Below, piece by piece: positions 1 to 64,000 of a stretch of DNA of 64,000 bases. The notes under the pieces are model-generated. The model was not told where the DNA came from. It ran no database searches and worked only from the letters and a program-made list of their open reading frames with translations. The DNA is from a virus: the IMG/VR virus record IMGVR_UViG_3300048834_000128, positions 1-64,000 of that record, one strand, 5' to 3'. Each line of letters opens with the position of its first letter. Position 1 is the stretch's first letter. Made by a program: the position numbers and the translations under genes.

Positions 1-131
1 CAGCAGCATCAGCAGCATCAGCATAAGCAGCAGCAGCAGCAGCATCAGCAGCATCAGCATAAGCAGCAGCAGCAGCAGCATCAGCAGCATCAGCATAAGC
101 AGCAGCAGCAGCAGCATCAGCAGCATCAGCA
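1..131. repeat. 36-bp coding tandem repeat (~3.6 copies) within a GCA-rich tract extending to ~215
   Basis: Unit CAGCAGCATCAGCAGCATCAGCATAAGCAGCAGCAG at 1-36, 37-72, 73-108, partial 109-131. Confidence 0.9.
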
Positions 132-499
132 GCATCATAAGCAGCATCAGCAGCAGCAGCAGCAGCATAAGCAGCATAAGCATAAGCAGCATAAGCAGCA
201 GCATAAGCAGCAGCCATTAAATCACTATCACTACATTCATTATTACCATACTTAATGGCAATCTCAACCGCTTTTCTACTTCTTTCATCCTTCATAAGAT
301 GAAGCACCGTTGCAGCACAATGACCTTTGGCAAGTGTAAGTTTGCGAATATCCATACCCACTTTTTTAGCCAACCATAGAAGCCAATCACCCCTATGACA
401 GGTCTCTACCACTTTTTCAATGGTCATGTCTTTAGCCCATACCTTTGCGTCATAGCACGCATTCAGTTCAATGAGCAGTTGTTTAAATGTTTTATTCAT
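1..499 (-). CDS. Hypothetical protein with Ala/Asp/Tyr low-complexity C-terminus (Imm5-like phage family); runs off window start
   Basis: Manual translation from ATG at 499: MNKTFKQLLIELNACYDAKVWAKDMTIEKVVETCHRGDWLLWLAKKVG...MAAAYAAAYAAYAYAAYAAAAAAADAAYDAADAA...; absent from ORF track because no stop lies in the window. Confidence 0.75.
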   Translation of the reverse strand, partial: MNKTFKQLLIELNACYDAKVWAKDMTIEKVVETCHRGDWLLWLAKKVGMDIRKLTLAKGHCAATVLHLMKDERSRKAVEIAIKYGNNECSDSDLMAAAYAAAYAAYAYAAYAAAAAADAAYDAADAADAAAAAAYADAADAAAAAAYADAADAAAAAAYADAADAA

Positions 500-520
500 G
501 GTGTCTTTTATTAGCATGGT

Positions 521-736
521 TTAAATAATTGGTTTCCCGTTGTTGTCTCTTTTTCTGAAATTACTTACACTATTAAAACTATCCTCCATGTACATAAATT
601 CATCGTAATCATCAGCGTCCAATCCTTCCGAGTGAAATTTACATTTAGTTTCAATAAACTGAACAAGTTGCTCAATGGTATAATCCCTGCCATCTAAGGC
701 GGTTTTAAGTCTTTCTGCTATTTCTTTATTATTCAT
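521..736 (-). CDS. Small acidic hypothetical protein
   Basis: ORF track; co-oriented with early cluster. Confidence 0.65.
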   Translation of the reverse strand: MNNKEIAERLKTALDGRDYTIEQLVQFIETKCKFHSEGLDADDYDEFMYMEDSFNSVSNFRKRDNNGKPII

Positions 737-750
737 AGGTGCAAAGTAAA

Positions 751-858
751 TTATGGTTTAAAGTTGTTTTTCTGGTTTTCGCTTTTGCCTATATGGTGTC
801 CGTACCATATCATCCCCACAAAGCATAAAAGGGCTATTGAGTCTATTAGTAGTGCCAT
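751..858 (-). CDS. 35-aa single-TM peptide
   Basis: Manual: MALLIDSIALLCFVGMIWYGHHIGKSENQKNNFKP; ATG overlaps upstream stop. Confidence 0.5.
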   Translation of the reverse strand: MALLIDSIALLCFVGMIWYGHHIGKSENQKNNFKP

Positions 859-1157
859 TAGTTCAGATTGTTCAAATGTTTCTCAACGTAATTCCTATAT
901 GACAAATATACGCTTTCGGTATCTCCCTTGAGTGCTTTTGCCAATGAATCAAGTCCCTCATACCTCCGCTTTAATCCAATCAACGTATGTCGGGCATAAG
1001 ATAGCAGCCTTTCATCCGGAATTGTGTCGGGAGGATCCGCGAGGCGTTTGATGTGCCTGAAGAATCTTTGCGTCTCCAGAACAAGGTCATCAATGGGCTT
1101 TGACTTTAGGAACGAAACGTATGTTCCTGGTGCGATATGTACTCTTATGTAGGTCAT
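858..1157 (-). CDS. Hypothetical protein
   Basis: ORF track, tight packing. Confidence 0.65.
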   Translation of the reverse strand: MTYIRVHIAPGTYVSFLKSKPIDDLVLETQRFFRHIKRLADPPDTIPDERLLSYARHTLIGLKRRYEGLDSLAKALKGDTESVYLSYRNYVEKHLNNLN

Positions 1158-1164
1158 GGGGTGT

Positions 1165-1920
1165 TTAGATTATTCTGATTATTGAATTTCCTCCCAATCC
1201 TATAGGCAATATCACATCTGCCAATCCGTTACCATTCATAGATGATACAAAACCATCCAAACTCCATACGTTGCCTTGTTCCTCCGCTTTATCCATGAAA
1301 TCTTCGTCACTCAATCCTTCAATGTCATTAGGGTGTACATCTTCGCCTTCTTCAATATCTATCAAATACACCCTTTTTTCCTTTGGGGCAATTCGTTCGG
1401 GTTTTACTCCTGTGTAGGTTGAAATTTCAAATATATCGGGGGATGTGTGCAACCAATCATCAATACACTCATGTAATGGCTTTTCTGTCTTATCATATCC
1501 GCTTTTTACAAAGGCTGCATATATGCCTCTTAATCTGTCAAATTGTTCATCATAAGGTAAATCTCTAAATTCATCAAATGTATTAGATAATATCATTGCC
1601 AATAAATACTCGTCATAGGCAAAACCTGCATTTGGTTTTGGTTCACTTTCTCCATAGATAGCCATTCGCTCAAAGCAAATATCTCTTGTTTCTTCTTCCC
1701 CATCATTTATAAATTTGACATTTAAAGTGGCTAACCAATCATTTAAGACAATTAACGCTTCCTTTTCGTCAAATTCGACGTTGTTGGCATCATAATGCTC
1801 TGAAATTGCTTGTTTGATAAGTTCTAATGAATTATTAGGGTTTTGTTCGTCGTGGGCGATAATTCCGACACTTCCTGTGTCAGATTCTCTGTATTCTTCT
1901 GTTAGAATAAAATGTTTCAT
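1165..1920 (-). CDS. Acidic hypothetical early protein
   Basis: 251 aa, strongly D/E rich; leader would be generated by hammerhead cleavage. Confidence 0.75.
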   Translation of the reverse strand: MKHFILTEEYRESDTGSVGIIAHDEQNPNNSLELIKQAISEHYDANNVEFDEKEALIVLNDWLATLNVKFINDGEEETRDICFERMAIYGESEPKPNAGFAYDEYLLAMILSNTFDEFRDLPYDEQFDRLRGIYAAFVKSGYDKTEKPLHECIDDWLHTSPDIFEISTYTGVKPERIAPKEKRVYLIDIEEGEDVHPNDIEGLSDEDFMDKAEEQGNVWSLDGFVSSMNGNGLADVILPIGLGGNSIIRII

Positions 1921-1941
1921 TTGTATTGTTATTTAAAATTT

Positions 1942-1991
1942 GTTTACTACCCCTTTCGGGGTTTCGATTACTTAAATCTCATCAGGTAAAC
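1942..1991 (-). ncRNA. Hammerhead ribozyme (type I)
   Basis: Minus strand reads GUUUAC-CUGAUGA-GAUU(UAAGU)AAUC-GAAA-CCCC(GAAA)GGGG-UA|GUAAAC: full catalytic core, three perfect stems, GUA cleavage triplet. Confidence 0.9.
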
Positions 1992-1998
1992 TTTATGG

Positions 1999-2376
1999 TT
2001 AATCTTCGCCGTCGCTTTCGTCATACACAAGCAATTCTTCAGGCGTTCCAACAAATTTATCGACTTTGATTTGAATTTTGCCGTCAACAAACCTTACTTC
2101 GTAATCATATCCCTGAATGTCGTCGGGGGTGGTCATATAGAATCCCCCTATCTTGGCTTTCTGTGATGCTACATATTGGGCGGCAAGACAGCCCATCCCG
2201 TTTGCAAATCCGCTTTCCATAGTCATTTCAGAATTATACCCGTTGACTATTTTTTTGTCCTTTAGCCAATTTGCAAGATCGTGTCCTACTCCTGAAATGT
2301 AGCCGTCATACTGTTGATAGATTGAACATACACAATGTTCTCCGTCAAAAAACTTGGTTGTGCTTCTTGTACCCAT
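1999..2376 (-). CDS. Conserved phage hypothetical protein (MGTRS...YxxxDGY family)
   Basis: MGTRSTT...SIYQQYDGYISGVG motif common in phage early genes. Confidence 0.75.
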   Translation of the reverse strand: MGTRSTTKFFDGEHCVCSIYQQYDGYISGVGHDLANWLKDKKIVNGYNSEMTMESGFANGMGCLAAQYVASQKAKIGGFYMTTPDDIQGYDYEVRFVDGKIQIKVDKFVGTPEELLVYDESDGED

Positions 2377-2431
2377 AATATTTATTATTTATTTAAAATT
2401 TGTTTAATGTTAAAAATGCTTTTTGCAATGA

Positions 2432-2737
2432 TTAATATAGTTCTATTTCAGTTATAAATGCAGTCAGTTTGTGTTTTCTTTCCTTCGGTTCGCTTTCCCA
2501 TACTCCGGTTTGGAAATTAACCTTATAGGACAAATTACCGCTTTCATTTTTAACCTTGCGAAATTGCCCTAATGAAATTCCGCTTTTAAAATGGTTGTTT
2601 AGCGCATTCCATACCTTTGAGTGGTTTGGCTTATCAAAATGCTCGTCGTGTCGTTTGTGTTTTATTACTGCTACATTTTCGGGCATTATTCCACCATTTA
2701 AAGGGTTTCTATTAATAGAAATTAATAAGTATTTCAT
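2432..2737 (-). CDS. Hypothetical protein
   Basis: ORF track; ATG at 2737 after A-rich leader preferred. Confidence 0.6.
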   Translation of the reverse strand: MKYLLISINRNPLNGGIMPENVAVIKHKRHDEHFDKPNHSKVWNALNNHFKSGISLGQFRKVKNESGNLSYKVNFQTGVWESEPKERKHKLTAFITEIELY

Positions 2738-2777
2738 TGTATTTATTTTGTTTAATGTTTCCGCTTTTAGCAATATG

Positions 2778-3011
2778 TCAGTTTGAATGAAATTTGATAA
2801 ATGCTTTCAATTGCTGATAATCGTCATTGATCTGCTTTATCTCATTGTTGACCTTATCATCATATATATCAATCTCGAAATGTTTAATTCCTCCCTCAAA
2901 TTGCAATTTCTGTATTCTTGTGAGATTTGTGGGCTTAAGAATAATATTAACTATTCTTTGCGGGGGTGTGGTGTTCATTGATACCTGAACATTTAAAAGT
3001 GCTTTTTGCAT
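2778..3011 (-). CDS. Hypothetical protein
   Basis: ORF track. Confidence 0.6.
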   Translation of the reverse strand: MQKALLNVQVSMNTTPPQRIVNIILKPTNLTRIQKLQFEGGIKHFEIDIYDDKVNNEIKQINDDYQQLKAFIKFHSN

Positions 3012-3019
3012 AATATTGT

Positions 3020-3166
3020 TTATTTCGCTTTGTCGATCAGTTCATAAAGCCTATCAATTGAGGGAGCTGCCTTTACTTTGCCGGCTGCCGTTCCAATCCA
3101 GGTAAAACCGTTTCGCCTAACCTGATAACCTTTATAATCGTGGGGGTAAATTGTGATTGTTTGCAT
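3020..3166 (-). CDS. 48-aa hypothetical protein
   Basis: Manual: MQTITIYPHDYKGYQVRRNGFTWIGTAAGKVKAAPSIDRLYELIDKAK; fills the gap exactly. Confidence 0.55.
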   Translation of the reverse strand: MQTITIYPHDYKGYQVRRNGFTWIGTAAGKVKAAPSIDRLYELIDKAK

Positions 3167-3170
3167 GGTG

Positions 3171-3335
3171 TTATAGATTAAATCCGTTTCTTATCAATCG
3201 TTGTTCAAAGTGTTTCCAGTCTCCGCGCTCGGATCGTGTTAATACCTTGTTTTCTGCTTTCAGATAGGCGGTTTCTTGTTGTATGGTTCCGCGTCTGTTT
3301 ATTTTGGTGTGCAGGGTTTTGGCTGTGTGTGTCAT
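3171..3335 (-). CDS. Small basic hypothetical protein
   Basis: ATG at 3335 just after upstream stop. Confidence 0.55.
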   Translation of the reverse strand: MTHTAKTLHTKINRRGTIQQETAYLKAENKVLTRSERGDWKHFEQRLIRNGFNL

Positions 3336-3339
3336 AGGG

Positions 3340-3864
3340 TTAGAAATTAAATATTTTGCCACTTTCCAAAAAATCATACTCATTCGCGTCAATCGTTTCT
3401 ATTACTGCTTCATCTGTGCATCTGTATTCATACTCATTTTGCAGTAAAATAGAATAATCCTCTAAAATATCCACTAAAAAATCATCGTCCAATTCATTTA
3501 GTTTGTCATCCATATCTCCCTCATTGATAAATTCTCCGTCATCATCTCTCTCCCACGTATCTATAAGGCTGTCGCGTTCTGAAAGGTAATTTTCTGCTGT
3601 TTTGTATGTTTCGCACATATCGCCATGATCTGCTATTATCTTATTGGCGCAATGTTCGGCACTCTCAATAAATTTGCCGTCTGCGTGTCTGTTTCTGTCA
3701 AGGTCAAAAGACGTGATTTTTAAGCCTACATTCTCCGCGTCATCATACATATTATCCCACCATTCATGTTCTGTGTTTATGTCTCTTAATTCGTCAATTG
3801 CTTTTGCCTGCGCGTCTTCACTTAATTCGTTGAATTTGTAAGTGTTAATAATTACTTGTTTCAT
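3340..3864 (-). CDS. Very acidic hypothetical protein (candidate DNA mimic)
   Basis: YKFNELSEDAQAKA...EAVIETIDANEYDF motifs recurrent in phage early genes; D/E rich. Confidence 0.75.
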   Translation of the reverse strand: MKQVIINTYKFNELSEDAQAKAIDELRDINTEHEWWDNMYDDAENVGLKITSFDLDRNRHADGKFIESAEHCANKIIADHGDMCETYKTAENYLSERDSLIDTWERDDDGEFINEGDMDDKLNELDDDFLVDILEDYSILLQNEYEYRCTDEAVIETIDANEYDFLESGKIFNF

Positions 3865-3958
3865 CTGTTTGTATTGTTTAAAAAGGTTATTGTTTAGTTG
3901 GTTGTCGGTTTGCGGGGGTGCTGTTAAGCCTTCCCCCTAACAAACAAACAAAAGGTTT

Positions 3959-4576
3959 TTAGTTGATCCTATAAATATAGAATGTTTGGTTTATTGATTC
4001 GTTGATACCATGTAAAGAAATACGTTCTTCGTCTTCGTTGCCGTCGTAACTGTTTATAAAATGGCCGCGTCCGTCGGCGCTTATGGCTGCCTCGATAAAT
4101 TCGTCCATATCTTCTATAAGGGCTTCAATGGTATCATTTGCGCTTTCGCACTTTTCGCGCTGGAATGACTCGATCATTTCCTTTGCCTCGTATGGTAATT
4201 TTGAATTTTCAATAATAAATGAAGCATTAAACGCCCAAAGTGAATCTTTAATGTATTCGGCTGTTTTTTCATTTGCCTCGTCGTCTGTCAGTACCATATA
4301 GTTGTCTTTTTCGCCGTCGTCGTCGGTTGGCTCAACTTCTGAAAGGTTATTTTCGCACCATATAATAAAGTCTATTTCTTCACCTTCTTCAAGCTCTATG
4401 TGCGCTTGTTTTCTTGCGTCCTCCTCTGTTCCTTCGTAGGCTTTGCCGTCGATGATAAAAAAGTCCTCCCCGTTGTATTGCATTAATGCAAGAGCTTTCA
4501 TGAGGTTTGTGTCTTCACTGATTGAAATTAATTGTTCATCAGTGTTTGTTTGCGGGTTTAAATTGTTGTTTGTCAT
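3959..4576 (-). CDS. Very acidic hypothetical protein (candidate anti-restriction DNA mimic)
   Basis: VLTDDEA...DGRGHFINSYDGNE motif; D/E rich. Confidence 0.75.
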   Translation of the reverse strand: MTNNNLNPQTNTDEQLISISEDTNLMKALALMQYNGEDFFIIDGKAYEGTEEDARKQAHIELEEGEEIDFIIWCENNLSEVEPTDDDGEKDNYMVLTDDEANEKTAEYIKDSLWAFNASFIIENSKLPYEAKEMIESFQREKCESANDTIEALIEDMDEFIEAAISADGRGHFINSYDGNEDEERISLHGINESINQTFYIYRIN

Positions 4577-4606
4577 TGTATTAAATATTAATTGTTTGTT
4601 TATTGG

Positions 4607-4843
4607 TTAAAAGTCATTTTGCGCAAAATTTGCAACGTCGATTAAATCTGATACGTTCTTATGGTTTTTTGAAATGGCTGTTTGTATCTTGCTTTCAATA
4701 TATGTTTGAAAGCTCACTATTGCCCACATACCTATATTATTATAATCATCACAAAGTTTTTTATATAACTTATGTTGTTTTGATGATAAAGAGCATCTAT
4801 AAGATGATTCTGTTGTTTCGGTGTATTGTTTTGTCGTTTGCAT
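4607..4843 (-). CDS. Hypothetical protein, first gene of early operon (probably leaderless)
   Basis: Minus-strand -7 box TACCTTTG at 4848-4855, 4 nt from ATG. Confidence 0.6.
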   Translation of the reverse strand: MQTTKQYTETTESSYRCSLSSKQHKLYKKLCDDYNNIGMWAIVSFQTYIESKIQTAISKNHKNVSDLIDVANFAQNDF

Positions 4844-4847
4844 GGTA

Positions 4848-4880
4848 CAAAGGTAATACGATATATTACATTTGCAAATA
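4848..4880 (-). promoter_or_regulatory. Bacteroidota sigma70-type promoter for the leftward early operon, with overlapping operator-like motif
   Basis: TACCTTTG (-7) and TTTG upstream on minus strand; TAATACGATATATTACA motif. Confidence 0.65.
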
Positions 4881-4983
4881 AATTCTGAAATATTTTTATA
4901 GAATTGTCTTAGTTAATTGATTATTAACCGATTAAATTTTAAAATAAATTTATAGAATGGATATAAAACAGCCTAAAAAATGA

Positions 4984-5670
4984 CTATTTCTTGTTCAATT
5001 TGGTGTCAATTGTCTCCAAATCCTGCACTAAAAAATGTCCAGTTATATCCTTATGCAATTTTTCATACGCTGCAAAATAGTCCTTCATTGCTATTTTGCC
5101 TTGTCTGGTCATTGCGAAGTGTGGGGACTGTTTCCGGCTCTTTGGCTTAACTTTCTTTGTTCTGGCATATATTCTATTTGCGTCCAATTCTTCAATCCAG
5201 CCCTTTTGAATAATCATTTCAAAAGTTTCCTCTATCTCATATTTATAAAAACCTGACTTTCGTACATTCTGTTTAGTAAATAGCCCTCCTGGCATTAATT
5301 CGCTTATTGAATAAACCAAACAAAGCATATCTATCTGATATTTGGAAAGTCCGCGAAGCGGGGAGCGCACCGAATTGTTAAGCGCTTTAATGATCCTTTC
5401 ATGTAAAACGCCTATTAAAACAGATTGAGCATAAAATGATTTCTTTAATTCATTCTCATAATAGACTTTAAAACGTCTTGTCAATTCTTTGTTAAATCTA
5501 TCCGCTAAGCGCCTATCAAAACCAAATAGATCATCTAATTCAATCCGGCCAATAATATCCATTTCCTCCCTACTAAACGGCCTTAACTTATTTGGGCGCC
5601 CTTGTCTTCTAATAACAGGTACAAAACCCGAAGGGGGCGGAGCCGGTGAAACAATTATATTATCACTCAT
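4984..5670 (-). CDS. Putative winged-helix (MarR-like) DNA-binding protein
   Basis: C-terminal pattern ...EETFEMIIQKGWIEE...HFAMTRQGKIAM resembles wHTH wing. Confidence 0.5.
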   Translation of the reverse strand: MSDNIIVSPAPPPSGFVPVIRRQGRPNKLRPFSREEMDIIGRIELDDLFGFDRRLADRFNKELTRRFKVYYENELKKSFYAQSVLIGVLHERIIKALNNSVRSPLRGLSKYQIDMLCLVYSISELMPGGLFTKQNVRKSGFYKYEIEETFEMIIQKGWIEELDANRIYARTKKVKPKSRKQSPHFAMTRQGKIAMKDYFAAYEKLHKDITGHFLVQDLETIDTKLNKK

Positions 5671-6466
5671 TGTTTTTAATCGCCATTATATAGTACCTTG
5701 CATTACATAGTACCGATTTTATTCAATCTTGCCTTATTCATTTTAGTATAATTCAATGTGTTTAAAATGGTAATTAGTATAAAGAAAATAAATAAACATT
5801 AGAATTGCTTTATTTCGTGCGTTTTGCGGGTATTTTACGATATTGGCTACTGATGACATACCTCATTCAATTTGCGTTCATTACGTGCCAAATATGAGCG
5901 TTTTTGCATTTCGTGTTTATTCATTCTTCACTATGCTTTTGTTTACCTTTGTATTTCAATCATTAAACAAACTACACTTAATTACAGTTTACTATTTACC
6001 AACTTTCTAAAATAACTACTATGTACTCTCATTATCAGTGCTTTATGTGTCATTGGATCGCTTTGGCTTTAGGTGAATAATCAATATTATGATGGCTTAT
6101 AGTTATATTAATTGTAAGTTATGTTAAGTAATTGAGGGGGTGGCTTCCGTAACTTCGGGTTTCGTTTGGGATCTTGCATACCCCGTTCTGTATAGTGACC
6201 ACTTCACTCCAACTAAACAAAGTATCAGACATAACTATTTCTAACATTCAACAAATATAGTGGAGTTGGGGTGAGAAAAACAAGGGGTGTGTGGTTAAGT
6301 AAGTGGTTTATAGGCGATTAAAGTTAAGACGGGGTACTGACGTAAAAGGGAGGTGATGGGGTGCTGAAAATAGGGGCATTAGGTTTTTGGCATAGTAAAC
6401 ACCGCATGAAAATAAAAAAACTATGGCTAATTTGGTGAAGTGGAATATTTGATATATGTTTGCGGC

Positions 6467-6727
6467 ATGAGAACGAAAGGAAAAAAGAGGAAGGGGAATA
6501 TTTTCAAGGAGTATTTCACCCTGGTTGAGTTGAGTAGGGCGTTCGGTTATAAGAATCCGAACAGTTACTATAGTAGTAATGGGCGACCTCTGTTTGATGA
6601 GGGGATCGGGTTTGTCGTGGAGAGGGTCTGTGAGGTGAAGGATGCTGAGATCGCCCGGTTGCGTCGGATGGTTGCGGCGTCGCTTGGCGAAGGGGAAAAG
6701 AGTGAACAAGGGGGTGGTGGGGTATGA
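6467..6727 (+). CDS. Small putative DNA-binding protein (leaderless)
   Basis: TATGTTTG at 6455-6462 directly before ATG; HTH-like TLVELSRAFGYKNPNSY. Confidence 0.55.
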   Translation: MRTKGKKRKGNIFKEYFTLVELSRAFGYKNPNSYYSSNGRPLFDEGIGFVVERVCEVKDAEIARLRRMVAASLGEGEKSEQGGGGV

Positions 6728-7704
6728 GTGTTTTGAGGACTGATAATATTGAAACCTTCAAAGGCGCCCAATACAGGGTTGTCAGAGGATATCCCGACTA
6801 TCTCGTTTCTGAATACGGGGTGATAATTCATAGGACGAAAGGGTTTGTCAAGGTACATACCAATAAGACAGGATACCGGTTCTGCAGACTCAAGGACTCC
6901 ACAGGGAAATGGATGTCCTGGTTCGTGCACCGGTTCGTCGCTACCGCCTGGATTGAAAACCCTACCCGCAAACCTACCGTCAACCATATTGATGGAGTAA
7001 AGCATAATAACGTGGTGTCGAATCTCGAATGGGCCACAATGAAGGAGCAGATTGACCATGCCCACGGTATGGGACTCATAGTTCACAAGTCCGGCCAGGA
7101 CCATTGGGCGCATGGGATAACCCTGTCTAAAGAGCAAAAAGAGAAAATGTCGCTTGCCAAGACCGGGGAACGACATCCCAGGTTCAAGGGATACTACATC
7201 ACCCCTTTAGGGAAATTCAGCAGCGTCAGAAGTGCCGGCCACGCCCACGGATGGTCGGGAGTCTATTTCAGTACCAGGTTCGCTAAGGAAATACTGAACG
7301 CTACGCCAGGATGGTCCTTTGAAGGGGATTACTCCTCGGTACAGATTAAAAACGAACTGCAAAGACGCGAAAACCCATCTGACCCTGAAATCACAAAAAA
7401 AAGAATGTCTGATTCCAAATTGGGCGAACGTCACCCCAAATTCAAAGGCTGGTACGTCACACCTATAGGCAGGTTTATAAATACCAAGGAAGGCGGTGAG
7501 GCTTACGGGATTTCAAGGGTCGGATTCTTCAGAAAATTCAACAGGGAGGTCAAAAAAGGCACCGATGGATGGACGTTTGACAGGATACCTCCGCTCGCAG
7601 TCTCCGCTCTAAGGGAAAAATTGCCCCAATTGGAACACAAGATCAAGGGACGGAATGATGCAAAATACCCGTTCACCGAAACGGGTGAACCTGAAGATCA
7701 ATAG
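6724..7704 (+). CDS. NUMOD4-HNH homing endonuclease with NUMOD3-like repeats
   Basis: VHRFVATAWIENP...VNHIDGVKHNNVVSNLEW; repeated KMSxxKxGERHPxFKGxYxTPxGxF. Confidence 0.9.
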   Translation: MSVLRTDNIETFKGAQYRVVRGYPDYLVSEYGVIIHRTKGFVKVHTNKTGYRFCRLKDSTGKWMSWFVHRFVATAWIENPTRKPTVNHIDGVKHNNVVSNLEWATMKEQIDHAHGMGLIVHKSGQDHWAHGITLSKEQKEKMSLAKTGERHPRFKGYYITPLGKFSSVRSAGHAHGWSGVYFSTRFAKEILNATPGWSFEGDYSSVQIKNELQRRENPSDPEITKKRMSDSKLGERHPKFKGWYVTPIGRFINTKEGGEAYGISRVGFFRKFNREVKKGTDGWTFDRIPPLAVSALREKLPQLEHKIKGRNDAKYPFTETGEPEDQ

Positions 7705-7722
7705 GATAACAACACTTTCATT

Positions 7723-8439
7723 ATGAACGAAATAATAAAAATTACGGAAAAAGACGGACGCCAGATCGTGTCCGCAAGGGAACTCTATGATTACCTGGAG
7801 TACCACAAAGGCCAGTTTGCAAGATGGGCCAAACAGACAATTACCAACAATCAGTTCGCTTCTGAAGGAGATGATTGGGTAGGGGTCAACATAGTTGTCG
7901 AGGGGAACCATGTAATGGACTACGCACTAAGCCTGTCCTTTGCCAAGAAAATCACCATGCTCTCCCAATCGGTAAAAGGGAACCGTATCAGAGAGTACTT
8001 CATTGAGTGCGAACGACTCGCTTTGACTAAGTATATAACCCCCAAAGACCTCTCCCGTAAGGAAATCCTGCTACTCGCCCTCGAAGCCGAAGAACGTGCC
8101 GAAAAAGCACAGAAACTCCTCGATGAAGCCAAACCTAAAGTGGATTTCTACGATGAAGTCACCGAAAGCAAGGATGTACTGGACTTCGGGCAGGTCGCCA
8201 AACTGATAAATAAGAAAGGGTTCGGAAGGAACAATCTGTTTGAGTTCCTGAGGAATAAGAAGGTCCTGATGCACAACAACAATCCATATCAATCGCATAT
8301 TGACAATGGTTATTTCAAGATGGTGGAGACAAGATGGACAGACAGGAACGGAGACACCAAAATAAACATCAAGACCGTCGTGTTTCAGAAAGGGGTTGAC
8401 TATATTCTCAGGCTATTGAAGAAAGAAGGGATTGAATAG
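7723..8439 (+). CDS. Phage antirepressor (AntA/AntB N-terminus + KilAC domain)
   Basis: VSARELYDYLE...DYALSLSFAKKI...IREYFIECER; KPKVDFYD...GRNNLFEFLRNKKVL...PYQ...TVVFQKG. Confidence 0.9.
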   Translation: MNEIIKITEKDGRQIVSARELYDYLEYHKGQFARWAKQTITNNQFASEGDDWVGVNIVVEGNHVMDYALSLSFAKKITMLSQSVKGNRIREYFIECERLALTKYITPKDLSRKEILLLALEAEERAEKAQKLLDEAKPKVDFYDEVTESKDVLDFGQVAKLINKKGFGRNNLFEFLRNKKVLMHNNNPYQSHIDNGYFKMVETRWTDRNGDTKINIKTVVFQKGVDYILRLLKKEGIE

Positions 8440-8512
8440 TTACGATTAACCTAATACCATACTAATTTAACCATAAATAATGAAAAATATTTCAAAAATA
8501 TCTTGGTAAACG

Positions 8513-8533
8513 TAATACGATTTAATACATTTG
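8513..8533 (+). promoter_or_regulatory. Middle promoter with operator-like motif
   Basis: TAATACGATTTAATACATTTG, ATG at 8539. Confidence 0.65.
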
Positions 8534-8538
8534 CAATC

Positions 8539-9021
8539 ATGACACAGACATTACCCGTAGTAGCAGTTTGCCTTCTTATTCTCGGAGCCATCGCCTTCAT
8601 TGTCGGGATGCTTCGCAAGAGGGCACATCAGACACCACAATCTTCGATAGATAAGTATGAAATGATTGATATGAATATCGAAAATCTGAAATCAGGCGAT
8701 ATAATGGTTCCGCACGGCACCTCTTATATAAAGATTCCTTCACCTTACTACTCAGGAAGACAAGACATCAACCCCGAATTTGCCCAAACAACAGGCGTTA
8801 CGGACGATGATTTGACGGAGTTTGAAGATACGACGGGATTTATCAAAGACGAACCGATAGAAGACCCGAGGATTGTAGAATTGTTCGGCAAGATAGGGGC
8901 ATATCAGAAACAACTCAGATATTGGAAGGGCGACGTACTTAAAGAAGCGGAATACACGGGACTTATCAATGAGTGCCTTAGAAACATCGACAAGATAAGA
9001 AAGGAGAATGACAATGGTTGA
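8539..9021 (+). CDS. Membrane-anchored hypothetical protein
   Basis: N-terminal hydrophobic helix; start placed at ATG 8539 behind promoter. Confidence 0.7.
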   Translation: MTQTLPVVAVCLLILGAIAFIVGMLRKRAHQTPQSSIDKYEMIDMNIENLKSGDIMVPHGTSYIKIPSPYYSGRQDINPEFAQTTGVTDDDLTEFEDTTGFIKDEPIEDPRIVELFGKIGAYQKQLRYWKGDVLKEAEYTGLINECLRNIDKIRKENDNG

Positions 9022-9313
9022 GGTATTATTCTGCATTACAGTATTTGTGTCAGGGTTCTTCGTTGGGTCATTTATAGATGATATCATTAAAAAGGCAAAG
9101 AAAGACGTGCAAGATTCAAAGGCGGGAATCGAGGTATGGAGAGCAAAAGTCATTACGGAGACCGAAGTGATGGAATTTGCGTTTACTGAAGCGATTATTC
9201 AGTCAGACTCGACAACTGAGTTGTTCCTGCATGGGAATACAGTTGCCTTTATACCTAACAGATACCTTGTAATGGTAGAAAGATTTGAAAACAATTTAAA
9301 TACTAATGCTTAG
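9008..9313 (+). CDS. Hypothetical membrane protein
   Basis: ORF track; N-terminal TM. Confidence 0.65.
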   Translation: MTMVEVLFCITVFVSGFFVGSFIDDIIKKAKKDVQDSKAGIEVWRAKVITETEVMEFAFTEAIIQSDSTTELFLHGNTVAFIPNRYLVMVERFENNLNTNA

Positions 9314-9656
9314 AATAGTCAGAGTCACAAATCCTTTATTGCCCAATCCGATAGAGCAGGATGTGGTTCCGCAGGTATTCACCATCCGATACAACCCTAC
9401 CGACAGAGAACAGAAAAGAAGATTCGATAGGGAGGTCGAGAAGTGCATGGAACACCTGTTTGGAATCGAACTATCATTCACAAGGGCGTTGTTTGATCCG
9501 AACGCTGACAACTTCGTAGAGGACTACAACGATATGTACAAGGTGTGGAACGAGCAGTACACCAAGACCGCAAAATGGTTGAAGGAACATGGCAAACTGA
9601 AATTCATAGTTCCGAACGAAAGATATTTTATGAACGAATTTAAACCGAATATATGA
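9306..9656 (+). CDS. Hypothetical protein
   Basis: ORF track, coupled overlaps. Confidence 0.7.
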   Translation: MLRIVRVTNPLLPNPIEQDVVPQVFTIRYNPTDREQKRRFDREVEKCMEHLFGIELSFTRALFDPNADNFVEDYNDMYKVWNEQYTKTAKWLKEHGKLKFIVPNERYFMNEFKPNI

Positions 9657-10006
9657 AAATAGAAATTAGAGAATTAAAAATAGGTAATTGGGTTGAGGCG
9701 AGAAATGGATATGATAGCGAAGACTATTATGCACAAATTGACATAGATAGTTTTGGCGACAAAAGGTTTATTAATAATCTAAGAACCATCCCCTTCACTA
9801 CAGAATGGGCGGAACGATTCAACCTCATAGGGTCGGTCATCAACGGATTCTGCATAGCACCATCAGAATACAAAGGGCACGACTATGACCTCTGCCTTTA
9901 TGACGAACATACTTGGGATTCGGAACGTACCATACTATGCCCTATAAACTCCGTACACCATTGTCAGAACCTATTCTTAGACTTAGCAAACCATATACTT
10001 GAATAA
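9653..10006 (+). CDS. Bacteroidota-phage ELxIGN...VHxxQNL family protein (YopX-like)
   Basis: ELKIGNWV...SVHHCQNLFLDL; paralog at 28683. Confidence 0.65.
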   Translation: MKIEIRELKIGNWVEARNGYDSEDYYAQIDIDSFGDKRFINNLRTIPFTTEWAERFNLIGSVINGFCIAPSEYKGHDYDLCLYDEHTWDSERTILCPINSVHHCQNLFLDLANHILE

Positions 10007-10008
10007 TC

Positions 10009-10257
10009 ATGGAAAAAAAAGAAATAGAAAAATTAATAGCGGAGTCATTGGATAAAAGAAAACTTTATTCAATCCTCGAATTAACAAACAATAATCCTGG
10101 AAGAATGCCGCTAAGGATAATATCTGTACTAGGGTTCATTATATTGGCGACAATGCCAATGACGAAGTTTATGGTGGTAGCTGATGCCATGATATTGTAT
10201 ATTTATTACATGACTTGTGTTGCCGTCTGCGGAACTATATGGGTTGCATCACTATAA
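10009..10257 (+). CDS. Small two-TM protein
   Basis: Hydrophobic C-terminal half. Confidence 0.6.
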   Translation: MEKKEIEKLIAESLDKRKLYSILELTNNNPGRMPLRIISVLGFIILATMPMTKFMVVADAMILYIYYMTCVAVCGTIWVASL

Positions 10258-10280
10258 GAACAAATTAACCATATTTTAGA

Positions 10281-10562
10281 ATGAAATCAAAAACACGAAA
10301 AGAAAAAATAGAGTGCAGTTGTGGTCAGCATGTATTGTTGGTCACGCACGATGTTGATGTAAATTTCAACACATTAGGCGGCGAGTATGTTACAGAGGAA
10401 TACTACCTATCAATGTTTACCTATGGTTATGGTTGGAATAAAAAACCAAGTCTTAAATGGAGACTAAAGACCGCTTGGAATGTATTGACCAAAGGTACTA
10501 TGCACGAAGATTCCATCTGCATGACAACCGAGGAAGCAAAGAAACTTAAAGACTTTCTATGA
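10281..10562 (+). CDS. Hypothetical protein
   Basis: ORF track; CSCG and WRLKTAW motifs. Confidence 0.7.
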   Translation: MKSKTRKEKIECSCGQHVLLVTHDVDVNFNTLGGEYVTEEYYLSMFTYGYGWNKKPSLKWRLKTAWNVLTKGTMHEDSICMTTEEAKKLKDFL

Positions 10563-10852
10563 GCATAGAATACCTATCAGACGGAAAGAAATTCCTCATG
10601 TCCTATCAGGAACTAAAGGAACACCACTACCGAATCAGTTGTATGACAGACGAGGGGTTTCTCAATAATCTTACGGATGCACTGCACCTCGCCTGTTTCA
10701 TCTGCTACCTAAAGGAGATTCCTACATACGTCTGCCTTACAGACACGGGAATCATACACGAACTCGTACACCTATCAATATCCCCAGATACCGCAGTAAA
10801 CCAACTGCATGACATAAGGGAAATGTTTAATAAACTGCTTGAACTGAAATAA
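10559..10852 (+). CDS. Hypothetical protein
   Basis: ORF track; ATGA overlap. Confidence 0.7.
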   Translation: MSIEYLSDGKKFLMSYQELKEHHYRISCMTDEGFLNNLTDALHLACFICYLKEIPTYVCLTDTGIIHELVHLSISPDTAVNQLHDIREMFNKLLELK

Positions 10853-10859
10853 TAAAATA

Positions 10860-11168
10860 ATGAGTAAAATAATAAAAATGGTAAGAAAAGAAACCTATAG
10901 GGATATAGTGTTTAAGATATCGGTAGACCTCGATAAGAAAATTGACCAATGTTTCGATGCCTCTGGTAGCGATATTCGTAAGTGGAAAGAAGTGAGTCTT
11001 ATATTCTATAATGTAGGCATTTCGGATAGGGAGTCTTTCATGGAAATAAATGACGAAAATATCCTTAATCTAATCTCTGATGCAAAAAGAAGTATAGACC
11101 AAATGTTGGATGGATATGACCGAGTTATTGTCGATAAACTTGAAGAATTAGGATTTAATATCGCATGA
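10860..11168 (+). CDS. Hypothetical protein
   Basis: ORF track. Confidence 0.65.
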   Translation: MSKIIKMVRKETYRDIVFKISVDLDKKIDQCFDASGSDIRKWKEVSLIFYNVGISDRESFMEINDENILNLISDAKRSIDQMLDGYDRVIVDKLEELGFNIA

Positions 11169-11983
11169 CAATAAAACCTCTAAATAACAACGTACTGCTG
11201 AAAGTAACGCAGTCAAACGCAAAGATTAGACTATCCGAATCCACCGAACTATATGTGCCTTGGGGTAATGAAGCGGAACGTCACTCAGATGTCGTCTGTG
11301 AAGTAGTGGCAGTACCCGACCGACTCCGATACAAGGTGAAGGAACGCACTCCGAGAGGGCAGGGAGTCCCCGAAGAAGGTTCTATGGAATGGAAGACCGA
11401 AATGGAACTCCGTGTAGGAGATAGCGTCATAATTCACTATATGGCGTTCGTGTCTTCAATAAAGAAGGGCGACAAGATAGTGGAAATCGAAGGTGTGCAG
11501 CACTTCTTCTGCCCCTATGACCTCATCATCCTCGCCAAACGCAAATGGACTCCTACTGAAACAGACGCCTTCTGGAAGCAATACGACCAATCAACCACCA
11601 AATACATCACTCAGGAATGGATGAATCAGAAGTCAATCGTAATCGACGGAAAGGACATCTACAATGTAATCATGCTCAATGGAAACATATTGGTAAATCC
11701 GGTGGAGAAGGAAATTAAATCTACCAAACTCATTCTGCCGGACTCACTGACAAAGACCAACAAGAAACTCGTCAAGGCATGCTATGTAGGCAGCAATAAC
11801 CAGGAATACATGAACGGAGTATATGCCGACGCAGATGTTGAACCGAACGATACATTGATTATTGACAAGGATTGCAATGTTTTATTGCAACCCGAAGAAC
11901 ACAGAACATTCAATGGCAAACAAGAATATTGGTGGTTTTCTAAGGCGTTAGTACATGCAATCATAAGAAATCAGGAAATATGA
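11165..11983 (+). CDS. GroES-like co-chaperonin with two tandem GroES-like domains
   Basis: IKPLNNNVLLK...EVVAVP...LRVGDSVII; second unit LNGNILVNPVEKEIKSTKLILPDS...YVGS...VEPNDTLI. Confidence 0.7.
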   Translation: MTIKPLNNNVLLKVTQSNAKIRLSESTELYVPWGNEAERHSDVVCEVVAVPDRLRYKVKERTPRGQGVPEEGSMEWKTEMELRVGDSVIIHYMAFVSSIKKGDKIVEIEGVQHFFCPYDLIILAKRKWTPTETDAFWKQYDQSTTKYITQEWMNQKSIVIDGKDIYNVIMLNGNILVNPVEKEIKSTKLILPDSLTKTNKKLVKACYVGSNNQEYMNGVYADADVEPNDTLIIDKDCNVLLQPEEHRTFNGKQEYWWFSKALVHAIIRNQEI

Positions 11984-12291
11984 AACAATTAACACTCGCA
12001 CTCCTGCTGCTGACATTCGCGGTGGGCTGCAAAAAGGAACCCTATGAGAAGAAGATCCGAAAAGTCGAGATATCATTCTCCGAAAGCATCAAGTATAAGG
12101 CGTATATGTCGGGATGGACTCTGAATTGCTCGAAAGATACGAGGACATTGTACATGAAGTCGGGAGAATCGCTTATCTTCGACGTGACCACCTGCAATAC
12201 CCCCAACGTATCGGTAAAGGTCATGTGTGCGGGGAAGAACCTCTATGAGAGATACAACGGAACCCATAATGTTAATGTAACCATACCATGA
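11980..12291 (+). CDS. Lipoprotein
   Basis: Signal MKQLTLALLLLTFAVG-C. Confidence 0.7.
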   Translation: MKQLTLALLLLTFAVGCKKEPYEKKIRKVEISFSESIKYKAYMSGWTLNCSKDTRTLYMKSGESLIFDVTTCNTPNVSVKVMCAGKNLYERYNGTHNVNVTIP

Positions 12292-12518
12292 CATTCATAG
12301 AAGCAAGAGATAAATCATTGAAAGTGGAGTGGGAAGTTCTGCCGTGCCCGATGGGAGAGGATTGTTGGTGCAGGATAATAGCACCGAAGTCGCCTCTGAG
12401 ATACACCGAACATGGAATCAGTGAGAACTACTTCATAATCACAAGCGGTCAGATGGATACGGCAACCGCAGAACATTTGGTAAGGTTGCATAATGAAAGT
12501 TTAAATGTAAATGCTTAG
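12288..12518 (+). CDS. Hypothetical protein
   Basis: ORF track; CPMGEDCWC, AEHLVRLHN. Confidence 0.65.
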   Translation: MTFIEARDKSLKVEWEVLPCPMGEDCWCRIIAPKSPLRYTEHGISENYFIITSGQMDTATAEHLVRLHNESLNVNA

Positions 12519-12960
12519 ACAGAAAACCACCTCATCGACCTTCATAGAGTACAAACTCCAAGCAGCGATATGTAAGTATCTGCTATCTCAGTATCCTCAT
12601 GTCATGTTCTCGAGCGATACCATATCCAATGTTAAGTTGAGCGGACCACAAAAACTTCGCAACTCCAAACTTCAACACCCCGACTTCTCAGTTCCAGACC
12701 TTGCAATCTACCACCCTACCAATACATACCATGGTCTGTTTTTGGAACTCAAGGCGGCAAATCCATATACGTTGAGCGGAACTTTGAAGAAGATGATGAA
12801 GAAAAGATTGGATAGGAACGGAAACGTGATAGAGGTATATGACCATTACGCAGAGCAGGATAGGAGTCTTAGAAGATTGAGAAACCTCGGGTACAAGGCG
12901 GAGTTCTGTTGGGAACTCGATGACGCTATTAAGATTATTAAGGAATATTTGAAATCATGA
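12511..12960 (+). CDS. VRR-NUC / PD-(D/E)XK nuclease
   Basis: VPDLAIY...HGLFLELK...EQ...LRNLGYKAEFC. Confidence 0.85.
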   Translation: MLRQKTTSSTFIEYKLQAAICKYLLSQYPHVMFSSDTISNVKLSGPQKLRNSKLQHPDFSVPDLAIYHPTNTYHGLFLELKAANPYTLSGTLKKMMKKRLDRNGNVIEVYDHYAEQDRSLRRLRNLGYKAEFCWELDDAIKIIKEYLKS

Positions 12961-13121
12961 GAGAAAAATTAATTAAAAAACTTTGGAAACAGAGTAAATT
13001 CAAAACAAGTGCAATCTTAATACAAGGTATTGGCATATTGCAATTTCAATCATTTTGGGATAAAGAAAGACCTCAAAGGTTAAAGGAAATATTTAAAGAT
13101 TACAACTTAGCAGGATTTTAA
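12957..13121 (+). CDS. 54-aa hypothetical protein
   Basis: Manual: MREKLIKKLWKQSKFK...YNLAGF; overlaps both neighbours (ATGA, TAATG). Confidence 0.5.
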   Translation: MREKLIKKLWKQSKFKTSAILIQGIGILQFQSFWDKERPQRLKEIFKDYNLAGF

Positions 13122-13708
13122 TGCTATTCACCGACCTAAAGAAACTCGTATCAGACAATCCAGACAATGATTGGGAGGAACTCCACTCCTATGCCAAGAA
13201 GTTAGGTTTGGGTGGTCGTGGATGCGAATGTATGTCGGGAGAACTGCCCTACTATAATGTCGGATACAAGATGTATTCCAAGCAAATTCAAGCGGACTCT
13301 ATCCTCGTCATACCCAAACACAATCTTCTGATATATCTCAAGCACGGAAAGAAGCCCAAGATGAACGTCGTGCCAAACTACAAACTTCTGTTGGCAAGAA
13401 ACCATTTCAAGGAAACCGTGCGTGACATCGAAGCAATCAACGGAATAGAATACCCAAACGTCTACGAAAAATACGAAGGTTCCATGAGTAAGGTAAGCGT
13501 CAAGTGGTACAAGGATGAGGAGGAGTTCTATCTCGAGTTCTCCCAAAAGCACCCCGAAGGATACGGGTACTACAAGAACGGAGAAGTATCCAAGGATGTC
13601 CTCATACCCAAATTTACAAGGGAGTGGTTCTACTCCAAGGCAGTTCCCGTACCACATAAACAGGCGATGTCTTTGATATATCGAGAAAAAAACAAACCTT
13701 TGCGGTAG
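13121..13708 (+). CDS. Hypothetical protein
   Basis: ORF track. Confidence 0.7.
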   Translation: MLFTDLKKLVSDNPDNDWEELHSYAKKLGLGGRGCECMSGELPYYNVGYKMYSKQIQADSILVIPKHNLLIYLKHGKKPKMNVVPNYKLLLARNHFKETVRDIEAINGIEYPNVYEKYEGSMSKVSVKWYKDEEEFYLEFSQKHPEGYGYYKNGEVSKDVLIPKFTREWFYSKAVPVPHKQAMSLIYREKNKPLR

Positions 13709-13730
13709 ATAACCATTAAATAAAATATAT

Positions 13731-14102
13731 ATGACAGAAGAATTAGTATCACATCCGAACTTCCACCAAGCGTTTAGTATCGCTATCGTGTGTCACCAAG
13801 CAAATAAGGCATGGTGCGAACAAAACTCCGATAACTCCCAAAAGGATTGGGTAGAAGCGGAAGAGTGGCAAAGGGATTCTGCCGTTAAAGGGGTGTTGTT
13901 CAAGATGGACAACCCTAATGCAGGACATGACGCTCAGCACAATTCATGGATGGCTGAAAAAATCGCCGATGGATGGGTGTATGGAGAAACAAAGGATGCG
14001 GAAGCAAAAACCCACCCTTGTATCGTACCATTCGACCAATTGCCCTTATTTCAACAGAAGAAAGATGCACTATTCTGTGCTATCGTAGACGCTTTGAAAT
14101 AA
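13731..14102 (+). CDS. RyR-domain protein
   Basis: HNSWMAEKIADGWVYGETKDAEAKTHPCIVPFDQLPLFQQKKD. Confidence 0.85.
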   Translation: MTEELVSHPNFHQAFSIAIVCHQANKAWCEQNSDNSQKDWVEAEEWQRDSAVKGVLFKMDNPNAGHDAQHNSWMAEKIADGWVYGETKDAEAKTHPCIVPFDQLPLFQQKKDALFCAIVDALK

Positions 14103-14158
14103 CCCTCTACGTTGTGGGTGAATCACGTTAAACCCTCGTTTTTTTTCAAACAAACAAT

Positions 14159-14833
14159 ATGGAATTTACACCCGATGACTTCAAGCGGATGATGTTCAAC
14201 GTCTTTGAAGCGGATATGGACAAACCCTTCATACATCAGTTCCCCGAACTCGCACTCTACGATGAGTTCCGAGAAAACCTCCCTCAACTCGATAGAAATA
14301 CAATAATCAAATACATCTGCTATGTCTATGACAAGAACTCCCCTTACAGAGTAAAATACAAGGACTTGACCCAAAGGAAGGTTCGTGCCATGCTCGATGC
14401 GGGATACGGACTCAACGACAAGCAGGAGTTCGAGAAACCCGTAGAAGATGTCATCCAAGGAAGGGACTATAAAGCCGCAGACATGGCGGTAGCCTTCATC
14501 AAACTGCATTGTGACCTCGAATACTCACACGTGATACTTCTTGAAGCGATGTATTTCCGTGCAATGAAGAATGTCTTTTTAGGCAACTCTGAGAAAATCA
14601 AGGAACTCAACGAAATCAAGGAATCATACACCAAGGCTCAGAACGACCTCGTTTCCAACGACCAAACCAAGGCAATGATGCAGTCGCTCTACAAATCCAT
14701 CAATCGGGACAGGATAAAACTATCTCCCGAAGATATCGCCACCTCAATAAAGGACAAAGGCGTGGAAACTACCGTAGCGGAACTGAGCGATGACGAATTT
14801 GAAGCAATGGATATGCCCGAAGATGATGAATAA
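14159..14833 (+). CDS. Probable terminase small subunit / packaging-associated protein
   Basis: Directly upstream of and overlapping TerL; helical; YICYVYDKNSPY motif. Confidence 0.4.
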   Translation: MEFTPDDFKRMMFNVFEADMDKPFIHQFPELALYDEFRENLPQLDRNTIIKYICYVYDKNSPYRVKYKDLTQRKVRAMLDAGYGLNDKQEFEKPVEDVIQGRDYKAADMAVAFIKLHCDLEYSHVILLEAMYFRAMKNVFLGNSEKIKELNEIKESYTKAQNDLVSNDQTKAMMQSLYKSINRDRIKLSPEDIATSIKDKGVETTVAELSDDEFEAMDMPEDDE

Positions 14834-17012
14834 CAAGGATATCAAGTACAAGAACATTCCCAAGTCGATACTCCTTCAATATTCTGACGGAGAAACATTC
14901 ATAGACTTCAATCTCGAAGACCCCGACCTCGATACCATCAGAGTCCCCCTGCCTAAAACACCACGTTGGGATAAGATTGACAACTTCGGACTACCTGCCG
15001 TCGAGCAGAAATTCAACATTCAGCAGATTCCGGCAAAGATTATAGAACTGCAGGAGGAACAGAACGAAAAAGGAGAATTTCTCACCCAGGAGGAGATTTG
15101 GGATAAGATTGAAACCAACATCGACTATTACAAGGATGAAATCAAGTACATAAAGGCTCAGTGGAAACACATACTTGAAGGATATTGGTTCTTTAACAAC
15201 GGAAAGGCGACCTATATCGACGGGTGGCACTATGCCTATCTAAACTTCTTTGAACTCGATATCGGACTGCCTGAGTACCGTGACCGTGACAGACGATTCT
15301 TTCACTTTGCGAGATTCTGCAAACTCGACCCTTCATGCTTCGGATTCATATACCCCAAACACCGACGTGAAGGGGCTACCTATAAGACGAGTTGCATACA
15401 CTACTTCATCATCAGCCTACTCATAAGGGCGAGGGGCGGTATTCAATCCATGACGGACGATAGCGGACGTGACGTATTTCAGAAGCACGTTATTGATCCG
15501 TGGAGTCAGATGCCGTTCTTCCTAAAGCCGAATCATGACGGAGGTGACAACCCGAAAGCAAAACTCAGGTTCTATCCATCGGCTTCAAGAGGTAAGATTG
15601 GAATAAAGAGAAGGTCGAACAAGTCATTGAGAAGTGAGATTGAGTATCGTGCCAGTGGCGAACTTGCATTTGACGGAACAAAATTATTCTTCTACCACCA
15701 TGAGGAGGTCGGCAAAACCAAAGATGTAGACATCAATAAGCGTTGGGAGGTCGTACAACTGACCCTATCCACGGGAGGAAACTCAAAGGTTCACGGGTTC
15801 TCGATACATACTTCTACCGTCGGAGAAATGGATGCGGGAGGCGGTCAGCAGTTCCGAGAACTATGCGACTCAAGCATGTGGGGACAACGGAACGCAAACG
15901 GACAGACCGCTTCTGGACTCTATATCCTATTCATACCTGCATGGGACGGACTTGAAGGATTTGTCGACGAATATGGAATGTCCGTAATAGATACCCCTAC
16001 TCAGCAGCAGTCGGACTTCATAGGGAAGAAAATCGGTGCAAGACAATTCATAGAGAACACCCTTGAACACTTGAAGACACTCCCTAAGAAAGACAAACTG
16101 CTTCAGTTCCAACGTGAACACCCGACGACTTTCAGAGGGTGTTTCAGGTCGAACATCAAGTCACCATTCTTCAATATGCAGAAACTTGAGGAACGCATGG
16201 ACGAACTCAGGGTTGACAGAACCGCCGTAATCCACGGGGATTTCAAATGGAAGAACGGAGTAAGGTTCGGAACGGTCATATTTGAAGAACACGAAAATGG
16301 CAGGTTCAGATTATCTAAACGACTCGACTCGTCGGAATCAAACAAGATTACATGGGACTCATCACTTGAGAGTTGGACAGCCCACAACGTCTACTATTGT
16401 GCAGGTGCCGACCCATATCGTTCAGACAAAACCAAGAGCTCCAAGCAGTCATTGGGAGGAGGTGCGGTCTATTGGGGGCACGATATAAGAAAAGACCCTT
16501 TCGAGAAACCGATTGATGATTGGGAGTCGGCAAGATTCATTTGCACCTACCTTTACAGACCTCCCACTACCGACGACTTCTGTGAGGATATGCTCATGAT
16601 GTGCTGGTACTACGGATGCCCGATGTATCCCGAAACCAACGTCGAGAAGGTAAGGGAGTACTTCACAAGGAACGATTGCGAGTTCATGCTCGTACACCAA
16701 TACAAGAAAGGCAAATACGACGAGCAAGGTGGTCAGCAGACCGATGAAAGAACCAAACAGAGGATATTTCAACTTCTTCAGATACAAGTGGAAAGGCACT
16801 GCCATAGGGAACGTCACAACGACCTTCTCAATCAGATTTACGAGATTAAGGGAGTAGACGACATGACTAACTATGACCTATTTACCGCAGCAGGTTATGC
16901 AATGCTCGGGGCGGACAACTATCTCGACGACCTTAACAAGGAAGTGCAGAATACCAAACCCGACGGAGGTAATCCAATGCAGGACTACTACGGAAGGTTT
17001 TTCGGCAAGTAA
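14823..17012 (+). CDS. terL: Terminase large subunit (crAss-like type)
   Basis: Walker A-like KHRREGAT, Walker B FYHHEEVGK, nuclease AGADPY...YPETN...YDL; start likely 14823/14826. Confidence 0.9.
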   Translation: MMNNKDIKYKNIPKSILLQYSDGETFIDFNLEDPDLDTIRVPLPKTPRWDKIDNFGLPAVEQKFNIQQIPAKIIELQEEQNEKGEFLTQEEIWDKIETNIDYYKDEIKYIKAQWKHILEGYWFFNNGKATYIDGWHYAYLNFFELDIGLPEYRDRDRRFFHFARFCKLDPSCFGFIYPKHRREGATYKTSCIHYFIISLLIRARGGIQSMTDDSGRDVFQKHVIDPWSQMPFFLKPNHDGGDNPKAKLRFYPSASRGKIGIKRRSNKSLRSEIEYRASGELAFDGTKLFFYHHEEVGKTKDVDINKRWEVVQLTLSTGGNSKVHGFSIHTSTVGEMDAGGGQQFRELCDSSMWGQRNANGQTASGLYILFIPAWDGLEGFVDEYGMSVIDTPTQQQSDFIGKKIGARQFIENTLEHLKTLPKKDKLLQFQREHPTTFRGCFRSNIKSPFFNMQKLEERMDELRVDRTAVIHGDFKWKNGVRFGTVIFEEHENGRFRLSKRLDSSESNKITWDSSLESWTAHNVYYCAGADPYRSDKTKSSKQSLGGGAVYWGHDIRKDPFEKPIDDWESARFICTYLYRPPTTDDFCEDMLMMCWYYGCPMYPETNVEKVREYFTRNDCEFMLVHQYKKGKYDEQGGQQTDERTKQRIFQLLQIQVERHCHRERHNDLLNQIYEIKGVDDMTNYDLFTAAGYAMLGADNYLDDLNKEVQNTKPDGGNPMQDYYGRFFGK

Positions 17013-17040
17013 CAACATACCGACGTAAACCTTAACTTTG
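17011..17040 (+). promoter_or_regulatory. Late promoter AACAAC-N16-TAACTTTG (portal)
   Basis: Same spacing as six other copies. Confidence 0.75.
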
Positions 17041-17059
17041 TAGCAATTCATATCTGACG

Positions 17060-19555
17060 ATGAACCTTAATGCACCAACTGCCGACGGACAAGGCATATA
17101 CGGATTTCCGAGACACGACGTTCCTCCCGCAACCAAACTCAAGAAGGAATGGAATATCCAATACTGCCAAGCGATACATTACCTTTATAGGAACGGACTT
17201 GCGGGGATAAACTTCTCCGATGTAAACCTTTTCGCACGTTACAGACAATACGGAAGCGGTGTGCAGGACCCCTATCAGTACATGGACCGACTCGGTATCA
17301 ATCACCCAAGCGTGCCGACACTGCCCAATCAGCAGACCGTCGCACAAGGTGAATTAGGTCCTGGAAGTCAGCCTTCCGACCACGCAAGAAAGGGTTGGAT
17401 GGACATTAACTTTGAAATCCTATCGGTAGCACCCAACTTCAAGAACATAGTACTCGGAATGTTCGAGGAAATCGAACATGACATTTACGCTGACGGAGTT
17501 GATGACAAGTCTTCTACCGAACGTGAGATGATGAAATGGGCGTTATGGGTAGAGAAGGAGATGCAGGGATATATGGCACAGATGGAGGAAGCGGCGGATA
17601 TCAAGATACCGAGGTCAAACTATGTGCCCGAAACCATGCAGGAACTTGAAATGTTCTCCTCACTCGGAGGATTCAAACTCAGAAGCGAGATAAGCATTGA
17701 AGCGGCAATCAAGTACACCATGGATATTTCCGAAATGAAGGAGATAAAGCGTAAGGTCATTCAGGACTTATTTGAACTCGGAGTCGCATGCACAAAGGAC
17801 TATCTCGACCCCGACACTCAGAAAGTCAAGGTGAGATACTGCGACCCCGCACTCATGGTTCTTCCATACACCAATCAGGATGAATTTACAAACATGCCGT
17901 TCGCAGGGGAGTACACCTTCTATACCATCGCTCAGATGCGTTCGCTCGTGGACGAGAACGGAAAGCAATGTTTCACAAACGACGAACTTGAGATAATCGC
18001 AAAAAGCGTACTCAATCAGTTCTCAAATCCTCAGACATTCTCGAACTGGACCATAGACCCCGTTACGGGATGGTATCTTTGGGATAATTTCAGGGTATGC
18101 GTACTTGACTGCGAGTTCAAATCCGATGACTACAAATACATTACCGAACGTGTAAACAATGAGGGCGAAACCGTCGTACATGAAGACGAGTTCGGACGTG
18201 TCAAGAATAGCGACAAACGCAAGACCCACGTCACCAAGACCCTAATGGTCTACAAATGCAAGTGGATAGTGGGTACGGTATATGCTTGGGATTACGGACA
18301 TCAGTTCAACGTGCCAAGACCTACGCCTTCTCAGGCAAACCTTAGTTTCCACGCCTACAAGATGAAGGCAGGTTCCTATGTCAAGAGAATGATTCCGCTA
18401 TTGGATTCGATTCAACTTGCATGGTTGAGACTTCAGAACCTTATCGCCAAGGCAGCACCTCCCGGACTTGCAATCGAGGTAGGTTCACTCAATAACGTGA
18501 CGGTCGGAAATCAGAAACTCAATACCCTTGACATTCTAAAAATCAGATCCATTACCGGAGATTTGCTATATCAGGTCGGAACCCACAGGTCATATATGCC
18601 GACCGCCACCAATTACAAACCTATTCAGGAGTTGCAGGGTGGGGTAGGAGGACAGATGCAGGAGATTTTCTTCCTTATCAACTCAAATATCGAGATGATT
18701 AGGCAGATTATCGGAATAAACAGGGTTGCCGACGGAAGTTCACCGACTGCCGACCAATTGGTAGGGGTAACGGAACTTTCTATGCAGGCTGCACAGAACA
18801 CCCTCAAACCGTTATATTATTCGTATCTCACAATTAAAGAGAGGTTGTGCCGAAATGTTGCACAGAGAATACAACTGATTGTCAAACACAACGGAATGTA
18901 TGAATTGTCCTATTATAAGGCGTTGGGTAAGAATATTACCGAAACGCTCAAGATAGGTGCCGAGGTCAACAATGCCATGTTTGGAATAAGGATAGAGGCA
19001 AGACCCGACGCAGGGGAGAAGCAAATCATACTTCAGGCTGCACAACAGGCGATGTCGGTTGGTAGGCAAGGTGTCCCGATGATAAGCATGAGTGACTATC
19101 TTATGATAAACTCATTTTTGCAGAGAGGGATGCTCAAATTCGCACAGGCATACCTTGCCCATAAGGAACAGCAGACAATCAAACGTCAGGAAGAACAGCA
19201 ACAGGCGGCAATCGAAGCACAGGGTCAGCAGAACATGATGCTTGAACAGACAAAGGCACAGCAACAGCAGCAGTTAATAGAATTGCAGAATAATCAGCTG
19301 ATGTTACAGGAGAATGAGAAACGCAAGACTCTGATGCTCCAGGAAGAAGAAAAGCGGAAGACAATCCAATTACAAGGTAGTCTAAAGATGAATGAAATCC
19401 GACTGACCAAAGGGCTGGACCTTGAGAACGACATCATCACAAAAGGAATGGAAATCGAGCAGCAGGACAAGGAACTTGAGGTTCACGAAGAACTTGAGGA
19501 GAAGAAAATCAAGGCTATAAAGGATAAACCGACACCAACAACACCAAAGAAATGA
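17060..19555 (+). CDS. Portal protein (crAss-like)
   Basis: 831 aa following TerL; KVRYCDP, IRQIIGINRVADGS motifs; Q-rich coiled-coil C-terminus. Confidence 0.85.
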   Translation: MNLNAPTADGQGIYGFPRHDVPPATKLKKEWNIQYCQAIHYLYRNGLAGINFSDVNLFARYRQYGSGVQDPYQYMDRLGINHPSVPTLPNQQTVAQGELGPGSQPSDHARKGWMDINFEILSVAPNFKNIVLGMFEEIEHDIYADGVDDKSSTEREMMKWALWVEKEMQGYMAQMEEAADIKIPRSNYVPETMQELEMFSSLGGFKLRSEISIEAAIKYTMDISEMKEIKRKVIQDLFELGVACTKDYLDPDTQKVKVRYCDPALMVLPYTNQDEFTNMPFAGEYTFYTIAQMRSLVDENGKQCFTNDELEIIAKSVLNQFSNPQTFSNWTIDPVTGWYLWDNFRVCVLDCEFKSDDYKYITERVNNEGETVVHEDEFGRVKNSDKRKTHVTKTLMVYKCKWIVGTVYAWDYGHQFNVPRPTPSQANLSFHAYKMKAGSYVKRMIPLLDSIQLAWLRLQNLIAKAAPPGLAIEVGSLNNVTVGNQKLNTLDILKIRSITGDLLYQVGTHRSYMPTATNYKPIQELQGGVGGQMQEIFFLINSNIEMIRQIIGINRVADGSSPTADQLVGVTELSMQAAQNTLKPLYYSYLTIKERLCRNVAQRIQLIVKHNGMYELSYYKALGKNITETLKIGAEVNNAMFGIRIEARPDAGEKQIILQAAQQAMSVGRQGVPMISMSDYLMINSFLQRGMLKFAQAYLAHKEQQTIKRQEEQQQAAIEAQGQQNMMLEQTKAQQQQQLIELQNNQLMLQENEKRKTLMLQEEEKRKTIQLQGSLKMNEIRLTKGLDLENDIITKGMEIEQQDKELEVHEELEEKKIKAIKDKPTPTTPKK

Positions 19556-19758
19556 AGCATATAATCACCATTGCGGACAAGATTCGCGAAAACGGACACC
19601 AGATAGTCGTGTCTAAGAAAGAGAAGGAGGTAAGACTCTATCTCGGGAATGATAAGAAGCAGGTCATATTATCGGTAGAAGGGGAACTCACCACCGAACA
19701 GAAGGAAGCACTTCACTATTATTTAGTCACCAATCTGAACCCTGCAAAAGAAAGTTAG
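19552..19758 (+). CDS. Hypothetical protein
   Basis: ATGA overlap with portal. Confidence 0.6.
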   Translation: MKHIITIADKIRENGHQIVVSKKEKEVRLYLGNDKKQVILSVEGELTTEQKEALHYYLVTNLNPAKES

Positions 19759-19794
19759 AACAGTTCTTACTTGTGTATTTATAAAGTGTGTACT

Positions 19795-19827
19795 AATCCT
19801 CGGGAATAAAATCTCGGGGATTTTTTT
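19795..19827 (+). terminator. Intrinsic terminator
   Basis: AATCCTCGGGA-ATAAAA-TCTCGGGGATT + T-run. Confidence 0.8.
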
Positions 19828-19869
19828 AAATAAATTTGGCAATTACAATACGATGTAATACATTTGCCA

Positions 19870-19950
19870 TAGATAACCACGTTTTTAACATATTCTGAGA
19901 ATTAGAGTATTTTTCATTTTAGACTGCCCTCTTTCATCGGAGGGCTTTCT
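19870..19950 (+). ncRNA. Candidate ~80-nt sRNA or attenuated leader
   Basis: Promoter TTTG(19835)...TACATTTG(19859-66), no ORF, ends in hairpin GCCCTCT/GGAGGGC + TTTCT. Confidence 0.5.
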
Positions 19951-19961
19951 ATTGAACAACA

Positions 19962-20297
19962 ATGGGCATGAAGACAAAAGAACAAGCAATAGAAGAAAGA
20001 TTCGACCGATTCTTGGAAGAAAACGGATTCGAGTTCGATGTCAAGAAGGTGGCAAGCAGCCATTACAGACTATTGAGCGAAATGGGAGAAAAGATGTTTG
20101 ACGTCTATCCTAAGAGCGGAAAGGTGTTCACCTTCGATACCCATAAGTACCATGACCTGAAAACCTTTGAGAACGCACTCTTGTTTGTAAGCGATATGAT
20201 GAATGGTGTCAAAAGGGATTACGATTCGGCTATGATTAAGCAATGCGTCGAATTTCTAAGAAAAAGAGGTTATACGATAATCGAACCGAAAAAATAA
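19962..20297 (+). CDS. Hypothetical protein
   Basis: ORF track. Confidence 0.7.
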   Translation: MGMKTKEQAIEERFDRFLEENGFEFDVKKVASSHYRLLSEMGEKMFDVYPKSGKVFTFDTHKYHDLKTFENALLFVSDMMNGVKRDYDSAMIKQCVEFLRKRGYTIIEPKK

Positions 20298-20433
20298 TTT
20301 GGAAATTAAAAAATCATTCCTATATTTGCCCTCGTGTTTAGGGTATTAGACACAGATTACATAGAAAGTATTCAAATCCATAGAATATTCGGAAATGTCC
20401 TCGCTTAATACCCTAAGTGGGGCTTTTCTTTTT
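20298..20433 (+). promoter_or_regulatory. Promoter plus kissing-loop attenuator leader
   Basis: TTTG 20298, TATATTTG 20321-28; hairpin 20334-53 with loop GGGTAT; terminator 20399-20433 with loop ATACCC. Confidence 0.65.
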
Positions 20434-20440
20434 AAGTCAA

Positions 20441-20750
20441 GTCCTACACTCGGATATGATGTATGAGCCACAGGACGCGTTTAATCATATCTTAAAGCGG
20501 TAAAAGTATGCTGCGAACCGCAATCGGTTGACACACTCCGAAAGGGGCAGGGAGAGCCGAAGGACAGTGACAGGGTGTTCAATCGGAAACGATAGCCTTG
20601 ACAGTCTCCCTTGCTAATGGATAAGAACATCACATTGGCTAATGCGAAACTCCCGACTTCTCAAGTCAATTATAAAAGCATTAGTGTCCAATCTCTTTAT
20701 GTCTATTTATTTAGACGTTTAGGGAAGGGACACATTTTGCCGCTCATCAG
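20441..20750 (+). ncRNA. Candidate large structured ncRNA
   Basis: At least 8 consecutive stems, two GAAA tetraloops, complementary loops GATATGA/TCATATC. Confidence 0.6.
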
Positions 20751-20802
20751 CCCTCATTCTAAGTCAATTATATATTCTTACTATACTATATATACTATAA
20801 TA

Positions 20803-21030
20803 ATGAAAATAAAAGTAAAAATTGTCAAAAAAAGCGATAATTCCGAAACGGAAGTCGAGATGACACCGAAGCAGTATAAACAATATTTTTCAAGTAAGTA
20901 TGGTAAGGTTAAAAAACCAAAGAAGAAGCGACTGAAGAAATCTTTTACAGATGTAAAAACAGGTCGTGCTATCGGAGGAATTAAGAATATGAATGCTGAA
21001 TTTAGGAGAAAAATGATGCTCGATGACTAA
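20803..21030 (+). CDS. Small very basic protein
   Basis: MKIKVKIVKK...KKPKKKRLKK; ATG at 20803 (upstream extension in ORF track is the structured RNA). Confidence 0.6.
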   Translation: MKIKVKIVKKSDNSETEVEMTPKQYKQYFSSKYGKVKKPKKKRLKKSFTDVKTGRAIGGIKNMNAEFRRKMMLDD

Positions 21031-21053
21031 AAAACACCCTAAAAGTCAGTCGT

Positions 21054-21083
21054 AACAACGTATTTTCTTTCTGTATATATTTG
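21054..21083 (+). promoter_or_regulatory. Late promoter AACAAC-N16-TATATTTG (scaffold/MCP)
   Basis: Consensus match. Confidence 0.75.
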
Positions 21084-21106
21084 CAGACAGATAATTACAG
21101 AATGTT

Positions 21107-22306
21107 ATGACAGAACAAAATGACCCTGCTACAGAAAGAATGATGGCCGAGTTTATGGAAGGTTTGGAAATTCCGAAAGAGAATCCGACACCGACACCAG
21201 AACCGACCCCTACTCCTGAACCTGAACCAAATCCCGAACCTACACCTGAGCCAGAGCCGAATCCAGAGCCAACGCCTGAACCGACTCCCGAACCCGACCA
21301 GATTGCCGACGATATAAAACTTCGTGCAATCAACGAGATGCTCGGAACAAACTTCACTTCAATAGAAGATGCTGGTTATATCAGAAATACCTTGAATGAG
21401 GTAGACTCATTAAGGGAGGTACAGAAGAAATATAGGGAGATTGAGGAAACTCCCATTGCCAAATTTCACAATGACAAACTGAGGGAACTCAATACGTTTG
21501 CGGAAACTACTGGCATAGATTCACCATCGGTATTCGAGAAGATAAAGCATTTCGACGCTACCGATAAGAAAGACCCTATCGAGGCAATCGTCCTCGCAGA
21601 GATAATCAAAGACCCTTCACTCGCCACCAAAGCCGATTTGCTTAGAAAGTCAATCGCAAGGGAGTATAAGACGACCATTCCTAATGAAGAAGATTTGGAT
21701 GGAATCGAACTTGAAAGGGCGAAGGAGGATGCTGAACTCGAGTCATTCCGACTTGAGAGAAACGCAGCGAAGGCACAGAAGGAGATATCCGACGTGCTTG
21801 ACAAGGTTAAGGCGGGAACGCCTAACGAAACAATAAGGCAGATTCAGGAAAGGAGAGAGGTCATACGTGATTCGTGGGACAAGTATCTTACTGAAAAGCA
21901 AGAATTGGTTTTTGCCAAGATTCCAGTACAAGTACCGAAGGGAAAGGATGGTAACGGCAACGAAACATTCGAGGTTATAGACAATATCACATTGTCAAAG
22001 GAGGAGATGAAGGAGGCAGTACAGGCTGTCGTCAAGGAGGCTGAACGTAAGGGACTCGAACTGAATCAGGAGAATTTCCTGAAACTCGTTCCGAAACACT
22101 ACGACAGAATCATTGCAAAGAACATCCACAAAGTCACCACGTCAATCTCTTCAAAAAAAGAGGCGCAGATTCGTCTGGAACTTGAAAAGAAGTATTCCAA
22201 CCCGTCAAACCTCAAGATTGAAACCAAAGTACCCGCAGGTAATGACAAACCTAAGACCGTGGATGATATCCTCGATCCTATGTACAAAGCCCAAGGTTAC
22301 ATGTAG
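21107..22306 (+). CDS. Probable capsid scaffolding protein
   Basis: Acidic and helical, PE/PT repeat near N-terminus (~21185-21297), immediately upstream of MCP. Confidence 0.6.
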   Translation: MTEQNDPATERMMAEFMEGLEIPKENPTPTPEPTPTPEPEPNPEPTPEPEPNPEPTPEPTPEPDQIADDIKLRAINEMLGTNFTSIEDAGYIRNTLNEVDSLREVQKKYREIEETPIAKFHNDKLRELNTFAETTGIDSPSVFEKIKHFDATDKKDPIEAIVLAEIIKDPSLATKADLLRKSIAREYKTTIPNEEDLDGIELERAKEDAELESFRLERNAAKAQKEISDVLDKVKAGTPNETIRQIQERREVIRDSWDKYLTEKQELVFAKIPVQVPKGKDGNGNETFEVIDNITLSKEEMKEAVQAVVKEAERKGLELNQENFLKLVPKHYDRIIAKNIHKVTTSISSKKEAQIRLELEKKYSNPSNLKIETKVPAGNDKPKTVDDILDPMYKAQGYM

Positions 22307-22361
22307 GTCTAAATCACCGATCCCTAACTTACATTAACAAAAAAGCAAACAAACAAACAAA

Positions 22362-23747
22362 ATGGCAAACATTCCACAAATTGCGGCAACCTATCAGAAT
22401 AACATAGTGTCCGCATTCGATGTCCACAAACCGGACAAACTTTCTAAACTCTTCCGTCGTTATGGCGACCAAGGTGCATCATGGTATCTGAAATTGGCAC
22501 AAATGGGATTCGTCCTTCCTGTCGCTCAGATGCAATATTCGCACTATGAAGACCAGTTGAAAAACCCTACATTCCAAGCGAGAGCCGGTGTAGCACAACC
22601 AGCAGCAGGTGCAACCATGGATATCACATTGGCAGCAGTCGATGTAGATACCAATAACAACTTCTATCCACGTCTTAACGACATCGTTAATTTCAAGGGC
22701 GGGCAGAAAGGTTTCATCCAGTCAATCGACGTAACCACTCCATCTCAGCCGGTTCTTACCGTTGCTCCATTGGGTGCAGGTGCATCATACAGACTTCCTG
22801 CGGTTGATGCCAATGAGGAAATGTCACTTACCACAAACGCCTTCGCAGAGAAGACAGGTCAGCCTAAAGGTATCGTTCCAAGCGCTATCGAAAGGGTGAA
22901 CTACACTCAGATCATGAAGGAGACATTGGAAGTGAGCGGTTCTGAGCAAACCAACCAGACATGGATGACAGGCGGATGGGCTAATTTCAACGGAGTAACC
23001 ATGGCAGACGGTCAGGTTGCATCAGGCGATACTTGGTACAACGTAAACTTCCTTGACATGGAATGGAGAATGAACAAGCAGATTTCAGGAGCATTGCTCA
23101 TGGGGCTTGCAGGTGACGGTACATTGGTTGACGATAGCGGTAATGCCGTTCAGACAACCCAAGGTGTCGTTCCTACCATTCAGGCGTTAGGTAACAACCA
23201 GACTTACACTCCGGGTTCATTGTCGGTAACGGACTTCGACGCATGGAGCCGTATCCTTGACAGGAACTACGCAGGTGACTACGTTATGGGTTCATTCTCT
23301 AAATCATTGCAGGATGAATTGGAGAACCTATTGGTTGCATACCTTGCCAACACAAACATCCAGTTCGCAGACCCTACAGTTGAGAAAGCCGTAAATATCG
23401 GATTCACAGCATTGAAGAAATCCCAAAGGAACTTCATGTTCGACGTCGAGATGGCATTCAGCGACAGACAGACATTCGGTATCACAGGTTCAATCTACGA
23501 AGGAGCAGGTATGTTCATTCCGGTATTGAAGAAACGTGACGCGAAATCAGGTCAGATGGTCGACAACATCGGAGCACGTTACAAGGAGAAGAACGGATAT
23601 TCAAGAAAAATGGAAATCTGGTCAGTAAGCGGTTCCGGTCCTGGTATGAAAGTAACAGACATCGACAAATCCGCTACCTACATGAGATGCGATATCGGTG
23701 CCCATATCTTAGGTGCAAACCAGATGATATGGTTGCAACCGGCCTAA
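22362..23747 (+). CDS. Major capsid protein (crAss-like)
   Basis: 461 aa; LFRRYGDQ, NYTQIMKETLEVSGS, TQGVVPTI, GANQ motifs; strong A-rich leader and terminator. Confidence 0.85.
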   Translation: MANIPQIAATYQNNIVSAFDVHKPDKLSKLFRRYGDQGASWYLKLAQMGFVLPVAQMQYSHYEDQLKNPTFQARAGVAQPAAGATMDITLAAVDVDTNNNFYPRLNDIVNFKGGQKGFIQSIDVTTPSQPVLTVAPLGAGASYRLPAVDANEEMSLTTNAFAEKTGQPKGIVPSAIERVNYTQIMKETLEVSGSEQTNQTWMTGGWANFNGVTMADGQVASGDTWYNVNFLDMEWRMNKQISGALLMGLAGDGTLVDDSGNAVQTTQGVVPTIQALGNNQTYTPGSLSVTDFDAWSRILDRNYAGDYVMGSFSKSLQDELENLLVAYLANTNIQFADPTVEKAVNIGFTALKKSQRNFMFDVEMAFSDRQTFGITGSIYEGAGMFIPVLKKRDAKSGQMVDNIGARYKEKNGYSRKMEIWSVSGSGPGMKVTDIDKSATYMRCDIGAHILGANQMIWLQPA

Positions 23748-23764
23748 CTAATTTAAACTATTGA

Positions 23765-23798
23765 GGGAGACGGGAGTAAAATCCCGTTTCCTTTTTTT
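23765..23798 (+). terminator. Intrinsic terminator after MCP
   Basis: GGGAGACGGGA-GTAAAA-TCCCGTTTCC + T7. Confidence 0.85.
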
Positions 23799-23837
23799 AC
23801 CTTTGCATAGATAACAGATAACACCAACGAAAAAATC

Positions 23838-24797
23838 ATGATTTATATTAACAACGAACTGCTCAACTATAATAAGCCTGAGCACAAACAGTACAGAAAG
23901 GCGTTCGACGCTTTCAGAAGGAAATTCTCGGAGAACTTCGTAGACGGTAGAATGGTAAAGCCGTTACTCGTCAAATACAAGGAGGATCTGGTTAAGCCGG
24001 ACCCGAGGAACAAGGGATTGCTACTTCAACCTAAAAGTATGGGGCTTCAGTTCCGTTCAAGAATCTACAATGAGGATGGTCAGGAAGTCGAGATAAGGTA
24101 TTCAAGGACTCCTGGTATAATGGACCACAAACTCGGAATACTTACCTTCAAGGAGAATTTTACAGAAGTTGTGGACGGAAGACTTTCAATCACAGACCCG
24201 GACCTTGCATTGTATTTCTCGGAATATAGCAGACAGAACGCAGACAACCCTAAGAACCAAGGGGAACTTTCGGCATGGTTCAGAATCGACGATCCGGTAG
24301 CGGAAAGAAAGATTGTGGCACAGGCGAAAGCAAGGGAGGCATTATTCATGTCGAGATTGTGGAACGAACCGGAACATGGCGGACTTGGAGACAGTCGCCT
24401 GAGAGTCATAGGTGCGGAACTTATGATTAAGGATTCAGACACCGTTGATGTGAATGAATTAAGGGAGAACATCGACAGACTGATTAAATTCAGACCGGCA
24501 CTGAAGGACGAGTTCCTTGACAGAACGGACGCTACGGACATCACACCGGAAGAGGAGCATGCAAGAATGGTATTGGTCGCCAAGGCAATCGAGATGAAAC
24601 TATTCAGCGTGAACACCATCACAAGGACATATCACAAGCATGACCCTGAGACTAAGAAGCAGATAAAGAAGCCGATATTCAACTACGGAAAGAACGAGAA
24701 GAATCACAGATTGGCTTTCTATGTATATCTTGAGACAGAAGAACCAGAGACTATTGACGCGTTAAAGCAGTCGATGGCACTTCTGACTGAGGCATAG
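23838..24797 (+). CDS. Conserved protein downstream of MCP in crAss-like phages (function unknown)
   Basis: Position; EIRYS...DGRLSI...WFRIDDP pattern; own promoter TACCTTTG at 23798. Confidence 0.6.
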   Translation: MIYINNELLNYNKPEHKQYRKAFDAFRRKFSENFVDGRMVKPLLVKYKEDLVKPDPRNKGLLLQPKSMGLQFRSRIYNEDGQEVEIRYSRTPGIMDHKLGILTFKENFTEVVDGRLSITDPDLALYFSEYSRQNADNPKNQGELSAWFRIDDPVAERKIVAQAKAREALFMSRLWNEPEHGGLGDSRLRVIGAELMIKDSDTVDVNELRENIDRLIKFRPALKDEFLDRTDATDITPEEEHARMVLVAKAIEMKLFSVNTITRTYHKHDPETKKQIKKPIFNYGKNEKNHRLAFYVYLETEEPETIDALKQSMALLTEA

Positions 24798-24827
24798 ACG
24801 AGTTCGTTCATAATTCGTGGTTATCTA

Positions 24828-24863
24828 AGACCCTCATTAGAAATAGTGAGGGTTTTGTTTTTT
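24828..24863 (+). terminator. Intrinsic terminator
   Basis: AGACCCTCATT-loop-AGTGAGGGTTT + T-run. Confidence 0.8.
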
Positions 24864-24896
24864 AGAAAAAATGTATTTATATTTGCAATGTCACAC

Positions 24897-24967
24897 AAGG
24901 ATATAGTTTAATGGCAGAATAAAGGTCTCCAAAACCATTGGTAGCGGTTCGAGTCCGTTTGTCTTTG
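24897..24967 (+). tRNA. trnW: tRNA-Trp (CCA), no encoded CCA end, one mismatch in anticodon stem
   Basis: Acceptor AAGGATA/TGTCTTT, D GTTT/GAAT, loop CT-CCA-AA, T-arm AGCGG-TTCGAGT-CCGTT; promoter TATATTTG just upstream. Confidence 0.75.
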
Positions 24968-24985
24968 CAAACATTTATTAAGAAA

Positions 24986-25078
24986 GGGGCGAAAACTTTG
25001 AATTACATGACCGAAAGGGTTGCAAACCGATTGGAATAAGATTCAAAAAGCACCTGCGAAGTACAAGCAGTCAGCCCC
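24986..25078 (+). ncRNA. Candidate structured RNA co-transcribed with tRNA
   Basis: GGGGC/GCCCC closing stem, TTTGAAT/ATTCAAA, CC-GAAA-GG, CTGC/GCAG. Confidence 0.45.
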
Positions 25079-25116
25079 GCAGTTATTTCCCCCTTAAGAT
25101 GAGAAATTCTTAAGTT

Positions 25117-25149
25117 TGCCAATCCAATTGCAGGGTTGGCATTTTCTTT
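25117..25149 (+). terminator. Terminator of tRNA transcript
   Basis: TGCCAATCC/GGGTTGGCA + TTTTCTTT. Confidence 0.75.
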
Positions 25150-25153
25150 ACCC

Positions 25154-25183
25154 AACAACCTAACGTGCTAAATATTATATTTG
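25154..25183 (+). promoter_or_regulatory. Late promoter AACAAC-N16-TATATTTG (lysis genes)
   Basis: Consensus match. Confidence 0.75.
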
Positions 25184-25190
25184 TATCATC

Positions 25191-25475
25191 ATGAAGAAAA
25201 AAATAGGCATATTTCTGAACACCCCTACGGGTTCGTTCGTAAAGGTGTTCTTGGGTTCCATGGTAGGATACTATCTGAGCACCTTCCTTATGGAGGATAC
25301 CGACCCGTTCACCTTTGACAGGAAATCCATAAAGGCAATCATTGCGGGAGGAATCGCCCCTATTCTGCCGATAATCACCAATTTCATAAACAGGCAGGAT
25401 ACGCGTTACGGAAAATCACCAAAACCTACAAACCTTTCTCCCGATCCGTTAAACCCCGATAAGTATAAGTCATGA
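25191..25475 (+). CDS. Putative holin
   Basis: Two hydrophobic segments, ...NRQDTRYGK tail, ATGA overlap with endolysin. Confidence 0.65.
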   Translation: MKKKIGIFLNTPTGSFVKVFLGSMVGYYLSTFLMEDTDPFTFDRKSIKAIIAGGIAPILPIITNFINRQDTRYGKSPKPTNLSPDPLNPDKYKS

Positions 25476-25966
25476 AAGACCAAGTAACATTAGACAGGAT
25501 AGAACTAATGCACCCTCTGTTAAAGGATGAGACGCATGAGATATATAATGAGATATGCGAAGCATTGAACGGAAGGGCGATTTGCAGGTTCGCCTACACC
25601 TTGAGAACATTTGAAGAACAAGACAAACTATTTCTTAAACGCCCAAAAGTCACCAATGCAAAAGGCGGACAATCCTATCACAACTATGGTTTAGCCGTGG
25701 ATGTTGTTCTTTTAAAAGACAAGGATGGTAACGGCACGTTTGAAACGGCATCATGGGAAACCAACGTCGATTTTGATGGTGACGGAGTTGCAGATTGGAC
25801 GGAAGTGGTAAGGATATTCAAGATGTACGGATGGGAAGCAGGCATAGATTGGAAATTTAGAGATGCCCCTCATTTCCAAAAGACGTTCGGCAAATCAATT
25901 AAAGACCTTCAGAGAATGTATTCGGCACAAGGCAAACCTAAGTACATACAATTCTCACATTTGTAA
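25472..25966 (+). CDS. Endolysin, M15 L-Ala-D-Glu peptidase
   Basis: LRTFEEQDKLF...VTNAKGGQSYHNYGLAVD...DAPHFQ. Confidence 0.92.
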   Translation: MKDQVTLDRIELMHPLLKDETHEIYNEICEALNGRAICRFAYTLRTFEEQDKLFLKRPKVTNAKGGQSYHNYGLAVDVVLLKDKDGNGTFETASWETNVDFDGDGVADWTEVVRIFKMYGWEAGIDWKFRDAPHFQKTFGKSIKDLQRMYSAQGKPKYIQFSHL

Positions 25967-25998
25967 CACTCACTCAAACAACACATTAACATATATTT

Positions 25999-26030
25999 GG
26001 TGCCTGAAAGTAAAATTTCGGGCATTTTTA
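25999..26030 (+). terminator. Intrinsic terminator
   Basis: TGCCTGAAA/TTTCGGGCA + T5. Confidence 0.8.
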
Positions 26031-26067
26031 TTTGGTTTTTATAATACGTTGTAATACATTTGTGGTC

Positions 26068-26292
26068 ATGAAAGCGAAAGTCAAGAAAAAGAAATCGAGA
26101 AACAAGACGGACAGGACACATCAGCCGAGGGGAGGATCCAAGGCAATGATAGTTGTAAAATCCGAGGCATGGTTGAAGTCTGACATGATAGCGATAGGGG
26201 AGAACATGGAGCCTAAGTGTACATTGACACAGGTGGTGATTCAGGCATTGATAAACTATCGCAGGGAGAACGAACATCTAATAGCACCGTAA
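26068..26292 (+). CDS. Putative ribbon-helix-helix regulator (leaderless)
   Basis: Strand AMIVVKSE, helix AWLKSDMIAIG, helix TLTQVVIQALINY; promoter/operator at 26042-26062. Confidence 0.55.
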   Translation: MKAKVKKKKSRNKTDRTHQPRGGSKAMIVVKSEAWLKSDMIAIGENMEPKCTLTQVVIQALINYRRENEHLIAP

Positions 26293-26293
26293 A

Positions 26294-27200
26294 ATGAAAT
26301 CAGTAATAAACAAAAAGATAGCGGTAAAGATAAACACCGAGCGAGATAGGGAGTTGGTAATCCCTTTCTTGCAGTCATTGGGAGGTGGGAATGTTCACCA
26401 TGTAACCAATGACAATATAGATATCGGTGAAATATGGTACATATCAACAGATAAAAATAAGATAGTGATTAACAAGTATGTAGATTTAAAAAGTGAAGGT
26501 TACACCATCCTCGAAGGAGTGCCGACTGATTTTGAACTACCAAAAACAACTGAAAGTAAAACAAGGGAGCAGCAGTTAGAGGAAGAAAACAAGGCTTTGA
26601 GGGATACTTTAGAAATGGCAAAACAATATTTCTCAGATGGCACTACTGATGACTTGATTATCCTATGTGAAAGGATTGATAAACAACTAATAAATAACCA
26701 ATGAATAAAGAAGAATTTTATAAAAGAATAGATGACTTGACAAATGAAACAGGGTTTGATTTATCTAAAGAACAAAAACGATTTGCATTTGTTGTTGCCG
26801 AACAATACGCCACATCCCAAACCTCACAACTTGAAAAGGAGATAGAGGTGCTGAAAGAAAAGATTGAAATAGTAAAGAATATTCTTAACGATTGTATTAG
26901 TACAGATAGTGCCGTTTGGACGATAAACACAGCAAGAGAAATATTGTATAAAGACACCCACACCACCAAAACAATAGAGAAATGAAACAACCAAATAATA
27001 TAATAAACTATATCTGTTATTTATTAATGTGCTTAAATGCCCTTTATAGCGTATGGAATCACGAAATTGGTTTAGCATTCCATATATCAACCACACTATT
27101 ATTCATGAGATTGTGGCACATTGAATTAGGTAAGGGTAAAGTTACAAATGTTAAAGCGGATAGTGTTGAGTTAATTATAAAACAAAAAGATAACCAATGA
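26294..27200 (+). other. Three small hypothetical CDS (26294-26704, 26701-26985, 26982-27200)
   Basis: ORF track; ATGA-coupled, AT-rich. Confidence 0.65.
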
Positions 27201-27442
27201 AACAACTAATAATAGCCTTAATCCTTCTATCAAGTTGCGATAGAAATTACAACAACGATGTAAGCGGCTCAAAAAGACAAACACCATCGGCAAACACAAT
27301 ATTGCTTTCAAAAGGCAGCGACGATAATGTAATGACAATAGAACATGATTCGTGCGAATATATACTATTTCAAGGATTTCAAAGAGGTGGTATAATTCAT
27401 AAACAAAATTGCAAATATTGTAAACAAAGAAATCAAAAATGA
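27197..27442 (+). CDS. Small lipoprotein
   Basis: MKQLIIALILLSS-C; C-terminal HKQNCKYC. Confidence 0.7.
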   Translation: MKQLIIALILLSSCDRNYNNDVSGSKRQTPSANTILLSKGSDDNVMTIEHDSCEYILFQGFQRGGIIHKQNCKYCKQRNQK

Positions 27443-27492
27443 AACACCTACTTATACTAATAATCCTATCAAGTTGCTCTCAAAAGGCATGA
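27439..27492 (+). pseudogene. Orphan lipoprotein signal peptide (5' remnant of spanin-like gene)
   Basis: MKHLLILIILSSCSQKA-stop; ends in a 12-bp repeat shared with the gene at 28216. Confidence 0.55.
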
Positions 27493-28268
27493 AACGATTT
27501 ATCTCATTTTCTGGCGGTGTTGAAAGTACGACCATGTGCATATTGTATGGCAAATGGGCGAAGGCTATTTGGTGCGATACGGGAGCGGAGCATCAGAAGA
27601 TGTACGATAGAATGGATTTGGTAGAAGAAAAGTTAAAGAAACTGCATGGCGGTGATTTCGAGATTATCAGATTGAAGCCCAGCACGAAGATAAAAGGTGA
27701 ATTGGTCGATAATCTTTTGGATGGAGTCATCAGGCAGAAATTCATGCCTTCATCTATGAAGCGTTATTGTACGAGATTGTTCAAGATTGAGCCTATTGAT
27801 AGGTTTTTAAAAGAGCAAGGCGAATGTGAACTGATGATAGGATTGAACGCAGACGAAACCGCAAGAGAGGGTAATTACGGGATGATGGCGAATGTCAAGT
27901 ATAGTTACCCATTGCAGGATGATGGACATAGTAGAGCCGATTGCGAAGCGATACTTGATGTTTACGGATTGCACCCCAGATTCCCTGCATATATGTTGAG
28001 GGGTGGATGTTCGATGTGTTTCTTCAAATCGGAAAAGGAATATAAGGCATTGTGGTATATGGATAGGGATGAATTTGATAGGATGGTTGAGTTTGAGGAT
28101 AGATACCAAGACAAAAGGGTAAAGTTCTACTCAATAATGGGGAATGGTAAATCACTAAGGCAGTTAGCCAGAGAGTGCGAAGCGGAAATGTTTAAAATCG
28201 AATTAAAGGGAATATATGAAAATTACAATAAACAAGGCAAGTCTTGCGGTGCTTTTTGTCATCGTTAG
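27489..28268 (+). CDS. PAPS-reductase family (PP-loop, Cys-rich) protein
   Basis: FISFSGGVEST PP-loop, DTGAEH, RYCTRLFKIEP, GLNADE, RGGCSMCFF, terminal CGAFC. Confidence 0.88.
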   Translation: MKRFISFSGGVESTTMCILYGKWAKAIWCDTGAEHQKMYDRMDLVEEKLKKLHGGDFEIIRLKPSTKIKGELVDNLLDGVIRQKFMPSSMKRYCTRLFKIEPIDRFLKEQGECELMIGLNADETAREGNYGMMANVKYSYPLQDDGHSRADCEAILDVYGLHPRFPAYMLRGGCSMCFFKSEKEYKALWYMDRDEFDRMVEFEDRYQDKRVKFYSIMGNGKSLRQLARECEAEMFKIELKGIYENYNKQGKSCGAFCHR

Positions 28269-28680
28269 TCTGAGTTCATGCACAAGTCAAAAGGCATGGA
28301 TAAAACGTGGTGAGTCTAAGGGATGGTTACAGACCAAATCCGACACGTTAATCATCAAAGACACGATTCAAGGGTGGAGATATGACACTACGGTTCAATT
28401 CCTTTGGGTTCACGATATAGACACCCTAATAACCTCAAATGGCAAAGATAGTGTAGTTACCATAGTAAAGTGGAAAGAACGCACCATACGCCAAATAAAG
28501 ACCGAAAAAGACACGATAGTAGAGAGTAAGATAATTACCAATGAGATTCCGATATTAAAAATCATCAAACCGAACTTTTGGCAACGTCTATGGTGGCTAT
28601 GGATAATACTTACATTCATACTGACAATTTGGTTAGTGAAGTATTTAAGAGAGGATTACAACGTAAATAAAGAATTATAA
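28216..28680 (+). CDS. Putative unimolecular spanin (OM lipoprotein with C-terminal TM)
   Basis: Lipobox LSS-C, beta-rich DT repeats, C-terminal TM LWWLWIILTFILTIWLV. Confidence 0.6.
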   Translation: MKITINKASLAVLFVIVSLSSCTSQKAWIKRGESKGWLQTKSDTLIIKDTIQGWRYDTTVQFLWVHDIDTLITSNGKDSVVTIVKWKERTIRQIKTEKDTIVESKIITNEIPILKIIKPNFWQRLWWLWIILTFILTIWLVKYLREDYNVNKEL

Positions 28681-28682
28681 TT

Positions 28683-29126
28683 ATGGAATACCACGAAATT
28701 ATCAACGCAAAAGACTTAAGAGTAGGCAATCTTATACTGAATAATATGTTTGTCGATGATTGGGTAACAATAGAAGTAGACCAATTATTTATCTACATAG
28801 CATCGGTAGACAATAATTTATTTAACAGATTCAGTAAAGGGATAGACTTAAGCGAATACATAATGGGGAAACTTGAGCAAGTCAAGAGAAAATCAGATTA
28901 TGTATTTGTATTGTCCGAAAACGACAATTGTTATTTGGAATTAGAAGACCACAATTGGGATGAACCTTGTTTTGATGTATTTATCAATGGGGTATATGTT
29001 ACGTGTGTGTATACCTTACATGGTTTACAGAATCTTTACAAGGCACTCTACAATGAAGAACTCGATGTAGGTAAAATAGACAAGTATAAAAAAGAGAAAA
29101 ATGAAGACAAAACCGAAAAGGCATAA
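28683..29126 (+). CDS. ELxIGN...HxLQNLY family protein (YopX-like)
   Basis: DLRVGNLI...LHGLQNLYKALYNEEL. Confidence 0.65.
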   Translation: MEYHEIINAKDLRVGNLILNNMFVDDWVTIEVDQLFIYIASVDNNLFNRFSKGIDLSEYIMGKLEQVKRKSDYVFVLSENDNCYLELEDHNWDEPCFDVFINGVYVTCVYTLHGLQNLYKALYNEELDVGKIDKYKKEKNEDKTEKA

Positions 29127-29273
29127 CTATTGGGTGCTGCCAAACAATGTTTATAAAATACTATTGAGTACCTATATGAACACATACGAGTATCTGTTAG
29201 ATTTAGTCATTGATAACTATAAATCAACAACACCTAATCGTATCAAATCATTCAGTAAATCAGATGTAAACAC

Positions 29274-29729
29274 ACATTAAAATTAGCAAATAAAATAACT
29301 TATATAAAATGAAATATATGGAAAAACTATTAGAACAATTATCAATTCGTGGAGGTGCTATTGTTTGCACATCTTCACTTGATTCAGAAGAAATAAACCA
29401 AGCGATGGCATCTGATAGGATGTGGGTAGAACCCAATACATCAATAGGCTATGTCTATTTACCTAACTGGGTAGGATTTCCTACAACAGAGGAACAGGTA
29501 GAACAATTTGAAAAAGATTACCCACTTTCAGTTGATATGCCAGAAGGGTTAATGAACCCAGATTTTATATTACTTTCAAATGAGAAAATAGTTGAACATA
29601 CCGTATCGTACATAAAAAATGCGCTTTGTATGATGAGTATTGATGAGATAAGCCACCATGATGTACTGAATTTTCTAAGAAAGAAAAAACATTAAAATTA
29701 GCAAATAAAATAACTTATATAAAATGAAA
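29274..29729 (+). repeat. 41-bp perfect direct repeat (29274-29314, 29689-29729) flanking CDS 29309-29695
   Basis: ACATTAAAATTAGCAAATAAAATAACTTATATAAAATGAAA twice. Confidence 0.92.
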
Positions 29730-32266
29730 GAAATTCTAATAAATCATTTATGCGAAAGATACCCTCAATTCAAAGAATACGAAGGTGAAGGGCATTATTT
29801 CACACACTACATTGAAGATGTAAATGAAGATGCTTTGACGGACGAATGGCTTAATAAAGGGACATCATATATTTACAAGGTGGGGGTGTTCGCAGCGATT
29901 GACAGCAATAAATGCGACTACCTACATATAGTAATTGGAACTCAAAGAGACGATGTTTCTACGCCTGAAATAAAAGGATATTTCTATTTCTCGGAAGGCG
30001 AGAATGATGATGTTGCGAGGGTGATGAGTAGGGCAATGAGATGTTTAGAAAGAATGCATCCAGTTTTTGAACAACGTGAAGAATACTAAAGAATAACCAC
30101 TTAAAAAATAATAATAACATGAGTCAAACAGAAACCCACATAGGGAAATTAAGAAAAATAGAATCAACTGAGTCTATCGAAAAATGGTGCGAAAATACTT
30201 GTATATCATTAGGATATTCAACTAAGGAAAGTTACTACGGTTCATGGAAAGAAAAGTTGCAAGATGAAACCAAATGGCAAAAGTATTTTTTCTACAATGA
30301 TAGTATCTATGAAATGATAGAACATCAGGAAGTCGAGGATGATATTGATTCTATCACCTTGAATAGCGACGGCACGTATTCTTTTATAATGCAATTTTAT
30401 AATGGCGGCACTAATCTAACCGAAATGATTGAGGACGGGATAAAACGTATTCACAAAACCCAATAACCACTAAAAAACCATAACCAATGAAAGTAAAAGA
30501 CCTAATCGAACAATTGAAGAAACAAGACCCTGAAAAGGATGTGATGATACAGCAAGGGGAGGAGTTCGACTATATGTTGGCACATTCCGTAAAGGTTATG
30601 GAGTTGGCAGATGAAGAAGAAGAAGAAAACATTGAGGCGGTTGTAATAAAATATTCATAACACCATGAGCGAAAAGAAACAGACGGCATTACAAATGTTA
30701 ATAGCCGATTTAGAAGAACAAGCAAATACTTGTCCAATGAAGGATAGGAAATTCTACATCTATTGCAAGACCTTAGCGATACAGAAGTTAGAAATGGAAC
30801 GTGAGCAGATAATTGAAAACCACGCATGGCTATTAAGTGGTGTAATGGATGAAGAATCAGCAAGGGAAAATGCAGAAGAATATTTTAAACAAACCTATGG
30901 AGAATAAACCAACTGAAATATGGATAGATACATTAGCGATGTCTCAAGGCAAAATGTGCGATTACATAGGCACAAGTCAGCAAACCATTGACGATGTCAA
31001 ATACGTTTCAGCAGCCCACCATGCTAAAATAGTAAGCGAGTTAGATGATGAGGTGCATGAATTAGCAATGTCAAGATTTGAGTTGAACGTTGAGATTTTA
31101 AAATTAAAAGAGGAAATAGAGAGATTGAAAACGGAACTACTATTACAGAGAAACCTATTTAAAAACGCTAATAGAGAAGATATATGAAAGAGATAGTTAT
31201 TTACGAATTTCAATTAGATAGAATAATAGAAGCATTAAGAATAACCTCTAATATTCATAATTGCAAGACTAAAGAAACGTGTTTTGATAGGCAAGTTTGC
31301 CAAGCGTTGGCTTTTGCGAGAAACGCCAAAGAAGGGAATAAAGATAAACAAGTAAACTACCTATGAACCAACCCACCACAAGCGAATTAGACCTCTACAT
31401 AAATTCAATCGTAGATAGGTTAAGAGATAAGTACGGATATGCAGATAGGAATAGATTGAAGACGTGCGTCAATTTCTTCTACATAGATTTTGACTTACAA
31501 TCTGAGTCTATGCCTCACAAAGTAGATATCCCCTACTCAGAACTCGAAGAAAGCATGAAAGAAAATACATTACCAAAACAGATTGAAGAAATATTATGAG
31601 CAAAAAAAGAAAACAATCGCATACGACGACTAAAAACACAATAAAGAAAGTTCCCGTAACGAGATTATTGGTCATTGGGTTGAAATTGGAAACATGGCAC
31701 AAGGAATTTGTAACTGACTTTCTAATGGAAGATGATTTTCATAGGTTATTCTATAAATGGTATGATGACCCAAAAACAACCGATTGGTCTCCCGAAAGCC
31801 TTATCCTATATATTAAAAATATCCACCCAAACAGAATATGTGTTTTAAAAGAGGATTATGACAACATAACCAAAGGTAAAGTCATTGAAGCAACAAGAGA
31901 AGAATGGCTAAGAGAACAGAATTAACCAAGATAAATTAAAGATATATTATGTTTATAGGCGAATTAAAAAGAATGGAAAAAAGATACGAATATAGAGGTG
32001 TTAATTATACCATATCCGTAGATATGGGCAATATATCTAAAGGCCCAAGTAGTGCTAAAAACCCGCATGACCCACGATGGCGTGAGCATATAATAGTTTA
32101 TGAACGTGTTCCAATATCGAACTTAAGAAAAGTCTTGTATGTGTCTAATGACACAATAAACGGCCTCGAAGAATTAGCACAAACCAAAATAGACGAACTA
32201 CTCGATGGTAGATACCATGAAATAATTAGGACTCTCAGGTATAATGAATTTACAGAAGTAAAATAA
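29309..32266 (+). other. Array of small hypothetical CDS (29309-29695, 29724-30089, 30119-30466, 30487-30660, 30665-30907, 30897-31187, 31184-31366, 31363-31599, 31596-31925, 31949-32266)
   Basis: ORF track plus manual MKVKDLIEQL... at 30487; AT-rich, tightly packed. Confidence 0.7.
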
Positions 32267-32357
32267 AGGAATTATTATAACCTTTGAAAAAATCCCGTAA
32301 CTGCAATATCTGTAAATCAAGAATGGAATACCCAAGACCTGCCTCTTTTTATTAAAT

Positions 32358-32387
32358 AACTACCTATTGTCTAATTTGCTAAATTTG
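32358..32387 (+). promoter_or_regulatory. Late promoter AACTAC-N16-TAAATTTG (tail operon)
   Basis: One mismatch to consensus, identical spacing. Confidence 0.65.
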
Positions 32388-32410
32388 CTGTCAACAAACA
32401 AACAGGCAAA

Positions 32411-34618
32411 ATGGCATTCTCTGACTCAAACCTGCTAATAGGTCTCGGCTTCGACCTGACCAACGCACCAAAGGACTTCAACCTTACCGACAATACCGAC
32501 TACTCCGACCTTACCTATACGGATATATTCGGTGTCCTAAAGGCAGTCGACCCTTCAGGATCTCAATTCTACAACAATACCGACTTCAATGACCCGGATA
32601 TCGACTATAACTCGTCCGATACTTCCGCAGCACTCGGTTCACTACCTTTGGACTCAGACGGACTCGTTAAGACCGGAACATATCAGTTCACCTATTCGGT
32701 AAAGATTGTGGACATGCTGCAGTCTTTGACCATAGTGAGCAATGATTCTGGAGCGAAGACATTCACGGTAAGCGGAAACCAGGTTGCGTTGATTCAGGCT
32801 GCAAGTGCTGCAGATTGGGAGTGCGTGGATGCGGTTACTACTGCATTGACCATCATAAGTGCAACATACAGTTCCTCGACTCAACTTACCACTGTCACCA
32901 TTGATGAAACTCTCGGAGCGTTGACCGCACTCGCTCAGTTCCAATGGACGGTAGACAGGGAGTATTCAAAACTCGTATCTCAGGTCTACTCATACGAAAC
33001 TCCTTCGGTCTGCCTTAATTGGGTAAGCGACGAATGTTGCTCCTCAATGACAATTACCGATGTGACGACCTATTTCTCAGGTGCGACCGTTACAAGACTC
33101 CATACCGTAAGTTACCCGATCGGGATTTCTCCCGCACCTGCCGACCTTACAAGTCCTCTGCAGGAGTTCTCAATTACACCTATATGGACGGGAACTTGGG
33201 TCGATATCTTTACCGCAGACGTTGAAGCGGTCAACGGAATCATAACCATAACCGATTCGGTAAGGGGAGTCAAGGAACACAATGTTTCAAGCGACGAATC
33301 CTTATGTCAGGCATACACTTGTCTGGCAAATATGTCTACAAAATACAACACATTCTTAGTCACCGCACCTCAGAAAGCGATGGAGATGAGTAAGTTCATC
33401 GACCAGGCAAGTATCGCATTCATGGCGTACACGGTAGGCAAGAGATGTGGACAGAGCGACTATGCTTCCCATTTACAGGCGATATTTACGATTGCCGACT
33501 CATGCGGATGTGGTTGTTCAAGTTGCAACGATTGTTCAAGCACTCCTACTCAGGTAGTGGGATGCTGCGAGAATGTAGGCAGTTCCGATTATACGATAGT
33601 GATTCAGTCTACGGGCGGATCGCTGACCGTAACATCAAATACCGTAGGAGACACCACGACCTTTGAACTATCTGTAACGGGGTCTTGGCTCACCACTCAG
33701 ATTAACAATGCGATAGGTGCTGCAAGTATCGGGGATTTGTCAGATGTCGACGTGACGACTGCTACTCCTGCCACAGGTCAGGTTCTCGTATGGAACAACG
33801 GAACGGGTAAATGGGAGAGGGCAACGGCACAGGTATCGCTTCTCGAACTTACCGATGTAGACGATACGGGACTTGCCGACGAAATGATAATGTACTACGA
33901 TGCAGGTACTCAGACATTCAAGTTCAGACTTGAAACCGCACTTGCATTGGAAGACCTTTCAGACGTGACAATCACCGCAATAGCGACCAACGATATCATC
34001 AAATGGAACGGAAGTGCTTGGGTGAACGTCGACAACTTCCTATCATTGCTTACCGATGTAAACACTACGGGCATAGCAGACGGTTCTGCACTTGAATGGG
34101 ATACCGCAACAAGCAAATGGATAGTGTTTACGCCTAAGAAGACATTGGCAAGTCTGGATGATGTAAACTTCTTAGGTCTTGCTGACAACGACAGAATACA
34201 ATATAACACGGGGTCGGATTGGACTAATAAACCACTCCCTGCATTTACATACGGAGCGGCATCTTTTGCATCAGGATATGGTGCTACTCTTGCAGGTTTC
34301 CACGATTTTGGGTATGCTATTGACGTAATAACCAACGAGATAACAATAAGGGGTGCAATATCTAACTCTAACGGTGCTTCGGGTACTGCAATAACTCCCG
34401 TAACACTTCCCGTCGGTTACAGACCTCAGCAGACCATTCCTTTCCATTGTACGGTAGGGGGTGGAGTTGCAAACGCCATAGCAATCGGAGAAATACAGAC
34501 GGACGGAGATATCGTCATATACTCATACTACAATCCTGCAGACGGAGTTCTTACGGACGGAATACCTGCAGGTGCGATTCTTTTATCACCATCGGTTAAA
34601 TTCTATTCAGCAATCTAA
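32411..34618 (+). CDS. Virion structural/fibre protein with Cys-rich hinge and LxDV...W repeats
   Basis: CGCGCSSCNDC...GCC; ~5 repeats of LSDV(x)nGQVLVWNxxTGKW type; C-terminal TLPVGYRP fibre-tip motif. Confidence 0.7.
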   Translation: MAFSDSNLLIGLGFDLTNAPKDFNLTDNTDYSDLTYTDIFGVLKAVDPSGSQFYNNTDFNDPDIDYNSSDTSAALGSLPLDSDGLVKTGTYQFTYSVKIVDMLQSLTIVSNDSGAKTFTVSGNQVALIQAASAADWECVDAVTTALTIISATYSSSTQLTTVTIDETLGALTALAQFQWTVDREYSKLVSQVYSYETPSVCLNWVSDECCSSMTITDVTTYFSGATVTRLHTVSYPIGISPAPADLTSPLQEFSITPIWTGTWVDIFTADVEAVNGIITITDSVRGVKEHNVSSDESLCQAYTCLANMSTKYNTFLVTAPQKAMEMSKFIDQASIAFMAYTVGKRCGQSDYASHLQAIFTIADSCGCGCSSCNDCSSTPTQVVGCCENVGSSDYTIVIQSTGGSLTVTSNTVGDTTTFELSVTGSWLTTQINNAIGAASIGDLSDVDVTTATPATGQVLVWNNGTGKWERATAQVSLLELTDVDDTGLADEMIMYYDAGTQTFKFRLETALALEDLSDVTITAIATNDIIKWNGSAWVNVDNFLSLLTDVNTTGIADGSALEWDTATSKWIVFTPKKTLASLDDVNFLGLADNDRIQYNTGSDWTNKPLPAFTYGAASFASGYGATLAGFHDFGYAIDVITNEITIRGAISNSNGASGTAITPVTLPVGYRPQQTIPFHCTVGGGVANAIAIGEIQTDGDIVIYSYYNPADGVLTDGIPAGAILLSPSVKFYSAI

Positions 34619-35301
34619 TGACAGTAGACGAGATATATCAATGGGTGAACCTTGAACTTAACAAGTCACAGACGGGAGGCACACTGAATCCCGAGGAGTT
34701 CAACCTTGCATTGAAGTGGGCGAATCAGCAGTACTTCAAGACAAAGTACGGACTGCCCGAAACGTATACCCCAGGAACACCATTGCCTCCCCAAGCATGG
34801 AGTATCACTCAGGAGAATATCGACGCATTGAGTCCGTTCCTTAAAGGTAAGGGCGGAAGGGATTACCCTGCATTAAAGGTTGACATCGACGGAAGGGCAA
34901 GTATCCCGCCTGACTATGTACACGTCTCATCGGTAAGATATGGAAATAAGGCGGTAGAGGTATTGTCAAACGACGTATTGGGAGACAGACTTTCAAGTGC
35001 CTTGGTATATCCGAGCGAAAAATATCCGATATGTACCTTTTATGGAGGGTATATTCAGTTCCATCCCGTCAGTTTGGGATTTGTGAACTTTGACTATCTG
35101 CGAATGCCTGAGACTCCCGTTTGGGCATATACGGTGGTGAACGACCAAGCGGTGTACAATAGCAATGCTTCAATTCAGTTGGAATGGAACCCGATATACC
35201 ATATTGATATCGCTAACCTGACCTTACAGTATGCTGCAAATAACCTGCGTGACCAACTGGCGATGCAGATGGCGAATAATGTTAAAATACAAGGACAATA
35301 A
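34618..35301 (+). CDS. Tail ring / head-tail adaptor protein
   Basis: LNKSQTGGTLNPEEFN, YLRMPETPVWAY motifs of crAss-like ring proteins. Confidence 0.75.
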   Translation: MTVDEIYQWVNLELNKSQTGGTLNPEEFNLALKWANQQYFKTKYGLPETYTPGTPLPPQAWSITQENIDALSPFLKGKGGRDYPALKVDIDGRASIPPDYVHVSSVRYGNKAVEVLSNDVLGDRLSSALVYPSEKYPICTFYGGYIQFHPVSLGFVNFDYLRMPETPVWAYTVVNDQAVYNSNASIQLEWNPIYHIDIANLTLQYAANNLRDQLAMQMANNVKIQGQ

Positions 35302-35945
35302 TGAATAAGGCACAGATAACGGAGTTGGTTCGTCGCAGTCTCAGTGGCGGTGACGCCCCCGCAGAACTTCGTGGCAGATACCATGAGAAGGAGATAGAGG
35401 CGTATCTTGACCTTGCATACGAATCCCTATTCAACGCAGACCCTTCCGAAAGGCAGGAGATGAGGGCGGAATTGGGACTTGATGCTTGGAAGTACGACAA
35501 ACTCACCAAATCATACAAACTCGATATTGAATTTGATTCAGATACCGAAAAGTATTATTCGACACTACCTGTCAATGTGACCTCGATAGTGGACAACACG
35601 GGTATCAGAATGGTACACCCTTTAAAGGAGGAAACCTCGGTGTTCTTTCCGAGACATCAGACGGATGCGTTCCTTATGGGAGGACTCGACGTAAATCAGT
35701 TCTCCGATATGGTCTACTACTACCTTGAAGGAAAGACCTTGTGGTACACGGGTTCGATAGACTGCAATTGGAAGCAGGTACGGGCGAAACTATTCATAAA
35801 GTTCAGCGAATTTGACGATACCGACGATATATCTTTGCCCGACGGAAAGGACATGCAACTGATTCAGATAGCGATTCAAATGCTACAGGCTAAGAAACCT
35901 CAAGATATTTTAGACGATAACGCACCAATACAGACAGCACAATAA
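35301..35945 (+). CDS. Tail ring protein
   Basis: Position and size within ring-protein cluster; YYSTLP motif. Confidence 0.65.
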   Translation: MNKAQITELVRRSLSGGDAPAELRGRYHEKEIEAYLDLAYESLFNADPSERQEMRAELGLDAWKYDKLTKSYKLDIEFDSDTEKYYSTLPVNVTSIVDNTGIRMVHPLKEETSVFFPRHQTDAFLMGGLDVNQFSDMVYYYLEGKTLWYTGSIDCNWKQVRAKLFIKFSEFDDTDDISLPDGKDMQLIQIAIQMLQAKKPQDILDDNAPIQTAQ

Positions 35946-36715
35946 TGGCAGAAAAACCCTCATACGCACTAACGATAGCACAGGTTGTCAAATCTTTCCA
36001 AAACGAGCGTGGCGAAAAGACGCTTACCAATTTCGAGAGATACATGCAGATGGCACTCGAAGGATTCAGCGACATGAACGTGTTCGAGATTAACTCGATA
36101 GAGGTCGTGTATCTTACCATCGACCCCGAAACCATGATTGCCGAACTGCCCGCCGACTTCATCACCATGACCAAGATGGGCATTAATATCAACGGAAAGA
36201 TGTGGACCCTTACGGTAAACAACGACATTCTGTTGCCTCCTCCTTCAAGTATATGCGATATCGAACCGGCAGCAGTACCCGGAACTCAGGTCATAACGGA
36301 TCCGATCGGAGGATATTATTTCGCACCTCACTACAACAGGTCGGGCAGATATGTAGACACCTTATACGGAGTAGGTGGAGGATTCAATACCGCTTATTAC
36401 AGGATTGACATGTCGAGAAGGATTATCTACTTCCAAGGCAGGATTCCTAATAATGAGGTGATACTTGAGTATAAATCGTCAGGCATTAAGGGCAGTGGAA
36501 CGATAGTGCCGAGACAGGCGGTTCCTGCATTAAAGGCATACCTTCATTGGAAGTCAACAGAATATGACGGTCGTATATCAATGGGCGAAAAGATGCGTAA
36601 GGAGAACCTTTACGATAAGGAACTTGTCAAACTTACCCAACTCGAAAACTCATTCACGGTCAGCGAATTTTTGGATACAATGTACTCAACTTATAGTCAA
36701 ACTGTTAAGAGATAA
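35945..36715 (+). CDS. Tail tubular/ring protein
   Basis: ELPADFI, IYFQG...VILEYKSSG...ALKAYLHW pattern. Confidence 0.7.
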   Translation: MAEKPSYALTIAQVVKSFQNERGEKTLTNFERYMQMALEGFSDMNVFEINSIEVVYLTIDPETMIAELPADFITMTKMGININGKMWTLTVNNDILLPPPSSICDIEPAAVPGTQVITDPIGGYYFAPHYNRSGRYVDTLYGVGGGFNTAYYRIDMSRRIIYFQGRIPNNEVILEYKSSGIKGSGTIVPRQAVPALKAYLHWKSTEYDGRISMGEKMRKENLYDKELVKLTQLENSFTVSEFLDTMYSTYSQTVKR

Positions 36716-36721
36716 TAATAA

Positions 36722-39700
36722 ATGTCAGACATTAAAGACCAAAGATACTTCTGGGGAGGCATCGACTCGGACAGCGATTTTCGTAACGTCATGCCCGAAG
36801 ATTACATTTCGGCACACAACATCGTTTCGGGTCTTTCTAAGATAGGCGGAGTGACCAACTTCAAAGGCAATACGCTTGTTCCATATTCCCTACCTACGGG
36901 CAACAACACCTGCATAGGAACCCTTAGAAACATCAAGGAGAACTCAATCATCTATTGGGTCTATAATGACCAAGGCAACCATTCAATACTCGAATACTAC
37001 TGCGATACCAATTCCATACTCCCGATACTTGAACCCGATGCCGCATTGGGATTCACTACCGACTTCTTGGGATTCACACTTGACCATAAGATACATTCTG
37101 CGAACATCATAAACGACCTTCTGTTTTGGACAGATAATAATGTATCCCCAAGGCAGATAAACAAGAAGTCCGCAAGGGCGTTTCTCAATCAGACACCTCC
37201 GAGTGCCGACGTGTTCCCTTATGACAATCTGATAGCGACTTCTTTGGTAGAGGCGTACAAGACTCAGTTTCTTGAAACAATCAAGTACAAGCCCGAATCA
37301 CAACCCCTTATAGACCTTCGATACGACCCTACGAGAAAGACCAACTATCTGAGGGAGAAGATGGTGCAGGTAAGATACAGGTATATCTACCTTGACAACG
37401 AGCCTTCGAGGTGGAGTGACGGGTCCTATGTATCATTGCCAACGGGAGTCGAGAATATCAACGGACCCGACTATAACATGATAGCGAACAACTATCTGAG
37501 GGTATTCGTAAACACGGGGCATCCCAACGTAAAGGAGATTGAACTCGCATTCAGGTTCGGGAATACGGAAGCATGGGGTAGACTCGATACCCCGATACGC
37601 AAGTATGACAATGACAATCAGAGACTACTTTCGGATTTCACGGTGGTCACATACGACTTCTACAATGACTCGGTTCTTATCATACAACCCGACGAAATAG
37701 ACAACTATGATGCGGTTCCTTTAAAATCAAAGACTCAGGAAATAGTTGACAACAACATATTGGTATATGCAAATAATGAGGAAGGGTACGAAAATCCCGA
37801 CCTTGATGCAAGTATTACCTATTATAATGAGTTGACGGATATGGGAGAACCCGAACTCGATGACTTCAAATATGTACTCGATACGACAAACTATCTCCTT
37901 ATACCTATGAACAAGGGTGAGTTGACAGTCGGGTGTACACTTACCTTCTTTGCAAACTATTTTGCCCCCGTAAGTGATTTCTATATCAGTTACGCATTTC
38001 AGGAAGACGATTTCATAAATTGGCCGTATAATTTCCAAGAAAGCCTTTATCAGATGATGGTAAACTCGTTGGTTCCACCCGTATCTCCAAGTACCGTAAA
38101 CAAGGTGGCATCATATAATTATTTGGGAACTGATTATGCTGCAATAACCATTGACAATGCTTCTATTGACGATTTAACGGTTCTGACCCCATTTAAGAAA
38201 ATACCTTCATGGAAGAAAGGTGCATGGCACCCGTTCGGAATAGTCTACAAGGATATACAAGGTCGGGATGGCGGAGTTCTTACGGGTCAGTCATTGGCAT
38301 TATACAATCCGTATCTGCCCGAAATATTTCCTCTGACTTCACTTGACAATCAGTTCGCATACAAGTCTCAGGCAAGGATTACCATTAACCACCAACCTCC
38401 GATTTGGGCACACACCTACGAGATAGTATATGCCACCAATGACCTTCTTAAATACACCCAATTCGCAGTCAAGGATAATCCTACTCAGGACGTCAACGGG
38501 AATTACAACATAAAATGCGACTACATTATCGACTATATAAACGATGTAAGGGTTGACGGTTCACTCGACTTTCAGTTTGAAACGGGAGACAAGTTGAGAT
38601 TCATTGCAAACACCGACAACTATTGTTCCATGTATGTGGAAGCGAAGGTATTGGCGTTCGATACATCTACAAACGTATTGACCGTTTCGGCATATTCATC
38701 TTCTCAGATTACCGCAGGGATGGGCACCCCTACTCAGGAAGGCACGCTTGTGGAACTATTTCAGAACAAGACCCTTGCCACTCAGGAAGACAGACCATAT
38801 TTTGCAATCGGAGAAACCTACTCGGTACTCAATGCAGGTACGGCAACCCGTGCCCATCAAGGCAATCTTGTCAATCAGAACACTACCCTCGGGATACCTG
38901 CACAACTTTCATTAAATAGAGGGGACTGCTATATCTACCGAAGGTATTTCGATGACAACACGCTTGAAACAATGGTGGAATCCGAGAATTTCAGCGATGT
39001 GTATGCTTCAAGGAATATCGACATTTCATCATTGTATGTGGTGATTCCGAACAACAGGACTCGTAGATACGAACAAGGATTAAGGCACTCAGGAAGGTAT
39101 TTTCCGAACACCAATGTAAACAATATATGCAGGTTCGGAGGTAGCGATACAGACACCCTTAATACAATGTACGGACCTATCAACAGGATAATGGCGATAG
39201 GATACACCTTGAAATGCCTTCAGACCAAGAAGAACACCTCGATATACATTGACCGAAACATGATATTCAATGCCGACGGAACATATCAGTTGGCGACAAC
39301 GGACAAGGTATTCGGCAATAAGAACCCGAGCGAACTCGACTACGGATGTATGCACCCCGAAAGCGTTGTGGCGGACGACAGACAGATGTACTTCTTCGAC
39401 GTAAACACGGGGTCATTCATTCAGGATTCGGCAAATGGAATGATACCTATTAGTGATTACAAGGCAAGGACATTCTTCCGTGACATATCAAATCTGATAA
39501 AGAACAATCCCGATATCTATGTGTACTCGGGAGTTGACAATGCGAACGACTACATAAACGTCACCTTCATCGACACGGGACTGGTTCCTGCGATTGAGGA
39601 TACCACGATAGTCTATCAACCTTCTTCTAACAGATGGAAGACATTCACCGACTACCTGCCCGAATACTACGGGTCAAACGCACTCGTGATAGCGATGTTC

Positions 39701-40132
39701 AAGGATGGTCAGTTGTGGACGGGCAATACCAATGCGATAAGAAATAGTTTCTTCGGGGTGACATATCCTTCAAAAGTGAAGACCGTTTCAAACATGGATT
39801 TCGCCAAGATAAAGGTATTCTTAGCGGTTGCAATCTATTCAAACAAGACATGGTTCAGTCCTAACGACGGAGATATCAACGTACTGCCTTCGGTAACGTA
39901 TCCTCAAGGGATGACATCAAGGTTGCTCGAGTCGAAGTTCAGGTGGAAGGAAGGTGTTTCTTATAGCGAATACATGAGGGATTTGCTGACTCCGAACACT
40001 ACCAACCCAATCATCAACGGAAGGAAACTGAGGGGAGAATGCCTCGTGCAGGAAATCCGCAACGAAGATACCGACGAAGTGATACTCTATTCCGTGATAG
40101 TTCACTCCACTCCGAGCGAAATGTCCAAATAA
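36722..40132 (+). CDS. Tail stabilisation / muzzle protein (P22 gp10-like role)
   Basis: 1136 aa; GGIDSD, LFWTDN...PRQIN, YRYIYLDNEPS, YGCMHPES...YFFD, KEG..Y, GRKLRG motifs. Confidence 0.8.
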   Translation: MSDIKDQRYFWGGIDSDSDFRNVMPEDYISAHNIVSGLSKIGGVTNFKGNTLVPYSLPTGNNTCIGTLRNIKENSIIYWVYNDQGNHSILEYYCDTNSILPILEPDAALGFTTDFLGFTLDHKIHSANIINDLLFWTDNNVSPRQINKKSARAFLNQTPPSADVFPYDNLIATSLVEAYKTQFLETIKYKPESQPLIDLRYDPTRKTNYLREKMVQVRYRYIYLDNEPSRWSDGSYVSLPTGVENINGPDYNMIANNYLRVFVNTGHPNVKEIELAFRFGNTEAWGRLDTPIRKYDNDNQRLLSDFTVVTYDFYNDSVLIIQPDEIDNYDAVPLKSKTQEIVDNNILVYANNEEGYENPDLDASITYYNELTDMGEPELDDFKYVLDTTNYLLIPMNKGELTVGCTLTFFANYFAPVSDFYISYAFQEDDFINWPYNFQESLYQMMVNSLVPPVSPSTVNKVASYNYLGTDYAAITIDNASIDDLTVLTPFKKIPSWKKGAWHPFGIVYKDIQGRDGGVLTGQSLALYNPYLPEIFPLTSLDNQFAYKSQARITINHQPPIWAHTYEIVYATNDLLKYTQFAVKDNPTQDVNGNYNIKCDYIIDYINDVRVDGSLDFQFETGDKLRFIANTDNYCSMYVEAKVLAFDTSTNVLTVSAYSSSQITAGMGTPTQEGTLVELFQNKTLATQEDRPYFAIGETYSVLNAGTATRAHQGNLVNQNTTLGIPAQLSLNRGDCYIYRRYFDDNTLETMVESENFSDVYASRNIDISSLYVVIPNNRTRRYEQGLRHSGRYFPNTNVNNICRFGGSDTDTLNTMYGPINRIMAIGYTLKCLQTKKNTSIYIDRNMIFNADGTYQLATTDKVFGNKNPSELDYGCMHPESVVADDRQMYFFDVNTGSFIQDSANGMIPISDYKARTFFRDISNLIKNNPDIYVYSGVDNANDYINVTFIDTGLVPAIEDTTIVYQPSSNRWKTFTDYLPEYYGSNALVIAMFKDGQLWTGNTNAIRNSFFGVTYPSKVKTVSNMDFAKIKVFLAVAIYSNKTWFSPNDGDINVLPSVTYPQGMTSRLLESKFRWKEGVSYSEYMRDLLTPNTTNPIINGRKLRGECLVQEIRNEDTDEVILYSVIVHSTPSEMSK

Positions 40133-40160
40133 CAACAAACATATTAATTTCTTACATTTG
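40131..40160 (+). promoter_or_regulatory. Late promoter AACAAC-N16-TACATTTG (cargo proteins)
   Basis: Consensus match. Confidence 0.75.
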
Positions 40161-40186
40161 TACTCTATAAAGCAATCTGAGGACAA

Positions 40187-41038
40187 ATGATACCAATATT
40201 AGAAACTCTTACCACCGTGCTACCCCAAGTCAAGTACGGAATTGCTCCACTTGCAATAATGGCCGCAGCACAAGCCATACCTTTCGTAATCAATACCGCC
40301 AAAGGAATTTCTCAAGGATATAAGGCGAAACAACTTGCCAAAACTCCAAGGCCCGAGTATCAGATCCCGGACGCTTTAATAAAGTCCGTGAACAACGCCA
40401 AGTACATTTCCTCAATGAGGGAATTGCCAGGACAGAACCTTATGGAAGGAAGAATTGGGCAGAATTTGTCAAGAGGTATTCAGGACTTGAAGGATGTCAG
40501 CTCATCTCCGGCAGAACTTGCTGCGAACGTATCGAGAATGTACTCGGGTTCAAACAATGCTATAAATGATATCGGAATGGCTGCAGGACAGAATTGGCTA
40601 AACAATCAGGCGGGATTCCGTCAGGCATTGGGTCAGTTGGCAGGTGCGCAGGACAGGCAGTGGCAGATAAACAAGTTCGACCCTTATGCTAATGACATGG
40701 CTGCAAGTGCGGCACTAAGAGAGGGTGCGTTCAGAAATATATCGGCAGCAGGACAGAATATCGCAAGCGGAATTAGTGGGTATGGAAACATGAAATTCAT
40801 GGAGAATCTTTATGGTGGCGGCGACAATTCAATCGGAAGCGGAACGTCTGCAAAGACATTCGACACGGGCAATTCGGGCAATGCCCCTAATATATCATTG
40901 GGAGAAGCCATCGGAAGTGCCAACAATATGAATGGGCCGAATCCGAACGGAGGTCTTGACATAAACGCAATGATGCAGTATATTCAGAACAGAAACAATA
41001 CCATGAGTCCTCAATATCAGAAACCATTACCAAGATAA
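40187..41038 (+). CDS. Ejection / internal virion protein
   Basis: A/G/N/Q-rich, RPEYQIP motif, follows muzzle gene. Confidence 0.65.
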   Translation: MIPILETLTTVLPQVKYGIAPLAIMAAAQAIPFVINTAKGISQGYKAKQLAKTPRPEYQIPDALIKSVNNAKYISSMRELPGQNLMEGRIGQNLSRGIQDLKDVSSSPAELAANVSRMYSGSNNAINDIGMAAGQNWLNNQAGFRQALGQLAGAQDRQWQINKFDPYANDMAASAALREGAFRNISAAGQNIASGISGYGNMKFMENLYGGGDNSIGSGTSAKTFDTGNSGNAPNISLGEAIGSANNMNGPNPNGGLDINAMMQYIQNRNNTMSPQYQKPLPR

Positions 41039-41041
41039 GAA

Positions 41042-42529
41042 ATGGATGGATTAGGATTAGTATATGAGAAACAGGGTAATACTGGTGCGGCTGCATACAA
41101 TCAGCCCGTATTTCAGATAGGCAATAATCCGCTCGATATGCTTGCTGCCGAAATAGGTCAGCAGGGCAGAATAGAGCAGATAAATCAGATGCGTCAGCAG
41201 AAGGAACTCGAAAGGGGCAATCAGCAGGCGTTGAAATTCGATGCTTCGGGTTGGGATATCGACAACAAGGCTTTCTTTACTCAGGCGACAAAAGACTTAA
41301 TGGCAGAGGGTGCATATCTTCAATCTCAGGGATACAATCTTAATGATTGGAGCAATCCCGAAGTCAGAAAATGGAATGAGAATAAGATAGGAACTATCCA
41401 TGCGGCACAGGCGTCTAAAGGTCAGGAGAAGGAGATAAAGGCATATTTGGATAATGTCACCTTGAATCCCGACAAGTTCGATGTAGATGCCACCATGAAG
41501 AATTTCAGGGCATATCAGGCGATGACTCCTATACAGAGGATGCAGTTGAACCCCGCCGACATAGTTGTACCTATGGAGAAACCTTTGGATATCTATACTC
41601 CATTGGAAGAAATAAAGATTGACGACTTCGTTGACGTATCGGATAGCGAGAATCCTGAAACACGCTTTAAGACCAATAAGTTAAGGGATAAGGATTTGAA
41701 GACAGCTATTGCAGCACAGATAAAGAACCCTATCTATCAGGACATCATTAAGAAAGGTGTTGAGAAAGGTCTGTTTAAGGATGAAGCGGAATACGCACAG
41801 ATGCTATTCGATAAGAAGAAATTGGAGTTCTCCAAAAACACTACCTACGAGAAGAAATCCCCACCATCAAACAATGAATGGTCACTCGACTATATCAATT
41901 CAAGAAGTTCGGATGACCTTATGGGGGAGATAGGATATGGGGCGACAACAATTAAACTATATAAAGGAGGAACACACAACTATGCGTACACAACTGATGT
42001 CGGAAATATCAATGCCGTAATAGGTAAAAGGGGTGCTATTGACGCTTCCGATGGCAAATATTTAAACGAAACGGGCACACTCAACTTACAGAGCGGTAAA
42101 CTTGTTTTGGCTCCCGTAGATGCTGTCACAGGTATTCCGATACATACCAAAAACCCCGAGAACGAACGCAAACTTCTTAAAGAGGGTAAGATAATCTTCA
42201 AGCCTATGATTATAGGCAAGGCATCCGAAGGCACGGGAGATACCAAAAAGGAAATTGACATTTGGGTTCCTGCCGAATCTACATTACAGACTACGGGAGA
42301 AAGCAAGACCATGACTGCCGCTCAGAAAGCATACATCGCATATCAGAAGAAAGCCAACGACCTCAATTCAGTAAGGGAGAAGAAAACCACAGGCACTCAG
42401 AATACACAACCTAAGAAGACAGCAACAAGAGCACAAGTCAAGTCGCTTGTCGGAACAAAAGGATATGAAGGATACACCGAACAGGAACTTATCGAGTATT
42501 ACAAGAGACAAGGGTATGAAATAAAATAA
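41042..42529 (+). CDS. Ejection / internal virion protein
   Basis: Position between small and giant cargo genes. Confidence 0.6.
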   Translation: MDGLGLVYEKQGNTGAAAYNQPVFQIGNNPLDMLAAEIGQQGRIEQINQMRQQKELERGNQQALKFDASGWDIDNKAFFTQATKDLMAEGAYLQSQGYNLNDWSNPEVRKWNENKIGTIHAAQASKGQEKEIKAYLDNVTLNPDKFDVDATMKNFRAYQAMTPIQRMQLNPADIVVPMEKPLDIYTPLEEIKIDDFVDVSDSENPETRFKTNKLRDKDLKTAIAAQIKNPIYQDIIKKGVEKGLFKDEAEYAQMLFDKKKLEFSKNTTYEKKSPPSNNEWSLDYINSRSSDDLMGEIGYGATTIKLYKGGTHNYAYTTDVGNINAVIGKRGAIDASDGKYLNETGTLNLQSGKLVLAPVDAVTGIPIHTKNPENERKLLKEGKIIFKPMIIGKASEGTGDTKKEIDIWVPAESTLQTTGESKTMTAAQKAYIAYQKKANDLNSVREKKTTGTQNTQPKKTATRAQVKSLVGTKGYEGYTEQELIEYYKRQGYEIK

Positions 42530-43011
42530 TGAAAGAGATAAAACTAAAGACCGGAGGTGTTGCATTCGTTGATGACGAAGATTTTGATTTATTAAATCAG
42601 TATGTCTGGTATGGTATAAAGACACAAGCGAATATTTATGCCGTCAGAGCTTTATACGACAAGACTACAAACACAGTAAGGCATGTACGAATGCACCGAG
42701 AAGTAATTGGCGCTGTTGGTAGATGGAATTTAGTAGACCATATTAATCACAACAAATTAGACAACAGAAAAGAGAATTTAAGAATTGTTACGCAGCAACA
42801 AAATCTTTGCAATCAAAGAAAGAAAAATGGGTGCAAATTTCCGTACAAAGGAGTAAAAGCAACCAAATCCGGCAAGTACTCATCTATGATTACGCACAAA
42901 GGTAAGGGGATGGACTTAGGGACATTTGCAACAATTGAAGAAGCGGCGATTGCCTATAATAATGCTGCCATTAAGATACATGGCGAATATGCACATTTAA
43001 ATAAAATATAA
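42529..43011 (+). CDS. HNH-AP2 homing endonuclease
   Basis: VDDEDF...MHREVI...VDHINHNKLDNRKENLR...YKGV...LGTFATIEEAAIAYNNAA. Confidence 0.92.
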   Translation: MKEIKLKTGGVAFVDDEDFDLLNQYVWYGIKTQANIYAVRALYDKTTNTVRHVRMHREVIGAVGRWNLVDHINHNKLDNRKENLRIVTQQQNLCNQRKKNGCKFPYKGVKATKSGKYSSMITHKGKGMDLGTFATIEEAAIAYNNAAIKIHGEYAHLNKI

Positions 43012-46000
43012 TGCCAGAAGAATTACTCCCTCCACCACCACCTAAGAAAAGTCAGACAACTGATGTAGATAATAGTGGATTGTTACCTCCCCCGCCGAAA
43101 AAAAAAAGTGGCATAGATACTTCCGAGTCTTTAAATACACCATCGGCATTTCCATCTACAAATAATCTACCATTTGGAGGGACTCTCCCGACATTTCAAA
43201 AGCCTATGGACAAGTATTCTGATCCATACGGAGGAGAAGATGCGCCACCTAAGAAAGTTCCTGAGAAACCTAAAAGCACAGGAGGGTTTGTCAAACCATT
43301 ACCTCCTACAAAAGACCCGAGACAGATTACTCAGGAAACCGAAATGTCAGATAACACCAAGGTCAAGCCGACCAAGGTAGATACGATACAATTTACAGAA
43401 TATGAAGCGGTAAAAGGCGATGACGGCATAATGGTCATTAAACCTAAACCCGTAGTACCTGCCGCTACCGAACCTTCATTGCCGCCCGAACAGGAAGCCT
43501 ATCAGGGAACGGGAGAACCACCTTCATATCTTGCAGGTATAGGTCAGGGTGCAGTAAGTGGGGTAGGTCAGATGGTCAAGGGATTGGCAGGTCTGTTAGC
43601 GACTCAGAAGGTAATGACATTGCCTAACGGAGAAACCGTCACATATTCAGATAAGAAACTTTCAGACTACGCACTATACAAGGTAGGGCAGACGATAGAA
43701 GACTTCGCAAAGGAGTATTTCCCGACAACAGAAGGTCAGAATGAGGAATTGTTAGGCAAACTTGCATCAGGTGCAGGAAGTATGATACCATTCATATTCG
43801 GAAGTGTTTTAGGAGGTGCATTTAAGATAAACGCCTATGTGACTCCTACATTGATGGGTTCGTTACAGAACGGGGCATCTGAATATGAGTCTGCCATAGC
43901 AAACGGAGTTGACGAAGATACTGCATTGAAGGCTTTTTGGAGTGGTGCCGCCATTGGTTCACTCGAAGGATTGCCAATAGGTCAGTGGGCTAAACGTCTT
44001 AATGGAAAGACAGGTGGACTTCTCGATGAAGCCATGAAGAAACGTATGAGAAATAAACTCGGAACTCCCGAAGCGGTTCTCGGTGCATTGGAAGAAGCAG
44101 GACAGGAAGCGTCAACCCAATTCCTTAATAACGTAAGTGCCATGAATATCTATGATGAAACACGAGGTCTTTGGGACGGAGTGGCTGAGTCAGGTATGCT
44201 CGGAGGTATATTGGGTGGAACTTTAAACGGAATAACATCGGTTCTTACTTCTAAATTAGAAGATCCGAATTTGACACCTGCCGAAAAGGTTCAGGTTCAG
44301 AAGTCATTGGATTATATGAATCAACAGGCTAAGAAACTCGAAGGAGTCGCTGCCGATGATTTGGTAAAGTTAAATGACGATAGCGATTCGGTAAAGGAAT
44401 TGAAGGTTCAGAAACAGGAACTTGAAATGGATATGGCGTCACCGGAAATAACTCCCGACGTCAAGGAACAGATATCCGCCAAGATAGAAGAAACGGATGC
44501 TCAGATAGCACAGGTCAAGCAGGAAGAATTACAGGCTGAATCAGCGATGGTTCAGACGGAAGGCGCCATTGCGGACTTGGAAGCGGAGAAAGCGGAGATT
44601 GAGAGTCAGATGTCAACGGCGACAACTGCCACTCAGGAGATATTGCAACCTCAGTTGGATGCGATAGTGTCTGACCTCGAATCATTAAGGGAGATAGTCC
44701 CGCAACAGGAGGTTACGGAACAGACGCAGACACCTGTAGGGGAAGCCAATATCCATGACTATATAAGCAGTCTTTCTCAAGACAACTATCTATTCTCTCA
44801 CGTCACTACCGAAGGTAACGCAAGAAGTATAACCGAAGGGGGCATGAGCATATCTCCTGGCACAGGTATTTCAAGTACACTTTCTCAACTAGGAGCATCA
44901 AGTGTGAATGGGCAGATTACAAGACTGATGAATGGAGAGGTAGTACATAGGGATACGAACAACAATTCATTGGCCATTATATCTGTACCGAAAGCGGAGA
45001 TTGATGCGATGTCGGGGAAGGATGTAGCGGAGAAATTCGAGAATTGGTTGGCGGAGAACGGCCATATAAACAAGGAAGGTAAATATGCAATTCCGCAGGA
45101 ATTTAACGCAGGATATTTAAGTGGAGATTCCTTCATAACAAACAAAGCAGCCCAAAACCAACAGAATAATGTCAAAGAAGAAACCAACGACCAAGGGCGG
45201 ACGGAAGTGCTGACAGGTCAACAGGAAGACATGGGAGTGGCGGAAAGTGCTACTCCCGTTGTTGAAGATGTTTCCCTTACAGATGAGGTGAACAATGTTG
45301 AAGGTGTTGCAGGACAAGGTGTTGAAGTGTCTGAAAAACCATACACCATGGATTACCCTGAATGGAAAGAGCAGGCGAGCAAAGGAAAGATGCACCGTGC
45401 AACAGGCATAACAACCGAAGAAGAGCGATCACTTGAATCTCCTATCGAAATCGGGGAGTATAATGGCTATTCCCCGCAAGATATCGCTCATTTTTATGAT
45501 CGTCGTAGAGGCGGTGATATTGCAGGATATAGAGAGTATATAGTTGACGCTATTTATGCGGGCAAAGATGTGCCAGACAAGATAATAGAAACTGTTTTTT
45601 CTGATAAGGCGATGGGTAAAATGAAAAAACTGAGAGACAAGAATGTAAAGAATAAACCAAAAATAACCAATGAAACGAACACCACTGACGGAAAGAAAAC
45701 TGCCGAAAAGCGTAATGCAAAAGGCGTACAAGAATCTGTACAACAGACTCCTGCTAAGAAAAAAATCAGACGCAAAGGAACCCCTATCCACCAAAGAAAA
45801 ATAAAGGGCAAGAGATTACAGGCTGTAAATATCGAACCTCATACTTTGAGAGAGGAGATAATGCAGCGTATAATCGGTGGTGCACGGGTCATTCGTGAGG
45901 ATATCGTCAAGATGCTCGGTAGTGAAACCGAAGCGAAGATAAAGATGAACCTTACCGCCAAGAAAGAGAACGGAGGTAAGACAATCGACCGACTTGCCGA

Positions 46001-49000
46001 AGAAATCACCGCAGAACAATACAATCGTGATGCCGACGGAAACGGAAGGTATTCCGAAGATGAGGTCAAGGCGGAACTGATGGAAGTCCTCAGAATGTAT
46101 GACCATTATTCTGCAATGGCGGATGAGATAGTCGATTCAAGGGAACGCAGTGCCGAAATGGAAGCGGAAATGCTTACCATGGATGCCGAAGAAGAACTTA
46201 TCGCTGCATTGGGCAAGAATCCCGACATGGAGGCTGCCGATGCCGCATTGGATATCATGGAGATGTTCTCAGACGAGGAACTGACTCGGATGGCGGAAGA
46301 AAAGGACATGGCATTCTCCCCTGAGATTGAGGAAGAAATATCTGACATTGAATCGGATTGGACTCCATGGGATGATGTGCCCGAAACCCCCTCAACAACC
46401 GACAAATTAATCGACGCACTCGAAAAGGCAAAGATTGATACCAAGAACACCCTTAACGCATTCGGACTACTGCCTACCACCTATAACGCTGCAATTGATA
46501 TCGTCATAGCGGCAATCAAGGCAGGAAAGGCTATCTCGGTTGCAATCAAGGAAGCACTCGACTATATCAGGTCTACCAACCCCGAAAACTTCGATGAGAA
46601 AGGATTCACCGATAAGATTCAAAGCGTGTTTGATAAGAACACCAAACCAAAGGAAGAAGTAAAGCCCGAACCTAAGCAAGAGAAGGAAGAAAAACCTAAG
46701 ACACGTGAGAAATCATTGTTCAAGAGGGCATTTGAAGGAACTACCAACTCAAGGATGAAGCAACTCATTTCCGAACATGGGCTTGATTACGAGATAGAAT
46801 CGCACGATAGGGCACAAAAGGCCGCTAAAGACTTTGTTAATGAAGTCGGACCTGACGCTGCATTGGATGCCGTAAGAAAGAACATGATTGAAGATGGTGC
46901 TGCAGCATTCGTTTGGGCGGAAATCATTGATAAGGTTGAGGTCGAACTTCAATCCGCTACCGACCCTGACGAAATATCAAGATTGCAGGAGTATCAACGT
47001 GATTTGCTCAGTGAGTTCGATAGAAAGGCTCGTTCGGGAGGTAGATTCATAAGTGCATTGCAAAGGATTTACAGGGATTCGCTATTCAATTACAAGGCGG
47101 ATACTCAGATTCAGAGGTATAAGGATATGAACAACGGAGTCATTCCTGCCGAAATAGAACAGAAGTTCAAAGACCTTGAAACTAAACTTAAAGAGGTCAA
47201 TGAGAAACTCAAGGAAACCGAAGCGAAACTCGAAGAGGAACGTGAGAAACAGGCTATTGCCGACATAAAGGAAAGTGTTGAACGTGAAGCCAAGACCAAA
47301 CCATCGGTAAAGAAGGCTGCAAAGCGTATCGCAGACAAGATAAGGGAGGGTAAGACCAACCGCCCCGACATATTCATGTCAAGCAGTCCTGCCGCTATCG
47401 TATGGAACGGGGCATTGGAAGTTGCCGCCAAGGCGGTAGAAGCGGGAGGCAGTATTGCCGAAGCCTTGCAGAAAGGACTCGAACATATCAGAAACTCCGA
47501 TTGGTATAAGAACCTTTCAGACGATACCAAGAAGTCGGCAGAGAAGGGGTTCAGAGACCATATCAACGAAACCAATCCTAAGAACACCCAAGTTGAAGTC
47601 GTAGGAGATAAGATTAGAATACCGCACGAACTTATCAGACAGAAAGTTGCCGATGGTATCACCGATCCGAACCAGCTCGCACAATCAGTATTAGACGAAA
47701 TAAAGTCGGAATATCCCGATTTGACCATTCGTCAGGTTCGTGACGCCATATCAAAGTATGGAAGACAGGTAAATATGTCCAAAGAGGATATTGAAGTCAA
47801 GATACGGAAGATAAAGCGTCTGCAAAAAGCCATTTCGCAATTGGAGGATATCGCACAAGGCAAGAGACCATTGAGAAGCGGACTCCAAAGAGACCCGCTT
47901 GATGCCGAAGAACGTGCCATTCAGAAAGAGGTCAAGGAACGGATGAAGGAACTCCCTGCCGATGAAGAAACCGCAGCAAGAGAACTCAAGACCGCACTCG
48001 ATGCAGTCAAGTCAAGGCTTAAGAACGCAATCGAAGATATCCAAAGGGAGATTGATACACGTGCCAAATCACCGAAGAAAGGAACGATAGAATACGACCA
48101 GGAAGCCAAAGACCTTGCTGCCGAACGTGACAGATTGAAAGCATTGAGGGATGAGATTCTCGGACCTAAGACTCTAACCGAAGAACAGATGATTGACCGT
48201 GCTATCAAGGGACTTGACAGAAGTATCCGAGAAATGCAGCGTCAGATAGCGGAAGAAGATGTCGCCCCTAAGAGCAAGACTCAGGTAACTTCTCCCGAGA
48301 TAGAGGAAAGACGTGCAAGGAAACGATTGCTTGCCGCTCAACTAAAGACCATGAGAGAGGAATTGGGTATCACTCAAGCCCGACAACTTGCCAACGCCAA
48401 GAAACGTGCTCAAGCACAGATTGACGAACTGCAAAGAAGATTGGACGATAGGGATTTCAGCAAGAAGACCAAGAAACAATCGCCTACCGACCAAGAACTT
48501 AATGATTTGAGGGCGGAGAAAGTGCGTATCCAACAGGAGTATGATAAGGAGCAATATAAGAATGAACTGAAGAATAGGGCGCTATGGCAAAAAATCATAG
48601 ATGGTTTAATTGAAATTATAAACCTGCCGAGGGCTGCAAGGGCAACTGCAGAATTTTCTCCCGTATTGATTCAGGGAGGTATTCAGACAGTCAGTCAACT
48701 CGTCAGAAATCCTATGTCTGTAATGAGAGCATTTAAACGATTGGGGTTAAACTTCGTTTCAGAAAGTAAAGCAGAAAGATGGATGGATAGATTGGTGGCA
48801 AGTTCGGAGTACCCCGTAATGGAACAGGCAGGTCTTTCAATAACTAAGACCGATGCAAAGATGACCGCAAGGGAGGAACTATATTTGAGTGGGCTTCTTA
48901 CTCACATGTGGAACGCAATGGGATTGCCATTGAAGGCATTGGGTAAAAAACCTTATGAGATATGGAAGGCGGCCAATCTACCCGCCGCATTTGAACGTGC

Positions 49001-49913
49001 AGGAACGGGTTATCTTAACGTGCTAAGGGTTGAAAGATTTTTGCAGGGAATGAGGATGCTCGAAATGCAGGGTAAGAATCCACAGGACAATCCGCAGGAC
49101 TACAAAGCTTTGGCAAAAGTAATAAACACATTGACAGGTCGTACCTCTTTAGGTAGGGCAGAGATGATGTCGAAGGTATTGTCAATAGCATTGTTCTCCC
49201 CTCGAAACTATGCTTCGGTAGTTAAGCAGACATTATTATTACCACTCCTTGCAGAAGGCAGAAACAAGGACGGCACAATGAAGCCATCGGTTGCTCAGAA
49301 GATTGCAATGACCGACTTCATTACCTACATGGGCATTATGACATCAATCATAGCAATGGTTAAATTCGCATACGAAGACGATGATGACCCCGACGCACCG
49401 AAAGTAAACACCGACCCGAGAAGCAGTCAGTTCATGACCATAAGGACAGGAAACACGGTAGTAGACCCTTGGCATGGTATGAAGCAGTACGTGGTATTGG
49501 CATCAAGACTCATCTCAGGTTCAACGGTAACAGGCAAAGGCGAAGTCAAGGAACTCGGCTCAGGTCCATACGTTCCTACAGAGGGTAAACTGCTATACAA
49601 CACCTTATTCAAGTACAAACTATCTCCTACCGCTTCAATGGTGGAGAAATACCTTTCCGCCCCACGGAAGAAAGACGAGAAAGGTGAATATGTCAAGGTT
49701 GACGAGTTTTCTAAGGAACCTATAAATGTCCTCGATATGACCACATCAAACCTCTATCCTATCTATTGGGAAACCCTAATGGAAGTAAACAAGGACAGAC
49801 CTGCCGACGTTGCATTATTCCTTAATGCACTCGCCTTCTGGGGTATCGGTACTCAGACATACGAACAACAGGTTAAGAAGAAAAAAACTACCGAATACAA
49901 GAAAGTGGACTAA
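43011..49913 (+). CDS. Giant (2300 aa) polyvalent internal virion protein
   Basis: G/A-rich membrane-interacting region, coiled coils, ART-like insert (~44745-45135), C-terminal helical region. Confidence 0.7.
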   Translation: MPEELLPPPPPKKSQTTDVDNSGLLPPPPKKKSGIDTSESLNTPSAFPSTNNLPFGGTLPTFQKPMDKYSDPYGGEDAPPKKVPEKPKSTGGFVKPLPPTKDPRQITQETEMSDNTKVKPTKVDTIQFTEYEAVKGDDGIMVIKPKPVVPAATEPSLPPEQEAYQGTGEPPSYLAGIGQGAVSGVGQMVKGLAGLLATQKVMTLPNGETVTYSDKKLSDYALYKVGQTIEDFAKEYFPTTEGQNEELLGKLASGAGSMIPFIFGSVLGGAFKINAYVTPTLMGSLQNGASEYESAIANGVDEDTALKAFWSGAAIGSLEGLPIGQWAKRLNGKTGGLLDEAMKKRMRNKLGTPEAVLGALEEAGQEASTQFLNNVSAMNIYDETRGLWDGVAESGMLGGILGGTLNGITSVLTSKLEDPNLTPAEKVQVQKSLDYMNQQAKKLEGVAADDLVKLNDDSDSVKELKVQKQELEMDMASPEITPDVKEQISAKIEETDAQIAQVKQEELQAESAMVQTEGAIADLEAEKAEIESQMSTATTATQEILQPQLDAIVSDLESLREIVPQQEVTEQTQTPVGEANIHDYISSLSQDNYLFSHVTTEGNARSITEGGMSISPGTGISSTLSQLGASSVNGQITRLMNGEVVHRDTNNNSLAIISVPKAEIDAMSGKDVAEKFENWLAENGHINKEGKYAIPQEFNAGYLSGDSFITNKAAQNQQNNVKEETNDQGRTEVLTGQQEDMGVAESATPVVEDVSLTDEVNNVEGVAGQGVEVSEKPYTMDYPEWKEQASKGKMHRATGITTEEERSLESPIEIGEYNGYSPQDIAHFYDRRRGGDIAGYREYIVDAIYAGKDVPDKIIETVFSDKAMGKMKKLRDKNVKNKPKITNETNTTDGKKTAEKRNAKGVQESVQQTPAKKKIRRKGTPIHQRKIKGKRLQAVNIEPHTLREEIMQRIIGGARVIREDIVKMLGSETEAKIKMNLTAKKENGGKTIDRLAEEITAEQYNRDADGNGRYSEDEVKAELMEVLRMYDHYSAMADEIVDSRERSAEMEAEMLTMDAEEELIAALGKNPDMEAADAALDIMEMFSDEELTRMAEEKDMAFSPEIEEEISDIESDWTPWDDVPETPSTTDKLIDALEKAKIDTKNTLNAFGLLPTTYNAAIDIVIAAIKAGKAISVAIKEALDYIRSTNPENFDEKGFTDKIQSVFDKNTKPKEEVKPEPKQEKEEKPKTREKSLFKRAFEGTTNSRMKQLISEHGLDYEIESHDRAQKAAKDFVNEVGPDAALDAVRKNMIEDGAAAFVWAEIIDKVEVELQSATDPDEISRLQEYQRDLLSEFDRKARSGGRFISALQRIYRDSLFNYKADTQIQRYKDMNNGVIPAEIEQKFKDLETKLKEVNEKLKETEAKLEEEREKQAIADIKESVEREAKTKPSVKKAAKRIADKIREGKTNRPDIFMSSSPAAIVWNGALEVAAKAVEAGGSIAEALQKGLEHIRNSDWYKNLSDDTKKSAEKGFRDHINETNPKNTQVEVVGDKIRIPHELIRQKVADGITDPNQLAQSVLDEIKSEYPDLTIRQVRDAISKYGRQVNMSKEDIEVKIRKIKRLQKAISQLEDIAQGKRPLRSGLQRDPLDAEERAIQKEVKERMKELPADEETAARELKTALDAVKSRLKNAIEDIQREIDTRAKSPKKGTIEYDQEAKDLAAERDRLKALRDEILGPKTLTEEQMIDRAIKGLDRSIREMQRQIAEEDVAPKSKTQVTSPEIEERRARKRLLAAQLKTMREELGITQARQLANAKKRAQAQIDELQRRLDDRDFSKKTKKQSPTDQELNDLRAEKVRIQQEYDKEQYKNELKNRALWQKIIDGLIEIINLPRAARATAEFSPVLIQGGIQTVSQLVRNPMSVMRAFKRLGLNFVSESKAERWMDRLVASSEYPVMEQAGLSITKTDAKMTAREELYLSGLLTHMWNAMGLPLKALGKKPYEIWKAANLPAAFERAGTGYLNVLRVERFLQGMRMLEMQGKNPQDNPQDYKALAKVINTLTGRTSLGRAEMMSKVLSIALFSPRNYASVVKQTLLLPLLAEGRNKDGTMKPSVAQKIAMTDFITYMGIMTSIIAMVKFAYEDDDDPDAPKVNTDPRSSQFMTIRTGNTVVDPWHGMKQYVVLASRLISGSTVTGKGEVKELGSGPYVPTEGKLLYNTLFKYKLSPTASMVEKYLSAPRKKDEKGEYVKVDEFSKEPINVLDMTTSNLYPIYWETLMEVNKDRPADVALFLNALAFWGIGTQTYEQQVKKKKTTEYKKVD

Positions 49914-49942
49914 AAACAACAGACGACAAACAAACAAAATAA

Positions 49943-52174
<2,232 letters not shown>

Positions 52175-52176
52175 TT

Positions 52177-52728
52177 ATGGCAACATTCGGCAAAACGGCA
52201 ATAGGAGGAACCACGGGAGGTACATTTACGGACCAATCCTATGTGGGAACATGGTTTACCGCACCAGAAGACGGAACGATAACCAAGATTTGGTTCTATG
52301 CACAGGTTCCCTTTGCAGGGTCTCCCGTGGACTTCAAGACCGCTATATATAGCAGGTCGAGCAATCTACCTCTGACATTATTGGCATCAAGTGCGGGAGT
52401 GGGGAGTATTCCATTGGCGTTCGCTTGGGCGTCATGTGACATAAGTTATGTGATGACAAACGGGGAGGAACTCTTTCTTTCGGCATGGGTCAATGATGCC
52501 TATGACATAAAGTATGATTCGGGAACCACCGACCAATCGTTCGAGAAGTACAATCAGACATACCCGACATGGATTACACCTATCAACACGGGAGCGGATT
52601 TCAACGCCTATACCACGGAAGTGTCAATCTATGCGGAATACACTCCTGCAGGACCACCATCCCCGTTCGGAACACCTTCCATAAGAGGGATACAGGTAAT
52701 CAAAGGAATACAAGCAATCAAATTTTAA
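52177..52728 (+). CDS. Virion fibre-associated beta-sandwich protein
   Basis: Position; ATFGKTAIG...VSIYAEYT. Confidence 0.6.
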   Translation: MATFGKTAIGGTTGGTFTDQSYVGTWFTAPEDGTITKIWFYAQVPFAGSPVDFKTAIYSRSSNLPLTLLASSAGVGSIPLAFAWASCDISYVMTNGEELFLSAWVNDAYDIKYDSGTTDQSFEKYNQTYPTWITPINTGADFNAYTTEVSIYAEYTPAGPPSPFGTPSIRGIQVIKGIQAIKF

Positions 52729-52729
52729 T

Positions 52730-53323
52730 ATGGGAACAAAAAACGCATTAGATATCAGTGTTACAAGACAATCCGTACCGAGTTCAATAACAAGGGCGGG
52801 TTCGGCAGACGGACTTTGGCCCGTAGAAATGATTTCGGTACTTCAATCGGATTTTACACTGAGTGCCGCATCGGGAGTGCAGACCGCATTCTCGTCGGGG
52901 CAAGACGTAATCACATTGGAAGGGTCCACTACCTATGAGTTTTGGGGTCAGTTCGACATCACCTGCGGAACTACAACGCATACTACGGCAATAGCATGGC
53001 TCGCAGGGTCGGGGCTTACGATAAATTGGATAAACTATCAGACAAGGGCGTGGAACTCCGTTGCCAATACGGTTGCCACCGCTACTCAGGGTACATGGAT
53101 TGACAGGCTTGCATCAACGGTAGTGACATCGACGGCTACGACGGCAGGTAATCATATAATGTTCAGAGGATTCATAAATGTAAATGCAGGCGGAACACTG
53201 ACTCCTCAGATAGCCTTTTCTGCCAATCCAACGGGAACCAACCTCATGAAGGCGGGCAGTTTCTTCGCATTCAAACCCGTAGGAACTAATACAGTTACCG
53301 TTACATCACCTTCAATAGCGTAA
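52730..53323 (+). CDS. Fibre-tip/BclA-like C-terminal domain protein
   Basis: T/S-rich beta protein, AGGTLTPQIAF...KAGSFF. Confidence 0.55.
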   Translation: MGTKNALDISVTRQSVPSSITRAGSADGLWPVEMISVLQSDFTLSAASGVQTAFSSGQDVITLEGSTTYEFWGQFDITCGTTTHTTAIAWLAGSGLTINWINYQTRAWNSVANTVATATQGTWIDRLASTVVTSTATTAGNHIMFRGFINVNAGGTLTPQIAFSANPTGTNLMKAGSFFAFKPVGTNTVTVTSPSIA

Positions 53324-55584
53324 TGAGAGGCATCTTTTCCATAATAGGGGCGAATGCAGGGAGTGCGACTCCACCCGACCCCGACACCTATACATTGAGT
53401 GCCGAATCGACGACAAGTGCGGGAGTGTATAAGGACGGGGACTTGGTAAGGACTCTTTGGAGTAATGTGGTGCAGGGTGCGGGAACGTATGCCAAACCTA
53501 CTTGGGATGGGGATGATGACAACGGCAATCCCGTTACATTACCTGCCACAATAACGGTTATGGCGAACCGAATGACCTACCAATGGCATGCAGGTATCGG
53601 AAATACAAGTACCGAAACGGAAGGACCTAACAAGATACGTGCATTAAGGCAGGTATGGGATTCTGTCACTTACGGGGATTATCTTTATAATGTGACGGGA
53701 TTCGTAGAGGGCAATTCACCGATATTCAAAGTTGATTACACTACCGACATCAACTACATGATACCCGTTCTACCGACCTCTAACCATGACGTGGTGTTTG
53801 AAATCAACTATCTATGCAGGGACGCTTCAAAGATGTATTTTGCAGGATTCGACGCATACGGATATCTTGCCGCAAATGCAATAGACTCATGTATCTATGC
53901 GATAGAACTGCCTTCGGAAGCAAAGTTCACATTCTCGTCAGGCACGACCGTCCAGCCCGCACTTGCAGACGAAACATTCAGTTGTACGGCACTCGTATAT
54001 GACGATTCGACCGCAAGAATAACGGGCATGGCGGTACATCAGACGGGTGCGTTTCTCTACATAACGAGGGGTGCTCAAAACAGACTCGAACTTTATAATA
54101 AGAATACGGGAGGAGGAGGTTCGCTAATCAACTCGACTCCCATGACAGACCTTTCCATTGACGGAAATGTACTTTGGGCTATAAGCGGAAGCGACATTAT
54201 CAAATGGAATATCAATGCACTTAACGGACTTATAACTTCGGCAGGAGTCACCATTTCGGCAACCAATCCCACAAGGATACATGCTTCGGGAGGTAACGTA
54301 TATGTTATTGAAGCGGACACCATGCAGGTCAAGGCATACAATTCTTCAGGAGTGCTTCAATGGACATTCGGGCAGTCGGGAGGTTATACCAACGCACCAT
54401 TGGCAGCAGATGACAAGTTCCACTTCATAGATTCGGTAGACCTGTTTGCAAGGGGAGTCATTACCACAGATTCGTCAAGCGGAGATATTTGGATTGGAGA
54501 CACAGGCAATAACCGAATGATGAGATACGATTCGTCAAGGACATTGCTCGATAGTTTCTCATACCTGCCTATGAATTACAATGCTGCTGCCGACATTAAC
54601 GACGGGCAGAGGGTATTTGCCTTGTTTCAGGAGTTTGACGGCATTACCGAAGAGTTCGTCGCCAATTGGGAAGCCAACCTTTGGGCACAGGTGGACCCTA
54701 CCGACTACATTCAGATGGACAGGCGTAACGTATTCAGGAACACTTGGACAATCGACGGGCATACCTTCGCTACGATAGACAATTATTCGGATGGCGGAGG
54801 GCTGAGGTTCCCCGAAGTGGTGGAACTTACAAGCACGGGCATAAGACTCACGGGAATAAATTGGGATTACTTCTCAATGGATATCGTCGAACAGAACGGA
54901 GATATAATCAGTTTCCCTTACAATGAATCGACGTCAGGAACTCAGAACCTTACAAGACAGGTCTACACGGGATTGGATGGCAGCGATAATCCTCAATGGA
55001 ACGCACCGACCACCATATCTTCCGTGCCACTTGCATTAGATACTCCGACTTGGAGTAACGGGTCAAGACCTTCTTCTAAGGGAGTCATACTCTCACCTGC
55101 TTGGCAGAACGGAGGCAGACACTTCGGTAGATATGCCGACGGATCGTGGAAATGGATGGTAGGCCCGAGTACTGCCGAAAGTTATTCAGGACCATGGTTG
55201 ACTGACGGAACATTCGATTGCGGCAATGACATTCCTGCGTTCGGAGGTTATGCAGGTTGGGATAGGTATGCTTGTGACGACATGGAAGTATGGAACTACA
55301 TCGGGGAAGGTTGGAAACAGAATCAGGTAAACAAGTGGACATTGTACCACGACACGGGACTCATGCTTATGCAATTGGGCAAGACAGGTCCCGAAGCACA
55401 GATAGATTCAGGAACAGACGAAGCACCTGCACAGGCGGCAGGAAATGCGATTGCAGGTCGATTTGTCAAGATAGGCACTAAATATTATATCTTTCATTGC
55501 GACGAATCAAGGCATGGAGCGGTTCACAGGTTCGAGATAGACGGATATTCTACCATTCAGACGTTCGATTTTGTAGAGACATAA
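53323..55584 (+). CDS. FlgD-Ig-like + NHL/beta-propeller protein
   Basis: TSAGVYKDGDLVRTLW...TWDGDDDNGNPV; IWIGDTGNNRMMRY. Confidence 0.7.
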   Translation: MRGIFSIIGANAGSATPPDPDTYTLSAESTTSAGVYKDGDLVRTLWSNVVQGAGTYAKPTWDGDDDNGNPVTLPATITVMANRMTYQWHAGIGNTSTETEGPNKIRALRQVWDSVTYGDYLYNVTGFVEGNSPIFKVDYTTDINYMIPVLPTSNHDVVFEINYLCRDASKMYFAGFDAYGYLAANAIDSCIYAIELPSEAKFTFSSGTTVQPALADETFSCTALVYDDSTARITGMAVHQTGAFLYITRGAQNRLELYNKNTGGGGSLINSTPMTDLSIDGNVLWAISGSDIIKWNINALNGLITSAGVTISATNPTRIHASGGNVYVIEADTMQVKAYNSSGVLQWTFGQSGGYTNAPLAADDKFHFIDSVDLFARGVITTDSSSGDIWIGDTGNNRMMRYDSSRTLLDSFSYLPMNYNAAADINDGQRVFALFQEFDGITEEFVANWEANLWAQVDPTDYIQMDRRNVFRNTWTIDGHTFATIDNYSDGGGLRFPEVVELTSTGIRLTGINWDYFSMDIVEQNGDIISFPYNESTSGTQNLTRQVYTGLDGSDNPQWNAPTTISSVPLALDTPTWSNGSRPSSKGVILSPAWQNGGRHFGRYADGSWKWMVGPSTAESYSGPWLTDGTFDCGNDIPAFGGYAGWDRYACDDMEVWNYIGEGWKQNQVNKWTLYHDTGLMLMQLGKTGPEAQIDSGTDEAPAQAAGNAIAGRFVKIGTKYYIFHCDESRHGAVHRFEIDGYSTIQTFDFVET

Positions 55585-55604
55585 TATTGTCATACATTTG
55601 AGGC

Positions 55605-56762
55605 ATGAACGAACCTAAATTCTCAATAGTAATGATTGCCAAGAACGAAGCGAACGTGCTTGGCAGATGCCTTAACTCACTTTCAAACTTCATTCAAAGG
55701 GGTGGAGAAATAATCCTATGTGATACGGGGTCTACCGACAATACGATTGCCATTGCCCACCAATACGGATGCAAGGTGATAGAATACTCAGGTGCCCGAA
55801 AGGAACTCAAACGTGCAGACGTGGAGAACATCAATTTCCTATCAAAGAGATACGACGAAGATAAGATTGCCGAATACGGAGACTTCATCTTCGATTTCTC
55901 AAATGCCCGAAACCATGCCACCGAACACGCCAAGAACGACTTCATAATCAGTCTCGACGCCGACGAGGTATATGCCACATTGGATATTGACGCCATTAAC
56001 TCACTTATTGACAATGGTGCGAGAAACATCAGTTACGACTTCGTATTCTCTTTCAGACCCGATGGGACTCCCGACGTTCAGTTCGTGCAATCAAAGGCAT
56101 TTGACAGAAGATACTTCAAGTGGGTCAATGTAATTCACGAGGTATTGCAGGGCGAAGGTCCGACCATTTACGTTCCATCGGAAACCATAAGACTCGAACA
56201 TCATCAGGAGGCAGGGAAGGAACATCGTACCAACTATATCAAAGGTCTTGCATACGACCATCTTTGCAACCCCAAGGGTGACAGAAATGCACACTACTAC
56301 GCAAGAGAACTCATGTACACGGGCAGATACCGTTGGGCGATTGACAGATTCAGACACCACCGAAACCTCAACGCTTGGGACTTGGAAAGGAATCAGAGTC
56401 TTATCTACATGGGCGACTGCTACGGATACATCGGAAACCAACCTATGCAGGAAGCATGCTATCTCGACGCCATAAAGGAACTCGCAACCCGAAGGGAAGG
56501 ACTTATAAAACTCGCTTGGTTATATTACTCTCAGAAGAAATACCGTCACGCCATCATATACGCAACGGGTGCACTATCCATTCCTTGGACAAGTTACTAC
56601 TCGAACCGTGCATCACACTATAATGAGGAACCTTACGAGATACTCTACCTGTCATACGGATGGCTCGGAGAAATACCAAAGGCTAAGGACTTCTGCCAAA
56701 AGTGTATCGAACTTTGCCCCGACTCAGAGAAGTTCAAAGACCATCTGAAATACTATCTATAA
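55605..56762 (+). CDS. GT2-family glycosyltransferase with TPR C-terminus
   Basis: SIVMIAKNEANVLGRCL, DTGSTDNT, FDFSNARN, SLDADE, IHE; helical TPR-like tail. Confidence 0.9.
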   Translation: MNEPKFSIVMIAKNEANVLGRCLNSLSNFIQRGGEIILCDTGSTDNTIAIAHQYGCKVIEYSGARKELKRADVENINFLSKRYDEDKIAEYGDFIFDFSNARNHATEHAKNDFIISLDADEVYATLDIDAINSLIDNGARNISYDFVFSFRPDGTPDVQFVQSKAFDRRYFKWVNVIHEVLQGEGPTIYVPSETIRLEHHQEAGKEHRTNYIKGLAYDHLCNPKGDRNAHYYARELMYTGRYRWAIDRFRHHRNLNAWDLERNQSLIYMGDCYGYIGNQPMQEACYLDAIKELATRREGLIKLAWLYYSQKKYRHAIIYATGALSIPWTSYYSNRASHYNEEPYEILYLSYGWLGEIPKAKDFCQKCIELCPDSEKFKDHLKYYL

Positions 56763-56790
56763 CAACATAAGGATTTTGTCGTTAAATTTG
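56761..56790 (+). promoter_or_regulatory. Late promoter AACAAC-N16-TAAATTTG
   Basis: Consensus match. Confidence 0.75.
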
Positions 56791-56812
56791 CCTGTATCAA
56801 ACAGACAAAATA

Positions 56813-57352
56813 ATGAGCAGCATCACGAAGAATTTCGCTAACCATATCCTCATTCAAGGGGACAACATGACTCAACCTGCAATATTTACCAATTCGGCAG
56901 ATGCAGTCTGTACCTATACCGAAAACTCGGTCACTCTTTCTTTCGGCAACAAGGGATTCATATTCTCCTCCGATTGGGGCATTTCAACCCACGGGGCATT
57001 GACCGAAGTTCTTACCGTCGATGTTTCGGCATGGGACCCCGTTGATATCGCAACACTTATTAACACCAACGTGCTTACCGAAGACCGTGCATCAGGCGAC
57101 CCTGTGATTATCGCAGACACTACCATGGTGCCAGGTCAGTTCACCGTAATCGAAGCATTAAGCGATACGGTTCTCGACGTTTCCGACTCCGCAGCAACGG
57201 TGGAAGTGGATGGTTCGGGGGATCCTATCACGACATTGGGCGATTATGTAGGACAGACAATCCCTAAAGGTGCGTTCGTCTACGGAAAGTTCACTCAGAT
57301 ACAACTTGTAAGCGGTGCTGTAAAGGCATACTCTAACCTTTCAAACGTATAA
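56813..57352 (+). CDS. Virion structural protein
   Basis: TIPKGAFVYGKFTQIQLVSGAVKAY motif of small capsid-associated proteins. Confidence 0.6.
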   Translation: MSSITKNFANHILIQGDNMTQPAIFTNSADAVCTYTENSVTLSFGNKGFIFSSDWGISTHGALTEVLTVDVSAWDPVDIATLINTNVLTEDRASGDPVIIADTTMVPGQFTVIEALSDTVLDVSDSAATVEVDGSGDPITTLGDYVGQTIPKGAFVYGKFTQIQLVSGAVKAYSNLSNV

Positions 57353-57358
57353 ATCTAA

Positions 57359-58252
57359 ATGACCAAGGGCATCAGTATCGGACCCGGCATTGGTCCTCTA
57401 TATCCGCATAACCGACCTTACGATGGCAACCCTTTCATGGTGGCATCAGGAGGAACCGTTACCGAGGATGGAGATTTTAAGATACATACATTCCTTACTT
57501 CCGACGACTTCATTGTTTCCAATTTGGGAAGCACGGGAGAAGTCGAGGTATTGCTTGTTGCAGGTGGTGGTGGTGGTGGTTCTCCGAACTCATCAACATC
57601 TGCAGGTGGAGGAGGTGCGGGTGGAGTACTTCATCTCGCATCGGAAATACTCGGCGGTTCAGGTACATACCCCGTCGTAGTTGGTGCAGGAGGTACCGCT
57701 ACATTATTCTCAAACGCGCCATCAGGACAAGGAGGTCCAGGAGGTAATTCAACATTCAATAGCAACACTGCAATAGGTGGTGGTGGTGGTTCAAGGTTTG
57801 GAATCGTAGGAGGGAACGGAGGTTCAGGCGGTGGAGGGTGTTATACATCCCCTGCAGGAACGGGCACGGTCGGTCAGGGCAACAACGGAGGTCCTAATAT
57901 AGGAGGTGGCGGAGGTTGCGGTGGCGGTGGTGGTGGTGCGGTCGGTTCATCTCATTCAGGAGGCTCGGGAGGTAATGGCGGAAATGGTGTTTCAAACTCC
58001 ATCACGGGAAGTGCCGTAACATACGGTGGTGGTGGTGGTGGTGGAACATACAATAACGCCACGGCAGGAACGGGTGGAACGGGTGGTGGTGGAGCAGGAG
58101 GCAGTTCATCCACTCTTAACGGGACTGCAGGAACAGACGGACTCGGAGGCGGTGGCGGTGCCGGTGCGAACACGGGAGGAACCAATATCGGAGGAGTAGG
58201 CGGTTCAGGAGTGGTAATCATAAGGTATCAGTTTCAAGATTCAACCCCATAA
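57359..58252 (+). CDS. Glycine-rich (polyglycine) fibre/receptor-binding protein
   Basis: IHTFLTS...EVLLVAGGGGGG...GGSGVVIIRY. Confidence 0.85.
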   Translation: MTKGISIGPGIGPLYPHNRPYDGNPFMVASGGTVTEDGDFKIHTFLTSDDFIVSNLGSTGEVEVLLVAGGGGGGSPNSSTSAGGGGAGGVLHLASEILGGSGTYPVVVGAGGTATLFSNAPSGQGGPGGNSTFNSNTAIGGGGGSRFGIVGGNGGSGGGGCYTSPAGTGTVGQGNNGGPNIGGGGGCGGGGGGAVGSSHSGGSGGNGGNGVSNSITGSAVTYGGGGGGGTYNNATAGTGGTGGGGAGGSSSTLNGTAGTDGLGGGGGAGANTGGTNIGGVGGSGVVIIRYQFQDSTP

Positions 58253-58629
58253 TGGCAAAAACATACTGCATAGTGAAGGATGGTGATATTGTGAACGTAA
58301 TAGTCGCATCCGAAAGATTCATTACCAAATACGCAAGGAGGAACACCGACGTAAAGGCGATTGAGAATACCGATACCAAAGTCGGGATGGTAGGAGGTCT
58401 TTATGATGAGAAATCCGATAGGTTCATTCCTGCCAAACCATATAAGCAATGGGTTCTTGACGAAAAGACCCTCAAGTGGAAGTCCTCAAAGGAAGTTCCC
58501 AAAGACAACAAGGAATACGTTTGGGATGAGAAACTCGACAAGTGGGAGGATATTGACGCCTACAAACTGAAATACAAGAACGACAATACGAAACCTGACA
58601 AGGAAGACGTTAAAATCAAACCGAAATAA
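58252..58629 (+). CDS. Partner/chaperone of glycine-rich fibre
   Basis: IVNVIVA...YDEKSDRFIPAKPY..WVLDE.TLKW...YVWDE. Confidence 0.65.
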   Translation: MAKTYCIVKDGDIVNVIVASERFITKYARRNTDVKAIENTDTKVGMVGGLYDEKSDRFIPAKPYKQWVLDEKTLKWKSSKEVPKDNKEYVWDEKLDKWEDIDAYKLKYKNDNTKPDKEDVKIKPK

Positions 58630-58671
58630 TCCTATATTTGCAAAATCAAACAATTTAAAACCCTATAAATC

Positions 58672-58917
58672 ATGCAACAATACATCATCTGGTGGCAACC
58701 GACCAAAGAAACAGACTTGGTGAATGAGTTTCCTGAACTCGATACAACCAACGCAACATACGAAGAACCGACCGTCGCTTGGGAGGATGGATACAATTGG
58801 GTCGAGCAGGACTTGACTCCAGAACAATTCGTCATAGTGGATAATGCCGCTAACCAATTGATCGCGATTGATGTAAAACCGTCTCCACATCCACCTTATT
58901 CACCGACAGGCAGATAA
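58672..58917 (+). CDS. Small acidic hypothetical protein
   Basis: Promoter TATATTTG at 58633; ORF track. Confidence 0.6.
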   Translation: MQQYIIWWQPTKETDLVNEFPELDTTNATYEEPTVAWEDGYNWVEQDLTPEQFVIVDNAANQLIAIDVKPSPHPPYSPTGR

Positions 58918-58923
58918 TCTGAC

Positions 58924-59376
58924 ATGGGCAATCAACTGAGAAAGTTTATGTGGAATCTGATAGTAAGGGACATTTGGCACAAGTACAATTGTTTCGGTGT
59001 CACCAATGCACGGAAAATCAATTCCATATTGCTCATGTGTATCATACCTTCGGCAATGCTATGTTACCTTATCATGTACTATCTTCTACCTGCAAAGGCG
59101 GTCGATGCACAATGGTACACGTATTTCATAACCAAGGCGGCACAGATGATGGCGTTCTCGTTCATCTCCTACTCATACTTCAAGGATTCACGTGATGCGG
59201 GGATGGCTACGGCGGTAATGGTATATTGCGGAATCAACTTCATTTCCGACGTGTTCGGATTCCACCACAAGATGTTTTGGTTCAACGCAATGGCATATCT
59301 TTTCTTCGCAGCAATGAGCCTATATATTATAAGAGATATTTGGCACAGATGCAAGAAAGATGAAGATGACCGATAA
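58924..59376 (+). CDS. Multi-TM membrane protein
   Basis: About 4 hydrophobic helices. Confidence 0.7.
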   Translation: MGNQLRKFMWNLIVRDIWHKYNCFGVTNARKINSILLMCIIPSAMLCYLIMYYLLPAKAVDAQWYTYFITKAAQMMAFSFISYSYFKDSRDAGMATAVMVYCGINFISDVFGFHHKMFWFNAMAYLFFAAMSLYIIRDIWHRCKKDEDDR

Positions 59377-59692
59377 ATACTTTGAAATACTGTCTTCATA
59401 CTTAGGCATCATTACATGGTTCATCATATTGATCGCTGCCAAGATAAGCCATGTGGCAACACGGAAGAAGCTCACACGCAGTCAGCTCGTCGCCAATATC
59501 CTCTATGCACTCATAGGTGGAGTACTTGCATTTTTCGGCACCGCAACCCTTCAGCAGAACATAAGGATAATAGCGGTAGGAGTGGGAGTCCTCGCAGGAG
59601 ACGTGATAGTGGAGTGGATACCGAGCAATTTCAAGGGATTATTGGACACGGCAGGAACCGTCGTAAAAAAATGGTTGTCCAGAAAGAAATAA
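59360..59692 (+). CDS. Second holin-like membrane protein
   Basis: 3 TM segments, basic C-terminus. Confidence 0.5.
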   Translation: MKMTDKYFEILSSYLGIITWFIILIAAKISHVATRKKLTRSQLVANILYALIGGVLAFFGTATLQQNIRIIAVGVGVLAGDVIVEWIPSNFKGLLDTAGTVVKKWLSRKK

Positions 59693-59740
59693 TTACATAC
59701 ATTCGCATTCTCATTGTATTCAGTTTTTAAAGTTTGTAGA

Positions 59741-59770
59741 AAGACCCTCATTGATTTGTAGGGTCTTTTT
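59741..59770 (+). terminator. Intrinsic terminator
   Basis: AAGACCCT...AGGGTCTT + T. Confidence 0.75.
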
Positions 59771-59820
59771 GCTTATAAAATAAATTTGGACATTATATAC
59801 ATTTGTAATACATTCGCAAA

Positions 59821-60048
59821 ATGAATATATTTAAAAGGAGAGTCAAAAAGAAAATCAGTTTTATTAAAACGGTTGAACTCAAAAGTGCGAATAGTTGGGA
59901 TACTTCCTATCATACAGAGGTAAATGGTCGCTATGTATCCAATAGCGTATCTCACAATAAAGAACAAGCGGAATCAATCTTTGAAAAAGTATTGGAACTG
60001 CATGGGACAACAAAAACCAAAGAAGTGTTAAGAGAAGAATATCGGTAA
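59821..60048 (+). CDS. Hypothetical protein (leaderless)
   Basis: Promoter-like TACATTCG at 59809-16. Confidence 0.6.
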   Translation: MNIFKRRVKKKISFIKTVELKSANSWDTSYHTEVNGRYVSNSVSHNKEQAESIFEKVLELHGTTKTKEVLREEYR

Positions 60049-60416
60049 TGCCTAAGCAATGTCAGCACGAAGGGTGTACCAACCCGATATTCTCCCACGG
60101 ATTCTGCCGTTGGCACCAAGGATATAGAACCGACAAGAAACCCAAAAGAATCAATCCCATATCGGAGAAACTCGCTGAGAACCTGAAGGTCTACAAGGCG
60201 GTTAGGGAGGAGTTCCTCTCAAGACACCCTCTCTGCCAGGCAAAGATAGCAGGATGCACAAGGGAGTCGGTTCAGATCCATCACAAGAAAGGTAGAATAG
60301 GCGAACTTCTCACAGACAACCGATACTTCCTCGCGGTCTGCCACAACTGCCACCACCATATCGAACTCAATCCAATCGAAGCAAAACTCAACGGATGGTC
60401 ACTCGATAGGTGTTAA
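60048..60416 (+). CDS. Small Zn-finger HNH nuclease
   Basis: CQHEGC...FCRWH; HPLCQ...QIHHKKGR...AVCHNCHHHI. Confidence 0.8.
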   Translation: MPKQCQHEGCTNPIFSHGFCRWHQGYRTDKKPKRINPISEKLAENLKVYKAVREEFLSRHPLCQAKIAGCTRESVQIHHKKGRIGELLTDNRYFLAVCHNCHHHIELNPIEAKLNGWSLDRC

Positions 60417-60444
60417 CAACGTATCGTTTTTATTCCTATTTTTG
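60415..60444 (+). promoter_or_regulatory. Late promoter AACAAC-N16-TATTTTTG
   Basis: Consensus match. Confidence 0.75.
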
Positions 60445-60487
60445 ACACATTATTTAATTTAACTTAATTTAAAAACAAACAAACATC

Positions 60488-61066
60488 ATGTCACAAATTT
60501 CATTAACCGTAGTGCAATCAGGCACAAAATTGCTTGACACTCCATCCGTGCTTTCATTGAACTCTTTTTGGTTCAACCTTCTGACTGCCGATACTACCGT
60601 GTCAGGCGCAAACTCTAAAATAGAATATCATCGCTCGGGACCTGCCGGTGGAAGTTATTTCGTCTACTATGTGAGTGAAACCGTAACTGAAATCGAAGCA
60701 CTTGTAAACGGCGCAAGTCCTGCATTGACCAATAGGGTCGCTGTATCAATCCCTGCCACCGCAACGATGGCTGAGGGAGATTTGGCCAAGGGATATGTCG
60801 TAACCACGTCAGCCGCAGCCACAACAATCACAACCCGTACATTTGCACAGATATCTGCAGAGCTTGGTGCTGAAGCAGGTGCTACTTATGATTGGGTTTT
60901 AAATAATGTTGGCGGCGCAAACACCGTGACAATTACTCCAGGTGCGAATATCACTGCAGCAAGTGCGTTGACAGGTGGTACTGACATGACCGTCGCAAGT
61001 ACAGAGTTAGCGGTATTCAGAATTACATTCGCAGCCTCCTCTGCAACAATCGCAAGACTCGTGTAA
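60488..61066 (+). CDS. Probable capsid decoration protein
   Basis: A/T-rich beta protein with own late promoter, strong leader and terminator. Confidence 0.55.
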   Translation: MSQISLTVVQSGTKLLDTPSVLSLNSFWFNLLTADTTVSGANSKIEYHRSGPAGGSYFVYYVSETVTEIEALVNGASPALTNRVAVSIPATATMAEGDLAKGYVVTTSAAATTITTRTFAQISAELGAEAGATYDWVLNNVGGANTVTITPGANITAASALTGGTDMTVASTELAVFRITFAASSATIARLV

Positions 61067-61097
61067 GTATCCTTTTATTTTCTATATTCATTCAGAG

Positions 61098-61123
61098 AAC
61101 CCTTGCGAAAGCAGGGGTTTTTT
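61098..61123 (+). terminator. Intrinsic terminator
   Basis: AACCCTTGC-GAAA-GCAGGGGTT + T. Confidence 0.85.
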
Positions 61124-61137
61124 GTTATACTTGCAGT

Positions 61138-61308
61138 ATGAATATAGTTAATTTAGAGGGCGAAGAATGGCGTCCAGTAGTAGGCTATGAAGGTCTGTAC
61201 GAAGTATCTAATTTGGGTAGGGTTAAATCTCGTGATAGAAGAGTAAGGTCAAAAGGAAATTTAACTCAAATGAAAAAAGGGGTGCTAATGACTCCTTATT
61301 TAAACAAT
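61138..61308 (+). pseudogene. NUMOD4-HNH endonuclease, 5' part (interrupted by IS)
   Basis: EEWRPVVGYEGLYEVSNLGRVKS; continues in frame at 63749 once the IS and one TSD are removed. Confidence 0.9.
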
Positions 61309-61330
61309 GGTAACTATATACAAGATTAAC

Positions 61331-61789
61331 CTAAATATTTCCTTGATTTGCCCATTTTTGAAATTCTCCCATATTAAAAACCTTCAATAAATTGTTGCCT
61401 ACTTGACCTCTAAGCCATATTTCAGCAGATTGCTTATAACCTCCACCATCTAAAAGCACTATTACTTGGTGAGGGTGTTTCTGTTGAATATTCAATACAA
61501 AGTATGGAAACTTTTCATCGACCGATCCGCCACTCTGTTGCCACTTACTTTCTATAATCAAACAATTTACCCATTTTTCAGGATGAAACAAAACGAAATC
61601 ACAATACATTGGAGTTCCGTATATACTTGCTCCTATATGAAATTGCCTTGAATAAATTGGCTGATTAAGATAAGTTGCAACCTTGAATTTATCTCTTGGA
61701 ACATACTGATATTCCTTTTCAATTAATCTGTCTTCAATGAACTTTTCTAATCGTGTCCCCGTGTAATTTGACTGGTTCTTTTCTTTCAT
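61331..61789 (-). CDS. PD-(D/E)XK nuclease, probable type II restriction endonuclease
   Basis: YCDFVL...IIESKWQQSGGSVDEKFPY; coupled to MTase; stop lies inside TIR. Confidence 0.75.
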   Translation of the reverse strand: MKEKNQSNYTGTRLEKFIEDRLIEKEYQYVPRDKFKVATYLNQPIYSRQFHIGASIYGTPMYCDFVLFHPEKWVNCLIIESKWQQSGGSVDEKFPYFVLNIQQKHPHQVIVLLDGGGYKQSAEIWLRGQVGNNLLKVFNMGEFQKWANQGNI

Positions 61790-62733
61790 TAGTAGTTTGT
61801 AATTAAAACCTCTTCAACGGCATTTCTACCATTTGGTTTGCAATTTACAAGTCTTGGAGCATTTACAATAGAAATTTTGAACATATTACCCTTATATAAA
61901 TCTCTTATGAAAGGTGTATTGCTATTTGAAACCATTATTTTCACTCCTTTTTTATGAAGTGACTTGCAAAACTCAGAAAGTTCCCTTTGGTTTTGTTCTG
62001 TAAATCCATCAACTGCATACTTTGTAAATGATGTATCAGTAGTAGGGTGATATGGGGGATCAAAATAAATGAAATCGCCATTTTGCGGACTTAGTTTTGA
62101 ATAATCACCATATCTAACATCTACATTCTGCAATGCTTTATTACAAAGCAAAAGATTGTCCTTTTGGCAAATTCCAGGATTTACATATTTACCCATAGGC
62201 ACATTAAATTCACCTTTTGAATTGACACGATATAAACCATTAAAACAAGTCTTATTCAAATATATCATTCGTGCTGCAATTTCAATAGGGTCTTCTAAAT
62301 TGTGCTGTGAACGAATATGATAATAATATACTTCATTGTGTTTTGCTTGATGTTTTTCAAGAATTTCAATCAACTTTTCAACGTCCTTTTGAATGACCTT
62401 GTAAGTTAAAATCAAGTCCATATTAGCATCATTTAAAACAGCATTATTTAGTTTTGATTGCAATTCAAAAAACAATGCACCTCCACCAACAAAGCCCTCC
62501 CAATATGTATTAAAGTGTTCGGGTAATCTTGATGTCAGTTCGTGCATTATACTGCGCTTACCGCCAACCCATTTTAAAAAGGGGGTTGCTTTATCTCCTT
62601 GCTCTTCATCTTCTGGTATATCAGACAAGTCCTTTGTATTCACATTTGAAAACCTTTCAAGTGCTTCCGAAAATGGCATATCAAGGCTGAATGCAGGATC
62701 GTGTTTTTTTGGGTTTGATGTTTGTTTTGACAT
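61789..62733 (-). CDS. Dam-like N6-adenine DNA methyltransferase (D12 class)
   Basis: PFLKWVGGKR, EGFVGGGA, YLNKTCFNGLYRVN, DPPY, EVLITNY. Confidence 0.93.
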   Translation of the reverse strand: MSKQTSNPKKHDPAFSLDMPFSEALERFSNVNTKDLSDIPEDEEQGDKATPFLKWVGGKRSIMHELTSRLPEHFNTYWEGFVGGGALFFELQSKLNNAVLNDANMDLILTYKVIQKDVEKLIEILEKHQAKHNEVYYYHIRSQHNLEDPIEIAARMIYLNKTCFNGLYRVNSKGEFNVPMGKYVNPGICQKDNLLLCNKALQNVDVRYGDYSKLSPQNGDFIYFDPPYHPTTDTSFTKYAVDGFTEQNQRELSEFCKSLHKKGVKIMVSNSNTPFIRDLYKGNMFKISIVNAPRLVNCKPNGRNAVEEVLITNY

Positions 62734-63674
62734 TATGCGTTAGCGATTAGTTGTTGATATTTGATTCGTTTTCCATCGCAACTATTCAGTAGCAAATTAA
62801 ACCTATTTTCTTGTGATATTTCTCTTGTATTATATCTAAACGCAAATTCATTCAAATAGTTGTTAAGGTGTTTAGGACTTACGAAATGGTAAATTCCTAT
62901 AATACCACGTTTTAAAAGCGAGAAAAAACCCTCTGCGGTGTTAGTGTGAACTTCACCTTTTACATACTCACCATGTCCATGTTTTACTATTTGGTGATTG
63001 TAAAGCCATTTTACTGAATTATAAACCCTATACTCATCGGTCATTAGTTTTGTTCCTAAAACCACATTGTTAGTAATAAAATTACCTATTGCTTTGCTAT
63101 CGACTGAATCAGATTTTTGAACCTTTACAATTCCTTTTCTTTCTACAACTGCAAGGACTGGAGTTTTAGTCTTTGTGCTTCTACCTTGTGTATTTTCAGT
63201 TTTCTTAGATCTATGTTTGTTCTTTTCTTTGCCACCAATGTATGTTTCATCAGCCTCAACGATATTTTTCAAAGGAGCATTGAAAGCCTTTGTTCTACTT
63301 GCGTGGCGTAATCTATGAAGCATAAACCAAGCGGTTTTTTGTGTTACATCCAAATCTTTGCCTAACTGCAAAGAACTGATACCTTTTTTGTGTGAGGTTA
63401 TTAGATAGATAGCAACAAACCATTTTTGAAGTGAAATTTTAGTACCCTCGAAAATGCTACCAACCTTAGCAGTAAATTGTTTACGACAATCTTTGCATTT
63501 AAACCTTTTTCCATCTGAAAATGCGTAAACTTTCTCATTTCCACAATGAGGGCAATAAATACCATCTTTCCAACGCATTTGTTTTAGGTGTTCAAGGCAA
63601 ACTTTCTCATCAGAGAAATAATTCATAACTTGCATTAAACTATTGAAATTCAGGTTTTTGCTATCTTTTTTCAT
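62733..63674 (-). CDS. IS1595-family DDE transposase
   Basis: Zn ribbon CPHCG...CKDC, KKGISSLQL...TQKTAWFMLHRLR, EADETY, TDEY..Y, HTNTAEGFFSLLKR, YLNEFAFRYN. Confidence 0.96.
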   Translation of the reverse strand: MKKDSKNLNFNSLMQVMNYFSDEKVCLEHLKQMRWKDGIYCPHCGNEKVYAFSDGKRFKCKDCRKQFTAKVGSIFEGTKISLQKWFVAIYLITSHKKGISSLQLGKDLDVTQKTAWFMLHRLRHASRTKAFNAPLKNIVEADETYIGGKEKNKHRSKKTENTQGRSTKTKTPVLAVVERKGIVKVQKSDSVDSKAIGNFITNNVVLGTKLMTDEYRVYNSVKWLYNHQIVKHGHGEYVKGEVHTNTAEGFFSLLKRGIIGIYHFVSPKHLNNYLNEFAFRYNTREISQENRFNLLLNSCDGKRIKYQQLIANA

Positions 63675-63748
63675 ATTCTATGTCCTAATTGACACTACAA
63701 ATATACACAAAATTTTGGGTTAAACAAGTATATAATTACCTAAACAAT

Positions 63749-64000
63749 AAATACATGAAAGTGTTATTAAGGGATGGGAATAGAAAAAAACTGGTTTATT
63801 TACATAGGTTAATAGCAGGGGCATTCATTGATAATCCTAACAACCATCCTATGATAAACCATATAGACGGCAATAGATTAAACAATTCTATCGACAACTT
63901 AGAATGGTGCACAAATTCAGAAAACCAAATACATGCAATATCCATCGGGTTAGTAGATAGGGGTGATTTATATAAGAGGCTCAATAATAACGGAAGAAGA
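63749..64000 (+). pseudogene. NUMOD4-HNH endonuclease, 3' part
   Basis: KYMKVLL...LHRLIAGAFIDNP...INHIDGNRLNNSIDNLEWCTNSENQIHA. Confidence 0.9.

Follow-up and report, generated by a model that had tools for sequence, protein, structure and literature searches.

In phage lambda, the late leader is made of promoter pR', a 194-nt '6S' RNA and terminator tR'. Plasmids pT181 and pIP501 carry antisense-RNA transcription attenuators, and phage T7 has RNase III processing hairpins between its genes. Phage-associated RNAs that multimerise via kissing loops also occur in nature, as documented by the cryo-EM study of ROOL and GOLLD (10.1101/2024.12.08.627333).

The locus described here belongs to an uncultured phage from wastewater, and its central part (20434-20764) is a predicted orphan accessory RNA, structured, ~330 nt long and without a known family. 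Positions are those of the window, by which we mean the whole stretch of DNA analyzed: 64 kb out of an IMG/VR virus record that is 75,878 bp long and has direct terminal repeats. Examination of the literature yielded no description of such an RNA.

As in the lambda late leader, a promoter, a short RNA and a terminator lie ahead of late structural genes, and read-through is needed beyond them; however, no Q-like factor or qut site was identified here, and the read-through product starts with a folded RNA of 330 nt. The leader of the RNA recalls the pT181 and pIP501 attenuators in its loop-loop contact by an intrinsic terminator and in its alternative, extended pairing, but both loops are on one transcript, no counter-transcript promoter was seen, and the regulated product is non-coding. 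Like the RNase III sites of T7, the locus has long, irregular intergenic hairpins in which structure is kept rather than sequence; the difference is that three of them stand in tandem and are accompanied by a 5' domain that is conserved and has tetraloop hairpins. The pRNA of phi29 also has two complementary loops per molecule and a gene in the head/packaging module. In contrast, the RNA under study has no Rfam match, is twice the size of the pRNA, is absent from most relatives of the phage, and coexists with a standard large terminase. Finally, the RNA shares with GOLLD and ROOL that it is carried by a phage, is non-coding and has several hairpins, GNRA loops and complementary loops; like them, it is optional among related phages. 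It differs from them in size (~330 nt vs about 580-800 nt), in matching neither model, in having far fewer conserved long-range contacts, and in being known from a single phage lineage.

A cassette between the portal and scaffold genes

Parts of the phage sequence are present in activated-sludge and wastewater metagenomes. Comparison with GenBank phages, made with both DNA and capsid protein, gave zero matches. The genome encodes a crAss-type muzzle domain farther downstream. An IS1595-family transposase gene (62733-63674) and a gene for a 326-aa HNH/NUMOD3 homing-endonuclease-like protein (6724-7704) are also found in the phage. The location of the RNA between portal and scaffold, as given in the preliminary description, is correct; the gap, however, also holds two small ORFs and a short promoter-terminator unit. 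The features of the region are the following:

14790-17012: large terminase gene (740 aa; PHROG 6681, E 8e-82)
17060-19555: portal gene
19552-19758 and 19962-20297: two small ORFs between the portal gene and the RNA element
19831-19950: post-portal promoter-RNA-terminator unit
20321-20328, plus strand: Bacteroidota-type -7 promoter box TATATTTG, detected by motif enrichment
20334-20433, plus strand: predicted leader, with a hairpin (20334-53) followed by an intrinsic terminator (stem 20399-20422 and U tract; terminator scan, z -3.4)
20441-20498, plus strand: domain 1, with abutting hairpins 20441-76 and 20477-98 whose loops are complementary (pairs checked)
20452-60 with 20484-92, plus strand: alternative pairing of domain 1, a nested 9-bp helix
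within 20516-20611, plus strand: domain 2, with hairpin 20516-29 and CUCC-GAAA-GGGG at 20536-47 (pairs checked)
20549-55 with 20605-11, plus strand: long helix of domain 2, enclosing AAGG/CCUU and AUCG-GAAA-CGAU (20582-93)
20613-20736, plus strand: domain 3, with tandem hairpins 20613-39, 20640-83 (inner 20655-67) and 20684-20733, then AUUUUG
20737-20764, plus strand: 3' tail up to the putative right border of the module (direct repeats, contig divergence)
20769-20799, plus strand: TA-rich tract (TATATATAC / TACTA units), unstructured, ahead of the ORF (Tandem Repeats Finder)
20803-21030, plus strand: 75-aa Lys-rich orphan gene, a separate module
21076-21083, plus strand: promoter box TATATTTG of the scaffold gene itself, preceded by a clade-wide GTAACAAC element
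21107-22306: scaffold-like gene
22362-23747: gene for an SU10-type major capsid protein

The 5' part of the scaffold-like gene (21180-21282) contains Pro/Glu/Thr-rich tandem repeats with a 30-nt period, in 2.5 copies. The 111-aa ORF upstream of the RNA has 2 relatives in 1.8 billion representatives; the possibility that it encodes a HicA-like RNA binder was dropped (Pfam E 0.21, unnamed neighbors in the Atlas).

Boxes of the TAnnTTTG type are enriched on the plus strand of the phage sequence (46 vs 18.7 expected), and the identical TATATTTG box is found before the RNA (20321), the scaffold gene (21076), tRNA-Trp (24878) and a gene at 25191. Judging from the box, the transcript probably starts near 20334. 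The leader that follows harbors an 11-nt perfect inverted repeat. Its terminator loop, AUACCC, pairs with the loop of the first leader hairpin, and the contact can be extended to 11 bp (20338-48 with 20406-16), an alternative pairing that is mutually exclusive with the intrinsic terminator. On sequence grounds, 20334-20433 has the features of a terminator/anti-terminator leader, and the attenuator control put forward in the preliminary description agrees with this promoter-leader arrangement upstream of the RNA. In the natural variant described below, 20344 T>A is matched by 20410 A>T so that the pair is kept, and this covarying pair supports the leader loop contact; changes at 20349 and 20403 turn G-U pairs into A-U pairs.

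A 23-codon ATG frame (20395-20466) extends across the terminator into the beginning of the RNA body. Its reading as a leader peptide is doubtful because the variant (20438 C>A) has a stop at codon 15.

At the opposite end, the terminator scan detected no clear terminator for the RNA, and none between the RNA and the 75-aa ORF; hence the RNA may simply continue into the ORF and the scaffold gene. The AT-rich (C)TATA-repeat tract that had been noticed after the RNA was located at 20769-20799.

Fold and natural variation of the RNA

The helices listed in the preliminary description (79 pairs) are all present and complementary at their positions, as checked with a script, with the detail that the long hairpin spans 20684-20733, its start having been given one base off (20685). 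The 7-nt loops of the two adjacent hairpins, GAUAUGA (20453-59) and UCAUAUC (20485-91), are perfect complements.

When folding was compared with shuffled controls, 20434-20764 had a z of -4.5 on the plus strand and -1.5 on the minus strand, and a longer region (20298-20805) gave -4.73 vs -1.61. In 93 other 331-nt windows of the genome, the mean z was -0.56 (sd 1.23, minimum -4.28); the element is thus at the extreme of the genome's distribution but is not unique. Windows 28601-28931 and 40041-40371 show z values of about -4.2 to -4.3 on the plus strand (20 shuffles each), on a par with the element.

Nearly all the excess of the body comes from 20613-20736 (z -7.4 on the plus strand vs -3.5 on the minus strand), and the leader 20334-20433 (z -3.4) is the other stretch that stands out by energy. 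The 5' third (20434-20515, z -1.2) and the central third (20514-20614, z -0.06) are ordinary compared with shuffles. That the region is folded was correct, but the depiction of a large, highly structured RNA over ~310 nt was overstated: the thermodynamic signal is that of three hairpins plus the leader.

In domain 1, the nested helix has an MFE of -11.8 kcal/mol, and the two hairpins have -9.8 plus about -5.8 for the kiss. A loop-loop kiss in the body is possible according to these predictions, but the same complementarity of 7-9 nt can form the nested helix instead. Inspection by eye revealed no 11-nt tetraloop receptor for the GAAA loops.

To examine natural variation, Logan contigs of four runs were aligned to 20250-21150. 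One wastewater contig (run X4, depth 17.5) covers 20261-20794, with 534 nt aligned and 40 differences (~92% identity), and shorter contigs from other studies have some of the same differences. Pairing statistics rest on this one variant lineage and were scored on the 79 local pairs mentioned above. The main observations are listed below:

(i). The body has 28 substitutions, 17 of which affect unpaired bases; 7 pairs persist, 2 of them by two-sided changes. Two pairs are broken (20562 and 20658) vs 9.2 ± 2.2 expected for random placement (P = 0.0004), and the probability of at least two double changes is 0.022. One double change, at 20692/20725 in domain 3, turns U-A into C-G. The other, at 20582/20593 in domain 2, turns A-U into C-G, a reading that depends on an adjacent 1-nt insertion. 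As a check of covariation, the kept pairs and the two double changes speak for the fold, within the scope of a single lineage.

(ii). In domain 2, the change at 20546 turns U-G into U-A, and that at 20562 breaks one pair. In domain 3, 14 positions are changed, the sole broken pair is that at 20658, and the change at 20698 adds a pair.

(iii). Pairs at 20615, 20617, 20629 and 20639 are kept via G-U. The opposite strand would have A-C mismatches, so these changes are tolerable only for an RNA of the plus strand.

(iv). For the MFE structure of the whole region, 6 pairs are broken vs 14.6 expected (P = 0.0005); when each is folded by itself, variant and reference have equal MFE values. The long-range closing helix of the MFE structure (20496-504 with 20736-44) is unsupported, since two runs carry 20742 G>T, a change that disrupts it.

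(v). Identity to the variant is 96% in the leader, 96.2% in domain 1, 92% in domain 2, 89% in domain 3 and 88.5% in the 75-aa ORF (34 differences in 297 nt). Domain 1 is the most conserved part, and its complementary loops are invariant in the one variant. From this comparison, the 5' part appears conserved in sequence and the 3' part in structure.

(vi). The only long frame (20617-21030, 137 codons) is put out of register by a 1-nt deletion at 20676, present in two runs, which indicates that the stretch is non-coding, as had been assumed; in the relative, gene callers give 75 aa.

The substitution pattern of the variant shows that selection preserves the fold of a plus-strand RNA and not a reading frame.

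The Lys-rich ORF that follows (20803-21030) exists as described, with 75 aa, a pI of 10.2 and 23 K+R. It has one homologue, 81% identical and with conservative changes, and paired indels in the variant restore its reading frame; it is a real gene, probably separable from the RNA. PHROG and Pfam comparison gave no family for it. Its interpretation as an HNH remnant was rejected since a PHROG HNH match (E 0.0024) was unsupported by Pfam or by comparison with the HNH protein of a relative (L006, see below).

A second contig of run X4 (988 nt, depth 48) has only 20765-20794 in common with the window, and its sequence to the left is unrelated; a further contig of the same run extends rightward from there into the ORF. 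In some genomes, therefore, the ORF appears behind a different upstream sequence. This is weak evidence for an ORF that can occur independently of the RNA and for a module border around 20765. The putative border coincides with a direct repeat, AAGTCAATTATA, whose copies are at 20663-74 and 20761-72; of 100 shuffles, 6 also contain a duplicated 12-nt stretch. Another repeat, TC-TT-TAAGTCAA, is found at 20427-40 and 20754-67 (14 nt, 86% identical, 327 nt apart).

Several high-depth contigs of run X4 match only 20765-20794 or 21029-21081 and diverge on one side. Both stretches look like junctions of module exchange among related phages.

The preliminary description had also considered a ribonucleoprotein made of the RNA and the 75-aa protein. 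The apparent occurrence of the ORF behind other upstream sequences speaks against it, as do the different rates at which ORF and RNA diverge.

The portal-scaffold slot in related phages

Around 80 relatives were found in IMG/VR via the capsid protein, and most have a portal-scaffold gap of 30-40 nt. In L016 and L018 the gap is 160-177 nt, with nothing in it but a promoter, an RNA of ~60 nt and a terminator. An ORF-free insert of 400-700 nt is found only in the window, in group A (L001 = L004, and L005) and in group B (L003, L014 and L006). Capsid homologues at 79% and 69% identity are known as proteins, and further genome and metagenome scans with the capsid alignment returned already known contigs or nothing. 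Because the RNA is absent from close relatives, it is an optional, lineage-specific cassette in a variable portal-scaffold slot that serves as an accessory-module hot spot.

Comparison of the RNA region with the relatives by blastn and nhmmer gave zero matches. A self-written, LocARNA-style structure-aware aligner was then applied to the bodies of the window, group A and group B. Alignment of the window with group A scored below shuffles, and groups A and B showed no signal; the window and group B gave a z of about 3.8, with helices inconsistently aligned. Covariance models for domain 3 and domain 2, made with the window as sole input, produced only self-matches across 90 sources. No other copies of the RNA were detected in the genome or in ~840 kb of the relatives' loci, a pattern scan gave 0 matches in IMG/VR and GTDB genomes, and the relatives' loci had no Rfam match at E<=1.

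Group A has a leader of its own. In L001 (8623-8722), a GCGGAAU upstream of the terminator complements the terminator loop AAUUCCGCU over 7 nt, extendable to 13; the 13-nt pairing excludes the terminator, and an ORF-free body of ~300 nt follows. The counterpart in L005 is at 8851-8949, and the two leaders differ by one double change and two G-U changes. Compared at the level of predicted elements, the layout of group A parallels that of the window, with unrelated sequence.

In group B, L006 carries a 111-aa gene of HNH type (9046-9381; CxxC...HH motif, Pfam HNH E 0.026). Compared with L003, the gene amounts to 330 bp inserted cleanly where the ORF-free body meets the scaffold promoter.

Two other elements are found in the slot. 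Directly after the portal gene, a very basic ORF of 47-50 aa with a C-terminal GQG is present in L005 (8448-8591), L006 (8484-8636) and L003; such GQG-ending ORFs occur in groups A' and B and are absent from L001 and L016. The post-portal unit of promoter box, ~60-80-nt RNA and intrinsic terminator is found in every member of the clade, even those without the large insert (L016, 3095-3190; L018, 3020-3120; L001, 8443-8560). The unit may represent a conserved small RNA or else a late leader similar to lambda 6S.

Possible nature of the RNA

Comparison with known RNA families agrees with the novelty claimed in the preliminary description. No Rfam match was found over 20434-20800 at E<=10, and the whole window compared with Rfam 15 at gathering score gave tRNA-Trp only. 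Likewise, ARAGORN with default settings found no tRNA or tmRNA; a minus-strand 'tRNA-Leu' with a 336-nt intron, obtained at an 80% threshold, was taken as spurious. Models of group I and group II introns (RF00028, RF00029 and related) gave no match at E<=10. The intron reading also fails because the portal gene, the scaffold gene and both small ORFs are each whole, and relatives that lack the insert show gene ends identical to those of the window phage. Concerning a type III toxin-antitoxin RNA, there is no tandem repeat in 20434-20764, and the adjacent ORF has no family. No support was found for a ribozyme.

The reading that we prefer, with middling confidence, is that 20434-20764 is a discrete RNA that acts as RNA, the non-coding body of a rightward transcript; we think this more likely than a mere 5' leader. 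Transcription would start at the promoter box at 20321 and proceed rightward. Most polymerases would stop at the conditional terminator (20399-20433), whose loop would pair with that of the upstream hairpin. Read-through would yield an RNA of ~400 nt that opens with a protective 5' hairpin, and its 3' end, made by termination or trimming, would probably lie at the 20684-20733 hairpin and UUUU. The sequence-conserved 5' third, with its two complementary-loop hairpins, may recognize another RNA, a second copy of itself, or a protein; a scan for targets in trans found no enriched complement of the conserved loop in the phage. The 3' block of three hairpins, fast-evolving but structure-conserving, would stabilize and end the RNA.

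Other explanations were considered in the light of the same evidence:

(i). The RNA might act in cis as the long and structured 5' leader of an operon made of the 75-aa ORF and the scaffold and capsid genes, where it would set mRNA stability, processing or translation. The lack of a terminator between RNA and ORF fits this idea, as do the conditional terminator upstream, a feature of leaders, and the fact that the equivalent body of groups A and B reaches straight into the scaffold promoter region. We nevertheless consider it rather unlikely. The scaffold gene owns a consensus promoter, the start of the ORF lies in the unstructured TA tract, which no prediction pairs with the body, the ORF apparently stands behind different upstream sequence in run X4, and conservation is higher in the RNA than in the ORF.

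(ii). The hairpins might be independent mRNA-end elements (processing or stabilizer hairpins, weak terminators) without a joint higher-order function. This would account for an energy signal that comes from three separate, irregular long hairpins and for a variant that supports no long-range helix, in a neighborhood rich in promoter-hairpin-terminator units. It would leave unaccounted for a 5' third that is the most conserved in sequence and is not a simple long hairpin, as well as the two GAAA tetraloop hairpins and the complementary loops, which are foreign to such sites; moreover, relatives manage without these elements. We regard the proposal as improbable.

(iii). A decayed mobile element, intron- or MITE-like, of which the hairpins are leftovers bounded by direct repeats ending in TAAGTCAA, seems very unlikely to us. 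The 14-nt repeat at 20427-40 and 20754-67, presence or absence among relatives, and a homing HNH gene inserted beside the equivalent element in L006 are compatible with such an origin. However, the RNA lies outside any gene and its flanking genes are intact, group I and II models are unmatched at E<=10, the searches for a further copy in the genome, in the ~840 kb of relatives' loci and in IMG/VR by pattern scan were negative, selection still preserves pairs, and a 12-nt repeat occurring twice is also obtained in 6/100 shuffles.

(iv). A packaging or self-assembling RNA, with loops that pair between molecules as in the phi29 pRNA or the ROOL and GOLLD cages, would fit the abutting hairpins with perfect 7-nt loop complement, invariant in the variant, the adjoining portal gene, and the natural occurrence of kissing-loop multimers in phage-associated RNAs (10.1101/2024.12.08.627333). 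Its probability is very low all the same: the phage has an ordinary large terminase of 740 aa, close relatives package without such an RNA, the Rfam models of pRNA, ROOL and GOLLD are unmatched, and a nested helix is available to the same bases. The packaging RNA suggested in the preliminary description is unsupported.

(v). Least credible of all are a ColE1-type primer RNA or origin, also suggested in the preliminary description, and a coding region: a 137-codon open frame (20617-21030), the AT-rich tract and a sigma-70-like minus-strand match (20828-20800, set aside as the wrong promoter type for this phage) would favor them, but the frame is shifted at 20676 in two runs, 19000-22250 holds no minus-strand promoter of Bacteroidota type (the nearest minus-strand TAnnTTTG box is at 22253), the DnaB and DUF6291 genes map to the other strand at ~66.7-68.9 kb, ~46 kb from the RNA element, and the pairs kept via G-U indicate an RNA of the plus strand.

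A structural speculation deserves mention, although we give it very little credence. The abutting hairpins of domain 1 might stack end to end, in which case the loops could not meet within one molecule and would pair between molecules, forming head-to-tail rings or chains. If true, the phage would make a small RNA-only assembly, akin in principle to the ROOL and GOLLD cages and to the pRNA ring, and such an assembly would arise when the kissing-loop terminator is read through.

Returning to the discrete RNA that we favor, gene-free stretches of phage genomes are often dismissed as spacers, and this one is under selection for RNA pairing. At present its value is that of a single orphan RNA, a well-defined candidate for experiment. 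Since the layout recurs in sister phages whose sequence is unrelated, such fast-evolving accessory RNAs may form a class among the wastewater and freshwater phages of Bacteroidota type. If a target were found, be it a host factor, a defense system or the late mRNAs of the phage itself, the RNA would represent a new type of phage RNA effector.
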